In this document: positions 1-64,000 of the stretch, piece after piece | Numbering within the stretch: the first letter of the stretch is position 1 | How the letters are laid out: every line of letters begins with the position of its first letter | Assembly (NCBI GenBank): GCA_043821365.1 | Contig: JBDRCX010000006.1 | Location: 672,001 to 736,000, forward strand | Origin: Candidatus Micrarchaeota archaeon | GTDB lineage: Archaea > Micrarchaeota > Micrarchaeia > Anstonellales > Bilamarchaeaceae | Direction of reading: 5' to 3' | DNA length: 64,000 bases | Made by a program: the position numbers and the translations under genes | Notes under the pieces: generated by a model | Seen by the model: only the letters and a program-made list of their open reading frames with translations | Told to the model about the DNA's origin: nothing | Database searches by the model: none

Positions 1-774
1 TCTGTAGATTTATCTGAAATAACTTCAGCATTTGAAGGATCAGTTACTTTGAAAGCAGATGCAGAAGCAGAATGTTATCGGATAAGCGGTATGGATAGAA
101 ATCCATGTGTTGACCGTGATAGTTGTCTTTATGCCTGTTTCTCAGTTCCAGTGTGTTCCAATATAGGTCAAGTTGGCTGGGATTTTATGGACACACTATT
201 AGACTTTAATCAAACAGTATCAACTACCAATTTAAAGCTAGATCAAATGATAGTATCAAGTGCTGATTTTGAAAACTCTCCAACATATGAAAAAGCAGAA
301 GCATTATTGGAAGAGATGATTGACCTTAACAGGCAAGAAACTGAGGTCATCTATCATCCACTTTACATATCATATGGTTTTTGTCCTCCTGCAGAATATG
401 GGATTCCCCAACAATTAGGTGCAAGAAGAATATTACTAGATTATTTAGAAGAAAATTGTATTTATGGTAAGGAAAACTTTATTGTAGAAGAAAGTTTACA
501 CACTGCTGAAGTTTTAGCACCTCCAAAGCCAAAACCACCAGTCAATGTTAATCAAACAATTAATACGTCAACAAATACCTCCATTCCAAATGTAACGATT
601 ACTAATAATACTATTCAGAACACCTCTCAGAATACAACTGAATGCTGCATTGGCAGTATTTGTTCAATCGGGGGGGTAAAAACAATTGCAGGAATCTGTT
701 GGCAGTGGGCAACAATAGGAGTTGTTCTAATTTTGGCAATCGTCTTCTATATAACAAAACCAAAAAGAAGATAA
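1..774 (+). CDS. 5'-truncated membrane-anchored hypothetical protein
   Basis: Frame 1 is open from base 1. Asn/Thr-rich linker, C-terminal hydrophobic helix, then KPKRR. Confidence 0.7.
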   Translation, partial: SVDLSEITSAFEGSVTLKADAEAECYRISGMDRNPCVDRDSCLYACFSVPVCSNIGQVGWDFMDTLLDFNQTVSTTNLKLDQMIVSSADFENSPTYEKAEALLEEMIDLNRQETEVIYHPLYISYGFCPPAEYGIPQQLGARRILLDYLEENCIYGKENFIVEESLHTAEVLAPPKPKPPVNVNQTINTSTNTSIPNVTITNNTIQNTSQNTTECCIGSICSIGGVKTIAGICWQWATIGVVLILAIVFYITKPKRR

Positions 775-777
775 ATT

Positions 778-1617
778 GTGATTAGTGTGGAATTCGATGA
801 AGACTTAGCAGCTATTCATGCTTATTTGTGTGCAGACGGTTATGTTATAAAAAACCCACCCTCCCAGAAACACAAGTATTACCACATTGGTCTTAGAAAT
901 ACTAATTATGTTTTGTTGGAGGATTTTCAAAAAAGATTTTATCGATACTTTGGCATAACTCCCATCATAAAATTTGGGAGAGCGAAGATACAGAATAAAT
1001 TGATATATGAAAAACTGACTGAACGTTATACTTATTATTCTGATAAATGGAATATGCCAAAATTAAATAAGAAATATCTAAGTTATTGGCTCAGGGCATA
1101 TTTTGATTGTGATGGTTGGGTCTACGTTCTTAAGGCTAAGAATAGAAAAATAAGTTTAGATTCGATCAATCACACTGGTCTTTTAGAGATACAAAATTCA
1201 CTCTTCAAAACTTTTCTCATTAAATCTATCATTAAAAAGAGGAAAAATAGACATATTTGGTCATTGTCAATATTCGGTAAAGATAATATTGAGAGATTTG
1301 CTAAAAACATTGGATTTTTGCACCCAAAAAAGAAGAAAAAACTAAATGAAGCCATTCTCTCCTATGTGGATTATAATTGGTTAATCCCAGAAAACAAACC
1401 AGCATTGATCAAGTTTATAAAAACCAGAGGGAGATTGTCTAAAAAAAGAGGGCAGGTTAGATTTAATTCTATTTTAAAAACTAATTTGTCTCGATTTAAA
1501 TCAATTCTTAATAAATTCGGTACCAAATCAATTATATCTAAAAAGTTCTTTAATGGTAATAAAAACGGATACTATACATTATCAATCAAGTTGAATGATA
1601 TAGATAAATGGAGGTAA
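778..1617 (+). CDS. Free-standing LAGLIDADG-family homing endonuclease (intein/WhiA-N-like)
   Basis: Two LAGLIDADG-like motifs, AAIHAYLCADGYV and WLRAYFDCDGWV; very basic; no intein Cys/His-Asn termini. Confidence 0.8.
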   Translation: MISVEFDEDLAAIHAYLCADGYVIKNPPSQKHKYYHIGLRNTNYVLLEDFQKRFYRYFGITPIIKFGRAKIQNKLIYEKLTERYTYYSDKWNMPKLNKKYLSYWLRAYFDCDGWVYVLKAKNRKISLDSINHTGLLEIQNSLFKTFLIKSIIKKRKNRHIWSLSIFGKDNIERFAKNIGFLHPKKKKKLNEAILSYVDYNWLIPENKPALIKFIKTRGRLSKKRGQVRFNSILKTNLSRFKSILNKFGTKSIISKKFFNGNKNGYYTLSIKLNDIDKWR

Positions 1618-1621
1618 CTGA

Positions 1622-4547
1622 ATGGGATTTGGAAAAAATATCAAAAAACCCAATTTCAAAAAAATAAGCGATTACATCTGGGAAATTGGAACCGATTATA
1701 AAGAAGGAATGAAAGTTCCAGCCAGGATATATGCTAGTAAAAATATCCTTGATCAGATGGACATGAACGTCTATGATCAGGTTACAAATGTTGCAACTTT
1801 ACCAGGTATTGTGAACTACGCCTATTGCATGCCCGACGGCCACATTTCTTTTGATTAAAAAGAAAGGCAAATCCGGGTATGGATTTCCAATAGGTGGAGT
1901 TGCTGCCATGGACATTAATGAAAATGGAGTAATTTCACCAGGTGGTATTGGATTCGACATTAATTGTGTCCATCCAGATACTAAAATACTTGCAGAATAT
2001 GGCTATTATAAAAAAATAAAGGATTTTCAAGATGATTTCTCTGAGGAAAGATTATCCTGTATGGATTTGGCAGATAATAAAAAGAAATCTGCAAATCCCA
2101 TACTAACTCTATGCAAAAAAGCAGATTCGCCAGTATTATCTATAAGAACAAAAACTGGTCAAGAAATACTAGTTTCTGCAGATCATCCCTTACTTTCGGA
2201 TAATGGTTTTAAGGAGGCCGGAGATCTAAAAGAAGGTGATAGTTTGCTTATCCATCCCTTTGTTGGTATTGAATATGAGGTTCCAAAAGATTATACAATA
2301 CTAGATGAAAAAGATGTAATCAATCTGGTCGGTAATAGAAAAAAATTAATTGCCAAACTAAAAGCAGAAGGTCTACTACCGCTAAAATCAAATTCAAAAA
2401 ATCTTCCAATTCTTGCAAAATTAGTTGGTTTTATAACTGGAGATGGGTGGGTAGGTTCTTATTATTCTAAAAAAAGAGCAATGGATATCTGGTCAACCAG
2501 AATAATCGGCAAACAGGAGGATTTGGAAAAAATACGGGAGGATCTTTTACAATTGGGGTACGAAACCAATTTTATCCGAACAAACAAATACTCCAGCAAA
2601 GTGAATCTCGAAGATGGAACTGATCGGGCAATAACAGGCGAATCAACACAATTGTATCTTAATTCTCAATCATTAAGTGTACTTCTTCATTTACTCGGAG
2701 TGCCTAAAGGTAATAAATCTAGAACTAAAACATCAATACCAAAATGGGTTAAACATGCACCATTATGGATAAAACGTTTATATCTGGCAGGATTATTTGG
2801 TGCCGAACTTAGTAAACCAGCTCAAAGAAAAAATGAAGAATTCAGCTTCATAGAGCCTAACTTTAGCCAAAATAAGATTGATAGTTTAAAACAGGACAAT
2901 CTTAATTTTATGTTAGATCTAACCAATCTGCTTCTGGATTTTGGGGTGAGAGTGAATAAGATATATGAACAGAAAGGAGTTGTGAATGTTAGGGGTGAGA
3001 GGACCCATAAGCTTGCATTAAGAATTTCTGCCAAACCTGAAAATCTTATTCGATTGTGGGGTACCATAGGTTATGAATATTGCCACGAAAGAACTGTGTG
3101 TTCAATGCTTGCTATTTCTTATTTGAACTATAAGGTTGCTGTTTTAGAAAAAACGGATGTAGAAAATGAGCAATCATCGGGAGCACAAAAAACAATTTCC
3201 CGAATTCGGATTGGTTCGTCATTTCCAACTTTCAAAGAATTTATCGAACAACATATTGTAAAAAATTCCGTATTCATAAAAGATGAAATATCAGACATCA
3301 AATTTTCAAATTATGGTGGATATGTTTACGACTTTACTATGAATGACAAAAACCATAATTTTATTGCAAATAATATCGTGTCTCATAATTGTGGAATGCG
3401 TATCATCCGTACAAACTTAACCTACAAGGATGTCCAGCCAAAATTAAGAGAACTAATTGATAAATTATTCAGAAGTGTACCAGCCGGAGTTGGAAGCAAA
3501 GGGTTTGTGAAATTAGATGCATCAACATTCAGAAAAGTAATTGAAGAAGGATCAGAATGGTGTATAGACCAAGGATATGGTTGGAAAGAAGATTTGGAAG
3601 TAACTGAATTAGGCGGTAGAGAAAAAGATGCAGATAATAGAACTGTAAGCGATAAAGCAGTTCAAAGGGGAAAAGACCAAATCGGTACATTGGGAAGCGG
3701 AAATCATTATCTAGAAATCCAAAGAGTTCTAGAAGAAAACATTATCGACAAGCAATTAGCTAAAAAGTGGGGTATTTTCCCAGATCAGATAGTTGTTATG
3801 TTCCACTGTGGAAGCAGAGGATTTGGTCATCAAGTTGCAACAGATTATCTTAATCTATTCCTAGATGTGATGAATTCAAAATATAAAATAAAAATATTAG
3901 ATAGAGAACTTGCATGTGCACCATTTAATTCTCCAGAAGGTCAGAATTATTTCTCTGGAATGAAATGTGCTATGAATATGAGTTTTGCCAACAGACAAAC
4001 AATTCTACATCAAGTAAGAAAGGTTTTTTCAGATGTATTTGCAACTGATGCTGAAAAACTTGGTTTGCATCAAATATACGACGTTTCACATAATCGCGCG
4101 TCAATTGAAAAACATGATGTTGACGGAACTATGAAAGAATTAATTGTACACAGAAAAGGTGCAACTGCGGCTTTTGGACCAAATAGGCCAGAAGTAACAG
4201 CAAAATACAGAGAGGATGGTCAGCCAGTTATTATTGGCGGTAGTATGGAAACTGGTTCATATTTGCTTGTTGGTGCAGAAACAGGTGCACAAACATGGTT
4301 TACAACTGCTCATGGCTCAGGAAGAACAATGAGCAGAACAGAAGCAAAAAGAAGGTATAGGGGAGACCAATTGCAAAAAGACATGGAACAACATGGTATT
4401 CTAGTGAAAACAAATTCACTGGCAGGACTTGCTGAAGAAGCAGGAGCTGCATACAAAGATATAGATGAAGTTATTGAATCTGCTCATTCTGCAGGTATCT
4501 CTAAAAAAGTTGTTAAGTTAATTCCAATAGCTAACGTGAAGGGCTAA
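1622..4547 (+). CDS. rtcB: RNA-splicing ligase RtcB; proposed join(1622-1843,1872-4547), 965-aa precursor, 490 aa after intein removal
   Basis: 78-aa ORF ends in MPDGH; next frame continues SGYGFPIGGVAA...GFDINC. After the intein: GSGNHYLE, FHCGSRG, VSHN, HRKGAT, AHGSGR, EEAGAAYKD, all RtcB catalytic motifs. Confidence 0.92.
1844..1871 (+). other. Candidate 28-nt BHB-type intron in rtcB mRNA
   Basis: Removal gives in-frame CAC|TCC (His-Ser). Intron stem 1845-1852/1858-1865, central helix GGCC/GGCA, bulges AC|A and AA|U, exon stem 1829-1835/1874-1880. Confidence 0.75.
1965..3389 (+). mobile_element. Intein (475 aa) with LAGLIDADG domain in RtcB
   Basis: Begins CVHPDTKI after GFDIN; block B ILVSADHPLL; LAGLIDADG-like LVGFITGDG and LAGLFGAE; ends VYDFTM...NFIANNIVSHN followed by Cys+1. 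Confidence 0.95.
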
Positions 4548-5475
4548 CTTCATGTTCCTGAGGATTTGGTCCCCCAGTGAACATTCCTAATTTTTTAATT
4601 AAATATTCTTTGCATACCAAATTGAATTCAGAATATGCAAAGGTTGATTTCATAATTGATGAATTTGATGGGCGGATGTTTTCAGAATTATAACTGCATC
4701 CTTTGAAATAACCAATTTCAAGATCACCTTCACCCTGCCCAACAAGATGGCCCCACCACTGTTCAGCAGTTGATTGGTTTGGTGCACAATTTGGATAGCC
4801 AGAAGCATTCTTTCCACCAGTATAGAAATACTCATCTTTCAAATCACCAAAACTATGGCCAAATTCATGAACAAGCATAGTTATGGAAAAAGGATCGAAT
4901 TTACCTTCTGAAGAGTATGAATGGGATAGGTATGCTTTGTTTGATCCCCATGAACCATAGGATTGGCAGTTGGCATTGCAAAGATAAATTGGGTATGTAT
5001 TGGGCAAATTACATGTTTTTTCAACATCACTTATGCAATAATAACTACAGTAATTATTTCCACTTATTTGGCTAGGTTCAGTAAGTAGTTGTGACGATGG
5101 AATATACCAAAAATTAAATCTATCTTTGTATAATGAAAATGGATCTATACCTAATAATCCATTGAAGATCATTGTTTTTGTTTCTTCAATAAGTTCAAAT
5201 CCTTCTTCAGTACGCAACCTATGTTTTTTTTCTATTGTAGTTGTGAGTCCAGTGCCATTAAAATCTACATAATATGGAAGTATGGTTACCATATCTTCTT
5301 GTGACATGTTGAATGCAACAAAAACAACATTGATTCTGTCGAGATCTGGATTATTGTGCCCAGGTATTATCTCAAGGCAAGTTTGGTCTTGGGCTATTAT
5401 CGTATTTTGTGTTAATAAAAATACAATTGCAATAACTACAACAATGATAGGTGGAACTAAATAAACTAATCTCAT
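4531..5475 (-). CDS. Secreted/membrane-anchored zinc metallopeptidase (M64-like)
   Basis: N-terminal TM; VHEFGHSFGDLKDEY (HExxH) motif; RFNFWY and RPSNSSIM segments resemble M64. Confidence 0.65.
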   Translation of the reverse strand: MRLVYLVPPIIVVVIAIVFLLTQNTIIAQDQTCLEIIPGHNNPDLDRINVVFVAFNMSQEDMVTILPYYVDFNGTGLTTTIEKKHRLRTEEGFELIEETKTMIFNGLLGIDPFSLYKDRFNFWYIPSSQLLTEPSQISGNNYCSYYCISDVEKTCNLPNTYPIYLCNANCQSYGSWGSNKAYLSHSYSSEGKFDPFSITMLVHEFGHSFGDLKDEYFYTGGKNASGYPNCAPNQSTAEQWWGHLVGQGEGDLEIGYFKGCSYNSENIRPSNSSIMKSTFAYSEFNLVCKEYLIKKLGMFTGGPNPQEHEVSPSR

Positions 5476-5525
5476 GATTTATTATCAAGAATTAGATTAA
5501 ATACATTTTTGGTGAATTAGGATTC

Positions 5526-6398
5526 ATGAAAACTCCAGTAACAATAGTAACGGGATATCTTGGTTCTGGCAAAACCACTCTTCTTCGCAAAATTATTGGT
5601 GAAACAAAGAAAAAAATCGCCATTTTAATGAATGAATTTGGTAATATTGCTATCGACGGAAAAATAATCGAAGGAAAAAACATCAAAATCACAGAATTAG
5701 CAGGTGGTTGTGTCTGCTGTTCATTGGCAGGAGAACTAGAAGAGGCTATGAAAGAAATAATCAAAACAGTGAATCCAGATTGGATGATTGTTGAAACAAC
5801 TGGAGTAGCAGAACCTTCTGCTTTGGCATATGATGTAATGAAGAATATCGAAGGGGTTAGGTTGGATGCTATTGTTACGGTGGTTGATGCTGATGCTTTG
5901 GTTAAATTCACAAACCTAGGGCACACAGGTACCGAACAAATAGAACTTGCAGATGTTCTAATTGTCAACAAATCAGATCTAGTAACAAGAGAACAATTGG
6001 TTGGAATCAAACAAAAACTAACAACAATGAATTATAGGGCAATTCAGGTTGAAACCAGATATTGCCAGGTTGATCTTGATTTTATCTTTGGTGTTGAAAG
6101 AGAAGAAATACCAACATATACTCATGGGCATAGGCCAGAATTTCAATATTTTGATTTTGTTTCTGATAAAACATTCAATTATGAAAAACTAGAGAAGTTT
6201 TTTGAAGAACTTCCCAAAGAAATCTACAGAAGTAAAGGCTTTCTACTTACTGATAAAGGAACTTTTTTAGTAAATCATGTCGCCGGAAGAGTTGTTTTTG
6301 ATAGTTTTAAAACAGAAAAAAACGAATTGGTTTTCATCGGGAATAATATTAAACAACATGAAAAAGCAGTAAAACAAAAATTAGAACAATGTATTTAA
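5526..6398 (+). CDS. CobW/COG0523 (G3E) metallochaperone GTPase
   Basis: TGYLGSGKTT, NEFG, GGCVCCS, VETTG, VNKSD motifs; CobW C-terminal domain. Confidence 0.9.
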   Translation: MKTPVTIVTGYLGSGKTTLLRKIIGETKKKIAILMNEFGNIAIDGKIIEGKNIKITELAGGCVCCSLAGELEEAMKEIIKTVNPDWMIVETTGVAEPSALAYDVMKNIEGVRLDAIVTVVDADALVKFTNLGHTGTEQIELADVLIVNKSDLVTREQLVGIKQKLTTMNYRAIQVETRYCQVDLDFIFGVEREEIPTYTHGHRPEFQYFDFVSDKTFNYEKLEKFFEELPKEIYRSKGFLLTDKGTFLVNHVAGRVVFDSFKTEKNELVFIGNNIKQHEKAVKQKLEQCI

Positions 6399-6634
6399 TT
6401 AGTTCCTAAAAAGAAATGTTTGGATGAACCAAAGCTTCGATGATCTGTTTGCCAAGCGTATGAGAAGCCGCGGTGACTGGTTGCGCTTTTTGAAAAACAA
6501 CATTGTTGCATGGCAACAATGTGCCAATTGTTCGACTTATCGAACAATAAGGAAGCGCGCAAAAATTGGTTTTGCTAATTTGTCCAAATACAAAATAAAC
6601 AGGGTTTGAGGGACATCCCCTTGAGTGAACAAAT

Positions 6635-7066
6635 ATGCCTTACAAATTTATAGATGGAGTAACAATGGCTGATATTGCATTCGAAGCAACTGGGAAAAGT
6701 TTAGAAGAATTACTGGAAAGTTCGGGTCAGGCGTTAATGAATACCCAAGTGTCTGATTTGAAAAAAATAAAACCAAAAATAGAAAAAAAAATCGAGATGA
6801 AAAGCCAGAATGAAGAAAGATTGGTTCATGATTTTCTTCAGGAACTGATTTTTCTTAAAGATGCAGAACTTTTACTTGTAAGTAAGTATAAGATGAAAAT
6901 TTACAGAACAGAAGTTGGAATAATACTGAAAGCTGTTCTGAAAGGAGAACCAATCGACAATACAAGGCATGAAATGTTAGTCGATGTGAAGGCAGTTAGT
7001 TGGCACAAATTCGAAGTAAAAAGAGAAAATAAAATGTGGAAAGCATTTGTAATTTTGGATGTCTAA
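6635..7066 (+). CDS. Archease (RtcB activator)
   Basis: ADIAFEA..G.SLEEL N-terminus; DVKAVSWH and ILDV C-terminus. Confidence 0.9.
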   Translation: MPYKFIDGVTMADIAFEATGKSLEELLESSGQALMNTQVSDLKKIKPKIEKKIEMKSQNEERLVHDFLQELIFLKDAELLLVSKYKMKIYRTEVGIILKAVLKGEPIDNTRHEMLVDVKAVSWHKFEVKRENKMWKAFVILDV

Positions 7067-7079
7067 TTAAAAAGTTTAT

Positions 7080-8393
7080 ATGATAAATAAATTCATGAGA
7101 AAAGTACTTGTTCTTGGAGCAGCGGGTAGGGACTTTCATAACTATAACATCTTCTTTAGAAATAACAAAAATTACCAAGTAATTGGATTCACAGCAACTC
7201 AGATACCCAATATAACTGGAAGAAAATATCCAAAAGAGCTAGCAGGAAAACTATATCCAAAAGGCATTCCAATCTTTGATGAAAAAAATATGGAGGATTT
7301 AATTGAAAAATATGAAATAGATGAAGTTTATTTTTCCTATTCTGATGTTTCCCATGATTATGTGATGCATTTAGCTTCAAGGGCACAAGCAAAGGGAGCC
7401 AGTTTCATCCTGCTTGGTCCAAGGGAGACAATGCTGAAAAGCACAAAAAAAGTAATTGCAGTTACTGCAGTTAGAACTGGATGTGGAAAAAGCCCATTAT
7501 CTCAGAAAATCTGCAAAATCCTAGTAAAAAATAAGAAAAGAGTTGCAGTCATAAGGCATCCAATGCCATATGGCGATCTAACTAAACAAGAAGTCCAGAG
7601 ATTTGCCAGCTTAGAAGACTTAGACAAGCACAAATGTACAATTGAAGAAAGGGAAGAATATGAGCCACATATACTAAACAAAACCATTGTTTATGCTGGG
7701 GTTGATTATGAAAAAATACTAAGAGAAGCAGAGAAAGAAGCAGATATTATCTTGTGGGATGGTGGAAATAACGATCTCTCATTCATAAAACCAGATCTTC
7801 ATTTTGTTCTTGCAGATGCATTAAGACCAGGTCATGAACTATGGTACTACCCTGGAGAATCAAATTTCAGATCTGCCCATGTAATTGTAATAAACAAAGT
7901 AAGTGAAAACCCATCTGATGTTAAAAGAATACTTATAAATGCAAATAAAGCAAATCCAAAAGCAAGAATAATAGAAACAGATATGGAATTGACTCCATCT
8001 GAAGATATGCTAATTTATGGGAAGAAGGTTGTAGTTATAGAGGACGGGCCAACAGTTACCCATGGTGGAATGAAATTCGGGGCAGGATTTGAGTATGCTG
8101 CAAGAAATGGCGCGGAAATATTAGATCCACGTGGATTTGCCGTTGGAAGCCTCAAGGATATTTATAAAAAATTCGATCATTTGGGGAACATTGTTCCTGC
8201 AATGGGGTATTATGGGAAGCAAATAGAAGAACTTACACAAACCATAAACAACAGCAATGCAGATCTTGTTGTTTCAGGTACTCCTGTTGATATCACAAGG
8301 GTTGTTAAGACCAATATTCCAGTTTTGCACATATCTTATAGCATTAGAGAAAGAGAGCCAGCTATAGAAAAAATAATCAAAAGTTTCCTATGA
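7080..8393 (+). CDS. COG2403 GTPase / cyclic 2,3-diphosphoglycerate synthetase-like protein
   Basis: GAAGRDFHN, AVRTGCGKS, RHPMPYG, WDGGNND, EDGPTVTHGGM. Confidence 0.8.
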   Translation: MINKFMRKVLVLGAAGRDFHNYNIFFRNNKNYQVIGFTATQIPNITGRKYPKELAGKLYPKGIPIFDEKNMEDLIEKYEIDEVYFSYSDVSHDYVMHLASRAQAKGASFILLGPRETMLKSTKKVIAVTAVRTGCGKSPLSQKICKILVKNKKRVAVIRHPMPYGDLTKQEVQRFASLEDLDKHKCTIEEREEYEPHILNKTIVYAGVDYEKILREAEKEADIILWDGGNNDLSFIKPDLHFVLADALRPGHELWYYPGESNFRSAHVIVINKVSENPSDVKRILINANKANPKARIIETDMELTPSEDMLIYGKKVVVIEDGPTVTHGGMKFGAGFEYAARNGAEILDPRGFAVGSLKDIYKKFDHLGNIVPAMGYYGKQIEELTQTINNSNADLVVSGTPVDITRVVKTNIPVLHISYSIREREPAIEKIIKSFL

Positions 8394-8876
8394 TCTATTC
8401 TCCCCTTTATACTGTCCTTCATAAAGTTCATCTGTTGCTTCAACAAGCTTTATGAAAACCATCTGGCCAATTTTTGCATTTTTCTTTAGCACAATACCAT
8501 GATTATTATGGACAACTAAAAGAGCCTCACTTCTCCCTTCATATCCTGGATCCCAAACAGCACAATTTAATCCTACTCCACATCTTAAAAGCGAAGAACG
8601 AGGAAAACAAAGTCCAACAACATCCTTTGGAATGCGAACATATTCATTGAAAATAACCTTATATGTCCCTGGTTTTAGCATGATCTTGTCATTTTCATAG
8701 AGAAGTGGTTTAGTTTCACTTATCTTCCTTTCCTTATTGTCAAAATCAATTACTCCAGCAGATTCAAATTGATAAACCTCTTTCAAAGTTATATCAATTC
8801 CAGATGGCTGAAATTGGCTAGAATGTATCCCATCCATTAAATTCGCTTTCTCAAGATGTTGTTTTGGTAAAATCAT
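8388..8876 (-). CDS. dCTP deaminase/dUTPase family protein (start moved to MILPKQ)
   Basis: QPSGIDITL, PRSSLLRCG, VWDPGYEGR, KIGQMVF. Confidence 0.85.
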   Translation of the reverse strand: MILPKQHLEKANLMDGIHSSQFQPSGIDITLKEVYQFESAGVIDFDNKERKISETKPLLYENDKIMLKPGTYKVIFNEYVRIPKDVVGLCFPRSSLLRCGVGLNCAVWDPGYEGRSEALLVVHNNHGIVLKKNAKIGQMVFIKLVEATDELYEGQYKGENRS

Positions 8877-8877
8877 A

Positions 8878-10416
8878 TTAATCACATGAACCATTATTAC
8901 ATACTGTACCATTTGTACATTCCATAAGAGTGTACTCTATTCCATCTTCAAATGTACAACTGACTCTTCTAACAACTATATCACTGGCGCAAGTATCATA
9001 TTCAGTTGAAACAACAGTACCATTTTGGTAAAAAGAAACTGAACCAAATGTAGAGCTGTTAAGGTGACTATCAATGCAAGTATAAGGGTAAACACATGCA
9101 CCATCAATACATTCAGCATTTTCCATGCATTCATAAAAATCAATTGCTGTTTTTGTACCACTGCAGGAATATTCAGCAACCATAGTATTAGAAGTACAAT
9201 AATCATATTTTACATCTTCTATGGAACTGCTTGATGTTAGGATTATATAGGAAGCGGTTCTGCGTCCATTGTAATAGGCACCACTATCAATATCATAACA
9301 TGATTCTGCTGTTATTTCATAACATTTACCCGAATAGCAAAATTCATCTGATTTGCATTCAACTTCTTCATATTCAATTTTACTATCAACACACTGGTAA
9401 TCTTTTTTTGTCATATAATCGAGGCAGCTATCTGTTGCACTATCTAGTGTTGATGTGCTAGTGTGAAGTTTTACTGTTCTCCCAGAATTTGTCTCTTCAC
9501 AAGTTACATTATCACTATCATAGCATCTTCCATTCTTGCAAATAATCTCGCAAGTTTCATAGTTTGGAATTGATAATCCACCATCACAGGTATAATCCAC
9601 AAGAGTGTATTTGTCATAGCAATAGTCATTGTATACTTGGGTTAGATCTTTGACATATGAAGCATTGTAGACATCAATTCCATCGTCACCATCTAAGCAA
9701 ACAGAGATACACCTTCCTCCACTACAAATCTCATCCGTATTGCACGGAAGTGTTTTGGAATTAATCTCACTACCATTGCAATAATATTCTCTAATAGTTG
9801 TGTTATCAAAACAAGAATCATATTTAGACTGCAGTACCAATCCTTGAGCAGACTGAACTATCTTACCAAGTTCATATTCATCTTCTTCATCAGTTTCTGT
9901 ACATGTTCTTGATGCATTCACACATGCATTCTCCTGACAACTATTACCAATCCCGCAGCTTATCACACTGTTCATCATTTTTCCGCCATCGCATAAATAC
10001 TCCAATACACTTGTTTGGCTGTTACACGAATCGCGGTATGTTTCATTTTGAGAAGTAACAAAACCAGAAACATAGACATTTGCCCCTCCATCGCTATCAA
10101 TACAGAAATCTTCTATTGTTCTATTATCTTGTACAATATTTATTATGCATGCTCCGTCTGTGCACACTGTTCCATTTGGACATGTCATAGTTTCAAAATT
10201 TACTGTATCATTATAACAAAAATATTCAGTCAATGAATTGTTTTCACAAAAATCAGTGTAACTTCCTAGTGATCCTTTGATAAAAATATTCGCTCCTCCA
10301 TCACTATCCGTACAATTTGGCATAGTTATGTTTGATTGTTGGGTGGTATTTTGCTGATGGGTGGTTGTTATGCAACCAAATAATAGTAATAAAGCAGTGA
10401 ATATGTAACGTGACAT
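8878..10416 (-). CDS. Cys-rich repeat surface lipoprotein
   Basis: Lipobox-like LLFGC; repeated C-x-DSDGG...D-x-C...EY-x-C...C-x-NG-x-C units. Confidence 0.75.
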   Translation of the reverse strand: MSRYIFTALLLLFGCITTTHQQNTTQQSNITMPNCTDSDGGANIFIKGSLGSYTDFCENNSLTEYFCYNDTVNFETMTCPNGTVCTDGACIINIVQDNRTIEDFCIDSDGGANVYVSGFVTSQNETYRDSCNSQTSVLEYLCDGGKMMNSVISCGIGNSCQENACVNASRTCTETDEEDEYELGKIVQSAQGLVLQSKYDSCFDNTTIREYYCNGSEINSKTLPCNTDEICSGGRCISVCLDGDDGIDVYNASYVKDLTQVYNDYCYDKYTLVDYTCDGGLSIPNYETCEIICKNGRCYDSDNVTCEETNSGRTVKLHTSTSTLDSATDSCLDYMTKKDYQCVDSKIEYEEVECKSDEFCYSGKCYEITAESCYDIDSGAYYNGRRTASYIILTSSSSIEDVKYDYCTSNTMVAEYSCSGTKTAIDFYECMENAECIDGACVYPYTCIDSHLNSSTFGSVSFYQNGTVVSTEYDTCASDIVVRRVSCTFEDGIEYTLMECTNGTVCNNGSCD

Positions 10417-11000
10417 GGAAAGCTATCGTTCAAAACATTTATAACACTTCAAATGAAACCATATGCATGAAGGAATTAATCAGGAAACTTTTTGTGCTTC
10501 AAATTGTGCAAGGCGGTATTCCAGATGATGTTTATCACTTTTTAGAAGATAATGAAAAAAAACTACTTATAGAAGAAAATGGTAGATTTTTTTTGAAAAA
10601 AGATAAAAGAGCAAAGATAAAAGTGGTACTTACTGGAGGTGTATTTGATATCCTTCATATAGGGCACATAATCACATTAAATGAAGCTAAAAAACATGGT
10701 GATGTTCTAGTGGTTGCAATTGCAAAAGATGAACACATAATGAAAAAAGGAAGGGATCCAATCCATCCTCAAGAATATAGGAAAATCATGGTGGAAGCAC
10801 TAAAATCAGTTGATATTGCATTGGCAGGTTTTGATGATCCTCAAGACCTTATAACATTAGTAAAACCAGATCTTATTGTCTATGGGTATGACCAAAAGGA
10901 ATTTCTAAGACCAGAAGGGGTAGAAGTTATCAAATTAAATAAAAAAATAGACGATTCAAAGTTTAAAACAGGCAAAATCTTAGATAATTTTGGAATATGA
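10410..11000 (+). CDS. ribL: FAD synthase / cytidylyltransferase-like protein with N-terminal extension
   Basis: TGGVFDILHIGH (HIGH) motif, PDLIVYGYDQ. Confidence 0.7.
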   Translation: MTWKAIVQNIYNTSNETICMKELIRKLFVLQIVQGGIPDDVYHFLEDNEKKLLIEENGRFFLKKDKRAKIKVVLTGGVFDILHIGHIITLNEAKKHGDVLVVAIAKDEHIMKKGRDPIHPQEYRKIMVEALKSVDIALAGFDDPQDLITLVKPDLIVYGYDQKEFLRPEGVEVIKLNKKIDDSKFKTGKILDNFGI

Positions 11001-11021
11001 ACTCACATTTATAAACATTTT

Positions 11022-11420
11022 ATGAGTCTTAAACTCATGGTAATTGGTCAGTTTAGGTCTACAATGAAAAGTCGTGAAGATGAATTCGAGTCAGCAACCA
11101 TAGAAAAACCTCCACAACAAAACAAATCATCGACTTCAGAAGAATTCATAAAAACCCCAGAAGCAAGAAGGTTTGTTGAAAAATGGGCAAAAAAAACCAA
11201 AGAAGGAAAGCACATGTACACTAAAAGAGGTATCATAGCTCTTCTTGGTTCTATATTCAAAATATCAAGTCTAGATTCAGATAAATCTGTTTTAGATACT
11301 TCAGAAGAGCTATTGAGTATGCTTGGCGGAATGGATGGATTACAAGGCTTCCTTATGGGTTGGAAAGCAAAATCCGAAGGTCTTATTACTGCACTTAAAA
11401 CAGCAATAGGAGCTAAATAA
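11022..11420 (+). CDS. Hypothetical protein
   Basis: ORF fits the gap between neighbours; no motif recognised. Confidence 0.5.
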   Translation: MSLKLMVIGQFRSTMKSREDEFESATIEKPPQQNKSSTSEEFIKTPEARRFVEKWAKKTKEGKHMYTKRGIIALLGSIFKISSLDSDKSVLDTSEELLSMLGGMDGLQGFLMGWKAKSEGLITALKTAIGAK

Positions 11421-11487
11421 CGCATTTTATCTTTTTATATAACTTTAAAAATACGTTCACACCTAATCAGTATGAGGCGGGAGGTAA

Positions 11488-12558
11488 ATGCGAAATAAAG
11501 AATACCTAGGGCGAATGGCAACTGCCAAACACCGCAAAGTACTCCAGAAAGCAATTGAAAGAGCAAAAGTTTTACATTCTACTTTTGGCGAAAAAGCAAC
11601 CCCTCTTCTTAGAACCCATGAAGGCGCAGATCCTGATGGAATAGGTGCAATGAAATTTCTTCAAGGTTATCTAGAAGCAAGATACCAGTTGGCATCCCAT
11701 ATCTATACTGGTCCAATATTGTTTACATCACGTCCTCTTGCAAATCGATTGGCTATTGACGCAGTTGATGTACCAACAACTGAAGGAATGCTTTTTGTTT
11801 TAGATACATGTGCAAAGCCTCTTCTCAATGGTAATGATTTTGTTCGTGATAGAACCACAGTAATCGATCACCATGTACCTGATATTACTTCTATAGATGC
11901 TGCTTTTATGGTAAGAAATCCAAATGCAGTATCAACATGCGAAATGCTTGCATCTTTGGTTCCTTTGAAATATATAAATGAAGAAGGAGCATTTGCCCTT
12001 GCAGTTGGAATAGCAAGTGATACTGAGAGACTTAGGGTTGCTGAAAGAAGAACAATTGCAATTTTTGAAAGACTGCTTAGAATAGCAAAAGTAAAACGGT
12101 CTGATGTTGATGAATTGGCTGATCCTGCTTGGGATCCAAGAAGAGTTTTGGCAATTGGGAGTGATATGAAAAATGTTCTTTGGGACAGCTATCTGAAAAA
12201 TGGAAAAGAGTGGGTATTTGCAGTTGGTTTAAGCACAATTGAGATGCCATTTGTACTTGCAGATGCACTTAGAAAATTAAATACAAATATATCAGTTGCA
12301 TTGAGCGAAATAGCTGAAGGAAGATTTAAATTGTCAGTCAGAATTGGTTTTGCTGAAGCAGATCAGACAGGGGTACATGCAAATGATATTGCAAGAGTAA
12401 TTAGTCTAAAATTGGATCTACCTCAGGAGCAATGGGGTGGTGGGGAAATTGACCGTGCCGGTGCAATCGTGGTTGGTTCAATAGAGAGGATTGTTAATAT
12501 TACTAATTTGGCAATTACTGAAGTTATAGATGCTGCAGCTAGAAAAATAGATTTTTAA
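11488..12558 (+). CDS. DHH-family phosphoesterase
   Basis: THEGADPDGIG, LDT, IDHH, GIASDT, GGG motifs; GGAGGT ribosome-binding site upstream. Confidence 0.8.
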   Translation: MRNKEYLGRMATAKHRKVLQKAIERAKVLHSTFGEKATPLLRTHEGADPDGIGAMKFLQGYLEARYQLASHIYTGPILFTSRPLANRLAIDAVDVPTTEGMLFVLDTCAKPLLNGNDFVRDRTTVIDHHVPDITSIDAAFMVRNPNAVSTCEMLASLVPLKYINEEGAFALAVGIASDTERLRVAERRTIAIFERLLRIAKVKRSDVDELADPAWDPRRVLAIGSDMKNVLWDSYLKNGKEWVFAVGLSTIEMPFVLADALRKLNTNISVALSEIAEGRFKLSVRIGFAEADQTGVHANDIARVISLKLDLPQEQWGGGEIDRAGAIVVGSIERIVNITNLAITEVIDAAARKIDF

Positions 12559-12601
12559 ATATAAAGTGATAACAAAACAACTTGATGCCTCGGTAGCTCA
12601 G

Positions 12602-12686
12602 TCCGCCTTTTAGAAAAAGGCGGCCCAAAACTTATTGTTGAACACTTCGTGTTTTGGGTACGTCGTCTGTTAAAAGGCTGGAGTAA
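12602..12686 (+). other. tRNA intron, D-loop position 15/16 (85 nt)
   Basis: BHB: helix GCUC/GAGU, bulges AG|U and AA|C. Confidence 0.85.
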
Positions 12687-12708
12687 CCGGTAGAGCGGCT
12701 GACTGTTA

Positions 12709-12815
12709 CAAACTTTTTTGGAAAAAAAGTTTGATCAAAAAACTTTTAACGAGTTTTTTATCATTTTAGGAAATAGCAAGCAAGTTTTTGCGCCGCTTTT
12801 TCCTAAAAAGCGGCA
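12709..12815 (+). other. tRNA intron, position 37/38 (107 nt)
   Basis: Helix CUGU/GCGG, 3' bulge CA|A; removal rebuilds a 7-nt anticodon loop. Confidence 0.88.
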
Positions 12816-12916
12816 ATCAGCAGGCCGGAAGTTCGAGTCTTCCCCGGGGCGAACGAAGTGAGCCACGGGGGATGGGTGGCCAAAAGCCAACCACTTCCCC
12901 GGGGCGTTTTTGTTTA

Positions 12917-13930
12917 CTAATTCTCCCACCACTGGCCTATAAAGTATATTTTCGAGTCATCTTTAGAAAAAATTGGAGAGTGGCACAGGAATTCAGGTGG
13001 AAAGTAACTTGGAGTTATGTCCCTACTATTAGTGCCGTCACTATCTATAATATAAATATCATACTTTCCTTGGTTATTTATTGCTGCAACTGTGTAAACT
13101 ATTTTATCTCCTGAATAAGACCAGCTTGCAAGACCTTGTGCATAGCCAGTATTTGTCAAGCGTTTTTCATCAGTTCCATCTGAATTAATAACAAATAAAT
13201 TGTATGCTCCATTGGAAACATTAGGATCTTCCAAACGTTCAAAAACTATTTTTTTACCATCAACACTCAAGCGTGGATCATAGTCTCCTATTGGAAGATT
13301 TGCACTTCCCCATACTCCTCCATTTACAGGATTTGTGATAGTTTTTGCTTCAGTGCCATCATCTTTCATAACCCATATTTTGGACCCAGATGTAAAAGCA
13401 ATAATGTTCTGTTTCCAATCAATGTCTGCATCATGAGAACCAGAATCATATAATTTGCTCTCATTATTCCCACCAATCACATATATATCCAAGTCATTAT
13501 CTCGCATTGAAAGGAATGCTATTTTGCTACCATCCTGAGACCATGCCGGGTAAAGATCCCAAAATGAGTTGTTTGTAATTCTTTGCAGACCACTACCATC
13601 AATATTTATGGTAAATATCTCTGAATTTTCATTAGCATTTCCATCAATCTTTCCAGAAAAAACAAATTTGTCACCTTTGCTGTTTAGTCGTAAAGATGAA
13701 GTATATACTTCATTTGGAAAACTATAGATTAGGGTAACATTTCCTGTTTGAATATCTAGTTCATATATCCCAAATTCATTCTGATGCGGTACAGTCTGGA
13801 CTGGTTCTGGTGAAATTTCATTCTGGGTACATCCAACAAGAAAAATTAATAAAAATAATATAACATATCTCATTTCAACACCATTGGAATATCCTAAACC
13901 ATAACTATTAATCTTTGCAGGATTTGCCAA
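12917..13930 (-). CDS. TolB-like (PD40) beta-propeller lipoprotein
   Basis: Lipobox FLVGC; repeats PAWSQDGSKIAF, PRLSVDGKKIVF, PIFSKDDSKIYF. Confidence 0.8.
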   Translation of the reverse strand: MANPAKINSYGLGYSNGVEMRYVILFLLIFLVGCTQNEISPEPVQTVPHQNEFGIYELDIQTGNVTLIYSFPNEVYTSSLRLNSKGDKFVFSGKIDGNANENSEIFTINIDGSGLQRITNNSFWDLYPAWSQDGSKIAFLSMRDNDLDIYVIGGNNESKLYDSGSHDADIDWKQNIIAFTSGSKIWVMKDDGTEAKTITNPVNGGVWGSANLPIGDYDPRLSVDGKKIVFERLEDPNVSNGAYNLFVINSDGTDEKRLTNTGYAQGLASWSYSGDKIVYTVAAINNQGKYDIYIIDSDGTNSRDITPSYFPPEFLCHSPIFSKDDSKIYFIGQWWEN

Positions 13931-13972
13931 CTCCGTAAAGCTTTTAATAAATAGAGACGGTGTATAATCGGA

Positions 13973-15634
13973 GTGAATTTGATGGATTATATGAAGATCG
14001 GATTGATTTTTATTTTGGTGACAGTGTCTTTGGCATATGCAGGATTCTTAGACCCTATTCTTGATCCTATAGAGAATTTTTTCAGAAATCTAACTAATCA
14101 AGTTGAAGCAGAATTAGACAGGACCAGAGTTGGGCGTGAACTCAATAGAATCATAGAAGACATTGAAGGGGTTGCGCGCATAGTCAATGAGATTCAATCA
14201 ATTGCAACTGTATTAAGCAGCGTCAGTCCGCCTATAGCTATAATCAACCTTGCCACTCAGTATGGCCATGATCCAAGTGATCTTTTTGATAGATTTAAGG
14301 AGAGAGTACATTCTCTTGAAAACAATTATCCTGGTTCTGGAGGAGGTTCAAGTGGAAATCTTTCAAACACTGAAATAGCAGCTGCGTTGCAATCAGTTTT
14401 AGAAGAACCAGCACTACCAACTGGGGTGTATATGGGAGATGATTGTATTATTGACCTTACTCAATGTGATTTTAACGATCCATCTAGAGCTAGTCAATAT
14501 CGTGATAGTTTTTTCAGTTATTCATGTTATGTTGAGGGTATTGTTGCTAAGAAAAGTGCTAGTGGACTTAACCGTGCAACCTGTAGGGCAACATGGATAA
14601 ATACCTGGAGCGGTAATGTTGCACCGGTCCATTTCCTATATGATAATCAATTTGCAAACTACTATTGGGACCAATGTGCTAGGGTATATCTAACAAGTGA
14701 AGAACAAAATAATTTTATGCAGAATAAAAACTGTGAGCAACCCATTGCAAGACATGATCTTGGAGATATTTGTGCAGTTGACTATACAACCTGCCCAGCA
14801 AACTCCACTGCATTGTCGAATGCGCACAGAGTTGGTACCATAGCCTATGATAGAATTCCAGGAACAACCAGAAGAAGCTATTTCTGTGAATTACCATTCT
14901 ATGGTTGGGTGGCTCTTGATTCAAGTTTGAGACAATCATGTGAAGTTGTTTATGTTGGGCAGAGGGAAGTTGATGGACTTTTAGCCGCACAACCTGAAGT
15001 ATTAATCCCTCCAATCACCCCGCCAATCACTCCACCACCACCTGTTCAAACTACTCCGCCATCCCCAACTGAAGGATTAAACAACACAGGTACTTTGAGA
15101 TTTCCAATGACAAGACTCGGGGATTTGCCGATGTATGTTCCTCCCCCATCTTCAGAAAAAATAGTTTATGGAAGATACAATGCTCTTGACATAACTCCAA
15201 CTGTTTACAAACAGAAAAAAATAGCCGCAGATGTATCTGGAGAGAAGAATCTCTCTCTTCTTGATGAAGTTAAGGCTAAGTTGGTTGGACAGACTATACC
15301 TGATTCAACTATGCTATTATTTGGTAATGAAAAAACTCAACTAGAAGTGCGTATGAATGATGGAAATGCATATTATTTTTGTATGGATATCTCTGATGGC
15401 GTAATAAAATCACTTGACCAATGCAAAAAAGATGATCCAAACTTCAGTCCAACTCTTCTAGTTTCAGTATCGCAAACAGTTCTGCAACAATTAAAAGCAG
15501 GAGAAGATCCAGAAATCTTCTTCGAAGCTGTTGATCAAGGCAGAGCAGATTATGAAGGTGTTGGTTTCTTCAACAAATTGAAATATGATATCTTGACATT
15601 CATGGAGAAAGTTGGTCTATTTTCGTTAGGGTGA
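13973..15634 (+). CDS. Secreted hypothetical protein with Cys-rich core and Pro-rich linker
   Basis: Signal-peptide-like N-terminus; PPITPPITPPPP linker; SCP2-like C-terminus is uncertain. Confidence 0.65.
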   Translation: MNLMDYMKIGLIFILVTVSLAYAGFLDPILDPIENFFRNLTNQVEAELDRTRVGRELNRIIEDIEGVARIVNEIQSIATVLSSVSPPIAIINLATQYGHDPSDLFDRFKERVHSLENNYPGSGGGSSGNLSNTEIAAALQSVLEEPALPTGVYMGDDCIIDLTQCDFNDPSRASQYRDSFFSYSCYVEGIVAKKSASGLNRATCRATWINTWSGNVAPVHFLYDNQFANYYWDQCARVYLTSEEQNNFMQNKNCEQPIARHDLGDICAVDYTTCPANSTALSNAHRVGTIAYDRIPGTTRRSYFCELPFYGWVALDSSLRQSCEVVYVGQREVDGLLAAQPEVLIPPITPPITPPPPVQTTPPSPTEGLNNTGTLRFPMTRLGDLPMYVPPPSSEKIVYGRYNALDITPTVYKQKKIAADVSGEKNLSLLDEVKAKLVGQTIPDSTMLLFGNEKTQLEVRMNDGNAYYFCMDISDGVIKSLDQCKKDDPNFSPTLLVSVSQTVLQQLKAGEDPEIFFEAVDQGRADYEGVGFFNKLKYDILTFMEKVGLFSLG

Positions 15635-15638
15635 TAAA

Positions 15639-15998
15639 ATGAAAAAAACTGTTCTGTTATTCTTGGGTGTGGTGGTTCTGGTTGTTCTTTTAGTTTTGAT
15701 TTTATCACTTAATCAAAAAGAAGAAGGTCCAGAGCTTCTTGAATATTATAAGGTTCTTGCAGAACAATGCGAAGCAAAGGGAAGTTACAGTTGTTGTATG
15801 GCTTCAGTAAATAACATGGCTGCTTATAATTACATGCTTGAACCAGCAACTGGGTGTCCTTCTGGGTATCAGAGAAATATGCTAAAATGCATTGATACTT
15901 TTGTCTGGTGCGAGAAAATGGATGTAATTCTGCCAATCAATAATACTAATCAGACTGTCGTAAATAATACGCAAAACAATACTTCTGTTGTGTCATAA
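15639..15998 (+). CDS. Small membrane-anchored Cys-rich protein
   Basis: N-terminal TM and six Cys. Confidence 0.6.
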   Translation: MKKTVLLFLGVVVLVVLLVLILSLNQKEEGPELLEYYKVLAEQCEAKGSYSCCMASVNNMAAYNYMLEPATGCPSGYQRNMLKCIDTFVWCEKMDVILPINNTNQTVVNNTQNNTSVVS

Positions 15999-16902
15999 TC
16001 AATATCTGGTGAGTTTCGACAAGAATATAAAAACAAACCAATCAAATCTTTCTATGGCTCAAAAACAAGCAGAAGGAGCAAAAACAGTACTTGAACAACC
16101 AGGTGTTTTTGCAATAAAAAAATTACAAGATGGTGGCTATTCACTTACTGTTCATTATTTGGATAGTTCTAGTGGCATGCAAGAAAGGGCTCAACAAACT
16201 ATTAGAATAACAGAGACAATGTTCAATAAATTCAGACAGGCTTTGGCTGGAGATGCAAGAATAACATTAAGAAAAAACGGGACAATTGAACCATTCCAAC
16301 CTGAAGAACTTGCAAGAGCACTTATTGGAAACAAATTTATGGGGGATTATAATCTAGGAAAAACACTTGATGATCAGGCAGTGCCTCGTGCCATTTCTCC
16401 ACAACTTAAAGAAAGAATTAGAGGAAAACTTCAATCTTCTGGAATTTATGAAAATGCATTAATTGGTCTCACACAATGGTTTGAACAGATTCAATCAGAA
16501 ATTCCAGGTGCTACAATTCCTGCTGGTTTTAAGCTATCTGTTGGCAGGGATGAAGTAACAGTAACATTAAGATTAGATGATAATAATCGCTCAGTAAGAG
16601 TTGTAAATCAAGATGGTGAAACTCGTTCTATTGCTGTTCTACCAGAAGTTATTACACTAAGATTGAATGAATTCGTTATTGATGGTTTGGATAATCATGA
16701 TCCTGAAACAATATTACGTGCAGTTGAAATGCAGATTAAAGCATGCGCAATGGTACCTCTGAGAGATTTGGGATTTGAAGGGAATGATACACTTCGCAAA
16801 GCCAGCCAGCTTGCAACAAGAATCCTAGGTAGCGAAGATGAAAGAACAGATTTAGCATCACAGTTGGGACGTGAGATAAGTAGGACACTTAGAGAAAGTT
16901 AA
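15988..16902 (+). CDS. Hypothetical protein (true start probably MAQKQ)
   Basis: Long ORF with no recognised motif. Confidence 0.6.
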   Translation: MCHNQYLVSFDKNIKTNQSNLSMAQKQAEGAKTVLEQPGVFAIKKLQDGGYSLTVHYLDSSSGMQERAQQTIRITETMFNKFRQALAGDARITLRKNGTIEPFQPEELARALIGNKFMGDYNLGKTLDDQAVPRAISPQLKERIRGKLQSSGIYENALIGLTQWFEQIQSEIPGATIPAGFKLSVGRDEVTVTLRLDDNNRSVRVVNQDGETRSIAVLPEVITLRLNEFVIDGLDNHDPETILRAVEMQIKACAMVPLRDLGFEGNDTLRKASQLATRILGSEDERTDLASQLGREISRTLRES

Positions 16903-16934
16903 CTTATTATAAGTTTTCTGATGAACTAGATTGT

Positions 16935-17357
16935 ATGAAAAACATATATTTTTTACTTGCTGCTAGTTTTTTGGTCTTTTTTGGCTGCTTTGGTCCAAAT
17001 CCACCAGACAATTTATATTCATACAAAGGCGTAACAGTTGCTGCTGATTCTATTCCTGACCAGTGTCAGAATAAAGAAGATTGTGAAATGTTCTCTTGTA
17101 TGGTGTCTCAGTGTTGGTGCAAATCTGGTGGAGTATTTTACCTTTCTAATATCACTGTTTATGATGAGAGTGGGGCAGAGAATCTTGTAATGAACTATCT
17201 TGACTCTAATTCAATAACTTATAATCAATCTTCAATCAGAGCAGTGAGTCTGGATTCGATTTTCTATAATGTATTCTACGATGATCTATCAAACAATGAA
17301 CATGTCCTTACTGTGGCTGTTGACGGCACAATAATGGAAACTGTATGTGGTGTTTAA
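16935..17357 (+). CDS. Putative lipoprotein
   Basis: Lipobox VFFGC; Cys-rich segment. Confidence 0.6.
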   Translation: MKNIYFLLAASFLVFFGCFGPNPPDNLYSYKGVTVAADSIPDQCQNKEDCEMFSCMVSQCWCKSGGVFYLSNITVYDESGAENLVMNYLDSNSITYNQSSIRAVSLDSIFYNVFYDDLSNNEHVLTVAVDGTIMETVCGV

Positions 17358-18027
17358 TATGCGTATTATCATTCTTTTACTTTTAATTGGTTTATTCTCT
17401 TTTGGTTGTATTTTTCCCCCACCTGATGGAAATGCTACAATAAATACAACAACAAATACTACAATGAATGCTACAAATAACACTACAAATGCTACAAACT
17501 ATTCTAATCTGAAATCAATTGTTCAATTAAAAACTGAATTTAATTGCGATCTTGAGGTTCAAAATGAAACTAAAATAAACAATCTTGTTGTTTGGACGTG
17601 TGCAAGACAATATTCATATGATGATTCTGACGAAGAAGGCATATATATGGTTGATGCTCATCCAATGGGTGCATGGGTCGTAACATATCTTGTTTATGAT
17701 GGTATGAACTATGTGGAAGTTAAAAAGTCAGATCAATTGACACAATTTTTTACTCCTATTGAAAGTGAAAACGAAGCTCTTACCTATACTTATTTGTACA
17801 AAGGACTTAACATGGTTCAAAGTGTCAGTGGGGCACCACTGTCAGGTTCAACAAATGCGCAAAAATCAGGTAATATTTTTGTAGTAACCATACTATACGA
17901 AGACTGGTCTATGTGTCCATGTTATGGAAGCTATTGGAAAACAGTTTATGATGTAACTAGTAATGGGACTATAACCGAGAAAACTGATGAATACGTATAT
18001 GGTTTTCAGGACAACTGTGTTTGTTAG
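17347..18027 (+). CDS. Putative lipoprotein
   Basis: Lipobox FSFGC; Asn/Thr-rich linker with N-x-T sequons. Confidence 0.6.
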   Translation: MVFNMRIIILLLLIGLFSFGCIFPPPDGNATINTTTNTTMNATNNTTNATNYSNLKSIVQLKTEFNCDLEVQNETKINNLVVWTCARQYSYDDSDEEGIYMVDAHPMGAWVVTYLVYDGMNYVEVKKSDQLTQFFTPIESENEALTYTYLYKGLNMVQSVSGAPLSGSTNAQKSGNIFVVTILYEDWSMCPCYGSYWKTVYDVTSNGTITEKTDEYVYGFQDNCVC

Positions 18028-18527
18028 TCAACCTCAGCAATATTGGCTACTTTCACCATTCTGTTTTCCTGATGTAATTTATCACTAATATCCTCTGGAA
18101 TGTAAATATCCAGTGTCATATCAAAAGAGTACCAGCTTGTATTTATCAATTCAGCATCTATTGGCACTATGAATGCTTTGCCAATTGGTTTTTTGCTTAT
18201 TCTAGAATAATACATTACATAATCTTCTTTTTCTACATCAAATGTCTGGAAATAAAATTGATTACCATCATTTTTCATTGTTATGTTTGCTTGTACTGGG
18301 GTTACAATATTATACCCTGGTTTGTTCATTAATATGAAATAGATGTAGTAGTCACCAGTTGTTCTGTTTTTTACCATCTCAAAATAACTCGGATAGATTA
18401 TTTTTGTCTCAGGGTTTTCAAAGAACGGTAAAGAAAATGGTTGCTCAGCAGGGTGTGCGTCATATGTTTGATTACATCCAGCTAGAAGAAATGCACCTAT
18501 AATTAGTACAATAATTAATTTCATCAT
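18024..18527 (-). CDS. Putative lipoprotein
   Basis: Lipobox LLAGC. Confidence 0.6.
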   Translation of the reverse strand: MMKLIIVLIIGAFLLAGCNQTYDAHPAEQPFSLPFFENPETKIIYPSYFEMVKNRTTGDYYIYFILMNKPGYNIVTPVQANITMKNDGNQFYFQTFDVEKEDYVMYYSRISKKPIGKAFIVPIDAELINTSWYSFDMTLDIYIPEDISDKLHQENRMVKVANIAEVD

Positions 18528-18549
18528 TTAGACAACTAAAATCATCTAT

Positions 18550-19389
18550 TTATTTCTTTGGTATAACATCAAGTCTTCTTCTGTCTATTTCACCTGAATA
18601 ATAAGCATAAAGGGCAAGAACGTCTGTTGCATACTGAACCTTATTCGAACTTCCATTGTAATCTTCAAACAATTGCCTAAGCCTTTCGATATCCCTGAGT
18701 TCACTTCTCTCAGTATACCTGTTCCTGTCCACTCCTTTTAGTAAAAATGTTCTTGCAGCCCAGACTGCATTGTAAAGTGCTCTCTTGTGGTAAAGATATT
18801 CCATATCCTGTCTATCAACTGTGATCCTTCCATCTGTTCTCTGGACTCGTGGGGCTCTTACTACTCCTACAAATTCCTGGCCTCCGAATCTTTCCAGTTG
18901 TTCTTGTAATTGTTCTCGTTTTCTTTCTCTGTAATCCTGGTCTGGATGCATAAGCTCCATGATTGCAGATCTTGATGTTAATTGTAATATCCCAACCCCT
19001 CCAGCTCCTGATTTGAAATCAAAATCACTTTCCTGATCACATAATGCCAGCAAAAGCGATGGTTCTAATCCATGGAGGTGGGCTGAAACAAATAGGCTTG
19101 TAACTATGTAATTTAATTTCTCCTGATTTCTATCTCTGAATTTTTCATTTATTGTTCCTATTGCTCGTTCTATGCGTGGTCCATTATCTTCAAGATATTT
19201 TTTTATGTCTGCAGGTGTTGTATTATATTCTTGAAGGATATACCCAAGTTCATATTTGAATGATTGCCAGTACATGCCCATTTTTTGTTGCAGGCTTAAC
19301 GGAAGGGTTGTTTCTATTAGTCGTGCATTTCTTTCTGCCAATGCCTCTGATGTTGCTTGCGGCGGTTTTTTAACTACTGGCGCTGCCAT
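18550..19389 (-). CDS. Lytic transglycosylase (SLT)-domain protein
   Basis: EPSLLLALCDQESDF...GGVGILQLT...YNAVWAARTF...YNGS...YATDV follows the order of SLT motifs I-III. Confidence 0.7.
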   Translation of the reverse strand: MAAPVVKKPPQATSEALAERNARLIETTLPLSLQQKMGMYWQSFKYELGYILQEYNTTPADIKKYLEDNGPRIERAIGTINEKFRDRNQEKLNYIVTSLFVSAHLHGLEPSLLLALCDQESDFDFKSGAGGVGILQLTSRSAIMELMHPDQDYRERKREQLQEQLERFGGQEFVGVVRAPRVQRTDGRITVDRQDMEYLYHKRALYNAVWAARTFLLKGVDRNRYTERSELRDIERLRQLFEDYNGSSNKVQYATDVLALYAYYSGEIDRRRLDVIPKK

Positions 19390-19395
19390 GATAAT

Positions 19396-20823
19396 CTACG
19401 CTGTTTCCGGGCCTGCTCTTTCTGTTTTTGTTCCATAATCAGCAGCTTCAGCAGCCCACCAGTTTCCATATTTTTCTCTGACTTTTTCCTCTATTGGTTT
19501 TGACTCTTTTATTGCCTTTTGAACGTCTTTTTTATCTATGAATTCCTTATTATCAGTCTTTGCCATGTCTCCAGCCATCTTTATTATCCCACTTAAGTTT
19601 CTCAATCTTAATGTGAATCCTTTTACATTGTCAATTTTTCTTGCAATATTTCTTCCTTCTTCTACAATAAGCCCAACTGCTTTTTTGTCTGCATGTGGAA
19701 TTTTGCCATCCTTTATTATCTCCTGTGCTATAAATTGAAGCAGTTTATCCTCATTTTCTTTATTGTCTTCCATGTAAGCATTCATTAGAACTTCATATCC
19801 ATCCCCTCTTATACGAGATCGTAATGGCGGGACAATTGATTTCAAATCATTGATATTGCATGCTCCTACAAAGATAAATTCACAAGGCATTCCTTCAACT
19901 CTAACAGCTGCACCACTACTCATTGGATTCCTACCTACAATGGTGAACTGTTTCTCTTGCATTGCTGTTAGTATATGTCTTTGTATGTCTCCCAATGTTG
20001 CCAATTCATCTATAAACAAAACTCCTTCATGTGCCTCGTGAACTGCACCAGGCACTACTCTCATGTATGATGCTGTGCCTAAATTTGGATGGCCACCATA
20101 TGGATCATGTCTAATATCACCAAGAAGCTCTGTTTCACTTCCTCCACTTGCCTGTACAAATGTTGGTCTTTTCAGAGGAACCAAAACCTTCCTCTTTGAT
20201 TTTCTGCTCATTTCTTCTATTTTTTTTATTTCATCTTGTTTAAGCATAAGAATTTTACCTTCAGATGTTCTATCGTAAATAATTACTTCTTCTTTACCTG
20301 TCATATCTCTTCTTGTTGTTGCAACTCGCATCTTTTCTCCATCGGAGGGGAAATTGCCCTGTTGTGCCATGTTAAAGCGTTCAAACATATTTTTTTGTGC
20401 TTTTGTAGCTCCGCATTGTGGGCATATTGATTCTGTAAATGAACTTAATGCTGAACATCTTCTACACCGAAATCCAAATCTCTCAGATACAAATGTGGGT
20501 ACGTCATATGGTCCAACTTCGGTTCCAATTTGTTTCTCCTGTTTTTTATCTTTCTTAATCTGATTTTCGTCCCTAATCTCGATTATTGGTCTTTCTGGGT
20601 TTTCAGGATTATCCATAACTGAAACTTCATATATTGGTGTTGTAAGAACACTGGCTATTGCCTGTGCTATCATACTCTTTCCAGTACCTGGCGGTCCAAC
20701 TAATAACAAGTGTCTTCTTTGGTGCGGTACCATCTTTGCAATGTCAACAGCTTCTGGTTGGCCGATTATCTTTTCAAATGGATCTTTTGGTATTACTATA
20801 TCTTTTGTTGTTTCGAAATTCAT
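19396..20823 (-). CDS. LonB-like AAA+ ATPase with Zn-finger insertion, lacking the Lon protease domain
   Basis: IIGQ, GPPGTGKS, ELLGDIRHDPY, PGAVHEAHEGVLFIDE, LRSRIRGDGYE; CRRC/CPQC where LonB normally has TM helices. Confidence 0.8.
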   Translation of the reverse strand: MNFETTKDIVIPKDPFEKIIGQPEAVDIAKMVPHQRRHLLLVGPPGTGKSMIAQAIASVLTTPIYEVSVMDNPENPERPIIEIRDENQIKKDKKQEKQIGTEVGPYDVPTFVSERFGFRCRRCSALSSFTESICPQCGATKAQKNMFERFNMAQQGNFPSDGEKMRVATTRRDMTGKEEVIIYDRTSEGKILMLKQDEIKKIEEMSRKSKRKVLVPLKRPTFVQASGGSETELLGDIRHDPYGGHPNLGTASYMRVVPGAVHEAHEGVLFIDELATLGDIQRHILTAMQEKQFTIVGRNPMSSGAAVRVEGMPCEFIFVGACNINDLKSIVPPLRSRIRGDGYEVLMNAYMEDNKENEDKLLQFIAQEIIKDGKIPHADKKAVGLIVEEGRNIARKIDNVKGFTLRLRNLSGIIKMAGDMAKTDNKEFIDKKDVQKAIKESKPIEEKVREKYGNWWAAEAADYGTKTERAGPETA

Positions 20824-21129
20824 GATAGTATACCCCGACTAATGTTTATAATGTCTACTAAAACACATGGCTTACGCTGAAGAAATAAAATTCCTGGAAA
20901 CCGCATGGATTTCCAGGAGTGCTTTTTGGGAGGAATTGTGGCCAGCACTTGCCTTTAATTAGCATAAAAAAAAAGAAATTGCGCTAGAAGCCGGTCAAAG
21001 CCCCTAGCAGAGTGGGAGGATAACAAGTGAGAATGGATCATAAAATTGAGAGAGGCGGGAGGTAGACCCATTCTCAACCTTGCCATCAATATGAAAGAAA
21101 CCAAGGTTTCTTTCCAACTTCCTTGGCTT

Positions 21130-21558
21130 TTACTGAGGAAAGAAGTAAACCCTCTTCCCGACCTGCTGCTTTTTTAGCAGGTTCATTTCGCAAAGGCGAT
21201 TAAGCCTTGCCGATGCCGCGTTCTTACCTCGATAATTGAACTTTACTCGTACTTTTTCAGCAGTCACTTTTTCTGACTCCTTTACAAATGCGAATATTTG
21301 CTCGTCAATTTCTGATAGCGCAATTACATCTGTTTTTGACGGAGTTGCCCCCATCTTTGCATCTATTTGATCTAATTTTTGTAAGATGTTCTTGAGCAGT
21401 CTGTTTGTATTTTCTCGTTCTTCAAGCAAACGATAGGTCATTTCACCCAATATTACTGGGTCTTTGAACCTTTCCATGTACTGTTCGAGGTCATTTCGTA
21501 TTTCTTTGGTGAACGCGCTGTCAATAGATTTAAATTCTTTGTCGCTGTTGTCTTTCAT
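21130..21558 (-). CDS. Coiled-coil plus winged-HTH putative regulator
   Basis: C-terminal KNAASARLNRL...KKQQVGKRVYF wHTH-like segment. Confidence 0.6.
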   Translation of the reverse strand: MKDNSDKEFKSIDSAFTKEIRNDLEQYMERFKDPVILGEMTYRLLEERENTNRLLKNILQKLDQIDAKMGATPSKTDVIALSEIDEQIFAFVKESEKVTAEKVRVKFNYRGKNAASARLNRLCEMNLLKKQQVGKRVYFFPQ

Positions 21559-21804
21559 GAAGCATCACCGGTTGCGATAAAATCACGCAACTGTCATGAT
21601 ATGATCATGATACATTTATAAATCTAATTATATTGTTCTTAACGTCTAATCTTCGAGGTATTTTGATGAATCTAAAATCGAACACAATTAGTTAATTACT
21701 TCCACTTATTTTCCATAATACTTCAATTGGATTTTGTATGAATGGAGCCACGGTAAAGGTTAATTACTTAAAGTCTAACTTCCTAGCAATTTTAAGGTGA
21801 CCAT

Positions 21805-22350
21805 TTGTCAAAATTAAATTCCCTTGCAACTAGGATATGCTCTTCTTTTAAGTCACGTGATCAAAGAAAATTAAGAAAATTAAATGATGAAGTATTGAAA
21901 GTTAGTTATCTTGAATTTAATAGAATTACTTTTAATCTTGGAACTTTATCCTATGTGTTATCAAAAATAGTTTCCAAACCCAGATTTCTTAGTGTAAAGT
22001 ATTCCAGTTCATTAAAGACAATTGAAAAACAATTAGAAAAATTATCGCTTAGGATAGGTGGAGGTCAGGACGAAGAGATTCTATCTATATTTTCTGAACT
22101 TGAAAGAGCAATTGCTCATCTTGAAGATAAAGATCCACGATTTATTGTTGATCTTTTAACTAAGGGCAGATTGAAGATGGCAGCAACTTTTTATGCACAA
22201 GGAATGAGTCTCGGTGTTGCAGCAGATTCTACTGGTCTAGACAAACAAGAGATTCTTGATTATGCAGGAGAAACAATGATGTTTGATCGAATGAAAGACG
22301 AGATCAAAATCAATGAAAGGATGAAAGTTGCAAGAAAATTGATAAAGTGA
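21805..22350 (+). CDS. Hypothetical protein with C-terminal UPF0175-like HTH
   Basis: FYAQGMSLGVAADSTGLDKQEILDY resembles the UPF0175 antitoxin consensus. Confidence 0.5.
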   Translation: MSKLNSLATRICSSFKSRDQRKLRKLNDEVLKVSYLEFNRITFNLGTLSYVLSKIVSKPRFLSVKYSSSLKTIEKQLEKLSLRIGGGQDEEILSIFSELERAIAHLEDKDPRFIVDLLTKGRLKMAATFYAQGMSLGVAADSTGLDKQEILDYAGETMMFDRMKDEIKINERMKVARKLIK

Positions 22351-22354
22351 TTTT

Positions 22355-23035
22355 ATGGGAAGAGACATACTTTGTGATTCTGGTGCGTTGATTTCACTTA
22401 CATCTGCATGTCTAGATAATCTACTGTATTTTTTTGCAGAGAAATATCGTGTTCGTTTTATCATTCCACCTTCTGTTGAATACGAGGCAGTTCTACGACC
22501 ACTTCAAAGTGACCTGAGAAAACATCTTTTTTCAGCAATTCGATTAAAGGATGCAATAGAAGATGGCGTTATTGTAGTTGTTGATGCAAAAATTGAAGCA
22601 GAAGCGAGAAAACTGATGAATGCTGCAAATAATATGTTCTACATCAAAGGAAAACCAATCAAGCTTATTCATTATGGCGAATCTGAAATGCTTGCGCTAA
22701 CAAAAGAACTTGGTATTGATACCATCCTGATTGATGAGAGAACCACACGACTTCTTATTGAAGCTCCATTTAAGCTCAAGGAGCACCTGGAGAAGGAATT
22801 CGCAGTAAATGTCATGATAAATAAGAATGGTTTCAGAGACCTGGCATCACAAATTTCTAATCTAAAAAGTTTGAGAAGTAGCGAAATGGTGATGCTTGCA
22901 TATGAAACTGGCTATTTCAAAAACTTCCAAAAACTCCAAAAAGAAGCACTTGAAGCTGCACTTTATAAGATGAGGTATGCTGGCTGTTCAATTAGTTTTG
23001 AAGAGATCACTGACTATCTCGCAACGGTGAAATAA
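22355..23035 (+). CDS. PIN-domain protein (DUF3368/COG2405-like)
   Basis: ILCDSGALI, VEYEAV, HYGESEMLAL, ILIDERTTR acidic PIN motifs. Confidence 0.75.
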   Translation: MGRDILCDSGALISLTSACLDNLLYFFAEKYRVRFIIPPSVEYEAVLRPLQSDLRKHLFSAIRLKDAIEDGVIVVVDAKIEAEARKLMNAANNMFYIKGKPIKLIHYGESEMLALTKELGIDTILIDERTTRLLIEAPFKLKEHLEKEFAVNVMINKNGFRDLASQISNLKSLRSSEMVMLAYETGYFKNFQKLQKEALEAALYKMRYAGCSISFEEITDYLATVK

Positions 23036-23715
23036 TGCAGCAATTTCTAGAGTCTGAACCATCTAATAAAGTTAGAATTGCAATTGATCATAGGGAAGAT
23101 CAATTGTTTGATGAGATTTTTGAAAAATATGGGGCAGAAGTAGACAGGAGGGTTCTTGAAGTTGGGGATTTTCTCTGTTCTTCTCGTTTAGTTGTTGAAA
23201 GAAAAACAAGATCTGATTTCGAATCATCAGTAATTGACGGTAGGTTGTTTACTCAATTACCAAATTTAGTAAAAAATTACGAGAGAGTTGTTGTTATTGT
23301 GGAAGGAACAATGGATGATGCGAGAATAAGCCGCAGTGCATTGATTGGAGCATACTCAGCAATCATGGCAGATTTTGGAGCATCATTGATATTTACTAGG
23401 GATAAACAAGGAACAGCTGATTTAGTCTTTAATATTGCAAAGCATGAACAAATTGCCAAGAAAACACCAATGAGGATCTATGCAAAAAAACATGCACTCA
23501 CCCCTTCACAAGGTGCGCGTGCAATAGTTGAAATGCTTCCATCTATAGGTCCAAAACTTTCAAAATCACTTCTGAAACATTTTGGCACTGTGGAAGATCT
23601 GTTGAAAGCCAGTGAAAAGGATATTGCATTTGTTGTCGGTAAAAAAAGAGCCAAAATGATCAAGGATATTATATCCTATGTTTACATTGAAGATGAAGAT
23701 AGGTCAATGTATTAA
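23035..23715 (+). CDS. XPF/ERCC4 nuclease with HhH motifs
   Basis: IDHRE, LEVGDF, VVERKTRSDF, LPSIGPK, VVGKKRA. Confidence 0.9.
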   Translation: MQQFLESEPSNKVRIAIDHREDQLFDEIFEKYGAEVDRRVLEVGDFLCSSRLVVERKTRSDFESSVIDGRLFTQLPNLVKNYERVVVIVEGTMDDARISRSALIGAYSAIMADFGASLIFTRDKQGTADLVFNIAKHEQIAKKTPMRIYAKKHALTPSQGARAIVEMLPSIGPKLSKSLLKHFGTVEDLLKASEKDIAFVVGKKRAKMIKDIISYVYIEDEDRSMY

Positions 23716-23738
23716 TATTTTTTGTGTGAAGTATCCAT

Positions 23739-24629
23739 ATGCAAATCCCATGCAATGGTTTAACTATTGGTTTAGATTCTTCTAAAGGGGATATTGCATT
23801 TCTTTCGCATGCTCATTCTGATCATACAAATGGATTGAAAAGGCATAAACAAATTTTGTCAACCAAAGAAACTTTAGAACTTGCAAATCTCAATGTTGAT
23901 CCGTTTCCTCATCCGTCTGGTGTAGAAACAATAGAAGCAGGGCATATTTTAGGTGCAAAGCAATTAGTTGTTGACAATGATGGAGAAAAAATTGTCTATA
24001 CAGGTGATATCTGTGTTAAACCAAACATCTTTGGGATGAAAGCTGAAATTCCAAAATGTGATAGGCTAATCATGGAAGCTACTTACGGTAATCCTCGCTA
24101 TGTTTTTCCACCTGTTGAAGATGTTCATCAGATGGTTCACCAATGGATAAACGAAAATAAAGATAATAATCTGATTATTGGATGCTACGAACTTGGAAAA
24201 GCACAAGAAATGATCAAGATTCTTAATGAGTGTGGGGTTTCCCCTATTGTTCCTAACAAAACAGAGCATTTTTGTTCTATTTATGAAAAATATGGGGTAA
24301 AATTAGATAGAATTGAAGTTGGAACTGACGAAGCTGAAGAAACTATGAAAAAAAGTTTTGTTTCTATTGTTCCAATGAACAGAGCAAAAAGATATTTTGC
24401 ATATAAACTTGCCCAGGCTTTTGAAAGACCAACGTTTTGTGCAGTTGCAACTGGTTGGGCACTTCATCATAGGTTTGATACTGATGCTGCGTTTCCCCTG
24501 AGTGATCATGCTGATTTCAATGATTTGGTTGATTTTGTTGAACAATCAGAAGCAAAAAAAGTTGATTTCTTCTGTGGGGATGGTTCTGCTGTGCTGAAAG
24601 CCAGAAGGGGAGTTATTTTAAATAGTTGA
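23739..24629 (+). CDS. MBL-fold nuclease (beta-CASP-like, ligase-associated exonuclease type)
   Basis: SHAHSDH, AGHILGA, YTGD, MEATYG, YELGKAQE, LSDHADF. Confidence 0.85.
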   Translation: MQIPCNGLTIGLDSSKGDIAFLSHAHSDHTNGLKRHKQILSTKETLELANLNVDPFPHPSGVETIEAGHILGAKQLVVDNDGEKIVYTGDICVKPNIFGMKAEIPKCDRLIMEATYGNPRYVFPPVEDVHQMVHQWINENKDNNLIIGCYELGKAQEMIKILNECGVSPIVPNKTEHFCSIYEKYGVKLDRIEVGTDEAEETMKKSFVSIVPMNRAKRYFAYKLAQAFERPTFCAVATGWALHHRFDTDAAFPLSDHADFNDLVDFVEQSEAKKVDFFCGDGSAVLKARRGVILNS

Positions 24630-24755
24630 CTGCACTTTTATGTAAAGTTAGACACAGCTAACTAACTAGTTATGTTTAGTGATTTTACTAAACGAATTTT
24701 CGCAAAGCGAAAATCAACTAGCTAGTTTTGATGAAACTTTTCCAAAAAGTTTCAT

Positions 24756-24868
24756 GGCCACGATAGTATAATGCCTTGAACGGCATTCAAGATTTGCCTG
24801 CAAGGCATGCAATGGTAGTATAGGGGCTTGTGGAGCCCTAGGCCCGAGTTCGATTCTCGGTCGTGGCC
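24756..24868 (+). tRNA. tRNA-His(GTG) with encoded G-1 and a 41-nt intron (24772-24812) at 15/16
   Basis: G GCCACGA TA GTAT AA|TGGTA GTAT A GGGGC TT GTG GA GCCCT AGGC CCGAG TTCGATT CTCGG TCGTGGC C; BHB helix GUAU/AUGC, bulges AA|U and AA|U, intron stem GCCUUG/CAAGGC. Confidence 0.95.
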
Positions 24869-24952
24869 CTCTTCTTTTTTTGGAAAAAAGAACCAAAAAA
24901 CGTTTTTGTTAAAGGTAAAGCCAAAAACTGGTTGTTAAAAAGAAGCCAAAAA

Positions 24953-25384
24953 CTATTTTATCTCAAGACCTTTTCTAATTTTCAAAGCAATTTTTTCCAA
25001 TCTTTCTTGACTTGTTTCATCAACATCTCGTGATGGTAATTTGAATCCAAATCCATCTCCCCTATATCTAGGTATAATGTGCATATGCACGTGGAAGATG
25101 TCTTGACCAGCTTCAGCACCATCAGCTAAAATATAGTTTATCCCTCTACAATTAAGCTTAGATTTCTTTAGCCCCTTACCTATCTTTTTGGCCATAATTA
25201 GCATTTGACCAACTAATCTATCATCAAGTTCTGTGAGCAAATCAGTGTGTTTTTTAGGAATTACTAATACGTGTCCTTGGTTTATTGGTTTTATATCCAT
25301 AAAAGCAAGCATATTGTCGTCTTCGTAGACTGTGGTGCTTGGTAACTTTCCCCTTATAATCATACAAAAAATACATTCTGGCAT
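24953..25384 (-). CDS. HIT family hydrolase
   Basis: CIFC N-terminus; HVHMHIIPR triad. Confidence 0.93.
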   Translation of the reverse strand: MPECIFCMIIRGKLPSTTVYEDDNMLAFMDIKPINQGHVLVIPKKHTDLLTELDDRLVGQMLIMAKKIGKGLKKSKLNCRGINYILADGAEAGQDIFHVHMHIIPRYRGDGFGFKLPSRDVDETSQERLEKIALKIRKGLEIK

Positions 25385-25440
25385 ATATATCTTATTCCAA
25401 CATACTATATAATCCTAATTAATTTATAAAAAAAGAAAAA

Positions 25441-25773
25441 TTAGTTTCTTTCTTTGAAATCCATATCTATTCCACCGCCAATACCAAGTATAATATTGTA
25501 AACAGTGGCAGTTATCACACCGAATATAAACATTACTATTGCCCCTACAACGAGGCCAACTATTCCTATACCAATCATTATTACTACACCTATGATTGCT
25601 TGAACTGGATCAACTCCTGCCATCAGACCAACTAATGCAAGTATGATCCCAACAACTCCATAAATAACAAGGCAAATTAATCCTAAAACAAAAGACCAAA
25701 TAGCCAAAAGCCTTCCAAGAGAAATAGCTCCAATGTGTGTTAAGGTTACCTTCATATCAAGAATAAAGAACAC
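25441..25773 (-). CDS. Small membrane protein (DUF3566-like)
   Basis: Two to three TM helices; GGGIDMD C-terminus. Confidence 0.55.
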   Translation of the reverse strand: MFFILDMKVTLTHIGAISLGRLLAIWSFVLGLICLVIYGVVGIILALVGLMAGVDPVQAIIGVVIMIGIGIVGLVVGAIVMFIFGVITATVYNIILGIGGGIDMDFKERN

Positions 25774-26956
25774 TAACTTTATTTAAGATATCACCAAATT
25801 TCTTGATATCATCAACGGTGTTGTAAACATATGCACTTGCACGGACAGCACCATCATTAGCATCTACTGCCTCTGTTGCAGGTTGAGCACAGAAGAACCC
25901 GCTTCTAACTGCAATTTTCTCATTATCAAGAACCATTGCTAATTCATGTGGTTTTGCATTTTTGAGATTAAATGAATAAAGTGCACCTTGTTTTTTACCA
26001 GAACCGTAAATAGTTGCACCTACTTTGGTTAGCTGATCATAAAGTTCTTTTGCTAAATTTTGTTCATGTTTTTCAACATTTTCCATTCCTAATTTGTACA
26101 AATAATCACATGCAGCAGCAAATCCAAAAATTCCAGAATAGTTCTGTATTCCAGCTTCAAATCTCTCATAATTTTCTAAACTTTCGACGTTTTTAACAGT
26201 CACTGTTTTTACTGATCCACCGCCGACATTCAATGGCTCAAGGTTATTCATGTGTTCTTTTTTACATGCAATTGCTCCAATTCCAGTCGGACCAAGCATT
26301 TTGTGGGCAGAAAAACAAAGAAAGTCAATATGGTCTTTTTTGAAATCTGTTTTATGGTGTGGAACTCCCTGTGCACCATCAACGCATATAGAAGCACCAT
26401 GATCATGTGTTATTTTTGCTATTTCTTTAATATCTCTTCCAGTGCCTGTAAAATTATTCCAATTATTAATCACAACCAAACCAGTTTCTCTATCTATTAC
26501 ATTTGAAAAATCAATCTCACCATCTTTGTTGCAAGGTGCTATTTCAAGATGGATTTTCCTCTGTTCGTTTAATCTCATAAGAGGAAGTAAAACAGAATGA
26601 TGTTCCATTACACTTGTTACTACTTTTCTTTTTGTGTAATCAAAACCATTTACAATCAAATTCAATCCTTCTGTTGCATTCCTGGTCCAGATTATTTCTT
26701 CAGTGTGCGCATCAACAAATTTTGCAACTTTCCCTCTAGCTTCATCTAATTTTTTGTTTGTCTCTCTTCCTAATCTATGCGAACTTCTTCCAGCACACGC
26801 ACCGAATTTTTTATAATATTCTAATTCAGCTTCTATCACTTGGTTTGGTTTTAACGTTGTACAAGCATTATCTAGGTATAATAAATCTTCATTGTTTACT
26901 AAAATCGGAAAATCTTTTTTATCTATTTTCATTCCCACCACTGTCCAAATAAACAT
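25757..26956 (-). CDS. SufS-type cysteine desulfurase
   Basis: YLDNACTTLKP, MEHHS, DGAQ, FSAHKMLGPTG, RSGFFCAQP, RASAYVYN. Confidence 0.9.
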   Translation of the reverse strand: MFIWTVVGMKIDKKDFPILVNNEDLLYLDNACTTLKPNQVIEAELEYYKKFGACAGRSSHRLGRETNKKLDEARGKVAKFVDAHTEEIIWTRNATEGLNLIVNGFDYTKRKVVTSVMEHHSVLLPLMRLNEQRKIHLEIAPCNKDGEIDFSNVIDRETGLVVINNWNNFTGTGRDIKEIAKITHDHGASICVDGAQGVPHHKTDFKKDHIDFLCFSAHKMLGPTGIGAIACKKEHMNNLEPLNVGGGSVKTVTVKNVESLENYERFEAGIQNYSGIFGFAAACDYLYKLGMENVEKHEQNLAKELYDQLTKVGATIYGSGKKQGALYSFNLKNAKPHELAMVLDNEKIAVRSGFFCAQPATEAVDANDGAVRASAYVYNTVDDIKKFGDILNKVSVLYS

Positions 26957-27870
26957 CCAATTTCTTTTACTAAATCCTTTTCTTCTATTTCACATTTAAA
27001 TTGTTCTACTGTTTTTGGGCCAATTATTGGTTTATCATTAATGAAAAATGTTGGTGTAGCATAAATATGCGAATCTTTTCCTTGTTGTATGTATAATTCA
27101 AGTTCGTCAGTTGTTCTGTTATTATCATAACAGTCGTTAAATTTAGTCATGTCCAGTCCGGAACTATTGGCCAACTCCTTTATGTCAAGTACTCCATCAG
27201 TTATACAAACCTCTTGCATGCTGAATATATTATCCTGTAATTCAAGATGTTTTCCTTGGTCTCTTGCGCATAGAACAGCTTGTGCTGCTTCATAACTATA
27301 ATGGTGGTTTGGAAGTGGGAATGGTTTGAAAATATAGTAAACATCGTAATCATCTACAATCTGAAGTATTGGGGCCTCTGCTTTTTTGGTATATGGACAG
27401 ACAAAACAGCCAAATTCAACTATTTTTATACTTGCATTATCATTTCCAAAAGTTATTCCATCATACGAAGTTGGGGCTATCAAGTCTTTTGGTTCGCTAA
27501 ATCTTCCATAATCACCAGTTATATCATTTAGCACACAGCTATTTACACTGTCAGGACCATCACAATTTCCATAAACATAGAAATTATAAAGTCCGTAAAC
27601 TGTGTATGCAAAACTTCCGATTGTTAGAAGCACAAATATCCACGAGAAAATCATGAAATTTTTGTTCAATATTCTTGCTAAGAATGGTGAAAACTTCAAT
27701 AATTCGGTGACTAGTTTGGCCTTTATTATGTCATCTAATCCAGTATCGCATGGTTTGAAAGTTATCGTCCTAAAAACGCATTTAAGTCCTTCTTTTGCAA
27801 GTGGCCTATATTTTGCAGAAAAAATTGACAATACTGCAAATACAAAAAATGCGATTATACAAAGTACCAT
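26929..27870 (-). CDS. Membrane-anchored DsbA-like thioredoxin-fold protein
   Basis: EFGCFVCPYT, FPLPNH, ATPTFFIN; N-terminal TMs. Confidence 0.8.
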   Translation of the reverse strand: MVLCIIAFFVFAVLSIFSAKYRPLAKEGLKCVFRTITFKPCDTGLDDIIKAKLVTELLKFSPFLARILNKNFMIFSWIFVLLTIGSFAYTVYGLYNFYVYGNCDGPDSVNSCVLNDITGDYGRFSEPKDLIAPTSYDGITFGNDNASIKIVEFGCFVCPYTKKAEAPILQIVDDYDVYYIFKPFPLPNHHYSYEAAQAVLCARDQGKHLELQDNIFSMQEVCITDGVLDIKELANSSGLDMTKFNDCYDNNRTTDELELYIQQGKDSHIYATPTFFINDKPIIGPKTVEQFKCEIEEKDLVKEIGCLFGQWWE

Positions 27871-27886
27871 TTTTTCACCATATGTT

Positions 27887-28750
27887 TTACGCTTTTGTTA
27901 AGGTTGCAACAGTATATCCAGCTGCAAATACGCTAACTGCACCAATAAGAGCTGCCAGTATTCCCCCCAAAGTTGTCCCAAATCCTGCCAGGGCATAATC
28001 CATAATTGGTGCACTGTAAAATTCAGTTGCAGCATTGAAAAAACCAAGATTGATTGCAACTCTTTCAAGTCCATCCGGTTCTCCTGATGCAAATGGTAGT
28101 AGAATTGCAACTATTAAAAATGAGACTCCGGTTCCTGTTAATGCTAGTTTCCATGAAAGATTTTGTAATTTATTTGTAAATGTCGAAATTGCTACTGTGA
28201 TAAGACCTTCCCCTATACCAATGATTGCATGTACTGTTGCCATTGCAGTTAAAGCAGGTAAAAAGCTCACAGTTCCACTTAATGCTAATTCTATTGCACA
28301 AACAATTGATGCAACTAAAACTGAGAACCAAGAGGCAACAAATCTTTTTACTAGTTCATTTGCTTGCAATCTATTCATAACAAAATTTGCTGAATAAATG
28401 GCAACAATTCCCATGTTGAATATGTTTGCTCCAAGTGCCAAAGTTCCACCATCTCCGAATACGAGAGTCTGTGTAACAAGTACCAAAGCCATGGAGATTA
28501 CTGCACCATCAATTCCCAGTATAAAGAGTGCAAGTGCAGCCCCAATCATATGTCCACTTGTTCCTTCTGCAATTGGGAAATTAAGCATCTGCCCAAGGAA
28601 TATTATGGCAGAAACAGTTGCAATTGCCATAATTTTTGAATTTGTGAGGTTTTTCCTTAAGTTTTTCAAAGCCAACGCTATTGGTATTGAAGATAGTAAT
28701 AAGAATAAAACACAAATCCAATTAGTGAGAAATCCATCTGGTGTGTGCAT
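27887..28750 (-). CDS. cbiM: CbiM/NikM-type ECF Co/Ni transporter S component fused to PDGLE domain
   Basis: MHTPDGFL N-terminus, QMLNFP, TSGH, GDGG..ALGAN, PDGLE. Confidence 0.88.
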   Translation of the reverse strand: MHTPDGFLTNWICVLFLLLSSIPIALALKNLRKNLTNSKIMAIATVSAIIFLGQMLNFPIAEGTSGHMIGAALALFILGIDGAVISMALVLVTQTLVFGDGGTLALGANIFNMGIVAIYSANFVMNRLQANELVKRFVASWFSVLVASIVCAIELALSGTVSFLPALTAMATVHAIIGIGEGLITVAISTFTNKLQNLSWKLALTGTGVSFLIVAILLPFASGEPDGLERVAINLGFFNAATEFYSAPIMDYALAGFGTTLGGILAALIGAVSVFAAGYTVATLTKA

Positions 28751-28797
28751 GCCTTTTTATCTTCATTATCTTTTTTAATTGAATCTGTGATTTTATT

Positions 28798-29190
28798 TTG
28801 ATGAAGATCTTAGTTTTTGGGAATTTGCTGGTAAAACAAGATTCTCTTGCCCTTAAACTAATGAAAAAACTATCAAAAGAATTCCCAGAGATTGAGTTCA
28901 AAGAATGTGATGGTGCAGAGTCAATCGAATCTGAGGGTAAGAACCTGCTAATTCTTGATGTTGCTCAAGGCATAAAAAAAGTGACCATACTGAATGGGAT
29001 GGATGATCTAGAGGTTACTCATCCATATTCAATGCATGATTTTGATCTTTCAATTACTCTGAGAATATTGAAAAAAATAAAAGTAATTGACTCGGTTAGG
29101 ATCATTGCCATTCCTATGCATTATAAAGAAAAACAAGCATTTGAAGAAGTCTCTAAAATCCTTTCCACTTTACTTTCAAAAAGTGTGTAG
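28798..29190 (+). CDS. Hydrogenase maturation protease-like protein
   Basis: ILVFGNLL..QDS, LLILDVA, SMHDFDL. Confidence 0.75.
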   Translation: MMKILVFGNLLVKQDSLALKLMKKLSKEFPEIEFKECDGAESIESEGKNLLILDVAQGIKKVTILNGMDDLEVTHPYSMHDFDLSITLRILKKIKVIDSVRIIAIPMHYKEKQAFEEVSKILSTLLSKSV

Positions 29191-30466
29191 CACAGCTCAT
29201 GCAAGGATCATAAGCACGTATTAGTTTTTCAAGTTCATATGGTATCCTACTTTTTTCCATTCCAACATCTATTTTTTCCTGCACTAATCCGCCTATGTCC
29301 TTATCCATTTTTATCTGATTCTGTGACGTTGGTATAACAAGATCAATAAATTCTACTTTACCAGCTTCATCTGTCTTTATATTGTAATAAAGTGTTCCCC
29401 TCGGAGCTTCTAAAACTCCAACTCCCTCAGCTTTTTTTGGTTTTATTGCCATTTTTGGTTCAGTTTTAAACTCAGTTGTTTCTAGAAGCTCTATTGCACT
29501 GTCTATGCAATGAACAATCTCTATTGCTTGGGCTAGATTATTGTGGAAGATATTATTTGATGGGAATACTTTGAGGTGTTTTGCTAAATCTTTTTGTGTA
29601 TCTTTATGGAGTGTATCTCTGCTAATATTCATCCTAGCAAGAGCACCAACAACATATGGTTTTCCAGCATATTCAAAACCAGGTGCCTGTGAATAAGGAA
29701 CAACAAATTTTTGCAAGTGTTCTCTAAAGTTTCTCTGAGGTATGCAGAAACCATCTGATGTCATTAAATGGCCGCCAAGGTAACTAAATGTATCATTTCT
29801 CAGCGCAATATATGTTGTTTCAGTATCAAATTTGAATTTTGATTTGTAGAATATATCTACAAATTCAATTGCAGGAGCTCGTATGTTTTTGAGTTTTTGT
29901 ATTAGTTCTTTTTTATCCTCATTTTTTGGTATTTTTAAAAATCCACCAACCTGGGGAAATGGAGAGTGTACTGCTCTTCCTCCAATAAAGACGCTGAGGT
30001 CATTTCCTACACTTTTAACATCAAATGCCTTATGAACAAGATCGTGCTCTGGTCCATCATCTGCAAAATCCAAAACAGAATCTTTACCAAATATATCCGG
30101 TAAACAAAACAAGTAAAGGTGCATTGCATGATCTCGTATATTAAGTCCATAGAGAAGCAAATCTCTCAATTTTATTGTTTGTTCTGATGGAATTATGTCA
30201 AATGCATTCTCAACTGCATTTATACAACACATGATGTGGGCAATGGAACAGGTACCACAAATCCTTGATACTAGTTGGTGAACTCCAATTGCCGGTTTTC
30301 CAGCAACTGCTTCATTGAAAAATCGTTTATTCTCATCTATCTTCAATTTTGCACGAACTACTTTTCCTTTTTTTACTTCAACATCTAAATCAGTATGTCC
30401 CTCTATCTTACTTAGATCTTGTATACTGATTTCAAAATCCTGGCTATGCATCCTTTCCCTCCGCAA
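29153..30466 (-). CDS. [NiFe]-hydrogenase large subunit (group 3b / sulfhydrogenase alpha-like)
   Basis: KIEGH, RICGTCSIAH (L1), EAPRGTL, RAYDPCMSCATH (L2) with cleavable C-terminal tail. Confidence 0.92.
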   Translation of the reverse strand: MRRERMHSQDFEISIQDLSKIEGHTDLDVEVKKGKVVRAKLKIDENKRFFNEAVAGKPAIGVHQLVSRICGTCSIAHIMCCINAVENAFDIIPSEQTIKLRDLLLYGLNIRDHAMHLYLFCLPDIFGKDSVLDFADDGPEHDLVHKAFDVKSVGNDLSVFIGGRAVHSPFPQVGGFLKIPKNEDKKELIQKLKNIRAPAIEFVDIFYKSKFKFDTETTYIALRNDTFSYLGGHLMTSDGFCIPQRNFREHLQKFVVPYSQAPGFEYAGKPYVVGALARMNISRDTLHKDTQKDLAKHLKVFPSNNIFHNNLAQAIEIVHCIDSAIELLETTEFKTEPKMAIKPKKAEGVGVLEAPRGTLYYNIKTDEAGKVEFIDLVIPTSQNQIKMDKDIGGLVQEKIDVGMEKSRIPYELEKLIRAYDPCMSCATHFLKVKWKGF

Positions 30467-30935
30467 TATTAAAAAGCTTCAAATATTTGTCCAATGTTTT
30501 CAAGAATGTTGCTTCAATCATGGGACAACCATCGACTTTGTCATCCACCTTAACTATCTCATCGAGTTTCAATACTTTTTCGTAAAGATTCCATTTATCT
30601 AGAAATGGCCGTATTTTTACTTTAACATGTTCCGGGAAATCATTTCTTTGCGCTGATGGATATCCCCCACAGGCGCAGGCACCAATGGCTACAAGGTACT
30701 TTGATTTTTTTCGTATTTCCAATAGCTTCTCCTTATCTCTGTCATTTGATATTGCTCCCTCAACAAATGAGACATCAAATTCATCGAATGTATTGTGTGA
30801 TTTTAGCATTTTACAGTATCTAAAATCGATGAGTTTTTTCCATGTGAAATAATTTTTGTTCATTAATTCTACAAATAGTATTGAGCTGTCTTCACAACAG
30901 GTAAAAGTAAACCAACCTATACGTAATTTTTTCAT
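30444..30935 (-). CDS. [NiFe]-hydrogenase small (delta-like) subunit, truncated
   Basis: TCCED, VEGAI, VAIGACA, DGCP; no C-terminal cluster domain. Confidence 0.85.
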   Translation of the reverse strand: MKKLRIGWFTFTCCEDSSILFVELMNKNYFTWKKLIDFRYCKMLKSHNTFDEFDVSFVEGAISNDRDKEKLLEIRKKSKYLVAIGACACGGYPSAQRNDFPEHVKVKIRPFLDKWNLYEKVLKLDEIVKVDDKVDGCPMIEATFLKTLDKYLKLFNIAEGKDA

Positions 30936-30986
30936 TACACCAGATTATTAGCCAGAATTTAAAATACTTTTATGCGAACATAAGTC

Positions 30987-31880
30987 ATGCAACGTAATTA
31001 TTCATTAGGTATAATGTTGGCACTAGCAACAGCCATAATTAGCGGTATATCTGTTTTTATTAATGGAATTGCAGTAAATTCTGCCGATCCAATAGTATAT
31101 ACTATTATGAAAAATTCAGGTGTTTTATTATTTCTTTTTGCTACTGTTTTTGCTTTCAAAGAGATAAACAATTTCCGTAATCTTACAAAAAAACAATGGG
31201 CAACTCTTGTTTTAATTGGTATTATTGGTGGTAGCATCCCATTTGCATTATTTTTCTGGGGACTTAAGCTGGGTGGAGCAGTGATCGGCTCATTTATCTA
31301 TAGATCATTATTCATATTTGCAGGTGTATTCGGTTATCTTCTATTAAAGGAAAAACCAGAAAGAAATGATATAATCGCAGGAGTCTTACTTTTAGTTGGA
31401 AATGCAATTTTATTATCAGGTGAACTTACATTTGGATTTGCCCAATTATTAGTTCTTGGAGCAACAGTTCTATGGGCTTTAGAATATACAATATCCAGGA
31501 AAATTCTTGCTGATCTTCAACCAAGAACAGTAATGGTTTCAAGAATGTTTTTCGGTTCAATTGTTTTATCGCTGTTTGTTTTTGGTAGTGGAACTGCAAT
31601 TGCTATCGATGCCTCAATCCTACCTTGGTTGGGATTAACTGCACTTCTTTTATTTGGGTTTGTGATAACTTGGTACACTTCGCTGAAGTACATACCAGTT
31701 TTCAAAGCAACGGTGATCCTTGCTTTAGGTGGAATAATTACCACTGTACTCAATGTTGTTTTTCTAGATGCAATACTCTCTCTTACAGATCTACTGAGTA
31801 TACTGCTTATACTAACTGGAAGTTTAGTGGCTATGAATGCATTAAAATTAGTAAAAAAAATAAATTATTTAATTAGCTAA
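30987..31880 (+). CDS. EamA/DMT family transporter
   Basis: About ten TMs with an internal duplication pattern. Confidence 0.8.
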   Translation: MQRNYSLGIMLALATAIISGISVFINGIAVNSADPIVYTIMKNSGVLLFLFATVFAFKEINNFRNLTKKQWATLVLIGIIGGSIPFALFFWGLKLGGAVIGSFIYRSLFIFAGVFGYLLLKEKPERNDIIAGVLLLVGNAILLSGELTFGFAQLLVLGATVLWALEYTISRKILADLQPRTVMVSRMFFGSIVLSLFVFGSGTAIAIDASILPWLGLTALLLFGFVITWYTSLKYIPVFKATVILALGGIITTVLNVVFLDAILSLTDLLSILLILTGSLVAMNALKLVKKINYLIS

Positions 31881-32893
31881 GCTTGTGCCATTGGTCTGTT
31901 GTCAGTTCCTGTTGATGCGTAAATGTGGCCGTCTTCAGGAGGTTGTTTTTTTCTTCGTTGTGCAAAACTATATACTGGTGGACTGACAATATCATCGTTG
32001 ACTGCTGGTTCTTTATCTCCTCCAAAGTAGTCAGCAATGCATGATTCTACAAGATCTGCAGTTGATGCACTATTTCTTTGCATTCTTGCAACCAGATCTC
32101 CTATAAGTATTTTAGTGTCTTGGTACCTTGTTTCTGCCTTTAGTGTATTTAATCTTGCAGTATCCCCTGCTTCTGCGAAATATTCGGCAACTCTTTCGCG
32201 TGTATCACTGTATATTGCGGTTTCCCCGATCTCAAGTAAACCATCTTTTTTTCTTGCTACCAATTGTTGTGTTTGTCTTCTTTCTGTTGCTGTTCTGCTT
32301 CTTATTGGTATAATTTTACTAACAGAATGGTCATCTCCTAATACATATGTCTTAGTAGCTACTCCAAGTTCTGTTCCATTGGTACTAACGCTTCTGCCTA
32401 TATCGTCCATAAAGTATCTTACTGCTGCCTCTCTCAAATCCTCGTGTTTATTGCCTTTTGCTATCGCAGTAATCTCCCCATTTATTCCGTTTTCTGCTAA
32501 AATTCTAAATGCAAGATGTCTTATCTCATATCTATTTGAAATTGATCCTTCTCTTAATTCTTCTAGCATTCCTCTTAATTTTTCTGCCACATCATGGTGT
32601 CTTCTTCTATCCTCATCTGAAGCATCTTTTTCTGAAACCCGTCCACTTAATTTCCTATATGTTTCTCTCAAAATTGGTATGAATTCTTTCATTGCAGAAA
32701 ATCGTTCTTCTGTTGAGGGAGTAGCTTTGTCATATCTCTGTGCAGAAGTAATAAATCGTGTCCTATCTTCTGCACTAATCGTCATCGCAAGTCCTTCACT
32801 TCTCGGTTTTGTAGCTGCAGCACCTGAAGGTACGGCAACTGGTCTTCTTTCTACTTGTCTTCTTGCAATAGCAGCATCGGCCATTATGGTCAC
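31877..32893 (-). CDS. Hypothetical protein (helical, possibly HEAT-like)
   Basis: Long ORF; LREAAV and TRERVAE helical repeats. Confidence 0.55.
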   Translation of the reverse strand: MTIMADAAIARRQVERRPVAVPSGAAATKPRSEGLAMTISAEDRTRFITSAQRYDKATPSTEERFSAMKEFIPILRETYRKLSGRVSEKDASDEDRRRHHDVAEKLRGMLEELREGSISNRYEIRHLAFRILAENGINGEITAIAKGNKHEDLREAAVRYFMDDIGRSVSTNGTELGVATKTYVLGDDHSVSKIIPIRSRTATERRQTQQLVARKKDGLLEIGETAIYSDTRERVAEYFAEAGDTARLNTLKAETRYQDTKILIGDLVARMQRNSASTADLVESCIADYFGGDKEPAVNDDIVSPPVYSFAQRRKKQPPEDGHIYASTGTDNRPMAQA

Positions 32894-32950
32894 CTGCTTT
32901 CCTAGCTCACCGAATCTTTTTAAATCTTACCTCATCGGAATAGAAGTGAA

Positions 32951-33664
32951 ATGAACAGTATTCTATTCTCTGCTTGCTATGGGTTTCCTCCTAATAGTTA
33001 TGGGTATTGTGGAAGTTCATCTTTTACAAAGAACCTCAAAGAAGCACTAGTTTCTAAAAAAACAAAAAAAATCGAAATTGAATTGAAAAAATTCCAAGCA
33101 CAGTATAAATATCTTGATTTTATTGGAAGAGAAAATAATCTAGCGCCATTTGATCCAAAAGTTGTGGATGCATTTTGGATAGGAAATTCGTTACTTGAAG
33201 AAATTCCACACAAGTCTTTACAAAAGTTTATTGAAAATGATCTTTTTCCACGAAATTCTATTCGCGGAAAAAAACTTGCAAAGTACCTTCCAGAAAATTT
33301 AGTTCCTCATCATAGTTTCAACGTACTCTATGTGAATTTTGTTACTAATAGGGTTGAGAGATCAATAAATAATTTTGATCTCTGTTGTGTTACTGCAGGT
33401 AAAATCAAATCATTAAACCCTACCCATGCAATTGTAGATAGGTTCTCTATAGATTTTAATGGTGAATTCATTTTTGGTAAGAAAATCGAGAAGGTTGATA
33501 TCATAAGGAACCAGGTAAAACTAGTGAAAAATCTAAAGAAAAATGATATTGTGGCATTACATTGGGGAATGGTTGTTGGAAAATTAAACGCAAAGCAATT
33601 AACAAAGTTAAAAAAATATACTAAGATAAATTTTGATGGAATTGGTGGTTTGAATAATCTCTGA
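32951..33664 (+). CDS. DUF6390-like hydrogenase-associated protein
   Basis: YGFPPNSYGYCG, VVDAFWIGN, PHHSFNVL, VALHWG (HypC-like end). Confidence 0.7.
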   Translation: MNSILFSACYGFPPNSYGYCGSSSFTKNLKEALVSKKTKKIEIELKKFQAQYKYLDFIGRENNLAPFDPKVVDAFWIGNSLLEEIPHKSLQKFIENDLFPRNSIRGKKLAKYLPENLVPHHSFNVLYVNFVTNRVERSINNFDLCCVTAGKIKSLNPTHAIVDRFSIDFNGEFIFGKKIEKVDIIRNQVKLVKNLKKNDIVALHWGMVVGKLNAKQLTKLKKYTKINFDGIGGLNNL

Positions 33665-33674
33665 ATTTTTACAA

Positions 33675-34841
33675 GTGCCATTTAATCGCTATTTATTATT
33701 TGCATTACTTCTACTCGGTATCTTCATCTATATTTTTGAACAAAATACTGTGGTGCAAACCTCAGATGCAGATCTTGTTATCCACTTCTTTTATTCTCCA
33801 AGTTGTTCTCATTGTGCAGAGCAGGAACCTTTCAATCAACAATTCGAGGCAGAATTTGAAGAAATAGACATTATCTACCATAATGTTGAAGTTCCATCAG
33901 AAACAAGATTACTTTTGATAATGGCACAAAATGTTAGTTTTGATGTTTCTGATCTTGGCACTCCGACAACTTTTATTGGAAATAATATTTTTGTTGGTTT
34001 TGAGCAGAACAGTACACCTTTAGAATTAAGATCAACAATACTGAGATGTCTTGATGGTGATTGCGGTGCTAACTCTTCATCGAAATCAAAAACTGAAATT
34101 ACTCAATCAGTTGATTTGCCTATTTTGGGAAAAGCTGATCTTTCTTCATTTTCATTGCCTGTACTTGCAGTAGTTCTTGGTCTTGTTGATGGTTTCAATC
34201 CATGTGCTATGTGGGTTTTAGTCTATCTTATCGGACTTATCATGAATCTTAAAGATAAGAAAAAACTAATTCTGATTGTCGGTACATTTGTTTTTACCTC
34301 TGGTATATTGTATTTCTTTTTCATGACTGCCTGGTTGAATGCATTTTTATTTTTAGGATATGTGCGGCCAGTAAATATTCTAGTTGGATTAGTTGCTCTT
34401 GGTGCTGGAATAATATCCTTGAAAGAGTATCATGACACTGGAGGTGCAATGGTTTGCAAAGCATCAGATGGCAAAGCTAAGAAAAAGATTGCACACCAGG
34501 CAAAGGAAATAATCTCAGCTCCATTAACTTGGCTTACTTTTATTGGTATTATTGCTTTGGCATTTACAGTGAACTCAATTGAATTTGTTTGTTCTGCTGC
34601 TCTTCCTGCAGTATTTACTCAAGTTCTAGCGTTGAGTGATTTATCGCAGTTGGAGTATTATGCTTACATTCTTCTCTATGTTTTTGCATTCATGCTTGAT
34701 GATCTTGTTGTATTTGGTTCTGCCATATTCATATACAGTCATCTTACTGATGATTATGCAAAATACTGCAAAATAATCGGAGGAGTGATAATGTTACTAT
34801 TAGGACTTATCCTTCTTTTTGCTCCAAACTTCCTAAATTAA
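33675..34841 (+). CDS. Thioredoxin/glutaredoxin-domain membrane protein (DsbD/CcdA-like)
   Basis: CSHC, GLVDGFNPCAMW, EFVCSA, multiple TMs. Confidence 0.75.
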   Translation: MPFNRYLLFALLLLGIFIYIFEQNTVVQTSDADLVIHFFYSPSCSHCAEQEPFNQQFEAEFEEIDIIYHNVEVPSETRLLLIMAQNVSFDVSDLGTPTTFIGNNIFVGFEQNSTPLELRSTILRCLDGDCGANSSSKSKTEITQSVDLPILGKADLSSFSLPVLAVVLGLVDGFNPCAMWVLVYLIGLIMNLKDKKKLILIVGTFVFTSGILYFFFMTAWLNAFLFLGYVRPVNILVGLVALGAGIISLKEYHDTGGAMVCKASDGKAKKKIAHQAKEIISAPLTWLTFIGIIALAFTVNSIEFVCSAALPAVFTQVLALSDLSQLEYYAYILLYVFAFMLDDLVVFGSAIFIYSHLTDDYAKYCKIIGGVIMLLLGLILLFAPNFLN

Positions 34842-35344
34842 ACAAATTATTATAAATAGTTGTACCAAATTAATATTTTCACATACATCTAATCTTTTTT
34901 ATATTGTTTTAACAAGAAACCAAAGTGTTAAATGTTTTTCTATACAATATTATATCCCTTTTATTTAAAGGGTCAGGACAATTCGGTTGCCTTGAAAATG
35001 GTATGCATGGATACCTCTAAGTGATTTTAGCCATCAGTATGGCGTCTGGACCTAGTCTCGCTATACGAAATCCGTGTCACTTATGTAAATCTATACATTG
35101 AAGGGGTATAATTGGATGTGCGGATGGGTTAAGTTGAGTCCGTTTTTCCTATCTCTTCAACCGAGTCCAGCTGTTTGATTGTGGAAACTACGTTTCCACA
35201 CCTTTTTTCTATCTAAAAAATTCTAGTTCTAATTAAATTGGGGTTTGGAAGGGGCAAAGCCCCTTCAATCAAACCAAAAGAGTGGGAGAGCGTCTAAAAA
35301 AGAAAACTCCAGGACGACCTCTCTTTCGTCCTGGTTAAGGTGAT

Positions 35345-35476
35345 TCATACGGCGCTTTCGATGGCAAATGCTACCTCCTTCCCATATTCCATAAGAACAT
35401 CAAATAATTCTTTTTCTGTTTCATCAAGTTGTTCCCTATATGAAAACAACGTGTCAAATTTTTCCTGAAATTTCAT
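35345..35476 (-). CDS. Small acidic protein, 43 aa (not in ORF track)
   Basis: MKFQEKFDTLFSYREQLDETEKELFDVLMEYGKEVAFAIESAV; GGAGGTG RBS upstream; GC hairpin plus U-tract downstream (35319-35300). Confidence 0.6.
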   Translation of the reverse strand: MKFQEKFDTLFSYREQLDETEKELFDVLMEYGKEVAFAIESAV

Positions 35477-35706
35477 ATACCACACCTCCTATGAATATAA
35501 CGAGACCCAATGGGTCTCAACTGGTCGTTAAACCGGGAGAATTCCCCCGACAGATTATAGAGATAAAAACCAGTTGTTCTTTATAAACAAAATTAGACAC
35601 CTCATTTCCGCGCCTACCTTTTTGGTAAAAAGGTAGGTCCAAAAACGTATTTGCTAAAAAGTAAACATTAAATCCTGTTCGTATAACTATTCCTTTGGTG
35701 ATACTC

Positions 35707-35868
35707 ATGTCAGAAAAAAAATGCTTAGTTTGTGGAATAGCTGAATCACAAAAATGGATAGAAAAACAAAATCTTGCTGGAATCAAAGCATATTTCTGCG
35801 GTCCACAACATTATCAAGAATATAAAAAGAAAGGTGCAGAGTCTGGAGTTTGCGAATTCTGTCAGTGA
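35707..35868 (+). CDS. Small putative Zn-finger protein, 53 aa (not in ORF track)
   Basis: MSEKKCLVCG...YFCGPQHY...GVCEFCQ; GGTGA RBS-like sequence upstream. Confidence 0.7.
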   Translation: MSEKKCLVCGIAESQKWIEKQNLAGIKAYFCGPQHYQEYKKKGAESGVCEFCQ

Positions 35869-36602
35869 GAATGTCCCGATACAATCAGAATAATTATTAT
35901 TGCACCCACGACAATTCCCATCACTTGTATTATTGATTTTTTTACATCTTTTTCTTCATGTAATTCGGGTAAAAGTGCAGCACATGAAATGTATATGAAA
36001 GTTCCTGCAGTAAATGCAAGTCCATAGTAACTGATATTCTCAATTATGCCTGAAAGATAAAAGAAAATTAATCCACCAACAACCGCAGTTAATGCGCTTA
36101 ATAAGTTCCAAAAAAGTGCCATTTTTCTTGAAAATCCGCCGTGTAATAACATTGCAAAATCACTTATTTCATGCGGAATTTCATGCATTGCAACAGCAAT
36201 GGTTGTTGTAACTCCTAGTTCAAAAGAAACAAGATAACTCGCTGCTATTGCAATACCGTCAAAAAAGTTATGTATTCCATCTCCAGCTAAAATTAGGTAT
36301 GCAATGGGTTTTTTCTTTTCAGGATGGTGGGAATGGCCATGATGCCAATGGACAAATTTTTCTAATATGAAGAAGAACACCAAACCCAAGAGAGTAAAAG
36401 GGAATACTTCATGCAAATTAAGGTTTTCTATTGCTTCGGGCAGTAATTCATAAAAAACAGTTGCAAGAAGAGCACCTGCTGCTAGACTTATAATTACATA
36501 AATTACCTTATCCACGGTTTTCTTATTTAACAATACCAAAAAAACTCCAACTAGTGAAATCAGACTGATTAATATTGTAGAAATTAAAATCTCAAATAAC
36601 AT
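35862..36602 (-). CDS. ZIP family zinc transporter
   Basis: HWHHGHSHH loop, GDGIHNFFDG, HEIPHE. Confidence 0.93.
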   Translation of the reverse strand: MLFEILISTILISLISLVGVFLVLLNKKTVDKVIYVIISLAAGALLATVFYELLPEAIENLNLHEVFPFTLLGLVFFFILEKFVHWHHGHSHHPEKKKPIAYLILAGDGIHNFFDGIAIAASYLVSFELGVTTTIAVAMHEIPHEISDFAMLLHGGFSRKMALFWNLLSALTAVVGGLIFFYLSGIIENISYYGLAFTAGTFIYISCAALLPELHEEKDVKKSIIQVMGIVVGAIIIILIVSGHSH

Positions 36603-36694
36603 GAGTTTGTTGGGCTTGGTAAGATTAATAAATATTCTCTAGAAAGTTATTAACTATTGTATATTTTTTGAATTTTTTTAATAAAAGTGGTATT

Positions 36695-36847
36695 ATGGAA
36701 AGAAAATTGCTTGAAAAAGGAAATACAAGTCTTGCTTTAGGTACTGTGTTTGGTGTAAGTGCATTGACCTGCCCATGTCCTCTATGTATAATTCCATCAA
36801 TTAGTTTTTTTGCCAATTCTATTCGAGAGAAATTTTTCGGAGAGTGA
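36695..36847 (+). CDS. Small hydrophobic CPCPLC-motif protein, 50 aa (not in ORF track)
   Basis: MERKLLEKGNTSLALGTVFGVSALTCPCPLCIIPSISFFANSIREKFFGE; ends 4 nt before the NikR-like start. Confidence 0.6.
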   Translation: MERKLLEKGNTSLALGTVFGVSALTCPCPLCIIPSISFFANSIREKFFGE

Positions 36848-36851
36848 TTAT

Positions 36852-37232
36852 TTGGAAATTATTAGCATTTCTCTAGATACTGAAACTTTAAAGGAATTAG
36901 ACAGAGTCCAGAAAACACTTGGTTTCAAAAGTAGGTCAAAATTACTTCGTACTACTCTAGATTCTTTTATAAATGAATACAGAGTTATGGAATCTCTCAA
37001 AGGTCACATTGATAGTGTTTTTGTTATTACATATAAGGAATCAGAGAAACACAAAATCTCCGATCTTCTTCATAATTTTGAGGACACTATAAAGACCGTA
37101 GTACATCAACATCATGTTGGGATTTGTTTAGAAGTATTGATTATATGCGCAGATGCTAGAAGAGTAAGGGAACTCTTCAGTGTACTGAAGAGATATAAGG
37201 GGGTTAGGTCTGTTAGCTGCTCTGTGATCTAA
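36852..37232 (+). CDS. NikR-like ribbon-helix-helix metalloregulator (TTG start)
   Basis: EIISISL RHH strand, SRSKL, HQHH...CLEV metal-binding ACT domain. Confidence 0.8.
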   Translation: MEIISISLDTETLKELDRVQKTLGFKSRSKLLRTTLDSFINEYRVMESLKGHIDSVFVITYKESEKHKISDLLHNFEDTIKTVVHQHHVGICLEVLIICADARRVRELFSVLKRYKGVRSVSCSVI

Positions 37233-37317
37233 AGCCAGTACTAAGTCTTTTAAACCCGTTCTAATAATTTATTCTTACCAATTTTCTTAAACCGATGAGA
37301 GAAATTGAGGTGTTAAT

Positions 37318-37680
37318 ATGGGATATATAGATTTAGAGATACCAGCAGAACTGGTACCGCAAATTGTGGAAATGCTTTCAGTTGCAAAAGACGGAGGCAA
37401 AATTAAAAAAGGAGTTAATGAAACTACAAAATCAATTGAGAGAAAATCAGCTCAATTTGTAGTTGTTGCAGGTGACGTTACACCAGAAGAAGTTGTTATT
37501 CACATACCAATGCTTTGTAAAGAGCACAATGTGCCATATGCATTTGTTCCAACAAAAAAAGATTTGGGTATTGCAGTTGGCATTGAAGTTGGAACTTCTG
37601 CTGTTGCAGTTGAAAATGCAGGTGGTGCCACCGAAAAACTTCAGGACATCATAAAAAAATTACCAAAACCACAAAAGTGA
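37318..37680 (+). CDS. rpl7ae: 50S ribosomal protein L7Ae
   Basis: KKGVNETTKSIER, DVTPEEVVIHIP, LGIAVG. Confidence 0.97.
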   Translation: MGYIDLEIPAELVPQIVEMLSVAKDGGKIKKGVNETTKSIERKSAQFVVVAGDVTPEEVVIHIPMLCKEHNVPYAFVPTKKDLGIAVGIEVGTSAVAVENAGGATEKLQDIIKKLPKPQK

Positions 37681-37685
37681 TTTGA

Positions 37686-37892
37686 ATGGCAGATGGTTAT
37701 CCAGCGGAGATTGTTGAAATACGTGCCAAAACTGGTGTTTATGGTGAAATCTACCAGGTTCTTTGTAAAGTGCTAGAAGGTCCTGATGCAGGTAGAGTTA
37801 TCCTAAGAAATATCAAGGGACCTGTAAAGAAGGGAATGGTAGTAGTTTTACTTGATACTGACAGGGAAGCAAAGGAAATTAAGTCAAGGTGA
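37686..37892 (+). CDS. rps28e: 30S ribosomal protein S28e
   Basis: RVILRNIKGPV...DTDREA. Confidence 0.95.
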   Translation: MADGYPAEIVEIRAKTGVYGEIYQVLCKVLEGPDAGRVILRNIKGPVKKGMVVVLLDTDREAKEIKSR

Positions 37893-37896
37893 AGAT

Positions 37897-38088
37897 ATGC
37901 CTAATTGTTCTTTTTGTGATAATTCCGTGCATAAAGGCACTGGAATGATGTATGTTAAGAAAGATGGTACATTGTATAATTTCTGTTCAAGCAAGTGCAA
38001 AAAAAATGCTCTTGGATTGAAAAGAGAAGGAAGAAGACAGAAATGGACACCAGCAGCAAGAAAATTCACTGGTCGTCAAGCGAAGTGA
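37897..38088 (+). CDS. rpl24e: 50S ribosomal protein L24e
   Basis: CSFC...GTGMMYVKKDG...FCSSKC...KWT. Confidence 0.96.
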   Translation: MPNCSFCDNSVHKGTGMMYVKKDGTLYNFCSSKCKKNALGLKREGRRQKWTPAARKFTGRQAK

Positions 38089-38092
38089 GATA

Positions 38093-38554
38093 ATGATTGA
38101 AAGAACATTGCTTCTTCTTAAGCCTGATGCAATACAAAGAGGTCTTATTGGTAAATTGTTGCATCGATTTGAAAGAAAAGGATTCAAGATTATAGGTCTA
38201 AAAATGCTTAAGATGTCAAAAGATCTAGCCAAAGAGCATTATGCTCACCTGGTTAACAAACCTTTTTATCCAGATCTTGAAAAATTTGTTACTGAAAATC
38301 CAATCATTGCAGTTGCAATTGAAGGTAAAGAAGCAGTTGAAGTTACAAGAACAATTGTTGGTCCAACTAATGCATCAAAAGCACCAAGTGGAACAATAAG
38401 GGGAGATTTTTCAAATAGTACTTCAAGAAATGTCATACACGCGTCTGATTCAAAAGAAACAGCAGAAAAAGAAGTTCCAAGGTTCTTTAAACCAGATGAA
38501 CTTTTTGACTATTCGCTTGTTTTGGAGAACTATCTTCGTGCATCAGATGAATAA
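38093..38554 (+). CDS. ndk: Nucleoside diphosphate kinase
   Basis: KPDAIQR, GTIRGDF, NVIHASDS. Confidence 0.97.
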   Translation: MIERTLLLLKPDAIQRGLIGKLLHRFERKGFKIIGLKMLKMSKDLAKEHYAHLVNKPFYPDLEKFVTENPIIAVAIEGKEAVEVTRTIVGPTNASKAPSGTIRGDFSNSTSRNVIHASDSKETAEKEVPRFFKPDELFDYSLVLENYLRASDE

Positions 38555-38592
38555 TGTTTTTTTGAAATAGGAATTTTAATGAGGTAGAAAAA

Positions 38593-38928
38593 ATGAGTAA
38601 GAAATTGTATGTAGGAAATTTGCCGTTTAGTGTAACCCAAGAGCAGTTGAAAGATCTTTTTGCTCCTATGGGTGAGGTTACTGAAGTTACCCTTATCGTT
38701 GATAAGGCAACTGGCCGCTCACGTGGTTTTGGTTTCGTTACCATTTCAGATGATGAGGTTGCTGCTAAAGCAATTTCAGAAATGAATGGAAAAGATATCG
38801 AAGGCCGACAGATCACAGTGAGTGAAGCCCGTCCAATGGGTGAACGCAGCGAAAGAAGACCATTCCGTCCAAGGGGCGGCGGTGGCTTTGGTGGTAGAGG
38901 CCGAAGAAGAGAATTTGATGATTTCTAA
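38593..38928 (+). CDS. Single-RRM RNA-binding protein with Gly/Arg tail
   Basis: RNP2 LYVGNL, RNP1 RGFGFVT, RGGGGFGGRGRR. Confidence 0.93.
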   Translation: MSKKLYVGNLPFSVTQEQLKDLFAPMGEVTEVTLIVDKATGRSRGFGFVTISDDEVAAKAISEMNGKDIEGRQITVSEARPMGERSERRPFRPRGGGGFGGRGRRREFDDF

Positions 38929-39335
38929 TTTTTAATAATTTTTATTTTTATTGTTACGCTTCCATAAGGGTCAGTCCCTTGAGTGGATGCGGTATTATCT
39001 ACCACTAAATAGTACCTTCCAGGTTCGATAATTTCAATAGTCTGTGAATATTCTGAAACACCTATTCCTTGATCTTCAACAATAAAATCCTGTACTCCAC
39101 CGCCTAAATTGTAATTATAATCAGCATAGCCATTAGAATCAACAAGGTAAACGTCAACAGGCCCCCCATCAGTGACATTCACATCAATATTGATTAAGTC
39201 GCCTTTTACTGTATCAAACCACCAGGCATTCATCTCATCCTGTGCAATAGTGGTTTGTTCATCAAATAGAGGTTCAGTTTGTAAACATCCAAAAAGAGCC
39301 AAGCTTAATATGGCTAAGATTATGATCTTATACAT
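38925..39335 (-). CDS. Putative lipoprotein
   Basis: Lipobox ALFGC; beta-sandwich-like GRYYLVVDN. Confidence 0.6.
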   Translation of the reverse strand: MYKIIILAILSLALFGCLQTEPLFDEQTTIAQDEMNAWWFDTVKGDLINIDVNVTDGGPVDVYLVDSNGYADYNYNLGGGVQDFIVEDQGIGVSEYSQTIEIIEPGRYYLVVDNTASTQGTDPYGSVTIKIKIIKN

Positions 39336-39365
39336 TATTGATAAACCCGTGTTTAATTTAAAAAA

Positions 39366-40670
39366 TTAAGGTTTATTTCTGTTCATTGTCCTGGGAAATG
39401 CAATAGCATCTTTGATATTGTCTAAACCACAAATCCAGCGCAATACTCTCTCTACTCCGATCCCATACCCGCTGTGTGGGACACTACCATACTTTCTAAG
39501 GTCAAAATACCAATCATAGTCCTTTGGGTCCCCGTCTTCTTTTTCTATTCTTTTCATCATGTCTTCCACATCTATGCTTCTTTGCGATCCTCCTACTATT
39601 TCACCATAGCCTTCTGGTGCAAGCATGTCAAAACATAAAGCAGTTTTAGGATCGTTTTTGTCTCTTGGCTTGTAGAATGCCATGATATCAGCAGGATAGT
39701 GGGTTACTACAATTGGTGTGCCAAAATGTTCCATAATCTTCTCTTCTTCTATTGTTCTAAGGTCTTCCCCCCATGGGTGTTCCATTCCTTCCTTTTCCTT
39801 GAGTATCTTCAACACATCGGTGTAGGTGATTGTTGGAAATGGTTTTGAAATTGCAGTTTTTAATTTTGCAACATCTCTTCCTAGGAATATAAGGTCTTTT
39901 TCATGTTTTTCAAGGACTTTTTCAACTAAAAATTTTATCTCATCCTTTGCAACTTGTACTACCTCGTCAAGTTCCATCCAGGGAGCTTCCATTTCTGCCA
40001 TCCAGAATTCAGCCAAATGCCTTGATGTTTTACTTTTTTCTGCTCTGAATGTGGGTGCAACGTCATATATCTTACCCAAACTAAAAATTGCTGCTTCTGC
40101 ATAAAGCTGCCAGCTTTGTGTTAGGTACATTTTTTCATCAAAATATTGCACTTCAAAAAGAGTCATCTTTCCTTCACATGCATTCGGAGATAATATGGGC
40201 GGATCAAACAAAGTATAGCCTTTTTTCTGGAAAAATTCATGTATCGCCAGAATCATTGTGCTTCTTATCTGAAGTATTTTTGTGAGTTTTTGGCTTCTGA
40301 TCCAGAGATGACGGACATCTAGCAAAAATTCGTCTGAAAGGTCCTTTGCAATTGGGAATGGTTCTCCTCTCGTAACAGTTTCAAATTTTTTGACATCAAG
40401 TTCATATCCACCTGGAGCCCGTTCATCTTTTTTTACTATACCTGAAACAATAACTGAACTCTCAATATAGGCTTCATTCGAATCCTTCCAGGAATTTTCG
40501 TCAACCTTGTCTTTTTTGATGGTTGTTTGAAGCACACCACTAGAATCTCTTAGTACTGCAAAAACCATATTCCCAGCACTACCAATTCTATGCCTATAAA
40601 TCCAACCACGAATAGTGATTTCACTACCTTCTAACTTCTCAGTAAAAACAGTATTAATATCAGTAATCAT
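39366..40670 (-). CDS. asnS: Asparagine--tRNA ligase
   Basis: OB-fold LRD; YLTQSWQLYAE, FRAEKSKTSRHLAEF, EIVGGSQR, PHSGYGIGVER. Confidence 0.9.
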   Translation of the reverse strand: MITDINTVFTEKLEGSEITIRGWIYRHRIGSAGNMVFAVLRDSSGVLQTTIKKDKVDENSWKDSNEAYIESSVIVSGIVKKDERAPGGYELDVKKFETVTRGEPFPIAKDLSDEFLLDVRHLWIRSQKLTKILQIRSTMILAIHEFFQKKGYTLFDPPILSPNACEGKMTLFEVQYFDEKMYLTQSWQLYAEAAIFSLGKIYDVAPTFRAEKSKTSRHLAEFWMAEMEAPWMELDEVVQVAKDEIKFLVEKVLEKHEKDLIFLGRDVAKLKTAISKPFPTITYTDVLKILKEKEGMEHPWGEDLRTIEEEKIMEHFGTPIVVTHYPADIMAFYKPRDKNDPKTALCFDMLAPEGYGEIVGGSQRSIDVEDMMKRIEKEDGDPKDYDWYFDLRKYGSVPHSGYGIGVERVLRWICGLDNIKDAIAFPRTMNRNKP

Positions 40671-40786
40671 GTATCGAATTAGTTTAAAAAGAAATAAAAA
40701 GAAATGTTAGTTTCAAATAACGGCCAATACCGTAATAAATAACTATTCTCATATTTTTTCTTGTCACCATCTTTTTTGGTGATAAA

Positions 40787-41263
40787 ATGAAAAATTCATT
40801 GCTGGTTTGTTTGTTAATGGTTTTTGCATTTATGCAAAATATAAATGCAACCGAGCCATTGAGTACATACCCTGGCGTGGTTGTAAGTTCAAATTATGGA
40901 GTAAGTAATCTATCTGTTGTCCCTTCAGTCATATCTACTTGTCCTGCAGCTCCAATGTATGAACTTATTTGTCAGGATGGGTATCATGTTGAGATACAAT
41001 ATGATGAAAACGGATGCGAAATCGGACAGATTTGTGTAGCAGATTCAACCTGCCCCCCGGTTCCCATGTCCCAGCTAATATGTGAAGACGGCTATCATGT
41101 TGAATTGCAGTATGATGCAAACGGGTGTGTGATTGGTCAGGTTTGTGTAATTGATTCTACGTGTTCTTCAACTACAATGGATGATTTAGCTAAAGAAATC
41201 AATGAGAATAACAACTTAATCCGGGAACTAATAGATTTGTTAAAACAAATTTTCTCTCTCTAA
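40787..41263 (+). CDS. Secreted protein with two 37-aa Cys repeats
   Basis: 111-bp tandem units starting 40940 and 41051 (C..P...LIC.DGYHVE.QYD.NGC.IGQ.CV.DST). Confidence 0.75.
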   Translation: MKNSLLVCLLMVFAFMQNINATEPLSTYPGVVVSSNYGVSNLSVVPSVISTCPAAPMYELICQDGYHVEIQYDENGCEIGQICVADSTCPPVPMSQLICEDGYHVELQYDANGCVIGQVCVIDSTCSSTTMDDLAKEINENNNLIRELIDLLKQIFSL

Positions 41264-41322
41264 TTTTTTTTATTTTAAAAATAGAAAATAAAAAGGAGAT
41301 TAAAAAAGGACCTTGGTCCTTT

Positions 41323-42597
41323 TTATGCTGCTGCTTTTGGTACAACGTCCAACACAACCCCAGCTGCGACTGTTTGACCCATATCTCTAAGGGCAAATCT
41401 GCCGAGTGGTGGGAAGTCGGAGAACTTCTCAATAACCATTGGTTTTAATGGTTGGATTCTAACAACTGCAACATCTCCAGTCTTAATAAAGTCTGGTTTT
41501 GCTTGGGCTGTTTGTCCTGTTTTCGGATCTTTCTTCTCCAAAATTTCTACAACCTTACCTGCAAATTGTGCTGTGTGAATGTGGAATACTGGCGTATAAC
41601 CAATTGAAATTGCAGTTGGGTGGTTCAATACAACAATCTGTGCAGTAAATGTCTCTGCAACTTTTGGTGGATTTGAAGAAGGACCAATAACATCTCCTCT
41701 TTTAATGTCCTTTTTATCAACACCCTTGAGGTTGAAACCAACATTATCTCCTGGCATTGCCTCAGTAAGCTCCTGGTGATGCATTTCGATTTTCTTAACT
41801 TCACCTTTAGCATTTGATGGCATAACTACGATGCTGTCTCCTGGTTTCATCTTTCCAGTTTCAACTCTTCCTACTGGAACAGTACCGTGGCCAGTGATTG
41901 TAAAGACATCTTGAATTGGAAGTCTCAATGGTTTGTCAACTGGTTTTGGAGGTATTTTGAATGTGTCTATAATCTCCAATAAAGTTGGACCGGTATACCA
42001 TGGCATGTTTGCTGATTTCTTTGTTAAGTTGTCACCAGCATATCCAGAACATGGAACAAACTTTACTTCTTCTAACTTGTATCCAATTCCTTTGAGTAGT
42101 TTTTCAACTTCTGCTTTTATCTTGTCGTATTCTTCTTGTTTGTAACCAACTGCATCCATCTTGTTCATGTTGACTGCAAATTGATTAATACCAAGAACTT
42201 TTGCAAGAAATGCGTGTTCTTTTGTCTGTGGTTGAACACCGTCCTTAACAGAAACTTGAAGTACTGCAGCATCTGCTTGGCTTGCACCTGTAATCATGTT
42301 TTTAACAAAATCACGGTGGCCAGGAGCATCGATAATTGTACAATAGTACTTTGGTGTTTCGAATTCCCTGTGAGAGATATCGATAGTAACTCCTCTTTCT
42401 CTTTCTTCTTTCAAAGCATCCATAACGAATGCAAATTCGAATGTTGCTTTACCAACCTTGGAAGCTTCCTCCTTGAGCCTGTTGAGCACCTGTTCTGAGA
42501 TTGCTCCAGTTTCGTAGAGAATTCTACCAACTGATGTTGACTTACCTGAGTCAACGTGTCCTATAAACACTAAATTTAGGTGTTCTTTCTTTGCCAT
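41323..42597 (-). CDS. tuf: Translation elongation factor EF-1alpha
   Basis: [45 protein letters not shown]. Confidence 0.98.
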
Positions 42598-42716
42598 AAA
42601 TTCATCTCCTTTTATTTTTTTTCTTTTAATAATAGCCAACCTTTAATAGAAAAAGGTAAACGTGAATTTATTCCAAGATGTTTTTAAAGCTAACTATTAT
42701 TCCCCTGTCGTTTTTT

Positions 42717-43199
42717 TTACACTTTTGCCAATATTACGGTGTAATTTTGTCCATAATGTTTAGCACAAGAAGGACACATCGTATAGAAAAAGTACATTTT
42801 ACTCATCTTCTTTTTCTTTGATTTTGTGTATTCTTCCATTTCGCTTACCCACCTACCCATATTTTGATAGGACCCCTCAAAGACTTTAGTTAGAAATGTA
42901 CCTGAGATTTTCTCCATCTTGGCTCCAGGTATCTCTTTATTCACTGCAATGTAAATATCAGAACCAAATAATGAATTTTCATCTGAAAGCATAAGTTGTT
43001 CTCCAAGTGCATCAGCTGATTTTATTTTTTCTATATTTTTTACAATAACCTGACCAAAATTCAAAGGTATGTGGAAAAAACTCATCACATGGTCTTTAAT
43101 AAATAATTTGTTCTTCCACTTAATTTCCTTTTCATTCCATGGTGTTGAGTTAAATCTGTTACAACAACCAGTTTCAGATTCTTCATATAATTTGTCCAT
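42717..43199 (-). CDS. Conserved hypothetical protein (GyrI-like, uncertain)
   Basis: TGCC N-terminus; YFFYTMCPSCAKHYG C-terminus. Confidence 0.6.
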   Translation of the reverse strand: MDKLYEESETGCCNRFNSTPWNEKEIKWKNKLFIKDHVMSFFHIPLNFGQVIVKNIEKIKSADALGEQLMLSDENSLFGSDIYIAVNKEIPGAKMEKISGTFLTKVFEGSYQNMGRWVSEMEEYTKSKKKKMSKMYFFYTMCPSCAKHYGQNYTVILAKV

Positions 43200-43508
43200 A
43201 CTTATCCCATCTAAACTATTCGTTATATGGTTTTTTATAAATTAGTTTTCTTAACGATTAGAATTTCTAAAAAGAAGGGAGATGGTACACCAATAGGCTC
43301 CATCCCGCCTCCCACTCTTAATCTCCATTGTGGAGGAAAAGACTTTGTACTAAAAAAATTTATATAGCTGAATCTTTGTCTCTAAAAGTCAACATCACAA
43401 AATTTCTCTTTTTCCAATCAAAACAAAAAGAACTTCTATACCCAGAGCTCTCCCTTTCGAGTGTACAAATAAAATTTCGTTTTTAAATCTTGTCATCGTG
43501 ATACACAT

Positions 43509-44780
43509 ATGGTCAAGAATAAATCCTACCGTTTCAAGAAAAAAGATGATTCACTTCTTCCTTTGGCAGTTTCAAATCCAAAAAAAAATCCATACAGATT
43601 CAGAAAAAAAGATGAAAGCACTACAGTAGTAATTGCAGTGAGTTTATTGTTGATCCTAGTAATACTTTTTGGTGGTGCACTTCTATTTGTATTAAGTCAG
43701 AAAAGTGACCAACCAGTAATCATCCCATCTAATAATTCAACTTCTAATCTCACGAATACAACTAACACAACAATTGAATGTGGTGATGATTGCATTTACT
43801 TGAATGCAATTAATGGCAACAATTACTCAGCATGTCTACCTATAATGAATTCAACTATTACACAAATGTGTTTTGAATATTTTTCCAACGAATCACTTGA
43901 TGCATGTAAACTTGTTACTGATATGGAAAAGAAAAAAGTTTGTGTTACTAAGTTTGCTATGGAAGACGATAATGCATTGCTATGTGATCTCCTCTTAAGT
44001 GAAGGATATTTGGAATGTAAAGTACAAGTAGATCCATGTTATGCAGAGTTAGACCAAAATCTTTGTCATGCAGTAAATGAAAACGATCCTTCAAAATGTA
44101 AGTCAAATGATGAATGTTTATTGAATTATAGTGTTACTAACTCAGATGTTGATGGATGCGAACTTATTTCAGACGAAGTTATATCACTTGCATGTCTTTC
44201 AACAACTTCTGATGAGGATTATTGCAAAACTCTAACAGAAGGTCCAAAAACAGAATACTGTTATCAGCTTTACAGTGTTTTTGAAGATGATTATTCTTAT
44301 TGTAGTAAAATAACAAATCTTGAAGGTCCATACGCTCTAGATTGTTATTCTAATTATGCAATTAGTGAGGAAGATCATATAATTTGTAATGTATTGACTT
44401 TAGATCAAAGGTGGAAATGCTATACAAACTATTCACTTGCAACTGGTGATCTTGATGGTTGCGAGGATATTCATCTGCTTGCTGATACCAATCGTTTCAA
44501 TTGTGTTTTTACATATGCAAATAAGTATGGTAATCCATCTGCTTGTAATATTCTTGAAGATACAAGTTCCAAATCAGTTTGTTACCAAGGTCCAATAATT
44601 TATTCCCCACAGAATCTTGATTGGCAATACTGTGAAGATGTTTCAAACTCAGACTGGTCTAATAAATGTTTCAATGAGGCTGCAAAATTAAACCAAGATA
44701 TCTCTATTTGCAATTATATAGCTGTGGATTATGCAAAAGAAGCATGTAAAATAGCCTATGAAGTAAATAAAACAAAATAA
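43509..44780 (+). CDS. Membrane-anchored Cys-rich helical-repeat protein
   Basis: Single TM followed by repeated C...A....D...C units. Confidence 0.7.
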   Translation: MVKNKSYRFKKKDDSLLPLAVSNPKKNPYRFRKKDESTTVVIAVSLLLILVILFGGALLFVLSQKSDQPVIIPSNNSTSNLTNTTNTTIECGDDCIYLNAINGNNYSACLPIMNSTITQMCFEYFSNESLDACKLVTDMEKKKVCVTKFAMEDDNALLCDLLLSEGYLECKVQVDPCYAELDQNLCHAVNENDPSKCKSNDECLLNYSVTNSDVDGCELISDEVISLACLSTTSDEDYCKTLTEGPKTEYCYQLYSVFEDDYSYCSKITNLEGPYALDCYSNYAISEEDHIICNVLTLDQRWKCYTNYSLATGDLDGCEDIHLLADTNRFNCVFTYANKYGNPSACNILEDTSSKSVCYQGPIIYSPQNLDWQYCEDVSNSDWSNKCFNEAAKLNQDISICNYIAVDYAKEACKIAYEVNKTK

Positions 44781-44785
44781 AAAAA

Positions 44786-45433
44786 TTATTCTTTTGGTTG
44801 CTCTTCTTTAGGATCTTCTTCTACTGATATTTGTTCAAAGTAGTTTAGATCATAAGTGAATTCTTCGTATGATTTTATCTTACCCTGAGCCATCATCAAT
44901 TCTCTTGAGAGAATGTAGAATATAAGTGCAAGAGATCGTTTTCCTTTGTTGTTTATTGGGATTATATGATCAATGAATTTTGTTTCATTATCAGTATCAC
45001 ACAATGCAATAACAGGAACACCATTTTTTGCACTTTCTATTAATGCCTCATGTTCACCTTTTGGATCACATACCATCACAATTTTTGGTTCCATGAATTT
45101 TTCTACATTCATGTTTGTCATTGTTCCAGGTACAAATCGTCCTTTGACTAGGTTGACTCCAGTGAGTTCAGCAAATTTACTTGCAGGGTTGCTAGAATAG
45201 ACACGGGAAGCAACTATGCACACTTCTTCTGGTTTGTATCTTGCTAATATTTTTGCTGCACTTACCAGTCTTTCTGCACTTTTTCTCAAATCAAGTATGT
45301 AGAGGCCATCGTCTCTTCTTTTGAAGATATAGTCTCTCATATCACTTGTTCTTATCTTGGTGCCAATGTGTACACCGGCTTCAAGAAAGATTTCCTGTTT
45401 TACAGGCATTCCAGTTTTATCTGTTGTTGTCAT
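44786..45433 (-). CDS. rps2: 30S ribosomal protein S2
   Basis: EAGVHIGT, GRFVPGTMTN, IALCDTDN, NNKG. Confidence 0.97.
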   Translation of the reverse strand: MTTTDKTGMPVKQEIFLEAGVHIGTKIRTSDMRDYIFKRRDDGLYILDLRKSAERLVSAAKILARYKPEEVCIVASRVYSSNPASKFAELTGVNLVKGRFVPGTMTNMNVEKFMEPKIVMVCDPKGEHEALIESAKNGVPVIALCDTDNETKFIDHIIPINNKGKRSLALIFYILSRELMMAQGKIKSYEEFTYDLNYFEQISVEEDPKEEQPKE

Positions 45434-45596
45434 ATTTTCATCCTCCTGTTGTCCTTTTTAGAAAAAGGACCAAAAATCTGGTTTTGTTAAGTTTTCCTCT
45501 TCGAGGAAAAATGATTTAACTAAAATCCATCGGATTTTTCATCAACCAGTTTTTTATGTCACTTTTTTCCAAAAAAGTGACTGGGGCCGCTGAGAT

Positions 45597-45634
45597 ATGC
45601 TCCTCCCAACCGCAGGAATTTGTAGTTGAGAAGT
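45597..45634 (-). other. tRNA intron at 58/59 (38 nt)
   Basis: Helix GUUC/GAGC, bulges AA|A and AU|A, stem CUUCUCAAC/GUUGGGAG. Confidence 0.8.
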
Positions 45635-45639
45635 TTGAA

Positions 45640-45783
45640 TTTCTTGCGCTTTTTGGTAAAAAGCGCCCAAAAACTTAACTTGCTAATTTTTGCTCGCAAA
45701 GCTCGCAAAAATAGTGTTGCCACCAAAAACCCGATAGGGTTTTTCAACAAAGAATTTTGGAGCGCCTTTTTTCAAAAGGCGCA
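45640..45783 (-). other. tRNA intron at 53/54 (144 nt)
   Basis: Relaxed BHB: helix UCUG/AAGA (one G.A mismatch), bulges AG|U and AA|U, stem GCGC/GCGC. Confidence 0.78.
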
Positions 45784-46020
45784 CTCAGATAACAAGCACC
45801 CCAAGCTTGCAGGATACCAGGTTACCTCACGGCCCCAAAGAGGGGACGGTTTTGAACTTAAAGTTCAAATCAACTGCCCCTAAACTTCTAGACATTTGGT
45901 GTGGAAGGTTTTAATATCTATTTTAAACTCGAATGCCAATCTATTTAAATGTTAAAATGTATATTTTATTCTAAGAAATTTGTTTTAAACACAAGTTTCT
46001 AACCCACATATGGGGGTATT

Positions 46021-46533
46021 TTGTTATCATTTAACAAAAATGGTGATATATTGAAAAATAAGATAGATACTTTGGATCTTTTAATACTCAGGGAGTTAAG
46101 AGCTAATTGTAAACGACCAGTAAGGGAGTTAGCATTAAAACTTAGGATGCATCCAAACACACTTCTACAAAGAATTAAACGACTAGAGAAATCCAAAGTA
46201 ATACGTAAATATCATGCTGATATTGATTTCAAATCATTAGGATATGATATGCATTCAGTGGTTATGATAAAAATAAGAAAAAGCGGGCTAGAAGACGCAA
46301 AACTTCTCCAAGAAGTTTCTGATTTACCTGAGGTTCAATCTTTATACGCAGTTACTGGCGGTGCGGATTGCATTGCCATAATTAAAGCAAAAAACAGAGA
46401 TGATCTTGTACGTATTTTGAGAATTATACAAACACAACCTTCCGTATTAAGAACAACAAGTTACTTGGTTCTAATTACTTATAAAGAATCTGCAAGTTTC
46501 AATCCACTTACTTCTTTATCTGGAAGGAGTTAA
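46021..46533 (+). CDS. Lrp/AsnC family regulator
   Basis: IDTLDLLILREL, HPNTLLQRIKRLE, YAVTGGAD. Confidence 0.9.
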   Translation: MLSFNKNGDILKNKIDTLDLLILRELRANCKRPVRELALKLRMHPNTLLQRIKRLEKSKVIRKYHADIDFKSLGYDMHSVVMIKIRKSGLEDAKLLQEVSDLPEVQSLYAVTGGADCIAIIKAKNRDDLVRILRIIQTQPSVLRTTSYLVLITYKESASFNPLTSLSGRS

Positions 46534-48098
46534 TTCTTTTTTCTGAAACCATACAGGTAGTAAGCATTTCCGTATGATGGAATTATACCTTGTCTCAAAG
46601 CACCTTCAAATATTAAGTTTGCTTGGTGTTGTTCTATTAAAGTATTTCTAAGGTCTCTTTTTGCTATTGGATTGGTGCTAGTTGATGGGGGTGCCCATTC
46701 ATCTACAAATACTATTGCTCCCCCTGGTTTTAGTGATTCTATTGCATTTCGTACAAATGTTTCTCTTTCAGCTGGTTCCATATTATGCAGTACGCATGCA
46801 ACTATCACAGTATCATATTTATTAGCCGGGTCAATCTGTATCCCGTCTGTTCTAGTATCAAAAATTTCCCCACCATTAATTTTTCTTACTGATTTCCATA
46901 CTGCTGCTTCTCCATTTATTGGAGTGTAGCAGTCTACGAACACTTCATCAACCATCTTATATGTTGCAAGTATCTTTTCCAAGGCAAGTCTTCTTGCTAT
47001 CTGGACTCTGGCTAATCTTACTGGTGCTCTTGCAGCTTCAGTTTCAGTTGATGGTAGTTCCATTTGTCTTTGTTTAAGTTTGGCTGGGTCTTTTTCATAT
47101 ACCATCAAACTCATTGAGTGGTAAGCGTCAATTCTTAATTTGAATTCAGCCACAAATCTTGCTCCAGTGACATTCGACATTATCCTATCTCTTAAATCTG
47201 ATTTGCTTTCAACTGGTCTGAAATTTTCATCAAACTGAACCTCTATTGCAGGATCAAGAGCATTTTGACCTCGTTTTCTCGAAAGTTTTGCTGGCCATTC
47301 ATCTATTAATACAAAATAACCATGTTCTTCTAATTTTTTGAAAATCTCTTGTATAACCCTTGTCTTAATTCGCCTATGATCACTTGGTGGATCTCCATAC
47401 TCATTTTCACGAAGCAGCATAACTGGGTCTGCTATTAAATGTAATGTTTGTGATAAAATTGCCATGTGTATTTGCGCATCTAATCGCAGTTCTCTAAAAT
47501 CTTGTTGAGTGTACTCAACATCAATACCAAGTTCAGCAAGCTTTCTTTTTGCTTCTGCTTGCATTCCTGTTGAAATATCATTTGCAATGATTCTTAGACG
47601 TGCTATAGCTTCTGGATCAACTTCCCCCAATCCAGTTACTATACTCTCTATAACTGTTCCAGTACCACAACTCATTTCTAGTGTTCTACCAGTAAATATA
47701 TTTGTTTTACTAGTATCCATTCTTGATGCATGAACTGCAACTAATAGTTTGAGCAGACGTCTTATTGCTTCATCATGCTCTTTCATGTGGCCATCATAAT
47801 TTTTTCCAGCCCACTCATCGAACAAATCTGCCATACTTGTTTTTGAATAACTTCTTGCAACTTGTGCCATCCCGCTTTCAGCAACTAACTTGTCTATTGT
47901 TCTTCTTCTATCTTCATGAAGTGCTCTAAGTTGTCCATCTAGTTCAGGGTTTGCTCCTCTCTTGTGCATAGGTGGGTCTACGTGTGCTGCGCGTAATGTA
48001 CCGACACGGTGGCGTTTTGTCATTCCAACATCACGTCCACCCTTTGAAAGGTCTTGTATAGCCATTTGTATTCCCTCAATTCGACCATCCCACCTCAA
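46530..48098 (-). CDS. Tandem class I SAM-dependent methyltransferase-domain protein
   Basis: LEMSCGTG, NDIS, LSQTLHLI, VLIDEWP; second domain YDTVIVACVLHN...LKPGGAIVFVDEW. Confidence 0.75.
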   Translation of the reverse strand: MRWDGRIEGIQMAIQDLSKGGRDVGMTKRHRVGTLRAAHVDPPMHKRGANPELDGQLRALHEDRRRTIDKLVAESGMAQVARSYSKTSMADLFDEWAGKNYDGHMKEHDEAIRRLLKLLVAVHASRMDTSKTNIFTGRTLEMSCGTGTVIESIVTGLGEVDPEAIARLRIIANDISTGMQAEAKRKLAELGIDVEYTQQDFRELRLDAQIHMAILSQTLHLIADPVMLLRENEYGDPPSDHRRIKTRVIQEIFKKLEEHGYFVLIDEWPAKLSRKRGQNALDPAIEVQFDENFRPVESKSDLRDRIMSNVTGARFVAEFKLRIDAYHSMSLMVYEKDPAKLKQRQMELPSTETEAARAPVRLARVQIARRLALEKILATYKMVDEVFVDCYTPINGEAAVWKSVRKINGGEIFDTRTDGIQIDPANKYDTVIVACVLHNMEPAERETFVRNAIESLKPGGAIVFVDEWAPPSTSTNPIAKRDLRNTLIEQHQANLIFEGALRQGIIPSYGNAYYLYGFRKKN

Positions 48099-48184
48099 CT
48101 TAATTAACAGTCTTTACCCTAATCTATTATGCAAAGCAAATATTTAAAAGGTATTGTTTTAGTTTATGGCAATTAACGTAAGTT

Positions 48185-48379
48185 CTAAACACGTGGATAA
48201 CGTAACACATTTTGCACAATATCCACATGAGACATAAACATACGTCTACAACAATAACGATCAACACCAAGTTCATCCATTATCACATCTGGTTTTTTGT
48301 CATTTAAAGACATCTTATATTGTTCATACAAGTGTCCAATGACAGAACCACACGTGAAACATCTTACTGGAAATTCCAT
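48185..48379 (-). CDS. rpoN: RNA polymerase subunit N (Rpo10)
   Basis: PVRCFTCG...RYCCRRM. Confidence 0.97.
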   Translation of the reverse strand: MEFPVRCFTCGSVIGHLYEQYKMSLNDKKPDVIMDELGVDRYCCRRMFMSHVDIVQNVLRYPRV

Positions 48380-48519
48380 TTTTATTCACCTCATCGAAAT
48401 TCCTATTTCGATTAAGTAAAAATGTACATGCATTTTTACACTGCGCTTTTTAGAAAAAAGCGCGCAAAAATTTTTTATTTATTTTGGGGTGTGGGGTCTC
48501 CCCCACAAACAAACCAAAA

Positions 48520-49245
48520 TCACCTGTATGATTTTTGGAACCTGGCCCTTGCCTTTGGTCCACGGAACTTCTTTGGTTCAACCCGTCTTGTATCATCAAC
48601 TATTAATGAACGATCGATTGTAATGAATTTTTCCTTAAGGTTCATCTCATCAAAGTATGCTACTAGTGCGTTTGCTATTGCTGTTCTTGCTGCTTGTGCT
48701 TGGCCCATCACTCCACCGCCATTAACATTGACTGCAATGTCTATGTTATTTGCTTCTGGACCAACGTACTTTATTGGCTCTCTTATTATTTCTCTTATGT
48801 AAGAATTGTTAATTGATTCAATGTTTCTGCTGTTCAATCGTATTACTCCTTTGCCTTTAGTTATTGTTGCACGTGCTACGCTCTCTTTTCTTTTTCCTCT
48901 TGTAACAAAAACTTTTGTTTCTATTTTTTTCGATGGTTTCTTTCTTTTCTTTTTTGGACTTGGTTTTTTCTCTTCTGTTTTGTGTTCGTGAGTTTCTTTT
49001 TTCTCTTCGTGTTTATGTTCTACATGGGTGTGTGCCTTTTTCTCAGGTACTTCGTGTTTATGTTCTGTGTGTTTGTGCTCTTCTTTCTTTTCATGCTCCT
49101 CATGCTTTTTTTCATGAACATGTTTATGTTCTACATGAGTGTGCGCTTCCTTCTTTTCATGAGCTTCTTTTTTCTCATGTTTAGTGGTGTGAGTTCCTTC
49201 CTTCTTTGTTCTTTTCTTTTTTCCTTCTTTAGTCATGATCATCAA
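48520..49245 (-). CDS. rps9: 30S ribosomal protein S9 with about 105-aa His/Lys/Glu-rich N-terminal extension
   Basis: GKRKESVARA, GGGVMGQAQAARTAIA, RRVEPKKFRGPKARARFQKSYR. Confidence 0.95.
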   Translation of the reverse strand: MMIMTKEGKKKRTKKEGTHTTKHEKKEAHEKKEAHTHVEHKHVHEKKHEEHEKKEEHKHTEHKHEVPEKKAHTHVEHKHEEKKETHEHKTEEKKPSPKKKRKKPSKKIETKVFVTRGKRKESVARATITKGKGVIRLNSRNIESINNSYIREIIREPIKYVGPEANNIDIAVNVNGGGVMGQAQAARTAIANALVAYFDEMNLKEKFITIDRSLIVDDTRRVEPKKFRGPKARARFQKSYR

Positions 49246-49667
49246 CCCGAATAACCTATACTTTTACAGATCTCGTAGATAGTAACATGCTTGGAAATGC
49301 CATCATAGTCTGCATTTTCTATTTTCATGTTTACTTCCATGTTCTTTGGATTACCAGTATGAACTCTTAGTCTTCCCAAAGCAATCTTTCCTCTGCTACT
49401 TTTCATTGGTAGCATTCCTCTTATCATTCGTTTAACAAATAAGTGTGGAATTTTTGGCCAAGTCGGAGACTTCTCAGGTGTACCTTTGTGCTTAAGACCT
49501 CTTTTTGTCAAATATCTTTGTGTTATTTCTTTTGGATTTCCATTTATCACTATTTTCTCAGCATTTATTAAATGGATTTCATCTCCGTTTATGAGTTTCT
49601 TTGCAATCTGACTTGCAAGCCTTCCAAAAATCATATTCTCTCCATTAATGACATTCATGAATATCAC
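49242..49667 (-). CDS. rpl13: 50S ribosomal protein L13
   Basis: FGRLASQIAK, KRMIRGMLP. Confidence 0.95.
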   Translation of the reverse strand: MIFMNVINGENMIFGRLASQIAKKLINGDEIHLINAEKIVINGNPKEITQRYLTKRGLKHKGTPEKSPTWPKIPHLFVKRMIRGMLPMKSSRGKIALGRLRVHTGNPKNMEVNMKIENADYDGISKHVTIYEICKSIGYSG

Positions 49668-50020
49668 TTTAGTATGACAACTCCCTTTCCATCGGGGTTA
49701 GTCTTTTTTAGGCTTTCAATTGTAATCGCCTGTCCGCCAGCCATGCTGATCAACTGTCTTGCACTTTCGCTAAAAGCAAATGCTGCCACAGTGATCTTTT
49801 TTGAAACATTTCCAGAACCAAGTACTTTTCCTGGAACAAGAATTGTTTCATCTCCTTCTGCATACGCATCAATCTTACTTAGATTTACCTCTATCTTCTT
49901 TCGCCTTGGTTTTGAAAGCTCATAAGCTACCTTTTTCCAAAGCGGTTTGTCAGTTTTCATCAGATCTACAATCAAAGATTTAAGGATCTGATTATCTTTT
50001 TGTCTTTTCATATTCGCCAC
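49664..50020 (-). CDS. rpl18e: 50S ribosomal protein L18e
   Basis: VNLSKI, LVPGKVLGSG, AAFAFSESA. Confidence 0.95.
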   Translation of the reverse strand: MANMKRQKDNQILKSLIVDLMKTDKPLWKKVAYELSKPRRKKIEVNLSKIDAYAEGDETILVPGKVLGSGNVSKKITVAAFAFSESARQLISMAGGQAITIESLKKTNPDGKGVVILK

Positions 50021-50154
50021 CTACGGCTCGCCCCTGTTTTAGAGCAGGGACTCTACCTTGAATAAGCGTTATTATAACGTTAGGGAACATTTAAAATGCT
50101 AATGATAACTCGTTTATGTCCTAATTATATAAAAAAGAAAATAAAATAAAGAAA

Positions 50155-50541
50155 TTATGCTGGTCTTGCCAGGTCATATATTTGTTTCAATGCAACCACG
50201 AACGCTGCCGGAGCAACGAATACGCTAAGTGCACTTAGGAACTGATATACAAAGACTCCTAAAGGACCCGTCATACCGCCAGTTACCTCGCTCATCTTAG
50301 CCACAACTTCGTTAATAGAATTCATTACCATCAGGAGGGCTATGGTCGCGACGAGGAATTGCATAATTTCTTTGTCCGATATGTTCATAAGGCCTACAAT
50401 AATACCCAACAAACCCAATACTGCAAGTACCAATGGCAATGCAGTTCCAAGCATGTTTGAGGCTAGACCTATCACAATGGCAATAACAAATCCACCAAGG
50501 AATGCATATTGGCCATAGTTAACTGTTGTTGATTTTCCCAT
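50155..50541 (-). CDS. Conserved small membrane protein
   Basis: Four TM helices; GLMNISDKE motif. Confidence 0.65.
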   Translation of the reverse strand: MGKSTTVNYGQYAFLGGFVIAIVIGLASNMLGTALPLVLAVLGLLGIIVGLMNISDKEIMQFLVATIALLMVMNSINEVVAKMSEVTGGMTGPLGVFVYQFLSALSVFVAPAAFVVALKQIYDLARPA

Positions 50542-50623
50542 TTTACTATCACCTCGATTGACCAGTAAAACGATAACTAGATTTTAAAATCCTCCGATTG
50601 CCCTTCGTCAATTGTACTGGTTT

Positions 50624-51466
50624 TTATAGTAAAATTGCTAGAAATAGACCAGACATTCCCAACAAAAACGACACCAAGCTTGCATCTCTTGCAAATTTTA
50701 GTTTGTTGTTTATTGCTTTGTAACAAATCAACAGTATGATAATATCGGCTATAACGATGAGTGTACCTGGTATAATGCTCATCGTCAGCCCAACTAAAAA
50801 CGGTGCCGCGCTTAGGGGTATAAATAAAATATATAATATTGCTGCAATCAACAATGCAGGTTGTTTTCCAATCACTATGGGGAGTGTTTTTGATTTTCTT
50901 GCTTTTCTATCTCCTTCCATATCCTGTATTGATTTTATTATTTCCCTTGCTAGACCAGCTACAAAACCTAATAGTGCCAGAATAATTGCAAGAAGAGATA
51001 AAGAATTTGAAACCACAAAATTTCCAAAGATAAATGGTATTGCCATTGTTAATGCGATGTAAACATTTCCAAGTAATGGCAAGTCTTTCAATTTCCAATT
51101 ATATAATATGGCAAAAAGATTGAATAGAATGACAATCGCAAATACTATATAGTTAATATAATATGCAAATACCACTGATGCTATTAGCGAGAGTATCGAG
51201 AAATACAATGCAAATTCCTTTGTTATTGTACCATCAACTAAAGGCCTGTTCTTTGCTTTGTTTAATCTATCTGTTTCAATATCAAAATAGTCATTCAATG
51301 CAAAAGAACCCATCTCACTGAAGATTGGAACCAATAAAGATAGGATTATTATAGGGGATACTAGGGGTAAGGAACCAAGAACAATGGTTTCTGCTATCAA
51401 AACTGCAAAAGCAAGCATTATTGCATGCTCGAATCTTGTGAGTTTTATGAATTCCTTTAGGAACAT
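50624..51466 (-). CDS. UbiA prenyltransferase (digeranylgeranylglyceryl phosphate synthase-like)
   Basis: NDYFDIETDRLNK.NRPL, REIIKSIQDMEGD. Confidence 0.88.
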   Translation of the reverse strand: MFLKEFIKLTRFEHAIMLAFAVLIAETIVLGSLPLVSPIIILSLLVPIFSEMGSFALNDYFDIETDRLNKAKNRPLVDGTITKEFALYFSILSLIASVVFAYYINYIVFAIVILFNLFAILYNWKLKDLPLLGNVYIALTMAIPFIFGNFVVSNSLSLLAIILALLGFVAGLAREIIKSIQDMEGDRKARKSKTLPIVIGKQPALLIAAILYILFIPLSAAPFLVGLTMSIIPGTLIVIADIIILLICYKAINNKLKFARDASLVSFLLGMSGLFLAILL

Positions 51467-51537
51467 AATCTTACCTTGTTGTTTTAGTTTAAAACATTAT
51501 CCACTTTCAAATCAATCACATCTTTTGATTCAGTTAA

Positions 51538-52074
51538 TTGTTGGTTCACACACTTTTTTATAATTATTTCTGTGTAATATCATTCCAGGGGGATTTTATG
51601 AAAGAGATTATAGACGAAATCGATAAGAAAATTTTGGCTGTTTTGATTGACAATTCAAAAACACAGTTGAAAAAACTGTCAAAAACTTTGAGAATACACC
51701 CAAATACTCTGTTACAACGCATCAAAAAATTGGAGCATGAAAATATTTTGATGAAATATTCTGCAGTTGTTAATTTTACAAAAATTGATAGAAGAATGCA
51801 AGCTTTGATGTTTTTAGATGTTGATATGACAAAAGGCTGGGAGGAAGCAATTAGGCCATTGGCTAAATTACCAGAGGTTGTTTCTTTTTTACTAATCACT
51901 GGGGATCATGATGTTTTGATAATTGCAAGAGTTAAGGATGAATATCATTTGGGGGATTTGATGAGAAGATTTCAGGCAACTAAAGTTGTGAAAAAAACAA
52001 CAACTCATTTGATTGTAGATACTTATAGGGAACCATACGAGTATAATCCTTTGAGGGATGAATTGAGGTTTTAA
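51538..52074 (+). CDS. Lrp/AsnC family regulator (true start probably MKEIID)
   Basis: IDEIDKKIL, HPNTLLQRIKKLE, ITGDHD. Confidence 0.9.
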   Translation: MLVHTLFYNYFCVISFQGDFMKEIIDEIDKKILAVLIDNSKTQLKKLSKTLRIHPNTLLQRIKKLEHENILMKYSAVVNFTKIDRRMQALMFLDVDMTKGWEEAIRPLAKLPEVVSFLLITGDHDVLIIARVKDEYHLGDLMRRFQATKVVKKTTTHLIVDTYREPYEYNPLRDELRF

Positions 52075-53051
52075 TTTTTCACAAATAAATGCAATCTCAT
52101 GGAATGGAATTCATCAATTGGAGCTACTGCTCTTTCTTCTAGTTTTGTGAAACCATTTGTTATAAAGTGACCTATTAACTCTCCCGGGTGTTTTAGGGGT
52201 CTAACTATTGCATCAAGAAATAATGCTATGTCTAATGGTAAAACTGGAGAAATCCTAAATGGATCTTCTTCAATCACAACTGCAATTCCACCAGTAACCA
52301 AAGCATCTTTAATAGCCCTAACCATTCTGGGTTTATCATCATTACTAATCAAATGAAACGTTTGTGAACAAACAACTGTTCTAAATCCTCCAATAGAAAA
52401 ATCATAAGCACTCATGTTTGTGTGTCTAATATCTATTCCTAATTTCTCCCGTGCTTTTTCAAGCATCTTTGGTGAAACCTCATTAATATGAACAGGTTGA
52501 ATTTCCTGTTCTGGTGCTAACAATGCATGGTCAATACCAGCAGCTCTCATAATTCTACTTCGTTCTAAAATCTCTTGAACATATCTCATTGGTTCTCCAG
52601 TTCCTGCTGTCAAATCAACTATTGGAGTTCTAAGAAAAGGGGCAGCATATTGCAAAACAGTTCTTATTGCCTGGTAATGTCTTGTTTCTATTCCCATGTG
52701 CTGATCATACCTATCTGAAAACTGATCATAAAGCATTGCAAAAAATCTTACTCTCTGTGCAAGATTAAAACTATCATAAATTTGTTTTATTGCAGCCTGC
52801 GCTTTTTCGATCACAATATCTCTTTTTCTTTTTTCAACTGCAAATTCATTTACTAATCTGAATAAGTTTGGGACACTTACTGTTCTTGGGTCAGCTGCTA
52901 ATAATTCTAAAATTGGTCGAGGTAATCTTTCCTGTTGTCTTTGTACTCGTCTCCCACCCATCACTACTACTGTTGTTATGGAAGGTTTAAAATGGTTATA
53001 ATTAACATGACTATCTAAAAATCTAATCATCGATTTATATCCATGGACCAA
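52071..53051 (-). CDS. Class I SAM-dependent methyltransferase
   Basis: VDLTAGTG, NEVSPKML, CSQTFHLI, GGIAVVIEED. Confidence 0.8.
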   Translation of the reverse strand: MVHGYKSMIRFLDSHVNYNHFKPSITTVVVMGGRRVQRQQERLPRPILELLAADPRTVSVPNLFRLVNEFAVEKRKRDIVIEKAQAAIKQIYDSFNLAQRVRFFAMLYDQFSDRYDQHMGIETRHYQAIRTVLQYAAPFLRTPIVDLTAGTGEPMRYVQEILERSRIMRAAGIDHALLAPEQEIQPVHINEVSPKMLEKAREKLGIDIRHTNMSAYDFSIGGFRTVVCSQTFHLISNDDKPRMVRAIKDALVTGGIAVVIEEDPFRISPVLPLDIALFLDAIVRPLKHPGELIGHFITNGFTKLEERAVAPIDEFHSMRLHLFVKN

Positions 53052-53990
53052 TACAAAGTTGAAATAATTTCAAGAGAAGAAAAAAATCAATTAATGGAAA
53101 AACATGTTTCAAAAAATCTCCACGAAAGAAAAGCAATTATTCATGGAACATGTGTGAAATTCTTTACTGATAATCATGAGTTCAAAGACATGTGGGAAGA
53201 TAATTTTGATCTAATGCCTGATTGGATAAGACCACACGCAAGGCTATTTGCAATTTCTGGTCCAAAGCTAAAAGTATTATACGAACCATTTTCAAAAACA
53301 GTTATCATTGAAGGTTGCAACTACTATGGCTGGGTAAAAAGTATTGCATTAGCACTAGTAGCAGATTTTATGGAAGATTTTACCTCTGAACATCGAAGAT
53401 ATTCAGTCCATGGTTCTTTTGTTGATGTTGGTGGGAGAGGTTTAGCCATAATCGGTCCTTCTGGAAGTGGAAAAACAACCTTAACATATGGTCTTCTTCT
53501 AGATAAAAAATCAAACTTTGTTACTGATGATTGGTTTTTTGTTAGGCTAGCACAAAATGAAACATCGGTATATTCATCTGAAAAGAATTCCTATATTCGT
53601 GGAGATCTTGAAAACAGCTGGCCAGAATACAAAAATAAACTCAAAGGAATAAAGAAAGACAAACAGGATCGTGCAATTGTTGATGTAAAACAATTAATTG
53701 GCGGAGATCGAATAAAACAAGAATCAATTCTTTCACTGACTATTCTTTTAACAAGAGACAAAAAGTTGCCAGTTGAAACAAAACTAGACAAATATGAGGC
53801 ACTTGAATTTATGATGGATAATGACTTTTGCAATCCGCATCAATTAATTAGAAACGAAGAAAAATCAAAACAAAGAATAAGCTTTTTCCGTGAATTATTT
53901 AGCCGTACTCCTGTTTATTTACTAAACACAATAGAAACACCAGAACAAAGTTTAACAAGACTTAAAACACTTATAAAAAAAGAGGTCTAA
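53043..53990 (+). CDS. HPr kinase/PEPCK-like P-loop protein
   Basis: VHGS, IIGPSGSGKTT, FVTDDW. Confidence 0.7.
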   Translation: MDQYKVEIISREEKNQLMEKHVSKNLHERKAIIHGTCVKFFTDNHEFKDMWEDNFDLMPDWIRPHARLFAISGPKLKVLYEPFSKTVIIEGCNYYGWVKSIALALVADFMEDFTSEHRRYSVHGSFVDVGGRGLAIIGPSGSGKTTLTYGLLLDKKSNFVTDDWFFVRLAQNETSVYSSEKNSYIRGDLENSWPEYKNKLKGIKKDKQDRAIVDVKQLIGGDRIKQESILSLTILLTRDKKLPVETKLDKYEALEFMMDNDFCNPHQLIRNEEKSKQRISFFRELFSRTPVYLLNTIETPEQSLTRLKTLIKKEV

Positions 53991-53991
53991 T

Positions 53992-54828
53992 ATGAAAATC
54001 GCATTAATCCAAATGAGTATGACGGACAACCAAGACGAAAACCTTTCAAAAGCATTACAATTTATCAAAGAAGCATCAGAAAAAGGTGCAAAAATTATTT
54101 GTCTCCCCGAACTTTTCACATCAACTTATTTTCCACAAGAAGAAAATGTAAATACAGAAAAATTTACTGAATCAATTCCAGGGAAGAGTCATGATCTACT
54201 TTCAAAAGCAGCAAAAGATAATCAAGTTGTCATAATAGGCGGTTCAATATTTGAGAAAGCAGACAAACTTTACAACACTTCAATGGTTTTCGATGAAAAT
54301 GGAAAACTTCTTGGAAATTATAGAAAAATACACATCCCATATGATGAAAAATTCTATGAAAAAAATTATTTTGAAAAAGGAGATCTTGGTTACAAAGTTT
54401 TTGAGACAAAATATGGCAGAATAGCTGTTCTAATCTGCTATGATCAATGGTTTCCAGAGGCAGCAAGAATTGTTTCCTTAATGGGGGCGGATATGATATT
54501 CTATCCAACTGCAATTGGTATTTGTGATTCAATCAAACAAACAGAAGGAAATTGGCAAGAAGCTTGGGAAGGTGTCCAAAGAGGGCATGCAATTGCAAAC
54601 GGGGTTGTAGTTGCAGGGGTTAACAGAGTTGGAAAAGAAGGCGAAACTAATTTTTGGGGAGGTTCCTTTGTATATTCTCAGTTTGGTACATTGATTACCA
54701 AAGCAGATGATACTGAAGGAGTTGTCATTGCAGAAATAAACACAGAACTTGGAAAAGAGGTCAAAGAAGGATGGGGGCTTTTCCATAATAGAAGACCAGA
54801 AACTTATCAAAAAATAACCGAGAAATGA
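53992..54828 (+). CDS. aguB: N-carbamoylputrescine amidase (nitrilase superfamily)
   Basis: LPELF, YRKIHIP, ICYDQWFPEAAR, YPTAIG, RGHAIAN, RRPETY. Confidence 0.85.
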   Translation: MKIALIQMSMTDNQDENLSKALQFIKEASEKGAKIICLPELFTSTYFPQEENVNTEKFTESIPGKSHDLLSKAAKDNQVVIIGGSIFEKADKLYNTSMVFDENGKLLGNYRKIHIPYDEKFYEKNYFEKGDLGYKVFETKYGRIAVLICYDQWFPEAARIVSLMGADMIFYPTAIGICDSIKQTEGNWQEAWEGVQRGHAIANGVVVAGVNRVGKEGETNFWGGSFVYSQFGTLITKADDTEGVVIAEINTELGKEVKEGWGLFHNRRPETYQKITEK

Positions 54829-54847
54829 TTATAATCATTCTTTACAA

Positions 54848-55873
54848 ATGAGATTTATGGATAAATACCGAATGCCTGCGGAATGGGAACAACATGAAGC
54901 AACCTGGCTATCCTGGCCAAAAGATCCTGAGACATTCCCCGATCAAATCTTGCCTAAAGTTGAGAAAATCTACATTGAAATGATAAAAGCACTTCATGAA
55001 AAAGAAAAAGTGCATGTTCTTGTTAATGATGAAAAAACTCAAATAAAAGTTCAAAAACTATTAGATGAAGCAGGAGTTAAAAATAATGTTATTATCCATA
55101 AAATCAAAACAGTTGACGTGTGGATGCGTGATTATGGCCCTATTTTCGTAAAAAACAATAGCAAAATAAAAATGACAAAATGGATTTTCAATGCATGGGG
55201 TGGAAAATACGAACAACTTATGCATGATAATTCTGTTGTTGATCAAATGATTCCTCTACTTGGAGATATTGAAGTTACCAAACCAGGAATCATTTTAGAG
55301 GGTGGTTCAATTGAAGTAAATGGTAATGGAACTTTACTAACAACAGAACAATGTTTACTCAATCAGAATAGAAATAAACACCTAAACAAAGAACAAATTG
55401 AAGATTATCTTAAACAACATCTTGGGGTTTCACATATAATTTGGTTGAAAGAAGGAATAGCTGGTGATGATACTGATGGTCATATAGATGACATTGCAAG
55501 GTTTGTTGGACCAAACACAATTCTATGTGCAACTGAACAAACAAAATCAGATGACAACCACCAGATCCTGAATCATAATTTAGAAACACTGAAAAATGCA
55601 AAAAATGAAAAAGGCGAACCGTTCGAAGTTAAAGAACTTCCTATGCCAGGCCGGGTTGATTCACCATACGGAAGATTACCTGCAAGTTATGCTAATTTCT
55701 ACATAGGAAATGGTGTGGTCTTACTCCCAACCTTTAATCATAAAAATGATCAAAAGGCAATCTCAATTCTTGAGGAAAATTTTCCTAATCGTAAAGTTGT
55801 TCCAATCTATTGCGAACCATTGGTGTGGGGACTAGGCGCAATCCATTGCGTTACGCAGCAGCAGCCCATTTAA
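54848..55873 (+). CDS. aguA: Agmatine deiminase
   Basis: MPAEWE, WMRDYGP, LEGGSI, DDTDGHID, ASYANFY, GAIHCVTQQ. Confidence 0.93.
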   Translation: MRFMDKYRMPAEWEQHEATWLSWPKDPETFPDQILPKVEKIYIEMIKALHEKEKVHVLVNDEKTQIKVQKLLDEAGVKNNVIIHKIKTVDVWMRDYGPIFVKNNSKIKMTKWIFNAWGGKYEQLMHDNSVVDQMIPLLGDIEVTKPGIILEGGSIEVNGNGTLLTTEQCLLNQNRNKHLNKEQIEDYLKQHLGVSHIIWLKEGIAGDDTDGHIDDIARFVGPNTILCATEQTKSDDNHQILNHNLETLKNAKNEKGEPFEVKELPMPGRVDSPYGRLPASYANFYIGNGVVLLPTFNHKNDQKAISILEENFPNRKVVPIYCEPLVWGLGAIHCVTQQQPI

Positions 55874-55905
55874 ATATTAGTGTTGTTAGTGTCACAGGTG
55901 AAAGA

Positions 55906-56184
55906 ATGGTAGCGAAAAAAACAAAAAAAGTAGAGAAAATTGAAGAATGTTGCTGCGAAGATCCATCTTGTTTAAATACAGTAGAACGTCCACCTATGAG
56001 TGGTATGTGTTATGCTATAGGGGGCATTCTTGCAATGTTTGCCGGGGTAGTCTTTCTCCTTGGAGCTTTCGGGAGTGTTGATACTATGACAGTTTACATA
56101 GCTGCAGGTATTCTTCTTGTATTCCATGGATTGGGGGGAGTTCTTCACGTTATTCGCGGATGTCCAATGTGCAAACCTAAATAA
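55906..56184 (+). CDS. Small Cys-containing membrane protein
   Basis: EECCCED, two TMs, CPMCK. Confidence 0.6.
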   Translation: MVAKKTKKVEKIEECCCEDPSCLNTVERPPMSGMCYAIGGILAMFAGVVFLLGAFGSVDTMTVYIAAGILLVFHGLGGVLHVIRGCPMCKPK

Positions 56185-56189
56185 TTTTT

Positions 56190-56963
56190 TTATTTCTTAT
56201 GCATTTTGAAATAATCTTCAACATGCATTTGTAATTCTTTATTTGTTTCAAAGCCAAATTTTTGGTGTAACTGAAGCAGGTATGGGTGTGGAGAAAAATG
56301 AGGGACTGTTATTGCATATCCTTCCATATCCATTGATGCTGACTTTGCATCTGCTCCAATATATTTATCATAAACATTTCTGAATCTAGAAGAAGTTGCC
56401 GCTTGTTCTCTTGAGACTATCTTACCTTCGATCTTTTGGTTTAGAAAAGCAAATGCAATTTGTTTTTTCTCAGGTTTTCCTGTGATAAGATTAAGCAATG
56501 GTTTTTCGATCCGAACAACTATCTTTATCTCACCATCGTTTATAGTCATATCATACTCATTTTTTTCAAGATGCAGTAGTAAGAATGATGTAAAAAATTC
56601 CTTTGAATCATGGAAACTTGTTGCTTTGGAAAGTAGGACCAGTCGTTCTCCATGGAAAAAAATCGAACGCATGGCTCCGTGTGCAAATGAGTTCCCCAAT
56701 CTTTCTTCACCAATACTGACATTTTGGAAATAATTATTTGGTACTGCATATGCTGCTCTTGTTTCAAACATAGGGGAAATAAATTTCACCGGCCAGGTCA
56801 TTGAGGAATAAAGACTTCTCGATAATGAAGAAAAACTCTGCGCCATTATCTTTGAATATTCCATCCTTTCTTTGTCTTCTCTATGCATCTTCTCTATGAA
56901 TTCCACATATTCTGGTATATTCTTGGCAGTTTCACAAAATTGGCACATAACTAAAAAAATCAA
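56190..56963 (-). CDS. Hypothetical protein
   Basis: Long ORF starting MCQFCE; no family recognised. Confidence 0.6.
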   Translation of the reverse strand: MIFLVMCQFCETAKNIPEYVEFIEKMHREDKERMEYSKIMAQSFSSLSRSLYSSMTWPVKFISPMFETRAAYAVPNNYFQNVSIGEERLGNSFAHGAMRSIFFHGERLVLLSKATSFHDSKEFFTSFLLLHLEKNEYDMTINDGEIKIVVRIEKPLLNLITGKPEKKQIAFAFLNQKIEGKIVSREQAATSSRFRNVYDKYIGADAKSASMDMEGYAITVPHFSPHPYLLQLHQKFGFETNKELQMHVEDYFKMHKK

Positions 56964-57018
56964 GCTTGGTTTTTAAGTTTATTTATTCTATTATCAATAC
57001 TTTTTAAGGGTTTTAAAC

Positions 57019-58089
57019 ATGAAGAAATCTGATATTATCAAAATAGTAGTCATATTAATCGTAATTGGTTTTCTGACCGAACCATTATGGTTCGGTGGTG
57101 GGTTGCAGAATCTTTTCCAATCTCCCATACAGGCAGCTACCAATGTAACTGGTACTGCAATTTTTAATGGAACCATACGAACATACGATCCCCTCTTATT
57201 CATACAAGGATCTGTTCCTCAGGCTGTTGTAGATAAGCTAAATCTTCGTACAGATGTTACTAGTATGGAACAAACAACAGAAGGAATGCTTATCACAGTT
57301 GATAGTAGGGATAGTGTATATCCATTGGCGGTTTTCTTAAGAACCCTTAACGTTACTTCATACTCAAGGGCAAATATTGTTGTTGATCAAAATATAGAAG
57401 TACAAACACTTACAGGTACAGTAAAAACATTTCTTCCAAATGGGGTAATCCAAGTTATTTGTGAGCCATTGGTTGATGCAGATAATGAGGTTCCTGTTGT
57501 TATGACTGCAGTTTTGCGCAATGACCAAATTGTTGGGTATCAATCTACTAACATTCTAGTGAACAAATCAAATCTGACACTTGATGCTGAAATTTATTCT
57601 CTAAACCAAACAACATACTCATATACAATACCTTGGGAAAGCAGAAATTCTATTGGAAATTTATCTGATTATGGTCTTGCAACATATAAAAAAGTCGATT
57701 CAATTCTGTTTACTCAACCACTCACAACTGATCAAATATTAACAAAGAAATTCTATTCATCTGTTATTTATATCGATTCCAACACTGCCCAAATGGAATC
57801 ACTATTTGATGATATTGACCAATTGGAACAAATATTCTATGATGTTGATTACATATTACCATCATCTACACTCACTATAATATCTGAAGATGAACCTGAT
57901 CTTGAATATAACCACACTTCAACATACAGCTACGTTATTCTTGTCAATTCAAGTTCTTTAACAGAAAATTATTTTTTAGTTAATTCAACTAATTACTACC
58001 AGATCGGTGATACATTAAAAATAGAAATAGAAACACTATCATTGGGGGATAAAGTTATTGAGATTAAACGTGTCTCCCTCCCATCCTAA
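57019..58089 (+). CDS. Membrane-anchored hypothetical protein
   Basis: N-terminal TM; long extracellular region. Confidence 0.65.
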   Translation: MKKSDIIKIVVILIVIGFLTEPLWFGGGLQNLFQSPIQAATNVTGTAIFNGTIRTYDPLLFIQGSVPQAVVDKLNLRTDVTSMEQTTEGMLITVDSRDSVYPLAVFLRTLNVTSYSRANIVVDQNIEVQTLTGTVKTFLPNGVIQVICEPLVDADNEVPVVMTAVLRNDQIVGYQSTNILVNKSNLTLDAEIYSLNQTTYSYTIPWESRNSIGNLSDYGLATYKKVDSILFTQPLTTDQILTKKFYSSVIYIDSNTAQMESLFDDIDQLEQIFYDVDYILPSSTLTIISEDEPDLEYNHTSTYSYVILVNSSSLTENYFLVNSTNYYQIGDTLKIEIETLSLGDKVIEIKRVSLPS

Positions 58090-58597
58090 CTATTTTTTTA
58101 AGTCGTTGTTCTGCTTCAATTAATTCAAGGTATTTAATTACCTGCTTTGGCAGATGCTTTCTCCATTCACTATTTCCTTCACCCATCAGTTTCCTTATGT
58201 TGGTGCCTTCTTTTGGCCCACGGTCATAATAAGCCACTGGATTTACTAATATCCCATGCTTTGAGAAAAGCATCTTAACTAGTGCATTGTTTGAATAAAC
58301 AGACTCAATGTCAATAGGGGGAATATGCATGTATATATGGTCCACCCATATTCTATTGTCATTTACATCTGGTACTGGTACTATTACTAATTTGGTAAGT
58401 TCGCTTTTATTAAAACAAAGACGTATCATCTCAATTCTTTCACCACATGTGAATGGATTCTCAGTGGTGAATCCGTCTTCGGAACTCCCAATAACAATAA
58501 CTACTTCTTTGTATTTTCTGAGTAATTTTTTAATAGCATGATAGTGCCCATGGTGAAATGGTTGGAACCTTCCAATAAATAAAGCTCGCTTCATCAA
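58064..58597 (-). CDS. nadM: Nicotinamide-nucleotide adenylyltransferase
   Basis: IGRFQPFHHGH, IGSS, NPFTCGER. Confidence 0.93.
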   Translation of the reverse strand: MMKRALFIGRFQPFHHGHYHAIKKLLRKYKEVVIVIGSSEDGFTTENPFTCGERIEMIRLCFNKSELTKLVIVPVPDVNDNRIWVDHIYMHIPPIDIESVYSNNALVKMLFSKHGILVNPVAYYDRGPKEGTNIRKLMGEGNSEWRKHLPKQVIKYLELIEAEQRLKKIVRMGGRHV

Positions 58598-58606
58598 ATA
58601 CCACCT

Positions 58607-61600
58607 TTATGTTTCTTTCATTACCTGCTTAAGTTTTATACCTACTAGTTTTGATACTCCGTCTACTTTTGTGACACCAATCACAGAGTCTGCGTTGGCC
58701 ATTACGGTATCGTTGTGGCTTACCATAATGAATTGACTGTCCTTGCTCATACCATTTACAAGGTCAGCCAGGTTTTTACTGTTGGATTTGTCAAGTGCAG
58801 CATCAACCTCATCAAGTATGTAGAATGGTGCTGGTTTGAACATCTGTAAAGCAAAAACAAACATCATTGCAACCAGTGTTTTTTCACCACCAGACAAAGC
58901 ATCTAATGAGTGTTCCTGGTTATTTCTTCTTAATTTTATAAACAACCCACTTTCAAACGGCTCTGAAGGATTGCTTAGGTAGAGATGTCCGTGCCCAACA
59001 TTTATATATTTGAACATTTTGCCGAAATTATCACTCACTGCATTGAATGTCTCGAAAAATGCCTCTTTTTTGTGTTCTTCTATCTCTCCTATCATCAACA
59101 GGATTGCCTCTCGTTCTCGGTCTAATCTTTCTATTTTCTCTTCTACATCCATAATTTCTGCTTTTTTCTTATCATACATTTCTACTGCTGCCATATTGAC
59201 ATTTCCAATGGTGGCAAGAATCTCTTCTGCGTCTTTCATCATTTTTGTTAATTCTTCTTTCGCTAGCTCTAAATGTTCTATATTAGTATAAGCTGCATAT
59301 TCTATCTTTATATCTTCCAATCTTGTTTGTGCTGTTGCTGTTTTCACATTTATTTGGTTCATATCTTTTATTGCCTTGTCCAATTCAATTCTAATGTGGC
59401 CTCGTTTCTTCCCAATTTCTTGAATTTCATCTTCGTATGATTTCATTTGTTCAAAAAGCTTTTCGATTGCCTTACTAACTGATTTCATATTTTCTTCTGT
59501 TTGTGCAAGTTCTTTTTCTTCTTCTATAATTTGCTTTTTCACTTCTTTTATCCTTTCAAAAGCTTCTTTTTCTTCATTACCTAATTTCTTCAGTCTTTCA
59601 AGTTTTGATGAATGTTCTTTCTTTCTAATGTCAACTTCGCTTAATTTCCCTTCAATGGTAGCTTTCAATGATGATACGGCTGCGCTCATGTCTGCTCTTT
59701 TCTTACTGCTTTCTTCAGAACTTCTCTTGAATTCATTTTCTGCAGCTTTAAGTCTTTCTTTTATGCCAGCTATTTTCCCTCCTGCTTCGGCAACTTTCTT
59801 AGCAAGATGTTCTCTTACGCCTGTTCTTTCTTTTACTGAAGTTTCTAATTTTTCTATTTCATCTTTTATCTGTTCTTTTCTCTTTAACAAGTGTTCAATT
59901 TCTTTTCTTCTTTCCTGCTCCATCTTGTCCTTTACTTCAGCTGTTTTGATTGTAATCTCTAATTTGGCTTTTTCTGCTCTCATTTTTGATTCTTCTTCCC
60001 GTATGGAATAAAGTTCTTGTAATAATGAATCCTTTGTGCTCTTTACATCATTGAATTCGTTTTCAATTTTCTTAAGCTGGTTGTTAGCAAACAATCCAGA
60101 TTGGGATCTTCCACCACTTATGATGCCGGATCTTTCAAATATCTCTCCATCAATTGTTACCATTCTTGCAGTTCCAATACCAAGTTTTTTTGCATCATTT
60201 GCCGTATCAATTAAAAGTGTATCTGCAAACACATACTCCATTGCTCTCCGTAAATTTGATTTACAATTTATTACCTCAAGAATCGATGAAAATTTACCTA
60301 ATTTTACTTGTGATGGTGTTCGTATCGAATCAAGAGGTATGAAAGTCACTCTTCCTACTTTTGCTTTTTTCAATTTATCTATTGCTTCTGTTGCAGTGTC
60401 AATACCATCAACAATAACATAAAGTAAACGTGATCCTCCAGATGCCTCAACAGCACTACTGTATTCCGGATCAAATGTTATAAGGTCCATTACAGTTCCA
60501 TAAATTCCATCATTCACCCTTTTTAGTTCATTGACAAAACTCAATGCAGGGTTTGCCAATTGGGGTGAACTTCTAACTCTGAATATTGAAAGTTTTTCTT
60601 TAAGTTCAAGCATCTGCTTGTCAAGTTCATTCATTTGAGCGTTGATGTCCTTGGTTTTATTGAATGATCTGTCAATTTCTTTTGTTATCTTCTCGATTTC
60701 CCTTCTAAGGTGATTAATATCTTCTTTTTCTTCTGTTTCTCCATCTTCACCCGGTAGTGTATTCTCATGTTCTGCTTTTTTTGCTTCTATAAGCTGTCGT
60801 TTTGCTTCTAATTCAGTATTTAATGATGAAAGTTTCTCTTTAAGAGATAAAAGTTCGGATTCATGAGTGTCTAAGGTTTTTCTCAGTTCATCTATCTCAT
60901 CATCATCTCCCCCACCGCCATATTTCATCAAGTCTTCTTCTGCTTTTTTTAGTTGGTGTTTGAGTGTACCGAGTTCCTTTTCAAGAGCTGCTAAAATTTC
61001 CTTTTCTTTTATTGTTTCTTTTTCTGTTTCTTCTATCTCTTTTTTTGTTTCTCTCACAAATGCTTCTTTATCATCAACTAGTTGTTTCTTTGATCCACCT
61101 GATGCTCGTAGTTCTTCGAGCCTTCTTATCATTGCGTTGGTCTTTTGCTTGGATTGGAGTTCCCCACTGGTTTTTGCTCTTTTAGCATCAATTTCTCCTA
61201 TTGTTGCTTCGACTTCTTCTATTTCTTGTTCTTTAGTTTTTCTTATCTGGTTTAATTTTTCTTCTTGTTTTGTTATATTTGTCAATTCTTTTTCCAATTT
61301 CTGCATCTCATTTTTGAGCAATGTACCTTTTGCATTTGTAAGATTCTTCTTTGCACCAGAATATCTTATTGCCGTTTCTTTTTCTCTTTCTAATTCGTCA
61401 AGAAATGCTTTTCTTTCGCCGAGTACTAGTTTGGCTTCTTTTATTCTTGTTTCTACCATTCCAAGTTCATTGAGTGCTTCTTTTTTCTTTTCTTCAAAAT
61501 CAGCAATACCAGCAACACTATCGATAATCTGTCTTCGTTCCTTACCGTTCATATTTATAATTCGTTGAACTTCTCCCTGTGCAATTGTGTTACGACCACT

Positions 61601-61972
61601 GCTGTCTAAGTTGTATTTTTTTAATGCTTCAACAACACTTCCACGTGTTGTTCTTTTATCATTCAACATGTATTTTATTTTTCCATCTTCTCTTATGGCA
61701 CGTTTTATTTCGTAACCTTTACCATCATTTTCATTTTGTAAAACTAGTGAAACTTCTGCTGTTCTTGATCCTGCATATATCAAATCGGTGACTTTTTTTG
61801 CACGAAGTGATTTTAGGCTAATTTCTCCCATCACAAAACGAATTGCATCGCATAGATTACTTTTCCCAGAACCATTGGGTCCGGCAAAACAAACGAATGT
61901 ATCTGGAAGTTCAACATTAGCTGCTTTGAATGATTTGAAATTTTTTAATTTGAGACGGGAGATAAAAACCAT
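58607..61972 (-). CDS. smc: Chromosome segregation protein SMC
   Basis: GPNGSGKSN, hinge GRVTFIPLD, LSGGEK, LDEVDAALD. Confidence 0.97.
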   Translation of the reverse strand: MVFISRLKLKNFKSFKAANVELPDTFVCFAGPNGSGKSNLCDAIRFVMGEISLKSLRAKKVTDLIYAGSRTAEVSLVLQNENDGKGYEIKRAIREDGKIKYMLNDKRTTRGSVVEALKKYNLDSSGRNTIAQGEVQRIINMNGKERRQIIDSVAGIADFEEKKKEALNELGMVETRIKEAKLVLGERKAFLDELEREKETAIRYSGAKKNLTNAKGTLLKNEMQKLEKELTNITKQEEKLNQIRKTKEQEIEEVEATIGEIDAKRAKTSGELQSKQKTNAMIRRLEELRASGGSKKQLVDDKEAFVRETKKEIEETEKETIKEKEILAALEKELGTLKHQLKKAEEDLMKYGGGGDDDEIDELRKTLDTHESELLSLKEKLSSLNTELEAKRQLIEAKKAEHENTLPGEDGETEEKEDINHLRREIEKITKEIDRSFNKTKDINAQMNELDKQMLELKEKLSIFRVRSSPQLANPALSFVNELKRVNDGIYGTVMDLITFDPEYSSAVEASGGSRLLYVIVDGIDTATEAIDKLKKAKVGRVTFIPLDSIRTPSQVKLGKFSSILEVINCKSNLRRAMEYVFADTLLIDTANDAKKLGIGTARMVTIDGEIFERSGIISGGRSQSGLFANNQLKKIENEFNDVKSTKDSLLQELYSIREEESKMRAEKAKLEITIKTAEVKDKMEQERRKEIEHLLKRKEQIKDEIEKLETSVKERTGVREHLAKKVAEAGGKIAGIKERLKAAENEFKRSSEESSKKRADMSAAVSSLKATIEGKLSEVDIRKKEHSSKLERLKKLGNEEKEAFERIKEVKKQIIEEEKELAQTEENMKSVSKAIEKLFEQMKSYEDEIQEIGKKRGHIRIELDKAIKDMNQINVKTATAQTRLEDIKIEYAAYTNIEHLELAKEELTKMMKDAEEILATIGNVNMAAVEMYDKKKAEIMDVEEKIERLDREREAILLMIGEIEEHKKEAFFETFNAVSDNFGKMFKYINVGHGHLYLSNPSEPFESGLFIKLRRNNQEHSLDALSGGEKTLVAMMFVFALQMFKPAPFYILDEVDAALDKSNSKNLADLVNGMSKDSQFIMVSHNDTVMANADSVIGVTKVDGVSKLVGIKLKQVMKET

Positions 61973-62055
61973 GATTTATCGAATGCTAATCTCAGATTAG
62001 ATTAAAAAGCATTTCTGCAGTTTCTTGAAAAATAGGCATACACTAACTTCATTCA

Positions 62056-62170
62056 TGGACACGGAGGGATTTGAACCCCCAGCCTTCCACAGTTTGGCAA
62101 ACTAGTTTTGATCAAACTTTTACTAAAAGTTTGGCGCCAAGCGGATGCTCTACCGTTGAGCTACGTGCCC
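62056..62170 (-). tRNA. tRNA-Ala(GGC) with a 43-nt intron (62134-62092) at 37/38
   Basis: GGGCACG TA GCTC AACGGTA GAGC A TCCGC TT GGC G|T GTGGA AGGCT GGGGG TTCAAAT CCCTC CGTGTCC A; G3.U70 Ala identity; BHB helix UUGG/CCAA. Confidence 0.95.
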
Positions 62171-62210
62171 GTGCAACTTTTTAGTAAAAAGTTGCTCAAA
62201 AATAGTCAAT

Positions 62211-62435
62211 TTAAGATGGCGATATAAAAGTTACTGAGTCACCGCGCAACAAAACTGTGCCGACTCCTCTTTTGACTTCACCATTGACCATCTGTTCTGC
62301 TTTTTCAAGAACAATGTTCATGTGTACATCGTATGCTACCATCACGCCTCGGAATTCATTTCCTCCTTTCATACCGATTATGACGGTGTTGTTCAATGAG
62401 CTATTCAATACATCAAATGGTCTTCTTTCTGGCAT
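62211..62435 (-). CDS. Sm-like (Lsm/SmAP) protein
   Basis: RPFDVLN, YDVHMNIVL, LLRGDSV. Confidence 0.93.
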   Translation of the reverse strand: MPERRPFDVLNSSLNNTVIIGMKGGNEFRGVMVAYDVHMNIVLEKAEQMVNGEVKRGVGTVLLRGDSVTFISPS

Positions 62436-62491
62436 AAAAAATTCACCTCTAAAAATAAACTCTTTTAATCTATCATCATAGGTTTTAAAAG

Positions 62492-62965
62492 TCATTCGTT
62501 ATTTACAATTGTTTCTATTTTTCCTGGTCCTTTGAATATAATTATTCTATCTGCAGTGTTTCTAAGTGCGGCACTGAATGCAACATCAGTTGCAATGATC
62601 ATAGTTCTTTTGCCCTTTGCCTTTGCCTTTCTTAAGACGGGTAAATAATCAGTATCTCTGGTCATGAGTGCAATTGTGTCTATATCTTTGTCAATAACAT
62701 ACTCCATTGCTTCAATGGCCATAGTAACATCAACATCGCCAGTGGTTATCTCAGTTTGAAAACCTTGATTTACCATAGCCTCAATCAGCTTGTCAGATGC
62801 AAACTGATCAAGATATATTTTTGCAACACGGATATTACCAAAACGTGAAATCTCTTTTCTAAGTTCATGGAGATCCACATTGAATGCTTTCCTTAAAATA
62901 TTTGGACCGTCAACCAAAAGTGCAATATCTGGTCGTTCCTTTTTTCTTTTTAAAAAATCAAACAT
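62492..62965 (-). CDS. NYN-domain protein (TIGR00288-like)
   Basis: LVDGPNIL, DVDV, TRDTDYLP. Confidence 0.88.
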   Translation of the reverse strand: MFDFLKRKKERPDIALLVDGPNILRKAFNVDLHELRKEISRFGNIRVAKIYLDQFASDKLIEAMVNQGFQTEITTGDVDVTMAIEAMEYVIDKDIDTIALMTRDTDYLPVLRKAKAKGKRTMIIATDVAFSAALRNTADRIIIFKGPGKIETIVNNE

Positions 62966-63021
62966 TTAATCTACTCCAGGTGGCAATCGTGTTCGTCGCA
63001 ACGAACGCGATACATATGGAA

Positions 63022-63756
63022 CTATTGTTCCATACTGAAATTAAAAAATTTCATCGCATTTTCGCTAGTTGCATTCGCAACTTTAACAGTTTCTATATTC
63101 TTTACTTCTGCAATATACGCAATAGCTTCGCGTATAACTTCCGGTGTTCTACCAACATATGGCGAATCACTTTCCACCAAAAGTCTATTCAGTGGTACAA
63201 TATTAATAACCTTTCTACGCTCCTTCGACCTAAGGTGGGTTATTGATATATACCCACCACTATCTACAATTTTTTTTGCCTGTTCTTCAGAACCACAATA
63301 AAAGTGCATTAGTACTCTCATCTCAGTTGTCATGCTAATGATGTCATCAACAGCATTTTTTGGAAGGTTATTTTCATTAGGATTATTTCTCGAATGTATT
63401 ACAAGAGGAAGATCAAATTCCTTCGCAAGGTCAATCATCTTTTGAAACACGATTTTTTCATTTTCAACGTGTTCGTTTGTTTGTGCCCACTTATAGTCTA
63501 AACCAACTTCACCGATTGCATTTGGTTTGTTATTTCTAATAAATTCCACCCACTCGTCTACTTTTGTTATTCCCTCCTTTACAGTACTCTGCGGTGCAAT
63601 CCCCAATATGAAAGGATAATTATGCTCCTTTGCAAAATCAACTACTTTTTTGTTTGCGCCATGCGAGTATCCTGCAACTACTGGGTAAATATCTGGAGGC
63701 AGAACATAGTCTTTTTTCATTTCAAAAAGATGGGTATGTGAGTCCACAAGTTTCAT
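63022..63756 (-). CDS. TatD family nuclease
   Basis: DSHTH, IGEVGLDY, IHSR, LVESDSPY. Confidence 0.92.
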   Translation of the reverse strand: MKLVDSHTHLFEMKKDYVLPPDIYPVVAGYSHGANKKVVDFAKEHNYPFILGIAPQSTVKEGITKVDEWVEFIRNNKPNAIGEVGLDYKWAQTNEHVENEKIVFQKMIDLAKEFDLPLVIHSRNNPNENNLPKNAVDDIISMTTEMRVLMHFYCGSEEQAKKIVDSGGYISITHLRSKERRKVINIVPLNRLLVESDSPYVGRTPEVIREAIAYIAEVKNIETVKVANATSENAMKFFNFSMEQ

Positions 63757-63927
63757 GTTTTTTGGTTAATCGTTTCATGTTATAAATGCTTTGTGGTTTA
63801 TCTCTGGTACTTTCACCAGGTGGGGGTGAGGGGAAAGTTTAGTTTAAAAACCCTAATGTCTTATAAGTATACCTCTGTCCGAATTATCAGATGTAAATTG
63901 AAATCGGAATTCCAATAAGGTGTATTA

Positions 63928-64000
63928 ATGGTTGACAAAATTTTTGCTATTGCAAAGGAATTAAGAGTAGGCAAGTATGTCATGATTGATGACATACCCT
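63928..64000 (+). CDS. eif5a: Translation initiation factor 5A, 3'-truncated
   Basis: MVDKIFAIAKELRVGKYVMIDDIP matches the aIF5A N-terminus; only 24 codons visible. Confidence 0.7.
   Translation, partial: MVDKIFAIAKELRVGKYVMIDDIP

Follow-up and report, generated by a model that had tools for sequence, protein, structure and literature searches.

Introns that enzymes remove from archaeal mRNAs have been described in two genes only, and reviews expect that more exist (PMC10485636, PMC7714728). One is the intron of the cbf5 pre-mRNA in Crenarchaeota (Watanabe 2002; Yokobori 2009, PMC2738675), the other a BHB intron in the 5'-UTR of HVO_1309 in Haloferax volcanii (PMC7714728; PMC10485636). A third point of reference is Ca. 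Micrarchaeum acidiphilum ARMAN-2, an archaeon with non-canonical tRNA introns and an epsilon2 EndA (PMC3239211, PMC3488258, PMC12397907), whose enzyme has been shown to cleave relaxed BHB motifs in vitro (PMC3239211).

Here we analyse a 64,000-nt stretch of a Candidatus Micrarchaeota archaeon (contig JBDRCX010000006.1, positions 672,001 to 736,000, forward strand), referred to as the window and numbered from its first letter, which belongs to a genome of 1.2 Mb (G000). Its rtcB gene, encoding the RNA ligase, is interrupted by a short insert that, as judged from the sequence comparisons below, is very probably an archaeal splicing-endonuclease (BHB-type) intron within the coding region, spliced by EndA and RtcB. 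In the literature searched, which left most subscription journals uncovered, we came across neither an rtcB intron nor any mRNA intron of Micrarchaeota.

The interrupted rtcB gene

The rtcB frame that opens at ATG 1622 hits a TAA at 1856-1858, while SGYGFPIGG, from 1872 onwards, is encoded in a different frame that stays open to 4547. The gene is composed as follows.

1622-1843, plus strand: rtcB exon 1, 74 codons, MGFGK...YCMPDGH, from ATG 1622 to CAC 1841-1843
1844-1871, plus strand: mini-intron, assigned to the BHB type, 28 nt, ATTTCTTTTGATTAAAAAGAAAGGCAAA, with the in-frame TAA at 1856-1858
1872-4547, plus strand: rtcB exon 2, SGYGFPIGG...NVKG including the stop codon, containing an intein; Pfam RtcB E 4.7e-150
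1965-3389, plus strand: intein with a LAGLIDADG domain, 475 aa; Pfam Intein_splicing E 3.1e-18, and LAGLIDADG_3

A sequence-only reading of the window had already placed the break after MPDGH and proposed that deletion of 28 nt gives the exact spacing of the family; frames and coordinates (insert 1844-1871) agree with it, and the Pfam profile bears it out. Residues 53-74 of exon 1 correspond to RtcB profile positions 1-22, and the exon 2 match, which ends at position 426, begins at position 24 with the second residue of the exon; hence the Ser encoded at 1872 is position 23. Excising 1844-1871 joins positions 22 and 23 with no residue missing or extra, and restores the H-S-GYG found in 27/27 intronless congeners compared. 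With intron and intein set aside, the two exons cover positions 1-426 of the RtcB profile (PF01139). Compared with the N-terminal parts of intact RtcB proteins from relatives, exon 1 is 68-87% identical, and identity to the intact RtcB of G024 is 84-90%. The intein interrupts GFDIN|CGMR where RtcB has its metal-binding Cys, with boundaries C...SHN|C; an insert at residue 96/97 is present in many rtcB genes of the order.

A broken frame followed by a stop could also mean that insertion of a 28-nt hairpin element inactivated the gene, leaving a decaying pseudogene, and metagenome-assembled genomes may carry broken genes, as illustrated by the rtcB of G004 with its many frameshifts. Against this, dN/dS is 0.04-0.06 between G000 and intronless relatives and 0.062 between G005 and G028, both intron-bearing; ratios this low point to strong purifying selection on the interrupted genes. 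The gene has no further defects, matches the RtcB profile over its full length, and is the only rtcB of a genome in which almost every tRNA requires ligation (each of the other intron-bearing genomes also has one rtcB locus). Moreover, conservation is far higher in the insert than at synonymous sites, with a compensatory change besides (see below), and the insert is not repeated in G000, where neither BLAST nor a pattern search detected the 28-mer a second time. A pseudogene is thus very unlikely, as the sequence-only reading had held; a second intact rtcB alongside relaxed selection on this copy, which it had named as evidence to the contrary, was looked for, and neither is seen. The lack of further genome copies also rules out a high-copy sequence repeat as the identity of the insert, which may be a structural relative of the hairpin modules of the genome.

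Assembly or sequencing error comes into consideration for a window taken from a metagenome-assembled genome, all the more as independent-run depth is low. A contig from another run and a different sample (X3, depth 2.2) covers 1680-1946 with 0 differences and 0 gaps, crossing the insert intact; among the other runs, X1 gave nothing here and X2 flanking pieces only. Since the same site and architecture recur in six assemblies from different samples and studies, five besides this one, with allele-specific differences, we regard an artefact as having a negligible chance.

RNA fold and predicted splice sites

The minimum-free-energy structure of 1822-1888 has -22.5 kcal/mol and z = -3.5, with 1/200 shuffles equally stable. 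Its elements are the following.

1828-1835, plus strand: exon-exon (outer) helix, 5' strand, CAUGCCCG, partner of 1874-1881
1839-1841, plus strand: central helix, 5' (exon) strand, GCC, paired with 1866-1868
1842-1844, plus strand: canonical 3-nt 5' bulge, AC|A, with the predicted cut after C1843, the end of exon 1
1845-1865, plus strand: inner hairpin, stem UUUCUUUU/AAAAGAAA of 8 bp, loop GAUUA
1866-1873, plus strand: central helix, 3' strand GGC, then loop A AA|U C, with the predicted cut after A1871, where exon 2 begins
1874-1881, plus strand: exon-exon (outer) helix, 3' strand, CGGGUAUG

The outer helix has 8 bp, one of them G-U, and the inner stem (1845-1852/1858-1865) closes a loop at 1853-1857, where the stop codon lies. 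The central helix has 3 bp and is flanked by G1838.A1869 at the would-be fourth position. The 5' bulge has the register seen in the intron of the tRNA-Ala gene in the window. The 3' splice site falls within a 3x5 internal loop, formed by 1836-1838 and 1869-1873, and has no clean 3-nt bulge. A strict hBHBh' motif has two 3-nt bulges on opposite strands, a 4-bp helix between them and flanking helices, and the three central pairs with their G.A neighbour and the looped 3' site depart from it. The relaxed HBh'/BHL type, which is accepted by (alpha-beta)2 and epsilon2 EndA, asks for at least one canonical bulge by a central helix, a flanking helix and a second site at fixed distance; here these are the bulge at 1842-1844, the central helix, the 8-bp inner stem, and a second site 4 nt plus 2 nt beyond that stem. 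The stems, the 5' bulge and the relaxed motif proposed from the sequence alone are thus recovered in the computed fold, whereas the second bulge, AA|U, gives way to the 3x5 internal loop.

The cuts predicted from the fold, after 1843 and 1871, coincide with both frame-restoring junctions, as had been claimed, so that motif and functional exon junction agree as in an archaeal BHB intron. It should be noted that ribosomes translating the rtcB mRNA in coupled translation could disturb this fold.

Conservation and covariation among six alleles

Alignment of rtcB from relatives, which had been suggested as a check for same-site inserts with covarying BHB pairs, yielded five further alleles (G005, G028, G134, G148 and one metagenome contig) and one compensatory pair; about 160 rtcB genes of the order are without this insert. 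Lengths across the six alleles are 28, 33, 33, 32, 32 and 34 nt, that is 1, 0 and 2 modulo 3, and an in-frame TAA or TGA occurs within five codons in all of them (6/6).

The exon-exon helix is invariant, with 8/8 pairs in 6/6 intron alleles. It requires CCC, TCC, GGG and TAT, and the full set of eight pairs is impossible for every one of the 27 intronless congeners (0/27). In the central helix, three alleles have C-G and the other three U-A at pair 1840-1867, a compensatory change that links a synonymous Gly third position of the exon (1840) to an intron base (1867). The inner stem is identical across alleles save for one U-A to U-G change, and the loops vary in sequence and length. Over the six alleles 97.6% of cells are paired, versus 32-54% when the partners are slid. 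One compensatory pair, one wobble change and variable loops are what is expected of a structure kept in evolution. The alleles with the changed pair group in one part of the tree, so the compensatory change is probably a single evolutionary event, and a single pair with probably a single event limits the weight of the covariation.

The insert is also much more conserved than synonymous sites: the intron differs at 1/33 sites where dS is 0.55 and about 13 differences are expected (binomial P ~2e-6). Despite saturated dS, no compensatory change was found in the inner stem among the six alleles, and on this alignment structure by itself does not explain the invariance of that stem.

The alleles bear on two readings that dispense with splicing. 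In the first, ribosomes would either hop over the hairpin, in the manner of T4 gene 60, or change frame. The combination of a stable hairpin and a stop just past the break does resemble the gene 60 gap, and in this allele GGC stands both at 1838-1840 and at 1866-1868. A GGC-to-GGC hop would, however, substitute the conserved His, and gaps of 28, 32, 33 and 34 nt demand different shifts; in three alleles take-off and landing codons are unmatched, the exon codon being GGT and the landing triplet GAC, and the same two changes preserve the base pair. Recoding of this kind is therefore most improbable. In the second, a 78-residue N-fragment and a C-fragment would be made apart and assemble non-covalently, for which this allele offers a TTG at 1851 that opens the exon 2 frame. 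In G005, G028 and G148, however, the exon 2 frame contains no start codon from the preceding stop to SGYG, the break falls inside the conserved motif PDGH-S-GYGFPIGG, and neither exon-exon pairing nor covariation has a role in a split gene, to which we give equally little credence.

Two further rtcB interruptions were encountered. A second, independent intron of 32 nt occurs in a different family at the GGVGY|DINCG site, with a near-canonical BHB whose cuts match the junction. The rtcB of G004, considered as a further intron case, shows many frameshifts and no BHB, and was set aside as the product of indel errors or a pseudogene. A scan of G000 for frame-restoring BHB introns gave 6111 and then 360 candidates, mostly gene boundaries and spurious AT-rich ORFs; based on structure and open-frame filters, without a homology filter, it is uninformative on other mRNA introns.

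Splicing machinery of the genome

The cognate endonuclease is encoded in the genome: an epsilon2 EndA of 393 aa that aligns over its full length to ARMAN-2 EndA (PDB 4FZ2, E 3.5e-132) and retains the Y/H/K triad, R275, W384 and the loop Lys K161 (roles of the residues as in PMC3488258). By analogy, cleavage at the relaxed rtcB site would rely on the broad specificity of epsilon2 enzymes, which is shown only for ARMAN-2 tRNA substrates. Two other loci of the window concern splicing.

6644-7063, plus strand: archease gene (RtcB cofactor), PF01951 E 2.1e-35, G000:C6:678644-679063, about 2 kb downstream of rtcB
62056-62170, minus strand: tRNA-Ala(GGC), Rfam 57.4 bits, with an intron of ~43-46 nt at 37/38

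The intron of tRNA-Ala(GGC) is an ordinary BHB of this genome, with central helix UUGG/CCAA and tail CCAAAC|U. Most tRNA genes of the genome are interrupted, ARAGORN finding eight uninterrupted ones in all and none in the window; the earlier statement that the tRNAs of the window need ligation is true of both Rfam tRNA matches. With nearly all tRNAs interrupted, splicing is constitutive and essential. Judging from the gene content, ligation of the rtcB mRNA exclusively by RtcB itself is likely, and short of proven because a PF09414 RNA-ligase-family gene is also encoded.

Proposed splicing of the rtcB mRNA

Six alleles, covariation, dN/dS and an epsilon2 EndA together support the idea, first put forward from the sequence alone, that the rtcB mRNA carries a relaxed BHB intron of the tRNA type; that it is actually cut out and the exons ligated we infer from these data. 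A search for transcriptome runs containing 1622-2100 gave none. The pre-mRNA would probably be co-transcribed with the LAGLIDADG ORF upstream. Exons 1 and 2 would pair over 8 bp and exon 1 with the 3' end of the intron over 3 bp plus the G.A, the intron itself forming its 8-bp hairpin, a fold in which the 5' splice site would lie in a canonical 3-nt bulge and the 3' site in a relaxed loop. The epsilon2 EndA, tolerant of relaxed motifs, would cut after C1843 and after A1871, the exon-exon helix of 8 bp would keep the mRNA halves together, and RtcB with archease would join the 2',3'-cyclic phosphate and 5'-OH ends. The spliced mRNA should read ..GGC CAC|UCC GGG.., that is PDGH-S-GYG, with predicted junction GACGGCCAC-TCCGGGTAT and, in the full-length RtcB, the predicted peptide PDGHSGYGFPIGG. 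Unspliced mRNA would give only a 78-residue fragment, because the stop lies in the hairpin loop.

Since a conserved tRNA-type intron breaks rtcB, the cell would have to cut and re-join the mRNA of its own ligase, most likely with RtcB. An rtcB mRNA that needs RtcB would mean that new ligase is made only where ligase already exists, a self-dependent positive loop. A regulatory use of this loop, as feedback in the manner of XBP1/HAC1, could be inferred by analogy only: the 33-nt alleles keep the frame, and the constitutive tRNA enzyme is the only endonuclease identified, in an inventory that had IRE1 outside its search.

The upstream LAGLIDADG gene

Immediately before rtcB lies a second LAGLIDADG reading frame.

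778-1617, plus strand: free-standing, two-motif, homing-endonuclease-like LAGLIDADG ORF, 279 aa; Pfam LAGLIDADG_3 E 1.8e-22

The ORF and the rtcB start are 4 nt apart, and the GGAGG that precedes the rtcB ATG lies within the 3' end of the ORF. Close orthologues (60-68% identity) exist in only two other genomes (G028, G148) of 176, and in all three genomes the ORF is directly upstream of an intron-bearing rtcB. It is upstream of 0/27 intronless rtcB loci examined (G024 has the same upstream gene without it) and is missing from three intron alleles; with E values up to 10 allowed, the sequence preceding rtcB shows no remnants of it in G005, G134 or the 34-nt allele.

Linkage of the endonuclease to intron alleles and its absence from intronless ones is the pattern of collaborative homing, for which the cyanophage psbA intron with F-CphI is the precedent, involving a group I intron in phage. 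It is conceivable, although we consider it rather doubtful, that the mini-intron belongs, together with the LAGLIDADG gene lying 225 bp upstream of it, to a single mobile cassette targeting the rtcB coding sequence for PDGH-SGYGFPIGG. The endonuclease would then cut intronless alleles, and the intron would protect its carrier and be copied in during repair, surviving only because the tRNA-splicing enzymes of the host excise it from the mRNA. If true, this would be the first demonstrated mechanism for the spread of BHB introns into and among protein-coding genes, and the ligase gene would be the safe harbour of a selfish element, with ligase synthesis dependent on ligase. The likeness to psbA/F-CphI lies in a free-standing endonuclease gene beside a gene whose intron is without an endonuclease of its own, and in the patchy co-occurrence of the two; the differences are that a cellular gene hosts the rtcB intron, which is a BHB mini-intron, and that target cleavage by the LAGLIDADG protein is only putative.

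Comparison with known systems

The rtcB intron would be a new member of the very small class of EndA/RtcB-spliced mRNA introns (cbf5, HVO_1309), adding a coding-region example in DPANN archaea that is served by an epsilon2 endonuclease. With the ligase gene as host, a bootstrapping dependency would arise, ligase being required to make ligase. The locus would further provide a natural mRNA substrate for relaxed-BHB recognition without a tRNA body and indicate that codons can be recruited into an exon-exon helix, while the second rtcB intron and the linked homing-endonuclease gene suggest a testable route to intron gain and loss. For annotation it is a warning that such Micrarchaeota genes are miscalled as pseudogenes or split ORFs.

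With cbf5 the locus shares a short coding-region intron whose exon-intron borders form a relaxed BHB, removal (predicted in rtcB) by a tRNA splicing endonuclease that in the lineage concerned has broad specificity, an RNA-processing enzyme as host gene, and a patchy distribution through gain and loss. It differs in phylum (Micrarchaeota, DPANN), in endonuclease (epsilon2, not (alpha-beta)2) and in host gene, rtcB encoding the very ligase that would complete the splicing, in a self-referring circuit; also, cbf5 splicing was demonstrated by RT-PCR and in vitro, whereas that of rtcB is deduced. HVO_1309 likewise concerns an mRNA, and not a tRNA or rRNA, as substrate of an archaeal splicing endonuclease, but its intron is in an untranslated leader where no frame is interrupted, and an alpha2 endonuclease acts on a strict BHB.

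ARMAN-2 is similar in having an enzyme of the same family, alike over its whole length and in the key residues, and in tolerating motifs with one good bulge; an inner hairpin, a 4-nt strand and an A-rich tail before the 3' cut are shared as well, as in the tRNA introns of this genome. The difference is that the substrate would be an mRNA, in which an 8-bp exon-exon helix built of codons replaces the tRNA body. Concerning XBP1/HAC1, the parallel consists in a short intron excised by a protein endonuclease, a tRNA ligase (in metazoa, RtcB) that seals the exons, and an intron removal that alters downstream reading by the ribosome. In rtcB, by contrast, the nuclease would be a constitutive tRNA enzyme and not a regulated one of the IRE1 type, the 33-nt alleles would lose stops only, with the frame unshifted, and no sign of signal-dependent control is seen.

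Interruption of the rtcB reading frame

The source genome comprises 1.2 Mb in 6 contigs (87% complete), with the window at 672001-736000 of contig C6. Here the frame of rtcB, the RNA ligase RtcB gene, runs from a start at 1622 to CAC at 1841-1843 (..YCMPDGH) and then meets TAA at 1856-1858, while SGYGFPIGG opens at 1872 in a different frame that has no stop until 4547. The features concerned are:

778-1617, + strand: free-standing two-motif LAGLIDADG homing-endonuclease-like ORF (Pfam), ending 4 nt before rtcB
1622-1843: rtcB exon 1
1844-1871: insert, predicted intron (28 nt)
1872-4547: rtcB exon 2
1965-3389, + strand: intein (475 residues, LAGLIDADG domain) within exon 2, between GFDIN and CGMR (DIN/C, the metal-binding Cys of RtcB)
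6644-7063: archease gene, 2 kb downstream of rtcB
24757-24870, + strand: tRNA gene, Rfam match covering only positions 10-63

In the Pfam alignment, exon 1 residues 53-74 occupy RtcB profile positions 1-22 and exon 2 starts at 23/24; hence, excision of exactly 1844-1871 restores the family spacing with nothing missing, as the sequence-only reading had proposed. H-S-GYG is also unbroken in all 27 intronless alleles compared from the same genus. Since rtcB hosts an intein as well, both RNA splicing and protein splicing would be required. In many rtcB genes of the order the open frame is 930-1000 aa long and the match breaks at residue 96/97, therefore the intein site is widely occupied. In three relatives (G005, G028 and G148) the intron occurs without the intein.

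Fold of the insert

RNAfold gives -22.5 kcal/mol for 1822-1888 (z = -3.5), with an equally good fold in 1 of 200 shuffles, and the following elements:

1828-1835 with 1874-1881: exon-exon helix, 8 bp
1839-1841 with 1866-1868: central helix of exon 1 with the intron 3' end, 3 bp, flanked by G1838.A1869
1842-1844: 5' bulge, ACA, clean 3-nt
within the intron: inner stem, 8 bp, 5-nt loop

Cutting, as is customary for such motifs, after the second bulge base on the 5' side, and counting the 3' site 4+2 nt past the inner stem, places the predicted cuts after 1843 and after 1871, both being the frame-restoring junctions. This motif, a bulge-helix-bulge or BHB (the substrate of the archaeal splicing endonuclease EndA), is relaxed rather than strict because its 3' site sits in a 3x5 internal loop, in agreement with the first description. 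A tRNA-Ala intron in the window has the same layout, with an inner hairpin, a 4-nt strand CCAA and then AC/U, the slash marking the cut. The exon-exon helix would replace the tRNA body, keeping the mRNA halves joined between cleavage and ligation.

Alleles among relatives

The search covered 176 genomes of the order, with an rtcB match in 166-170. Inserts at this site, which the sequence-only reading had suggested looking for in relatives, were found in five genomes, i.e. three of one genus (G000, the source, with G005 and G028) and two of other genera of the family (G134, G148), and a sixth allele lies on one further metagenome contig. An assembly artefact is thereby excluded, the insert being present in six assemblies, and a contig from another sample's sequencing run spans 1680-1946 with zero differences. 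In all six alleles an in-frame stop (TAA or TGA) lies within five codons. Loops vary in length and sequence, stems and tail are retained, and 97.6% of cells pair on the alignment vs 32-54% with partners slid.

At one central-helix pair, three alleles have C-G and the other three U-A, the exon partner being the synonymous third base of a Gly codon (GGC/GGT) and the intron base changing from G to A; in the inner stem, one U-A pair becomes U-G. This covariation, resting on one pair, is probably a single evolutionary event and hence supportive rather than overwhelming. The two base changes at the central-helix pair bear on whether ribosomes might cross the insert by a gene 60-like hop or by shifting frame in a fixed way. 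Both fail, since insert lengths (28, 33, 33, 32, 32 and 34 nt) span all three residues mod 3, and in three alleles GGT, where a ribosome would take off, does not match GAC, where it would land, through precisely the changes that preserve the base pair. Separate translation of exon 2 fails as well, since in G005, G028 and G148 the stretch from the last stop to SGYG holds no start codon.

The exon-exon helix has 8/8 pairs in 6/6 insert alleles and in 0/27 intronless congeners (range 4 to 7). It needs the codons TGC, CCC, TCC, GGG and TAT, of which CCC, GGG and TAT are minority codons at these sites in the intronless congeners. In an RtcB tree of 41 rows, alleles with the intron fall into four separate lineages, the starred branches requiring at least 4 changes, and G000 and G134 are sisters of intronless G015 and G135, respectively. 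This distribution would fit a single old gain followed by many precise losses, or else site-specific spread.

The rtcB gene of G039, a genome outside this family but in the same order, is interrupted by 32 nt between GGVGY and DINCG (L038:777-808; G039:C70, about 2176-2207). The insert folds as a near-canonical BHB with a 4-bp central helix (GGCU with GGCU), 5' bulge AU/A, 10-bp inner stem and 3' bulge GA/G, whose predicted cuts coincide with the junction and restore the frame. As a second, independent intron at a different site, it implies that rtcB has been invaded at least twice.

Selection and the demand for ligation

That rtcB is a pseudogene is contradicted by dN/dS values of 0.062 (dS 0.55) for the intron-bearing pair G005 and G028 and of 0.04-0.06 for G000 against intronless neighbours, equal to intronless pairs; each intron-bearing genome has a single rtcB locus. 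The intron differs between G005 and G028 at 1 of 33 positions against ~13 expected from dS (binomial estimate, P about 2e-6), so the insert itself is under selection. Elsewhere, rtcB of the congener G004 (L037, G004:C7:58500-61800) falls into at least 5 frames with no BHB-like inserts and looks like assembly indel errors or a true pseudogene. The one-frame match in G003 (G003:C75:1726-3024, L041) covers only residues 2-435, with a second match in that genome, and could reflect a C-terminal frameshift or further insert.

Across the 1.2 Mb, ARAGORN run without intron search detects just 8 tRNA genes, those that are uninterrupted, against 19 with it, many with introns of 100-180 nt; the majority of tRNA genes are interrupted. 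So are both Rfam tRNA matches in the window: for 24757-24870 the acceptor 5' strand GGCCACG lies ~45 nt upstream, which places an intron in the region of the D arm. With so many tRNA genes interrupted, the ligase is indispensable, and the earlier view of rtcB as a working gene serving interrupted tRNAs is borne out.

Splicing and ligation enzymes

A 393-aa ORF (G000:C6, L035:1207-2388, minus strand) aligns end to end with the ARMAN-2 epsilon2 endonuclease 4FZ2 (E 3.5e-132), which cleaves strict and relaxed motifs (PMC3239211). It retains Y236, H251, K282, R275 and W384 as well as K161, the loop Lys, all required for catalysis and broad specificity (PMC3488258). Alongside it exists a second, 163-aa EndA-like ORF (L036:1291-1782; G000:C6, about 480404-480895; PF01974, 47.5 bits), with the M. 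jannaschii alpha subunit as best PDB match (E 2e-9). Ligation of the exons by another route than RtcB is possible, as a 364-aa open frame with a PF09414 RNA-ligase-family domain (G000:C6:603355-603801, minus strand, L048) could be an ATP-dependent RNA ligase relevant to RNA circularisation or as back-up. Against this, the ends joined within that family are 5'-phosphate and 3'-OH, not those that EndA leaves.

The neighbouring LAGLIDADG gene

Besides G000, close orthologues of ORF 778-1617 occur only in G028 and G148 (tblastn, 176 genomes; 68% and 60% identity), both directly upstream of an intron-bearing rtcB; in G148 a TGA replaces the Trp of the second motif. The ORF is absent at 27/27 intronless rtcB loci examined and beside three intron alleles. 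G024 shares the upstream gene of G000, yet has neither ORF nor intron. Divergence of the ORF parallels that of RtcB (dS saturated), suggesting a long association. Co-occurrence, the part examined, fits ORF and intron as partners in a homing-endonuclease life cycle with a putative target site.

Comparison with known systems

In the literature, the archaeal mRNAs listed as substrates of the tRNA splicing endonuclease are cbf5 of Crenarchaeota, with the intron in the coding region, and HVO_1309 of Haloferax, with the intron in the leader (PMC10485636, PMC7714728, PMC2738675). Our literature search found no report of an rtcB intron or of Micrarchaeota mRNA introns, and the rtcB intron thus joins this kind as a predicted new case, in what would be an unusual, self-referential host gene. 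Dependence on the ligase would form a positive loop, less ligase giving less spliced ligase mRNA, and a tolerated selfish insertion is therefore more likely than a homeostat. Of the XBP1/HAC1 analogy drawn in the sequence-only reading, the regulatory part does not hold, with no regulated nuclease evident here and two rtcB alleles keeping the frame, but in its chemistry the proposed splicing of rtcB is analogous to that of XBP1/HAC1.

Follow-up and report, generated by a model that had tools for sequence, protein, structure and literature searches.

How can a tRNA be put together when its T-loop is interrupted by two introns that leave a separate exon of only five nucleotides, and are the two introns removed in a particular order? 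These questions are raised by a proline tRNA gene of a Candidatus Micrarchaeota archaeon. We analyzed the gene within a 64,000-nt stretch of contig JBDRCX010000006.1 (the window), together with the orthologous loci of related genomes and with contigs assembled from metagenome and metatranscriptome reads.

Gene structure and splice motifs

The gene is interrupted at two sites in the T-loop (Table 1). The 5' halves of the acceptor stem and of the T-stem (CUGAG) belong to exon 1, as do the D-arm, the GGG-bearing anticodon arm and a variable loop of 4 nt. Exon 3 provides the last two T-loop bases (AU), the 3' halves of the T-stem (CUCAG) and of the acceptor stem (CGGCCCC), and the discriminator base A; CCA is not encoded. 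In the 187 nt that separate these two exons the sequence TTCAA occurs once. When joined, the exons give 73 nt, and ARAGORN folds these into a perfect cloverleaf tRNA-Pro(GGG) (73 nt plus CCA). The coordinates, the junctions, the two intron lengths and the 5-nt exon proposed in the initial annotation proved to be exact. The unspliced DNA of the locus gave no tRNA call, either by ARAGORN with or without its intron mode or by Rfam. The top Rfam match at the locus, rli49, lies below the threshold (E 0.039) and was dismissed as a chance match.

Table 1. Features of the tRNA-Pro(GGG) locus, with positions in the window (↓ marks the cut within a bulge)
Feature	Position	Strand	Description
TATA-like box CTTTAAGTT	45855..45863	-	putative promoter, about 19-27 nt upstream of the mature 5' end
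tRNA-Pro(GGG) gene	45582..45836	-	
Exon 1	45784..45836	-	53 nt; tRNA positions 1-53
BHB1 central helix, 5' strand U48 C49 U50 G51	45786..45789	-	followed by the 5' bulge A52, G53 and the first intron base
Intron 1	45640..45783	-	144 nt, at 53/54
BHB1 central helix, 3' strand AAGA	45642..45645	-	followed by the bulge AA↓U54
Micro-exon UUCAA (DNA TTCAA)	45635..45639	-	tRNA positions 54-58, T-loop
Intron 2	45597..45634	-	38-nt hairpin at 58/59; conserved apical part; stem is the intron-side helix of BHB2
BHB2 central helix, 3' strand GAGC	45599..45602	-	pairs with G53 (45784) and U54-C56 (45639-45637); followed by the bulge AU↓A59
Exon 3	45582..45596	-	tRNA positions 59-73
Hairpin GTCACTTTTTT-GG-AAAAAAGTGAC and T6 tract	45558..45581	-	directly 3' of the gene; putative terminator

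Many orthologs carry TATAAAAA or TTTTAAAAA at an upstream distance comparable to that of the TATA-like box, and in most of them a T4-T7 tract follows right after the discriminator base.

The standard geometry of an archaeal BHB is a 4-bp central helix between two 3-nt bulges, with the cut after the second bulge base. Both junction pairs of the gene have BHB geometry. In BHB1, which surrounds intron 1, the central helix UCUG/AAGA has three pairs plus a G.A, and the bulges are AG↓U and AA↓U. Its intron-side helix GCGC/GCGC, formed by the start of intron 1 and a segment near the intron's 3' end, extends further, and its exon-side helix is weak. In BHB2, which surrounds intron 2, the central helix GUUC/GAGC has four pairs and includes G53 from exon 1, and the bulges are AA↓A and AU↓A. 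The intron-side helix has five pairs, and the exon-side (outer) helix consists of A52-U60 and G51-C61.

Alternative junctions were considered at both sites. The letters permit intron 1 to be placed at 54/55, but this was ruled out because the central helix is then broken. By the letters alone intron 2 is ambiguous between 58/59 and 59/60, since an A follows on both sides; at 59/60, however, UUCA/AGCA gives only 2/4 pairs, against 4/4 at 58/59. In most orthologs 58/59 is the sole possible reading because their intron 2 begins with C or T.

Conservation among relatives and the splicing machinery

We searched 60 related genomes and extracted the corresponding loci, and an ortholog was present in 33 of the 36 genomes sampled from the same genus. 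With the present genome counted, both introns occur in 29 of the 34 genomes of the genus. Intron 2 alone is present in four (G006, G022, G030 and G033), with exon 1 continuing directly into TTCAA, and intron 1 alone in one (G021), with TTCGAAU contiguous with exon 3. The four species that lack intron 1 share a TT/TC 3' bulge and may form one clade. These loss counts (four genomes without intron 1, one without intron 2) were left out of any inference on splicing order. Some congeners have a third intron, either at 37/38 (G009, G030 and G033) or in the D-loop (G003); G009 thereby has three introns, at 37/38, 53/54 and 58/59, and G003 combines the D-loop intron with both T-loop introns. At the small end of the size range, G008 carries mini-versions of both introns, 28 and 14 nt long.

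Outside the genus, within the same order, only intron 1 is found in G044, G049, G055 and G059, and only a T-loop intron at or adjoining the site of intron 2 in G037, G058 and G060; in G060 this is a single intron of 10 nt. Two members of the order (G041 and G052) are intron-free. Their genes read GAGUUCAAAUCUCGG, with TTCAAAT uninterrupted, are recognized as tRNA by Rfam RF00005 with 53.6 and 59.6 bits, and have the same type of T-arm. Further tRNA-Pro-like matches occurred in five Micrarchaeota genomes, among them Ca. Fermentimicrarchaeum. The genus offers a dense natural series for studying gain and loss of archaeal tRNA introns, with intron sizes from 14 to 144 nt and a span that covers both introns, either, neither, and a third one in the D-loop or at 37/38.

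Twenty-six two-intron genes were parsed by script and served for quantitative comparison. The micro-exon is TTCAA in all 26. Intron 1 differs widely in sequence among these genes and measures 36-144 nt, and intron 2 measures 36-41 nt. Across more than 30 species the exons are nearly invariant while the introns diverge; for exon 1 the identity is 89-100% across more than 30 congeneric genomes. For the central helix, 4/4 pairs are present in 24 of the 26 orthologs in BHB1, and in 25 in BHB2 in its spliced context.

The helices inside the introns are retained as well. Twenty-five copies of intron 2, each of 37 nt, could be aligned without gaps (alignment A1), and in this alignment both partners have changed in eight of the ten stem pairs. 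This stem has a covariation score of 0.484, compared with 0.263 ± 0.019 after shuffling, and none of 500 shuffles reached 0.484; sliding the pairing partners lowered the score to 0.07-0.19. The intron-side helix of intron 1 has from 2 to 12 paired bases built from differing sequences (GCGC.., AAAC.., GAGC.., AAGC..). Because TTC[AG]A stands at a BHB-consistent site in every ortholog and is contiguous in the relatives that lack an intron, the structure is not a product of chance. Conservation of exons and splice geometry, combined with intron sequence that varies freely, argues from the sequences that the tRNA-Pro(GGG) gene is real and under selection.

The imperfect central helix of BHB1 is less informative. 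AAGA, with its G.A defect, occurs in two of the 26 genes, those of this genome and of G012, and the other 24 have CAGA, CAGG or CGGA and form four pairs. The initial annotation had taken the G.A as a sign that the local EndA tolerates such a defect. The three pairs plus G.A are indeed present here, but a defect confined to 2/26 genes says little about enzyme tolerance, and the G.A pair is a local blemish rather than a property of the system.

The host genome (1.2 Mb, 36% G+C, 87% complete) encodes an EndA of 393 aa of the epsilon2 type (L047:1207-2388, minus strand), with a full-length match to the ARMAN-2 enzyme (PDB 4fz2, E 3.5e-132). Its nearest relatives among the 80 loci listed belong to Candidatus Micrarchaeota, Micrarchaeia, Bilamarchaeaceae, many of them from groundwater; ARMAN-2 itself is absent among these 80 EndA-matching loci. 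RtcB (470 bits) and archease (122 bits) are both encoded inside the window. Judged by its genes, the organism would possess both an endonuclease capable of cutting non-canonical introns and an RNA ligase. A second EndA-like protein, of 163 aa, is encoded at L048:1291-1782 (G000:C6, about 480404-480895) and matches the alpha4 endonuclease of M. jannaschii (E 2.4e-9) and the structural subunit of N. equitans (E 3.9e-4). The RtcB match itself (window 1872-4544, plus strand) is in two pieces, covering profile positions 23-50 and 45-426, which lie about 1.4 kb apart in one 910-aa frame; this layout suggests an in-frame insertion such as an intein.

The interrupted gene is the only one with a GGG anticodon that was found in the genome, and the other tRNA-Pro gene is an uninterrupted one with a UGG anticodon. 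In the long open frames, CCU and CCC together account for 29% of the proline codons, and under ordinary archaeal rules their decoding would need the GGG anticodon. ARAGORN also reported a 'tRNA-Pro(tgg) with intron' at G000:C6:368881-369095, which we rejected as its sequence is not that of a proline tRNA gene. Rfam yields only 23 tRNA matches in the genome, a low number that would fit a genome in which interruptions at unusual positions are common in tRNA genes. The present gene is missed by standard finders, and with so few matches such genomes appear short of essential tRNAs. Another interrupted gene was read by eye in the window: a tRNA-His(GUG) at 24757-24870 (plus strand) with a D-loop intron of about 39 nt, for which Rfam gave a partial match at 24807-24860.

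DNA contigs covering the locus were obtained from three metagenomes, and the runs that contain the locus are groundwater and biofilm metagenomes. No spliced junction was seen in the contigs from reads at the locus. One metatranscriptome contained 1/20 of the words sampled from a 5-kb stretch and yielded one contig on the gene. This contig has four differences from the window, and it is flanked on one side by a D-loop intron and on the other by an intron 1 that matches G003. It is an unspliced molecule of a G003-like relative, either precursor RNA or carried-over DNA.

Order of intron removal

We consider it highly probable that the locus is a working tRNA-Pro(GGG) gene of a DPANN archaeon from groundwater, with a single precursor, from which two BHB introns would be removed stepwise by the epsilon2 EndA, with the exons joined by RtcB and intron 1 the likelier one to leave first. 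Transcription of the gene would give one precursor of about 255 nt. The epsilon2-type endonuclease would excise both non-canonical BHB introns, the 144-nt one at 53/54 and the 38-nt one at 58/59, and RtcB, probably with archease, would join the exons. The introns would be removed singly, with ligation and refolding between the two rounds, the 5-nt exon would stay covalently bound to one of its neighbors, and the T-loop of the mature product would read UUCAAAU.

Two other explanations dispense with this pathway. The locus could be dead, a former tRNA-Pro gene that inserted hairpin repeats have broken up and that no longer functions. The hairpin modules of intron 1 do recur in the genome and in the genus, and standard finders give no call, but the gene is the sole one found with the anticodon that would serve the CCU and CCC codons, its exons have stayed nearly invariant in more than 30 species in which the introns diverged, compensatory changes keep the BHB helices, and promoter-like and terminator-like signals flank it. 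A dead gene is hardly credible on these grounds. The other explanation is split expression, in which transcription ends at an early T5 tract of intron 1 and starts anew within the same intron to give a second RNA, and the two RNAs are spliced in trans after pairing through their GCGC-T5/A5-GCGC arms. T5 tracts can stop transcription in archaea. TTTTT is present in 25 of 26 copies of intron 1, usually 5-10 nt past the 5' splice site and inside a hairpin, and in none of the 26 copies of intron 2, and a similar T-tract stands directly 3' of the gene as its likely terminator. Split and tri-split tRNAs with BHB-like junctions are described for other archaea in work cited in PMC3239211. On the other hand, intron 1 measures only 36-58 nt in most orthologs, which leaves no room for a promoter and a transcribed 3' arm, and no conserved TATA-like box was seen inside intron 1. 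The contig from the RNA library of the G003-like relative also runs from the D-loop intron through exon 1 and into intron 1 beyond the T5 tract, with DNA carry-over as a possible source. We therefore regard split expression as very unlikely.

Returning to stepwise removal from a single precursor, the overlap of the two motifs bears on the order of the steps. In BHB1, G53 lies in a bulge and U54 takes the third place of the 3' bulge; in BHB2 both bases are paired in the helix. Since the motifs share these two bases, BHB1 and BHB2 cannot coexist: one must be cut, and the RNA must refold, before the other can be processed. The pairs A52-U60 and G51-C61 of the outer helix of BHB2 are both present in 26/26 genes after removal of intron 1, versus 4/26 in the unspliced state. 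Of 25 sequences in genomic context, seven have a pair at the G51-C61 position, and four of these seven lack intron 1. When the present gene is unspliced, its BHB2 contains an A.C within the central helix and a single outer pair.

According to the initial annotation, BHB2 is complete only after intron 1 has been cut out and the exons have been ligated, because it needs G53 from exon 1. This is borne out for the present gene, and for the outer helix it holds across the genus, whereas the need for G53 itself applies to just 4 of 26 species. The present one is among these four, with C (of GAGC) as the partner of G53. In the remaining 22 the partner is a U, to which the A or G at the end of intron 1 can pair, and this gives a 4-bp central helix before splicing. 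A full strict BHB2, with four central and two outer pairs, requires exon 1 to be joined in this gene and in 23/26 orthologs. In three species, where intron 1 ends in CAGGAA, the central and the outer helix of BHB2 can both form before splicing.

The relative stability of the motifs was compared with a nearest-neighbor model in which the bulges were forced open and the protein was ignored; the resulting conformer probabilities are small (10^-8 to 0.5), and they were used for comparisons alone. In the full precursor, BHB1 was more probable than BHB2 in all 26 genes. Removal of intron 1 raised the probability of BHB2 in 22 of the 26, about 10^4-fold for the present gene. The modeled probability of BHB1 was about equal with and without intron 2, and in this sense BHB1 is independent of intron 2. 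Given this independence and the far greater modeled stability of BHB1, and since a strict BHB2 needs the joint between exon 1 and the micro-exon, we lean toward removal of intron 1 first as the main path. That this order is strictly obligatory seems doubtful.

The same gene and introns could also be processed with no fixed order, so that either intron leaves first, or intron 2 could even be the first to leave. Here the tail of intron 1 would substitute for exon 1 in BHB2 and the enzyme would tolerate relaxed motifs. The epsilon2 enzyme cuts both strict and relaxed hBH motifs in vitro, where hBHBh' and hBH substrates were tested (PMC3239211), and with such tolerance intron 2 might be cut in the unspliced precursor. 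Alignment column 6 pairs with column 46 in 23 of 25 genomic sequences, and some multi-intron tRNAs of Cyanidioschyzon merolae lose their introns in either order (PMC3728597). With the alternate central helix at 4/4 pairs in 22/26 unspliced orthologs, and the outer helix added in three species, the order is not enforced by sequence throughout the genus. Against free order stand the A.C and the single outer pair of the present gene when unspliced, and the earlier transcription of intron 1. Moreover, BHB1 and an unspliced BHB2 compete for the last two bases of intron 1, and BHB1 is modeled as 10^2 to 10^5 times more probable. Overall, we judge processing without a fixed order to be the less probable course.

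Irrespective of which intron leaves first, a functional argument would favor alternating cuts and ligations, since hardly anything would hold an exon of 5 nt in place once both its ends were free. The strong sensitivity of the pathway to RtcB level that was proposed in the initial annotation is speculative. One may speculate that the overlapping BHBs act as a built-in gate. EndA would then recognize intron 2 only after RtcB had joined the 5-nt exon to exon 1, this short exon would never be released, and maturation of the only tRNA for CCU and CCC would depend strictly on ligase between rounds of cutting. If such a gate exists, it has been kept in about 29 species, which would make the genus a natural system for EndA-RtcB coupling. 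In vitro, the overlapping motifs would also allow two questions to be addressed simply: does an epsilon2 endonuclease require the exon-side helix, and do cuts and ligations have to alternate when an exon is too short for base pairing to hold it?

Published precedents and intron sequences

The layout with two T-loop introns is not new. It is in print for ARMAN-2 (Candidatus Micrarchaeum acidiphilum), and the gene described here is a well-conserved example that adds no new principle. The legend of Fig. 1C in Fujishima et al. (2011, NAR 39:9695, PMC3239211) gives pre-tRNA-Pro(GGG) of ARMAN-2 with introns at 53/54 and 59/60, 'two adjacent positions within the T-loop'. On the basis of that legend, the two genes agree in isoacceptor, phylum, the presence of two BHB introns in the T-loop, the position of the first at 53/54 and an epsilon2 three-unit endonuclease. 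They differ, by the same legend, in the second intron, which lies at 59/60 in ARMAN-2 and leaves a middle exon of 6 nt, and one base away, at 58/59 with a 5-nt exon, in the present gene. At 144 nt, intron 1 of the present gene is also much longer than in the ARMAN-2 gene as depicted, and it is built of hairpin modules. The structural meaning of the one-base difference can be seen in relative G058, whose 59/60-type intron uses the T-stem as the outer helix, with UUCA/UGAA and G53-C61 fitting perfectly; for the 58/59 intron of the present genus the register of the outer helix is shifted by one (A52-U60, G51-C61). The 2025 paper on the structure of ARMAN-2 EndA (PMC12397907) makes no mention of tRNA-Pro(GGG) or of splicing order.

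Related arrangements are known from more distant organisms. Thermoproteales have 'nested' introns, with up to three BHB introns per tRNA gene at sites that include 53/54, 58/59 and 59/60 (Sugahara et al., 2007, 2008, as cited in PMC3728597), and the same source refers to introns that depend on the removal of another intron to form their BHB. The likeness, as far as that source describes it, lies in the multiple non-canonical BHB introns; the Thermoproteales are TACK archaea with an (alpha-beta)2 endonuclease. For nuclear tRNAs of C. merolae the order of intron removal was demonstrated by RT-PCR of intermediates, and the more stable BHB is processed first (Soma et al., 2013, PMC3728597). The modeled stability of BHB1 over BHB2 in all 26 orthologs is in line with that rule. 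C. merolae is a eukaryote, however, and its introns fold independently and without overlap, whereas the motifs described here share G53 and U54.

The introns themselves show several further features. Intron 1 of the present gene consists of four hairpin modules of the form stem-T5-loop-A5-stem. Similar modules recur in the genome at G000:C6:414549-414697, 566953-567070, 209937-209967 and 368920-368948, and at one genomic place the identity is 76% over 150 nt. The modules, which include the segment at window 45645-45675 within intron 1, also occur as exact 30-nt copies in many congeneric genomes, and some copies are situated inside other tRNA genes.

In intron 2, the apical part (window 45611-45624, minus strand) has the sequence ACAAAYACCUGCG (here UACAAAUUCCUGCG; columns 22-34 of A1). 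It is almost invariant in 25 species, and the stem below it changes by compensatory pairs. It has no match to an Rfam family. Its sequence conservation suggests that the loop may have a function of its own, for example as a protein-binding site or in a role of the excised or circular RNA.

A variant of intron 1 was found in the environmental data. At window 45653-45774, a contig from groundwater metagenome X3 has 34 other letters in place of 120 nt of intron 1, and these 34 letters correspond to the short intron 1 found in relative G015. The same samples thus harbor a close relative whose intron 1 is different.
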